Below, piece after piece: positions 1-11,890 of a DNA stretch of 11,890 nt. A program made the position numbers and the translations under genes. This DNA comes from Silvanigrellaceae bacterium (GTDB lineage Bacteria; Bdellovibrionota_B; Oligoflexia; Silvanigrellales; Silvanigrellaceae), in NCBI GenBank assembly GCA_049423385.1, contig JBMSQQ010000100.1:1-11890 (forward strand), read 5' to 3'. Position 1 is the first letter of the stretch; each line of letters starts with the position of its first letter. The notes under the pieces were generated by a model, which worked only from the letters and a program-made list of their open reading frames with translations, was not told where the DNA came from and searched no databases.

Positions 1-52
1 ATGGTGAACTAGAAATAGTTGACTCAAGTAAACTAAAAGGAGGAGGTCCTTC

Positions 53-895
53 TCATAGATGGCAGCAGTTGAGTTCAGCGAGAGCCCATTTCAAAGGAAT
101 AGGATTTGGTGCGCAAAAGAGCTGCGTGTTGACGGGGTACGTGTCGGCGTGCAGGCGACACAAACTCTTGAAGTCACCGTTCTGTGCTGCCTTCCAGATT
201 GCCAACATGGCACCGGGAATCAGGTGTGTTGTGACACTGATTACGCCTGAGGCGCCGCACATCATCGCGGGCGCAAAAGTTGGGTCGTCTCCGCTCAAAA
301 TCCCAACCTGCTGTGAGAGTCCTGCAGCTTCCAGGGCCAGGTTCATGTCGGTCACGACCCGGATATCACCCGCTGCTTCCTTGATGGCGACGACGTTTTT
401 CGCTTCACTGGCAATCGCGACCAATGTTTTGGGCTGCAGCGCGCAACCGGTGCGTCCTGGAACGTTGTAGAGGCAAACCGGCGTTGTCGGAACCGATTTT
501 GCCACTGCAAGGAAATGTTCCTTGAGTCCTGTTTGGTTGGGTTTGTTGTAATACGGGGTGACGACCATGATGCCGGCGACTGTTTGACCCTGGACCTTCA
601 AAGTCGAAAAGTGGCGCGATGACTCAATTGTCTCCTGGGTTGAATAAGATCCGGTTCCGACGTGAATGCGGAATGAATCGGTCTGATACTCAAGGGCTGT
701 CTTCACGAGGAGCTCTTTTTCGTCTTTGCTGAGGGTAGGGCTCTCGCCGGTGGTGCCGCAGACAACAACACCATGAAGACCAGCGTCCCTCTGCATTTGA
801 AGCATCTTCCTGAACGCAACAAGATCAATCGAGAGGTCTTTGCCAAACGGAGTTGCCAACGCAGTTAAAACACCTGTAAATGGTTTGATGGTCAT
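53..895 (-). CDS. dapA: 4-hydroxy-tetrahydrodipicolinate synthase (DHDPS); C-terminus appears ~20-25 aa short
   Basis: Canonical motifs GTTGESPTL, VTPYYNKP, LYNVPGRTG, Schiff-base IKEA, LSGDD and PNPIPLK. A GGGGG SD-like run lies 5 nt upstream of the ATG. The usual terminal RLPL segment is absent. Confidence 0.95.
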   Translation of the reverse strand: MTIKPFTGVLTALATPFGKDLSIDLVAFRKMLQMQRDAGLHGVVVCGTTGESPTLSKDEKELLVKTALEYQTDSFRIHVGTGSYSTQETIESSRHFSTLKVQGQTVAGIMVVTPYYNKPNQTGLKEHFLAVAKSVPTTPVCLYNVPGRTGCALQPKTLVAIASEAKNVVAIKEAAGDIRVVTDMNLALEAAGLSQQVGILSGDDPTFAPAMMCGASGVISVTTHLIPGAMLAIWKAAQNGDFKSLCRLHADTYPVNTQLFCAPNPIPLKWALAELNCCHL

Positions 896-923
896 GACAT
901 CCCCCTAGAGCAGTCAAAAACAA

Positions 924-1595
924 ATGAGTTCCTTTCTCTTTAGTGCAGATTCGTCGAAAAAGCATCCTTGGTTTGCAGGGGATGGTTTTGAAAGTTTTCG
1001 TGGTCAGGTCATTCCAATGTTGGAGGCTCTGGAGCCGCGACAGCAATGGTTTTCGGAGGAGCTTCAGGAGTTGCTCAAAGAAAGTGCAGCGACGATGCGG
1101 GAGCATTTGCCTCAACATGTCACAACTTCTTCGGTTGTCCTGAGTTCGCAGGGTGATTCAGTTCTTCTGCTTTTTCATAACAAAATAAATGAATGGGTCT
1201 ACCCTGGAGGACATGCGGATGGTGACTGGCATCTGTTGAGGTCGAGTCTCAGGGAGTGTTTCGAGGAAACCGCACTCGACGTGATCGAGGTACTGCCTCC
1301 TCTCTGCTTGAATAATTTTTCAACCGCGGCTTTGTGTCCTCACTTGTTCCAGAAATTTTGGATAAAAACGTCCCGAACCGATCCGGCACATGTTCATTTT
1401 GATGCGGTTTTCGTGTTTCGAGCTGTGTCTGCCGGCAGCGTGTCTTTTGATCCCCGGGAGTCTTCGGCTCTCAAGTGGATTCCGGTCGGCGAACTGGAGC
1501 TTCATGCGAAGAGGGGAGCTGGAATCGTGGATGGAATTGATGCCCTGACGGCGCAGATTTGCCTTTCCGCAATGCAAAGTGCCCTTGGGTCGTGA
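924..1595 (+). CDS. Nudix-family hydrolase (GGHADGD subtype); start codon uncertain
   Basis: Nudix box-like GGHADGDWHLLRSSLRECFEETAL, preceded by HVTTS...VLLLFHNKINEWVYP and followed by the HxHFD and ES..LKW motifs typical of this subtype. There is no clear SD at 924, and ATG 1017 is an alternative start. Confidence 0.88.
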   Translation: MSSFLFSADSSKKHPWFAGDGFESFRGQVIPMLEALEPRQQWFSEELQELLKESAATMREHLPQHVTTSSVVLSSQGDSVLLLFHNKINEWVYPGGHADGDWHLLRSSLRECFEETALDVIEVLPPLCLNNFSTAALCPHLFQKFWIKTSRTDPAHVHFDAVFVFRAVSAGSVSFDPRESSALKWIPVGELELHAKRGAGIVDGIDALTAQICLSAMQSALGS

Positions 1596-1611
1596 GACTC
1601 CAAGGGCACTT
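1577..1611. repeat. Strong inverted repeat/hairpin overlapping the Nudix stop codon (possible terminator or 3' stabiliser)
   Basis: AAGTGCCCTTGG (1577-1588) and CCAAGGGCACTT (1600-1611) are perfect 12-bp arms. Inner GTC/GAC pairs close a GTGA loop. No clear U-tract follows. Confidence 0.8.
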
Positions 1612-1639
1612 GTGGGAGCGATTCGAAAATCCAAGTGTG

Positions 1640-1668
1640 TTGACCTGATTGCTCCGGTGGATTAGCGT
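1640..1668 (+). promoter_or_regulatory. Sigma70-type promoter for the tRNA
   Basis: TTGACC (1640-1645), a 17-bp spacer and TAGCGT (1663-1668), ending 8 nt before the tRNA 5' end. Confidence 0.65.
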
Positions 1669-1676
1669 TTTCTTTG

Positions 1677-1753
1677 GGGCCTGTAGCTAAATGGTTACGG
1701 CAGCGTGCTCATAACACGACGATATGGGGGTTCAAGTCCCTCCAGGCCCACCA
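1677..1753 (+). tRNA. tRNA with CAT anticodon, most likely tRNA-Ile2 (lysidine-modified) rather than tRNA-Met
   Basis: Acceptor stem GGGCCTG/CAGGCCC, D-loop with GG, anticodon loop CTCATAA, T-arm GGGGG-TTCAAGT-CCCTC, discriminator A and encoded CCA. It has C4-G69 and C5-G68 pairs and lacks the initiator features (C1:A72 mismatch, three G-C anticodon-stem pairs). Confidence 0.95.
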
Positions 1754-1782
1754 AGTTCCCGGAAATTTGGAAGCGCCGCTGC

Positions 1783-2955
1783 TCACTTGGCAGCTGGCGC
1801 TTTTTCCTTGGCGCTTTGAGCAGCTTCGCTGGCCTTCATGACGCCTGGGAATGACTGGGTCAGGATGTCGACCAACACTGTTGGATTGTTTGGAGTCACA
1901 ATCCGGCGACCACTTGCGATGTAGGTTGGAGTTTTGTCGGAGCCAGCAGCCTTGAGGTTGCTGACAACAGTTTTGAGCTCATCCATTCCATCTTCGCTGG
2001 TCATGCACTTTTCAAACGACTTCGCGTCTAGGCCTGCTTCCGTTGCGAGTTTCACCGCTTGCTTGCGAACCTCGTCAACAGAGGCTTTGCTCTGGAGAAG
2101 GTAATAGGGCGTGTTGTACGCACGCTCGGAGTACTTCCAGAATGCATCGTTGCTTTGACGTTTTGCACAGTATGCGCCTGCAGCGAGCTGCGCGGCAGGA
2201 GCATTTACGTCGTCTGTCGTGATGACTTGTGTGTAACGAATTGAGTCGCGATGTTTATCGAGGAAATTTTCAAGATCGCTCTTGAAATAACGGCACGATG
2301 CGCAGAAGAAATCGCCAACTGCAACCAGTGTCTCCTTGGCATTGGCATCGCCACGGGTCGGCATCTTGTTGAAGTCCATGGCGACGCGTGGGCCACAGGG
2401 GCTTGGCAGCAAAAGCTGGTATGCTTTTTTGTCGCGAAGCTGTGACATCGTCTTGCGGATACCGTCCTGATTGCGCTGTGTTTCAAGATGAACGCGCAGA
2501 TTCTTGGCAATCGACTCGAACGTCATGTTCGGTGGGAAGCTTTTTTTATTTGTTTCATAGAACTTCTTGATGTCATCTTCGGTGACTTTCTTGTCTGCAA
2601 GCAGTTCGCCAAGTTGTGGCACCTTTCCAGGATTCACCATGCCGCCCTTTTCTTTTGCAAGAGCCAGACGGGTTGCATAGGCCTCAAGAAGTTCACGCGC
2701 ACGCAGGTAGTTTTGAGAGGTCAGCTCGTAAAGCTCTGCACGCACGTCTTCTGGAAGCTGAGCACCGGCAACAGCCTGGTTGCCCACAGCCACGACTGGG
2801 CCTTCCATGCTTGCGTTCAAGTTTGCGTCACAGCCAGCTGGTGCTTCTGCGGTTGTTGTGCCAATTCCGCCCACGAGTGGACTTCTGGCGATTCCAAATC
2901 CAACCAAACAACCGACAACGACGCCGCCTACACCCAACAAAGTATTCTTATTCAT
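1783..2955 (-). CDS. DsbA-family thiol:disulfide oxidoreductase with N-terminal membrane anchor and helical (SurA/PrsA N-terminal-like) domain
   Basis: Thioredoxin-fold cues: RGDANAKETLVAVGDFFCASC (CXXC at 2293-2304), YCAKRQ...FW, F..C and a KTPT cis-Pro loop. The N-terminus is hydrophobic. The start is placed at ATG 2955 (MNKNTLLG, 390 aa) because a GAGGTG SD precedes it; the ORF track begins at 3015. Confidence 0.82.
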   Translation of the reverse strand: MNKNTLLGVGGVVVGCLVGFGIARSPLVGGIGTTTAEAPAGCDANLNASMEGPVVAVGNQAVAGAQLPEDVRAELYELTSQNYLRARELLEAYATRLALAKEKGGMVNPGKVPQLGELLADKKVTEDDIKKFYETNKKSFPPNMTFESIAKNLRVHLETQRNQDGIRKTMSQLRDKKAYQLLLPSPCGPRVAMDFNKMPTRGDANAKETLVAVGDFFCASCRYFKSDLENFLDKHRDSIRYTQVITTDDVNAPAAQLAAGAYCAKRQSNDAFWKYSERAYNTPYYLLQSKASVDEVRKQAVKLATEAGLDAKSFEKCMTSEDGMDELKTVVSNLKAAGSDKTPTYIASGRRIVTPNNPTVLVDILTQSFPGVMKASEAAQSAKEKAPAAK

Positions 2956-3079
2956 GTATACACCTCGCTCTATCAAGAGATTCATCAGCCAATTGTAAAT
3001 TATTTTGGAGTTCAAGTGTTGATTCTTTGTGGTGAGTGCTCAGTCGGAGTCAAAAACCCGTCAGCAGCCTCAGCACAAT

Positions 3080-3108
3080 AAAAAAAAAGGGGACCCGAGG
3101 GGCCCCTT
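3080..3108 (-). terminator. Rho-independent terminator of the AAA+ regulator gene
   Basis: The minus strand reads AAGGGGCCCCTCGGGTCCCC followed by T9. This GC-rich hairpin plus U-tract lies ~22 nt after the stop codon at 3131. Confidence 0.88.
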
Positions 3109-3130
3109 GTCAACCTGGAGTTCCAGTCCA

Positions 3131-4522
3131 TCAATCGAGGTCCGAGTAACTTTCCCGACCGCCGTGACCAATGAAGTCAATGGAATCAAACTCTGGCGAA
3201 TCGCTGCCGAGGCCGTCGAAGATTGTGAACGCCGGGTTGCGTTTGACTCGACCCGGTTCAACCTTGACGTTTGTTGAGGCGGCTCTTTTCTTGAGCTTTT
3301 CAACAAGTGTCGTCCGGTTCATCGAAAGCAACTGTGCCGCGCGGTTCTTGTTGTGATTCGTCCGACGCAGAGCTTCTGCGATAAGACGGTTTTCAAATTC
3401 TTCCACGACACGATAGAAATCGATGCCGCTGCCGAGATCGATGTCCTTCTTGATGAACTGTTCAATCTCGGTTCCTTCCTCGAACTGCGACTGAATGTTT
3501 GAGCCGTAGTTTTGAGGGGGATTGTAAAGAGAATTGAAGCCTGCAGGATTTCGAGTTTGTGGACCGTAACCCATGGTCGGGGTTACGGGCATTTGCTGCT
3601 GGCTCGGCGCTCTGTACTGGCTCTGCTGCTGCAATGATGGATTGTTCAGTGCACGACCTTGATTTTGAAGACCGCCACCGACTCCCTGGCTTGAGTTTGA
3701 TTTCTGCGAGGGCTGCATTTGCATGCGCTCGAAGAAGGTGTCGATATTGTCCGTCACCAGATTTCTCAGGCGTGGGGGAAGATCGTTGACTTCAATGCTG
3801 CCTGAGTTTTTGAGAACAACGATGCGCTCAATGAGGTTTTCAAGCTCGCGCAGGTTGTGCGGCCAGGTGTGCTGAAGCAGCGCGCTCATTGCGTCCGGAG
3901 CAACTCCAAAGATGGATTTGCCCTTGGTTTGGTTGAACTTCTGCACAAAGTGCTCAACCAGGGGTGCGATGTCTTCACGACGTTCACGCAATGGTGGGAT
4001 GTACACTGCGCAACTTGCAAGCCGATAATACAGATCCTCGCGGAAGCTTCGTTCACGAACCGCAAGATCAATATTGACGCTTGTTGAGCAAATGATACGC
4101 ACGTTTGCTGTGCGAGGCGTTTGTGAGCCGACCGGGGTGAAGGTGCCGTCTGTCAGCACTCTCATCAATGCCATCTGCAGCTTCGCAGAAAGCTTGGACA
4201 CTTCTTCAATAAAGATGGTTCCACCGTCAGCAATCACCAGCCTGCCTTCGCGAGCCTGGTTTGCACCGGGGAATGCACCTTTCTCGTGTCCAAACAGCTC
4301 GGCCTCGAGCAAGTCATCGGCAATGGTGCCGCACTTGACGGGGACGAATGGACCAGATGCGCGAGATGATTTCTCATGGATTGCTCGAGCCACCATCTCT
4401 TTACCTGTACCGGGTTCACCGGTGATCAAGACTGGCGCCTCAGCTTCAGCTACCTTCATAATAAGGTGCTGAACATGGCGAATGACCGTGCTTGAGCCTA
4501 ATAGTGCGGACACCACGCTCAC
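3131..4522 (-). CDS. Sigma54-interaction (bEBP) family AAA+/Fis-HTH transcriptional regulator, FleQ/FlrA-like, with no receiver domain and degenerate motifs
   Basis: Walker [60 protein letters not shown] and [28 protein letters not shown] start with a GAGGAG SD. Confidence 0.92.
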
Positions 4523-4660
4523 GAGAATCTCCTCATCCCCGCTCCCTGCGGACTTAAAGGTTCCAGATCCAAAAGGGGCCTCGCCTCTTCCTTGAAGCGA
4601 TCGGCACCCTTCAGAATTTTCGATTGTTTGGATTGCTAGGTCAGTATGACAGGAGGTTGG

Positions 4661-4681
4661 CCGGATGACAAGTTCGTCCGG
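4661..4681. repeat. Short hairpin downstream of the MCP stop codon
   Basis: CCGGATGA-CAAGT-TCGTCCGG forms an 8-bp stem with one G.T pair on the + strand (a mismatch on the - strand). There is no U-tract, so function is uncertain. Confidence 0.35.
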
Positions 4682-4706
4682 TGAGGTTTACCGTCCCGTT
4701 TTCAAA

Positions 4707-7499
4707 TTAGAAAAAAACCACTTCGCCTTTCGATAAATCCTGCTCTTCATTGTTTTGCGAAGTTCTTTGGCCTGTCACCCGTGTTGACGCGGGGTTGTCT
4801 GATGGTCTCATGGCAGATTGTGCCGCTGTCAGACTTGTGACGCTCCCTCCATTCGAACCTGTCCATCCATTCGGGCTGAGGGGCTGAAGGATCGGTTCCT
4901 TGCGCCCGTTCCTGTTGAGCAGTTCTTCAACGTTGGTCTTGATCCTCTCGAGAGGTTGCATGGCGTGTTCGATTTGTTGCTTGGTGATGTCCTGAAATTG
5001 AAGGCTCAAAACGATTTGATCGATGCTCTTGGCAACGCTTTCCGAGCTCGTGACGGCATTCGATATGAGCTTTGTGAAGACTTCGGTGCTCTCCTCGGCG
5101 GTTTGTACAAGTTCACCCACGGCCATATCGACGTTCGTCTTCTTCTCGGTGTTCTTTTTGATACTGTCGACGAGATTCTTGCTCATGTCCCGGATGCTGG
5201 TGTTCACCTTTCCGACAATCTTGATGATGCTGTTGGATGCGACGCTTGTTCTGTCTGAAAGCTTGCGCACCTCTTCGGCCACAACCGAAAACCCACGCCC
5301 GTGTTCACCTGCGCGCGCAGCCTCGATTGCTGCATTGAGGGCGAGCAGATTGGTCTGATCGGAAATGTACTGGATTTCGTCGCTGATCTTGTTGATTTCT
5401 GCGGTGTTGACGAGAATCTGTTCGATGGACTTCGACGACGTTGCGTTGAGTTGCGAGTTTTCTTCGAGCATTGAGGTCATTTCTTTCAGAAGACCAAGGC
5501 TCTTTTGAATCACTTCGCTCAGACTGGTTGCGGACGCATTCGCACGGCCACCTGCAAATTGTGAAGAAATCTGGTGTGATTCGACGAGATGTTCCTGCGC
5601 CTTTTCATAGATATATCGGACCTTGTCGCTGATCTCGATGGCGCTGGCTTCCGTTTGCTTGGTGACTTTTTGGAGTAGATGCGAAATTTCTGGAACAAGG
5701 GCAATCATTTCCTGCAGGAGTCGGTGTTGTTCCGTTTTGTTTTGTTCGCTTTGATTCAACTCGGCCTGCAGTTTCGCAAATCGGCTGGAGAAGTCTTGTA
5801 CCTTGCTGGATGCGCTTTGCGCCCTTCCTTCAAGTGACCTTGCAATGGAATCGAATTCTTTTTTCTGGGCCTGCAGACGTTTGTTCATGTTCTCAGCTTC
5901 AAGCTTCCAGAAGTCGACGGATTTCTGCAGCGCAATCATTTTTGTTTCGTAATCTTGTTGCAGCGATGCAACTGCCTGGCGCTGGCTTGATTCCTCTGTT
6001 GTCTTCTGGGTCAGCTGTGTGGTTGCGGACGCCTTCGCAGCGATACGTGCTGCACTGGCCTCGGCCTGGTATTGTACAACCTGTTGTTGGAGTGTTGATA
6101 TTTGTTGCTGAAGCGAAGATGCATTCTGCACCGCCAGCTCAACCTTCTGAAGAAGCAGATTTTTTTCGTCGTCCCAGTACTTTTTGGCCTGCTCGGATTT
6201 TTCATTCAGGCTTGATTTTTCGTCATCCCAAAGCCTTCTGGCCGATTCAAAGTCCCGGCTGACCTGGTCGAAGTCACGGCGCGCATAGTCAGCAGCCTGC
6301 TGAACATCGCGTGCGGCCATTTCTCGGGTTCTTTCCATCTCGTGAGTGTAGACTTCCTTTATTCTCTCGAGTTCAGTCTTAGTCTGTTCCCTGATTTTCT
6401 CGAGCTCCCTTTGGGCACTTTCACGTCCGAATTCCGCTTCCCGCAGAGCTGCCTCAAAGGCCAGTTGTGCGTCGTTGAGAATGTTTGCCTTCATGTCCTC
6501 GGCTTCGCGGCGCCCGCGCTGATATGCTTCACCGAGTTCCCGTTTGTGCTGTGACTTCAGGCTGTCTGACTGGCGTTCGTTCTCCTGACGGACACCCGTG
6601 ATTTCTTCCCTCAATTGGGTGATTGTACTGCCAGATTCTTCCCGAATCTTGTTGATTTCTTCCAGTGCTTTTGCTTTCGCTGCTTCGGCTGATGCATTCA
6701 GCTCGGCCCGCGTTTGCTCAAGGGTTTCGAGCCGTGCAGCGATTTGTTGATCTGCATCTTTCTTGATTGATTCAATTTCAATCGTGTGATTCGCGATCAG
6801 TGTTTCGATTTGTTCGGCGAGGGGCTCGCAGGCCTGTTTTATGGCGTCCTCGCGACTGTCCCTGAGTTCCTGGAGTTCCGCGAGTGCAGCGTCCCTGATC
6901 TGGTGCGACAGGCGGAGATCTTCTTCGCATTGGATGCGGATTTCTGAAATCTCCCGCTCAGCTGAATCCCGGGCTTCCTTGATTTGGTTCTGAGCGCTTT
7001 CGCGAATTTCGTGAAGATGCAAAGCGGCGACTGTGCCCTTGGAGTTCGCCTGGGCAAGGTCCGACTCCAGCTTTTGGCATTCGCTTCTTGCGGATATGAG
7101 ATCCCGCTCAGCGCGATCGAGTTCACCCTTGAGTCGTTCTTGTTCTTCCTTGAAACGCGCAATTTCGTTGTCGACGGGAGCATTGGCAGTCCTGAGGTCT
7201 CTCAGTTCATTTTCCAATTCGGACATGCGTCTTTTATAGCGGGTTTCAATTTCCGAAACGACCTCGGCTCGCAGCGAAGCAGCCGCACTTTCAGCCAATC
7301 TGTCGAGTTCCACAGAAGCACTTTGCGCAATTGCATTACTTTTTTTCCAAAACCAGGCCGCCAGCAATGCCAATGCGGAAAGATTGACCAGAATGGCAAA
7401 ACGGAAGTCCGACAGGAAAAACGTACCCGCAATCATAAATGCCGCGAGTGCCAACAGCACAATCACAACCGAAAGTGTTCGAATCCGCAACTCTTCCAT
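4707..7499 (-). CDS. Methyl-accepting chemotaxis-like protein: 2 adjacent TM helices, very long coiled coil, MCP signalling domain and C-terminal tail
   Basis: Hairpin-tip signature [36 protein letters not shown] (~5260-5365), two N-terminal hydrophobic helices, an E/Q/A/R/K-rich stalk, [13 protein letters not shown] and terminal GEVVFF. AAAGGA SD upstream. Confidence 0.92.
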
Positions 7500-7554
7500 G
7501 ACAACGTCCTTTAAGTCCCAAGCAGAGGCAAGGGAGTGACTTTGGTTCGTCGCC

Positions 7555-7582
7555 TTATCGTCTCAATTTTTTCGCTCCGTGA
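7555..7582 (-). promoter_or_regulatory. Possible sigma28 (FliA)-type promoter for the MCP gene
   Basis: Minus strand TCACG-N15-GACGATAA versus consensus TAAAG...GCCGATAA. The -10 element matches 7/8, while the -35 element is weak and the spacing is 1 nt long. Confidence 0.3.
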
Positions 7583-7601
7583 CGGTGCATTCTGGCACCA
7601 C

Positions 7602-7654
7602 GTCAAGCCTGTGACGAATCACCGCTGCAAAATTGGACACGTCAGTAAGTCGAT
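7602..7654. promoter_or_regulatory. Two FleQ-box-like sites in the divergent MCP/gspC intergenic region
   Basis: GTCAAGCCTGTGAC (7602-7615, within the palindrome CGTCA-N6-TGACG) and GTCAGTAAGTCGAT (7641-7654) resemble the Pseudomonas FleQ consensus as I recall it (GTCaNTAAAtTGAC). Confidence 0.4.
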
Positions 7655-7719
7655 GAATTCGAGCTTGCAAACCTCATGGATATGGCATGATAAGGTAACG
7701 TAACTACAGAGGGTCAAGG

Positions 7720-8751
7720 TTGATTGTGGAACAGCGCATAAGGGCTTGGACAAAAAGCTTTTTGACGTCGTTGCAACAAAAGCTCGACGTGACAAACGCG
7801 AATATTCCCCCGTTTTCAGCTTTCGCAAAGTGGTTTGCGATAGGTGCTGCCGGAGTGGTTGCGTCGGCAACAGTGAACGTTGTCGTCGCAAAATATCTTT
7901 TGTTTCCTCAAATCAAGGCGATTAAGCGTTCAACGGACGATTCCGCTTCAGGCGGCCCGGCACTTGTCACCGTCATGGAGCGGCCCAAGGCAGACGACTT
8001 CAAAGCGATTGTTCGGCGTAACCTTTTCAATTCAGATCAGGTTGAAGAAACTGTTAAAGATGCCTCGGCTTCCAAGTCTCAATGTGCGCCGATAAAGTCT
8101 GATCTCCAACTTAAATTCACCGGGGTTATCTATGGCGGAACCAAGGAGACCAGTTTGGTCTTGTTGGAATCCACCGCAACCAAGCAAGCCGATACTTTTA
8201 TTTACAACGATGTCGTCACCGGCGAAGCCAAGATAGTTGATATTCAACGCGACAAGGTGTTTTTCGTGCGGGGCGATTCTGCTTGCCTTGAATACCTTGA
8301 ACTTCAGCAGCCCGAACCAATCAAAAAACGTGTTCCGGGAGTCGCTCGTTCCCATTCTTCCGGTGGTGCCGGTTCCGCCGGTTCAGGCAATTTCGAGTTC
8401 AGCGAATCAGGTTTCACCCGGAGCAAGGATGGCAATATTACTGCCGACAGGCGCTGTGTGGATAAAGCGTTGACCTCGGACTTTGCCAAGACCCTTCAGG
8501 ATGCCAAAGCGAGTCCCAACCTTGTCAATGGAGAAGTCAAAGGATTTGTTTTGACTCGAATTCGCCCTGACAGCGTCTATGAAAAGATGGGATTTCAGGA
8601 TGGTGATGTTGTAGAAACCATCAATGGAATTGACCTCAACGATGCAGCCCGGGCGATTCAGACGCTGAATTCTCTCAAGCAGGAAAATTCGATAGAGCTT
8701 TCCGTCAAACGCAACGGTGTCACAATGCCACTCAAGATTCAGGTGAAGTGA
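7720..8751 (+). CDS. gspC: Type II secretion system protein GspC (TM + HR + PDZ), paralogue 1
   Basis: Single TM (WFAIGAAGVVASATVNVVVA), RNLFNS, an HR-like LKFTGVIYGG...IVDIQRDKVFF region and a C-terminal PDZ (GFVLTRIRPDSVYEKMGFQDGDVVETING). It lies upstream of a secretin. Start is TTG 7720 or GTG 7726. Confidence 0.88.
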   Translation: MIVEQRIRAWTKSFLTSLQQKLDVTNANIPPFSAFAKWFAIGAAGVVASATVNVVVAKYLLFPQIKAIKRSTDDSASGGPALVTVMERPKADDFKAIVRRNLFNSDQVEETVKDASASKSQCAPIKSDLQLKFTGVIYGGTKETSLVLLESTATKQADTFIYNDVVTGEAKIVDIQRDKVFFVRGDSACLEYLELQQPEPIKKRVPGVARSHSSGGAGSAGSGNFEFSESGFTRSKDGNITADRRCVDKALTSDFAKTLQDAKASPNLVNGEVKGFVLTRIRPDSVYEKMGFQDGDVVETINGIDLNDAARAIQTLNSLKQENSIELSVKRNGVTMPLKIQVK

Positions 8752-8752
8752 C

Positions 8753-9943
8753 ATGAACAATCGTTGGTATGAGCCGAAGCGAAAAAGAAGTCCCGGTGAT
8801 GTTTGGGCAGCATTCAAAAACAGCATTGCTGGTTTGATTTCGCGAGGTGGTGGCGGCTCTCGCTCGGGTCGCGGAGGCAATTCGGAGGCGTTGGAAAGAT
8901 TCAAGACAAGACTCATCAATTGGACACTGGCTTTTGGTCATTGGTTTCAACTTTCCGTTTTGCCCATTTTGCGGCGGTTCGACTGGAGACTCATCCAGGG
9001 AATTGCTGCGGTCTTGGTGGTCAGTTTTTTTCTTGCCAATTCAATCAGCACGTTGGCGGCAAATGGAATTCTTTCCATCACCCGTTCTGCTGGCAAGCAG
9101 GCCGGAAAAAAAGGTGGCAAACCTGTGGCTGAAGGTGATGGTGAAGATTCGATGATGCTCGGAAATGTGACCTTGGGTTCGCCAGCCGTCGCAAATTCAG
9201 TGGCAATAAAGAAAGAGATTCTGCAACGAAACCTGTTCAATTCTGAAGGCAAGCTGGCGCCAGAGGCCAGCAAGGATGAACCCAAGGGCATTCGAAAAGA
9301 CCTTTCAATCGATTTTGAAAATGTTCCCTGCACCACGGCAGAACTTCCTGTGCAGATCAATGGAACCATCTTTACAGGTGATCCCAAGAAGAGTTTCGTG
9401 ATTCTGAAGGATCCCAAAATACCTGATGCCGACATTTACAAACCAGGTGATGCGGTGATTGATCATGAGGATTTTGAAATCTACAAGGTGGAGCGAGGTT
9501 CCCTGGAACTGCGCAAAGGGAACAGCAAGATTTGTGTCGCAATCAGTGGCTACAAAAAAGAGGGCACCGGAGCAGACGGTTCATCTTCTGGTGGATCTGC
9601 AAAATCGGCAGGCGAGTCAAAAGAGTTCGAGTTTGACGCTGCATTCATTTCCCAAGAGATTGGACCGGGATACGCCACCATATTGAATTGTGCGAAATTG
9701 ATCCCGGAGATTGACGCATCTGGAAAAATGCAAGGTTTTAAAATGATTTCAATTGCAACGAGCTGCTTGTTCGACCGGATTCAAATTCAAAATGGAGACG
9801 TTTTGACTGAAGTGAATGGAATCAGTCTCAAGGATGCTGGACAAGGTTTCAAATTGTATCAGTCTTTGCAGGAAGAGCGAACAACGACAATAAATATTCT
9901 TAGAAATGGTGAACCTATTACACGAATTGTGCGGGTGAAGTGA
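8753..9943 (+). CDS. gspC: Type II secretion system protein GspC (TM + HR + PDZ), paralogue 2, with extended N-terminus
   Basis: TM (LIQGIAAVLVVSFFLANSI), RNLFNS, an HR-like VQINGTIFTGDP...IYKVERG region and a PDZ (GFKMISI...IQNGDVLTEVNG). It starts 1 nt after the gspC1 stop, and its stop overlaps the gspD start (TGATG). Confidence 0.88.
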   Translation: MNNRWYEPKRKRSPGDVWAAFKNSIAGLISRGGGGSRSGRGGNSEALERFKTRLINWTLAFGHWFQLSVLPILRRFDWRLIQGIAAVLVVSFFLANSISTLAANGILSITRSAGKQAGKKGGKPVAEGDGEDSMMLGNVTLGSPAVANSVAIKKEILQRNLFNSEGKLAPEASKDEPKGIRKDLSIDFENVPCTTAELPVQINGTIFTGDPKKSFVILKDPKIPDADIYKPGDAVIDHEDFEIYKVERGSLELRKGNSKICVAISGYKKEGTGADGSSSGGSAKSAGESKEFEFDAAFISQEIGPGYATILNCAKLIPEIDASGKMQGFKMISIATSCLFDRIQIQNGDVLTEVNGISLKDAGQGFKLYQSLQEERTTTINILRNGEPITRIVRVK

Positions 9944-11890
9944 TGAAAATAAAAGGCACTCATTCTCGATTGGTTGTGCGAAATGCGGTTCCGGTGGCAT
10001 TTGCATTGTTGGCTGCAATCAGCAGCGGAAACAAAGGCCTCATCGGAACCACATCTGCTGTGGCTCAGGATGCACCACCGCCTCCGCCGCCTCCACCGCC
10101 ACCGCCACCGCCACCAGAGGACAACAATATCCCGACAAGCGATGACACATTGAATCCTGAACCAAGCGGCGATTTCGACGGCGGAGGCGGGGGCGGAGGC
10201 TCTGGCAAAGCCAAGGCTCCATCTGCGCCGAAAGCTTCCATTCCTGCCAAGAAAGTTCCCAGAGGCCAGGAGTTGGTCAGCATCGACTTTCCAGAGCCAA
10301 CGCCCATCAAGGATATCATCAAAGCGGTGAGCCAATGGACCGGCAAGAATTTTATTCTTGGCCAGGGCGTATCATCCGGTGCAAAGGTTGCGATCATTTC
10401 ACCGCAACAGGTGACCAAGGAAGAAGCTTACCAGGCATTTTTGAGTGCACTGAATGTTGCGGGCTATACAACGGTGGATACGGGCAAAGCTATCAAGATT
10501 GTTCCGACCCGTCAGGCCACGGCATCAAACATCAAGACATTTTATGGGGCAAGCTGGGCTCCGATGACGGATGAAATCATCACCCAGATTATTCCGTTGA
10601 GTTATATCGACGCCCAGACCGTTTCAAACCAGCTCCGTACGATTCTTCGTGAGTCGAATCCTGTGCCTTTCCAGACGACAAACTCGCTGATTGTCTCGGA
10701 CACAGGACACAAGATTCGCCGACTCCTCGAAATCATTCGCTTGCTGGATGTGAAAGGGAATCAACCACAAGTTGCCATACTTCCCATTCGAAACACCGAT
10801 GCCAATGACATTGGCAAGAAAATCCAGGATGTGTTTGGCTCCCGAGGGGGAGGCGGAGCACTTTATTTGCAAAAGGTAATCGTTGACGAGCGCACAAACA
10901 GCCTGATTCTCATCGGCCCACCCCGAGGATTGGATGATGTTGCCCGCTTGGTTGCACGACTCGACAAGCCTCTCGAAGATTTGGGTTCACAGGCACAAAT
11001 TCACGTTCGCCCACTGGACTATGCAGACGCCGAGAAGCTGGCTGGAACTTTGCAGTCACTGGCACAAGGATCATCGTCATTGCGCGGTCGTCGTGGCGCG
11101 AATGCGGGTGCAAATGCGGGCGGCAATAATCAGCCTCCAGGCGCAACGGCTGACATCGGTGGTGTGAAAATTACAGCCGACAAGGCGACAAACTCTCTGA
11201 TTATTCAGGGCTCCAAAGCAGTCTTCAATGAAGTTGATCAGATCATCCGGCAACTCGACAAGCGTCGCGACCAGGTCTACGTTGAGACAGATATTATCGA
11301 TGTGAACCTGGGCAACCAGATGTCTTTGTCCACAAGCTTTCTTGCGGGAGCGACTGCGCTCGGTGGCAAGGCAAATGTTCCCCTGGGTTGGAAGCCTGGA
11401 GGCATGGCTCCGTTTGCAATCACAAAGCAAAATGCCAGCACCACCGAGCAACAGGATTTGTTGAGCAAGGCAATTCCTTCTCAAGCCCTGTTGGGAGTGT
11501 TGAGCAGCAAGACGGTTGAAATAGGTGGAATTAAACTCTCTCCTGGCGCGTTTATTTTTGCGCTCAAGCAAGACAGCAACTCGAACGTTCTCCAGACTCC
11601 AAGTTTGCTTGTGGCTGACAATGAGGATTCGACTTTTGAGGCAACGGAGCGGGAAAATATCCTCATCAACCAGGAAGACCCGTTGACCAAGATCCGAACG
11701 CAAAAGATTGAAACCCTGGATGCGACCCTGAGCGTCAAAATCAAGCCGCAAATTTCCAAGGCCGATTTTGTGAGCATGGACGTGGCAATCAAGGCAGAGA
11801 GTTTTGGTCGGAGAAATGCTGAAAACCGTCCCGAGCAGACCAACAAGCGTTCGTTCAGGAAGGATAAGTTGGCCGCTTGTATTCTGCTGG
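9943..11890 (+). CDS. gspD: Type II secretion system secretin GspD, partial (runs off the window; not in the ORF track)
   Basis: Manual translation from ATG 9943 stays open to the end (649 codons). It shows a signal-like N-terminus, N0 (VSIDFPEPTPIKDIIKAVSQWTGKNFIL...EEAYQAFLSAL), three N-domain repeats (TNSLIV, DERTNSLIL, DKATNSLII), then LDKRRDQVYVETDII, NVLQTPSLLVADNE and VKIKPQI of the secretin core. Confidence 0.95.
   Translation, partial: MKIKGTHSRLVVRNAVPVAFALLAAISSGNKGLIGTTSAVAQDAPPPPPPPPPPPPPPEDNNIPTSDDTLNPEPSGDFDGGGGGGGSGKAKAPSAPKASIPAKKVPRGQELVSIDFPEPTPIKDIIKAVSQWTGKNFILGQGVSSGAKVAIISPQQVTKEEAYQAFLSALNVAGYTTVDTGKAIKIVPTRQATASNIKTFYGASWAPMTDEIITQIIPLSYIDAQTVSNQLRTILRESNPVPFQTTNSLIVSDTGHKIRRLLEIIRLLDVKGNQPQVAILPIRNTDANDIGKKIQDVFGSRGGGGALYLQKVIVDERTNSLILIGPPRGLDDVARLVARLDKPLEDLGSQAQIHVRPLDYADAEKLAGTLQSLAQGSSSLRGRRGANAGANAGGNNQPPGATADIGGVKITADKATNSLIIQGSKAVFNEVDQIIRQLDKRRDQVYVETDIIDVNLGNQMSLSTSFLAGATALGGKANVPLGWKPGGMAPFAITKQNASTTEQQDLLSKAIPSQALLGVLSSKTVEIGGIKLSPGAFIFALKQDSNSNVLQTPSLLVADNEDSTFEATERENILINQEDPLTKIRTQKIETLDATLSVKIKPQISKADFVSMDVAIKAESFGRRNAENRPEQTNKRSFRKDKLAACILL
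10075..10116 (+). repeat. (CCN)14 poly-proline-encoding tract in the gspD N-terminus
   Basis: cca ccg cct ccg ccg cct cca ccg cca ccg cca ccg cca cca gives 14 consecutive Pro codons in the gspD frame. A Gly7 run follows at 10180-10200. Confidence 0.9.

Follow-up and report, generated by a model that had tools for sequence, protein, structure and literature searches.

The window analysed here is the entire contig C100 of a Silvanigrellaceae bacterium, 11,890 nucleotides in length, in which a single open frame on the minus strand (4707–7499) encodes a protein of 930 amino acids. The sequence-only reading had confined itself to 5700–7499, which corresponds to residues 1–600, and described a giant chemoreceptor without a sensor; its sensor-less, receptor-like part stands, but the most conserved feature, a CheZ-like motif together with the tail, lies outside that range and was omitted. 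As that reading had also stated, no che genes are adjacent, none being found in the window by the Pfam/NCBIfam scan. A sigma-54 activator follows the gene, and a divergent intergenic region with conserved repeats precedes it. Interpreting the upstream element as a sigma-28 site is unsupported, the element being absent from flagellin genes, and the sigma-70 promoter and terminator scan yielded nothing noteworthy above shuffles. RNA runs X10 and X11 gave short contigs over parts of the 930-aa gene, amounting to a small share.

Table 1. Features of the locus, with positions in the window.
Feature	Position	Strand	Remarks
Sigma-54 activator	3131..4522	-	downstream, co-oriented, without N-terminal sensor domain; neighbours the gene in 20/20 same-family loci
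Whole gene, 930 aa (P0001)	4707..7499	-	membrane hairpin, long stalk, CheZ-like/receptor bundle, tail
Disordered tail (aa 866–930)	4710..4904	-	ends in conserved GEVVFF (4710–4727)
CheZ-like motif (aa 832–841), FQDxxxQ	4977..5006	-	D837, Q841 align to CheZ D143, Q147
Receptor signalling hairpin (aa 660–800)	5100..5522	-	turn about aa 730–735
N-arm of CheZ-like part (aa 603–649)	5553..5693	-	P603, T616, E617 invariant
Stalk segment 4 (aa 512–602)	5694..5966	-	heptad coiled coil running into bundle
Predicted break 3 (aa 482–511)	5967..6056	-	Ala/Ser/Thr/Gln-rich
Stalk segment 3 (aa 323–481)	6057..6533	-	11- and 18-residue repeats
Predicted break 2 (aa 297–322)	6534..6611	-	low confidence, non-helical in AlphaFold2 model
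Stalk segment 2 (aa 158–296)	6612..7028	-	11-residue periodicity
Stalk segment 1 (aa 52–151)	7047..7346	-	heptad coiled coil
Membrane helix 2 (about aa 34–51)	7347..7400	-	after turn of few residues; hydropathy, AlphaFold2
Membrane helix 1 (about aa 9–28)	7416..7475	-	hydropathy; AlphaFold2 helix 8–28
Divergent intergenic region	7500..7719		conserved TGACG/CGTCA repeats; GACGAT(A) element ~63 bases before start

A gene of this kind might be an artefact of assembly or gene fusion, with an unrelated coiled-coil gene joined to a receptor, and the stalk indeed belongs to no named family and has no match elsewhere in the genome. However, a contig from a second study covers window positions 3000–8000 in one piece, with 17 differing letters and no gap, and the identical full-length layout occurs in 11 further proteins of 912–952 aa as well as in most genomes of the genus. 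The recurrence in relatives and the independent gap-free contig refute this explanation, whose probability is negligible.

Hydropathy delineates two hydrophobic segments, at about residues 9–25 and 34–50, and the AlphaFold2 model places helices at 8–28 and from 32 on, separated by a 3-residue turn that leaves no room for a periplasmic domain, in agreement with the earlier claim that a periplasmic ligand domain is absent. HAMP, PAS and GAF domains had likewise been reported missing, and neither Pfam nor NCBIfam gave a match to HAMP, PAS, GAF or Cache over the whole protein; residues 53–600 searched alone returned weak coiled-coil families only (E 0.015 or worse), with none of these four domains. 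With neither a ligand-binding domain nor HAMP in Pfam and NCBIfam, the protein is not a canonical sensing receptor, and the stalk is not a poly-HAMP chain, having no HAMP match and modelled helices 45–160 residues long. The methylation-site consensus gave 0 sites in the 930-aa protein; of the genome's 5 other receptors, 2 have one. Judging from sequence, the sensor-less hairpin is common to the whole family, and only the stalk length is special.

The stalk is helical and nearly Pro-free, as had been proposed, with only 2 Pro (108 and 226) and 8 Gly in residues 56–600. It is not uninterrupted, contrary to the same proposal: the AlphaFold2 model is broken at residues 152–157, 297–322 and 482–511, with pLDDT <50 at 304–314 and 485–508, and the whole-model pTM of 0.28 implies that no tertiary fold is established. 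The hydrophobic period is 3.5 at residues 90–160, about 3.6–3.7 at 160–470 and again 3.5 at 510–615, and the best self-similarity lag within 160–470 is 11. Identity in 10 long relatives averages 90% over aa 53–160, above the signalling part (86%), which is at odds with a purely passive stalk; the least conserved part is aa 226–320 (35%). Segment 3 hosts 18- and 7-residue indels among relatives, and predicted break 3, Pro-rich in P0017, corresponds to the region where shorter relatives have a Pro/Ser-rich linker. Searching the ESM Atlas with the stalk returned no usable feature match, all TM values by query being <0.25. The helix rise per residue is 0.148 nm, so that 552 aa would extend over 82 nm; the stalk length of about 80 nm given earlier is therefore arithmetically right for a straight rod, but it is only an upper bound. 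From membrane to tip, the 682 aa would measure 101 nm if the rod were straight.

Among 109 Oligoflexia relatives the stalk spans 128–577 residues, almost continuously and without discrete classes, while relatives of varied stalk length are 49–95% identical in the C-terminal domain. Within the genus 12 stalks have 530–577 residues, and the membrane-to-tip distance is 162–176 residues (near 168) in 57 of 59 short relatives from other phyla; the receptor scan of genome contigs, made with generic tip patterns, is a random sample of receptors and not a census of relatives. P0013, whose stalk has 294 residues, is nested within the long clade (support 99) in a quick tree of 73 of the 76 chosen rows, 3 without motif patterns being skipped, that was used only for this clade. 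Indels of 7, 18, 29 and 40 residues can each be composed of 7s and 11s (chance about 0.02), and a fifth, of 4 residues, falls in a predicted break. A stalk stretch rich in Pro/Ser/Thr/Gly/Asn is found in 27 of 47 mid-length relatives, versus 13 of 120 for a control segment; a conformational signal could not cross these low-complexity linkers. A window strongly rich in Pro and Ser occurs in only 2 of the 12 long stalks, so that within the genus it is the breaks of the model, and these only, that indicate flexibility.

These data bear on the view taken from the first 600 residues, namely a rigid rod of 80–100 nm that builds a very tall array of its own, keeps a Che kinase far from the membrane in the cytoplasm, or gauges cell geometry. 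A helical, nearly Pro-free stalk, indels that keep register, the 12 stalks of the genus within 530–577 residues and at least three further CheA-type kinases in the genome, which could serve a separate array, are consistent with such a rod. The three predicted breaks, the range of 128–577 residues without discrete classes compared with the narrow membrane-to-tip distances of the short relatives, the 294-residue stalk inside the long clade and the lack of a receptor of matching length among the genome's 6 argue against it, making a rod very improbable. The deep kinase is unsupported given the variable stalk length and linkers unable to relay a conformational signal, as is geometry sensing given the near-continuous length variation and the disordered-type linkers of relatives; from the sequences compared, a ruler function of the stalk is unlikely. 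'Spacer' remains a fair word. The statement that the protein could not fit upright into a standard array also holds, the 3 other membrane receptors of the genome having 135–147 residues from the last membrane helix to the tip. Published membrane-to-baseplate distances are 24–40 nm (PMC7184735), and the longest receptor was estimated at 54.5 nm (PMC6628036). The idea that the stalk is matched to a soluble partner receptor, as an anchor for an Aer2-type array, was dropped because F7 arrays are reported to stay intact when McpA is deleted, and because no partner of matching build exists among the 6 receptors.

The receptor tip is recognised in profile searches: residues 686–833 match PF00015 with E 1.4e-29 and 103.6 bits, above the curated cut-off of 34.6, which places the protein in the signalling-domain superfamily of methyl-accepting chemotaxis proteins, and the tip motif is invariant in 90 of 90 relatives. 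For the C-arm alone, CheZ is the sole Pfam match (E 3.2e-4), and the C-arm profile sets FQD on CheZ F141-Q142-D143, beating 500/500 shuffles of CheZ, Tar and 5 other receptors. Among the 90 aligned relatives D837 and Q836 are conserved in all, F835 in 89 and Q841 in 87, Lys replacing Q841 in 3. According to PMC7750401, the active motif of CheZ is DXXXQ, preceded by AXXFQ, and E. coli CheZ reaches the array via its apical hairpin loop. Of AXXFQ, FQ is kept here, and the first place is Ser in 85 of 90 relatives instead of Ala. The pattern [FY]QDxxxQ recurs in 71 of 76 short relatives (the named ones mostly Nitrospirota), 111 residues from the tip motif. The N-arm aligns to E. coli CheZ 40–66, gap-free but weakly (2.3 bits, a score exceeded by at least 3 of 500 shuffles), and I621 occupies the position aligned to CheZ E67, so there is no counterpart of this residue, which we take to have a functional role. 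As a whole, the protein scores 23.4 bits with PF04344, below the curated cut-off of 30.7, and for this reason was not filed as CheZ; the short relative P0236 passes the cut-off with 31.3 bits.

The profile-profile probability against the single E. coli CheZ sequence was 1.6%, and searching the sequences of solved structures with aa 800–870 gave nothing meaningful. Among the rows listed in fold searches with the C-terminal monomer were receptors and generic long helical hairpins, CheZ not being among them; the best match of the C-terminal model is 2ch7_A (Z 14.8, rmsd 4.4, 291 aligned), and 6s1k_E has Z 11.7 with rmsd 1.3 over 102. A predicted C-terminal dimer with flagellar CheY and Mg, run without controls, scored 0.31 relative to a mark of 0.32 (0.27, 0.37, 0.31). 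The motif is lost in 2 of 11 fetched loci: G040 reads FNEMTRH at this position with tip, tail and motAB context intact, and G027 reads FKDQNKM with a decayed tip.

Most of the 90 relatives end in [DE]-V-x-F-F, and most of the 76 short relatives lack the end peptide though they keep the motif. The same type of tail is found on CheX-like proteins of the same family (19 loci), 13 of 15 with the ExxN pattern; they end in …ITFF in 10 of 10 cases within the genus and in …ISFF, …LILF and …LLLF in 3 others. Of the 3,503 frames of at least 200 aa in the genome, only 3 terminate in [VI]xFF, among them this protein and the CheX-like protein, both phosphatase candidates. Two single-domain CheY proteins are encoded in the genome (C23:28907–29299 and C9:30311–30679). 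Since the genome encodes a CheX-like protein with ExxN, the 930-aa protein is not needed as the sole phosphatase.

Neither a stand-alone CheZ (PF04344 match above cut-off) nor a CheC turned up in 41 genomes; of the 26 weak PF04344 matches in these genomes, 25 are this gene. In all 30 loci read, the gene that comes next after flagellar fliA-cheY is one other than cheZ. The gene and flagellar CheY are both present in 30 genomes and both absent from 7, CheY occurs alone in 3 (two of which are 70–74% complete) and the gene alone in 1, a concordance in 37 of 41 genomes that are related and not independent. Of the 8 genomes fetched from other families, 5 carry the gene co-oriented two genes behind motA-motB. 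Early F7 clusters comprise cheY and an mcpA-like gene without cheZ, the mcpA-like gene being lost in stage 3 (PMC7184735).

McpA-like receptors (P. aeruginosa McpA/CttP PA0180 and V. cholerae VCA1088; PMC7184735 and PMC7534058) also consist of a membrane region and a signalling domain. Their end peptides have Val or Ile second, as in EVELF and DIELF (Table S12 of PMC7184735), compared with EVVFF here; they end in ELF and the present tail in VFF, and, as in McpA-like tails, the end peptide lies outside the CheR-tether pattern x-[HFYW]-x2-[HFYW]. The GEVVFF end resembles the McpA/CttP tail. In 5 of 78 loci, che clusters of beta/gamma-proteobacteria carry a receptor of about 380–410 aa with the same sensor-less layout; all five have LQFQD spaced in the same way and end in tails such as DIELF or DITFF, and for each the best match in the genome is this gene. 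McpA-type che-cluster receptors measure 155–181 residues from membrane to tip, in contrast to 682 here, and McpA-like genes adjoin the F7 cluster, whereas the present gene is an orphan, che genes being absent from the window and from 11 regions of relatives. Because adjoining che genes are absent, we file the protein as a McpA-related variant and not as a strict member.

With E. coli CheZ (PF04344) the protein has in common FQDxxxQ in register, a helical hairpin, a flexible linker and a hydrophobic C-terminal peptide; it differs in about 140 extra residues (the receptor tip) between the arms, in the membrane anchor and stalk, and in an end peptide unlike CheZ's own C-terminal sequence. It shares the PF00015 tip with its canonical motif with Tsr/Tar and T. 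maritima 2CH7, but compared with canonical receptors it lacks the ligand domain, HAMP and the methylation consensus, and from membrane to tip is about five times as long as the other membrane receptors of the genome. ChePep is linked to CheZ localisation. ChePep-CheZ of Epsilonproteobacteria, where a large polar protein places a CheZ-type phosphatase, resembles the present case in idea; in the present protein a single chain combines anchor, tether and putative enzyme. Titles and beginnings of abstracts, searched in a collection with few subscription papers, gave no description of a CheZ-like site in McpA-like receptors or of the Oligoflexia protein.

Considered together, the sequence features suggest that the protein is most likely a putative tethered off-switch for the swimming signal rather than a sensor. 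In our preferred explanation, which we hold tentatively, it would be a membrane-leashed CheY-P phosphatase on a receptor scaffold that docks by the receptor tip. Two copies would form a four-helix bundle with the CheZ-like active site at its membrane-proximal end and the receptor tip in the place of CheZ's apical loop. The tip would dock the protein on CheA/CheW or other receptors, the end peptide would capture phosphorylated CheY, and D837/Q841 would speed dephosphorylation of CheY-P, the likeliest substrate being the flagellar CheY, the one with no cheZ behind its gene. The stalk would be a passive hinged tether keeping the enzyme at the membrane or pole and freed from a fixed array height, which the genus may have lengthened by adding 11-residue coiled-coil repeats.

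Alternatively, the protein could be a non-catalytic accessory receptor that links arrays to each other, to the pole or to the motor, or that sequesters CheY, with FQD as a packing or CheY-binding surface from an ancestor shared with CheZ. The invariance of the tip residues in 90 of 90 relatives, the presence of CheX, the persistence of tip, tail and motAB context in G040 after loss of DxxxQ and the reported clustering of P. aeruginosa McpA with the F6 array and dispensability for the F7 array (PMC7184735, PMC7534058) all fit this explanation. The exact spacing of D and Q, however, is conserved across phyla; Asp and Gln at such spacing are what catalysis would need, and a packing surface should vary more, so that we judge an accessory role unlikely, if worth serious consideration. 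A true transducer, in which the hairpin and the membrane-proximal coiled coil would read the state of a partner or of the membrane and relay it to CheA or regulate the phosphatase site, appears improbable. The 90% identity of aa 53–160 in the 10 long relatives speaks for it, as do a segment of the ELDxLAESAA type that is the consensus in 39 relatives and the link of McpA/CttP to trichloroethylene taxis (PMC7534058). This segment is altered in P0013, though, and in many relatives it is separated from the bundle by disordered Pro/Ser-rich linkers; the fourfold variation in stalk length and the absence of HAMP and of a methylation consensus also stand against signal relay.

If the phosphatase explanation is extended to the family, McpA-related receptors might be receptor-CheZ hybrids with the tip as array address, the Oligoflexia hybrid replacing the missing flagellar cheZ, free of array height and with a tether that reaches up to about 80 nm between array and motor, and the end peptide a CheY-docking signal common to CheX; we consider this possible but doubtful. 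What the lineage newly contributes is that the gene tracks flagellar CheY and, in distant relatives, is found together with motAB, and that CheX proteins have the same type of tail. Should the motif be non-catalytic, the protein would be an unusually long representative of a receptor class that is known but poorly understood. The stalk, lengthened about fourfold in one class, provides a natural series of how a tip may join an array without matching its height.

The window is the entire contig C100 of a 3.47-Mb genome, and a contig from another study spans positions 3000–8000 gap-free in one piece, so the receptor gene is not a mis-assembly. Its product (930 aa) starts with two membrane helices a few residues apart, confirming the hairpin without a ligand domain described in the sequence-only reading. 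That reading also saw no HAMP, PAS or GAF domain, a nearly proline-free stalk and no adjacent che genes; indeed, no HAMP, PAS, GAF or Cache model (Pfam/NCBIfam) matched the protein, the ~550 stalk residues contain only 2 Pro and 8 Gly, and the window has no che gene. The neighbors are dapA, a Nudix gene, a thioredoxin-like gene, a sigma-54 activator, which stands behind the receptor gene in 20/20 loci of its own family, and gspC-gspC-gspD; the conserved elements preceding gspC are probably a regulator site. The protein belongs to the receptor signalling-domain superfamily and matches PF00015 at residues 686–833, while PF04344 (CheZ) matches weakly, below cut-off, at 749–870.

The supposedly uninterrupted coiled-coil stalk is, by prediction, helical yet segmented. 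Its hydrophobic period is 3.5 at residues 90–160, ~3.6–3.7 at 160–470, where self-similarity peaks at lag 11, and 3.5 at 510–615. An AlphaFold2 model built on 39 aligned sequences, usable for secondary structure only because its pTM is 0.28, places helices at 32–105, 107–151, 158–296, 323–481 and 512–649 and stalk breaks at 152–157, 297–322 and 482–511. If straight, the stalk would measure 82 nm and the distance from membrane to receptor tip 101 nm, compared to 135–147 residues (~20–22 nm) in the three measurable other membrane receptors of the genome, 24–40 nm in tomography of arrays and, as an estimate from known parts, 54.5 nm for the longest receptor (excerpts of PMC7184735 and PMC6628036, respectively); as proposed earlier, a straight stalk cannot fit an ordinary array.

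A C-terminal domain search, covering proteins of 511–1628 aa, returned a compact group with named members Silvanigrella, Fluviispira, Pigmentibacter and Pseudobacteriovorax (class Oligoflexia established for two of the four), which makes the same class probable for our genome. Among the best 120, two N-terminal membrane helices occur in 109, and the stalk comparison suggested by the sequence-only reading gave 128–577 residues across these 109. Stalks exceed 500 residues in 12 proteins, which form a clade (11 rows in a quick tree, support 99) with a relative of 294 stalk residues. Indels of 7, 18, 29 and 40 residues inside this clade are sums of 7 and 11, which fits growth of putative coiled-coil segments by whole repeats; one further indel, of 4 residues, lies inside a predicted break. 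Linker-like windows (20 residues, at least half Pro/Ser/Thr/Gly/Asn) were found in 27/47 mid-length, 16/50 short and 2/12 long stalks, and in 13/120 control segments. The hairpin is shared by 76 short relatives from other groups, mostly Nitrospirota where a name is given, so sensor absence is a trait of the whole receptor class, in which Oligoflexia changed length only. In the 59 with two helices called, the median membrane-to-tip distance is 168 residues, with 57 inside 162–176, unlike the Oligoflexia stalks of 128–577 residues, whose length is freed from array height. One result runs counter to this: residues 53–160 are 90% identical among long relatives, exceeding the signalling part, so this membrane-proximal segment probably binds something.

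In 90 aligned relatives, T616, E617, D827, L833, Q834, Q836 and D837 are invariant, with F835 in 89 and Q841 in 87. A profile of the C-arm, the bundle arm above the tip carrying FQDxxxQ, aligns FQD with E. coli CheZ F141-Q142-D143 and Q841 with Q147, and gives CheZ a higher score than Tar or the other receptors of the genome; the CheZ score exceeds all 500 shuffles, and CheZ is the only Pfam match of the C-arm searched alone. The N-arm (residues 603–649) aligns gap-free but weakly with CheZ 40–66, pairing P603 with P49 and T616 with T62. According to an excerpt of PMC7750401, the CheZ active motif is DXXXQ, with AXXFQ ahead of it, and an apical loop brings E. coli CheZ to the array. Where CheZ has this loop, our protein has ~140 residues of receptor hairpin, and T616-to-D837 spans 221 residues versus 81 in the CheZ counterpart.

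The chain end in most of the 90 relatives is G-[DE]-V-x-F-F, preceded by a disordered linker. McpA-like receptors have a similar motif, EVELF/DIELF, described as being of unclear role in the excerpt of PMC7184735 (Table S12, supplementary file 1, part 8). Five of 78 sampled receptor loci, these five from beta/gamma-proteobacteria, combine LQFQD at the same 111-residue spacing with EVELF/DIELF-like tails; they adjoin cheY/cheA genes (recognized by eye), and each has the gene under study as its best match in our genome. The protein is related to the McpA-like family yet, because of gene context, not strictly classed there, nor is it filed as CheZ. The family's CheX-like proteins likewise finish with a comparable hydrophobic peptide behind an acidic linker (13/15 with ExxN, 19 loci); CheX is not otherwise known to carry a tail of this kind. 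Across the 3,503 long frames of our genome, a [VI]xFF ending occurs in only 3. One tail type on two candidate CheY phosphatases of unrelated folds suggests a CheY-docking peptide, but the same pattern would be expected from a scaffold or protease signal common to both.

The genome encodes four CheA-like loci, CheR, two CheB-type genes, CheV, six receptors, at least six flagellin-like frames and flagellar genes in the order flhB-flhA-flhF-flhG-fliA-cheY (named by eye except cheY and flhB). No cheZ was found behind flagellar cheY here or in the other 29 loci read. PF04344, a model that could miss remote CheZ forms, had no match above cut-off in 41 genomes, and 25 of its 26 weak matches are the receptor gene under study; a motif scan of our genome gave no other clear candidate among 7 matches. 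CheC occurs in 0/41 genomes. Presence of the receptor gene and of flagellar CheY is concordant in 37/41, and in 5/8 genomes of other families the receptor gene is co-oriented with motA-motB and sits two genes behind the pair.

We tentatively favor a membrane-leashed CheY-P phosphatase that would dock by its receptor tip, the hinged coiled-coil stalk serving as a putative tether; titles and abstract openings in the literature gave no account of a CheZ reading for such receptors. Against it stand the weak CheZ scores, under the Pfam cut-off, the loss of the motif in two genomes (G040 and G027), the absence of the end peptide from most short relatives of other groups and the CheX-like gene, present here as in 28/41 genomes. 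A non-catalytic linker or CheY sink is a less probable explanation. A transducer reading a partner through the membrane-proximal segment seems rather unlikely beside the phosphatase. A rigid rod for a deep array is the most doubtful.

Coordinates of the receptor gene and of further features in the window and other loci
Feature	Location (strand)	Observation
Receptor gene	window 4707–7499 (-)	open frame, 930 aa
Sigma-54 activator	window 3131–4522 (-)	without N-terminal sensor domain; long Gln/Asn/Pro-rich linker before helix-turn-helix
Region between receptor gene and gspC	window 7500–7719	TGACG/CGTCA inverted repeats and GCCAGAATGCACC block; conservation of elements reaches 10 loci of genus
gspC-gspC-gspD	window 7720–11890 (+)	divergent tandem gspC paralogues (~23% identical), then secretin; arrangement recurs in L195 and L197
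Relative, G040	L188:4874–6214	without DxxxQ; natural negative control
Relative, G027	L187:400–2196	without DxxxQ; natural negative control; tip also decayed, GDVVFF retained
ExxN CheX-like proteins	G000:C2:43220–43942 (L199); L200–L212	conserved acidic linker; ends …ITFF, …ISFF, …LILF
~160-aa gene behind flagellar cheY	L157:1015–1497; same place in L158–L186	conserved in nearly all loci read; no Pfam match; the position held by cheZ in E. coli
cheY continuing in frame into next gene	L166 (G009:C95)	fusion or assembly slip; excluded from CheY alignment
Unusual che cluster	G000:C5:43267–50000 (L031)	receiver-Hpt-CheA, CheW, CheD-receiver-CheB fusion, second CheB; cheR overlapped by long antisense frame ending in CheW domain
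Soluble receptor gene	G000:C122:2890–5338 (L034)	directly upstream of divergent flagellin-like gene
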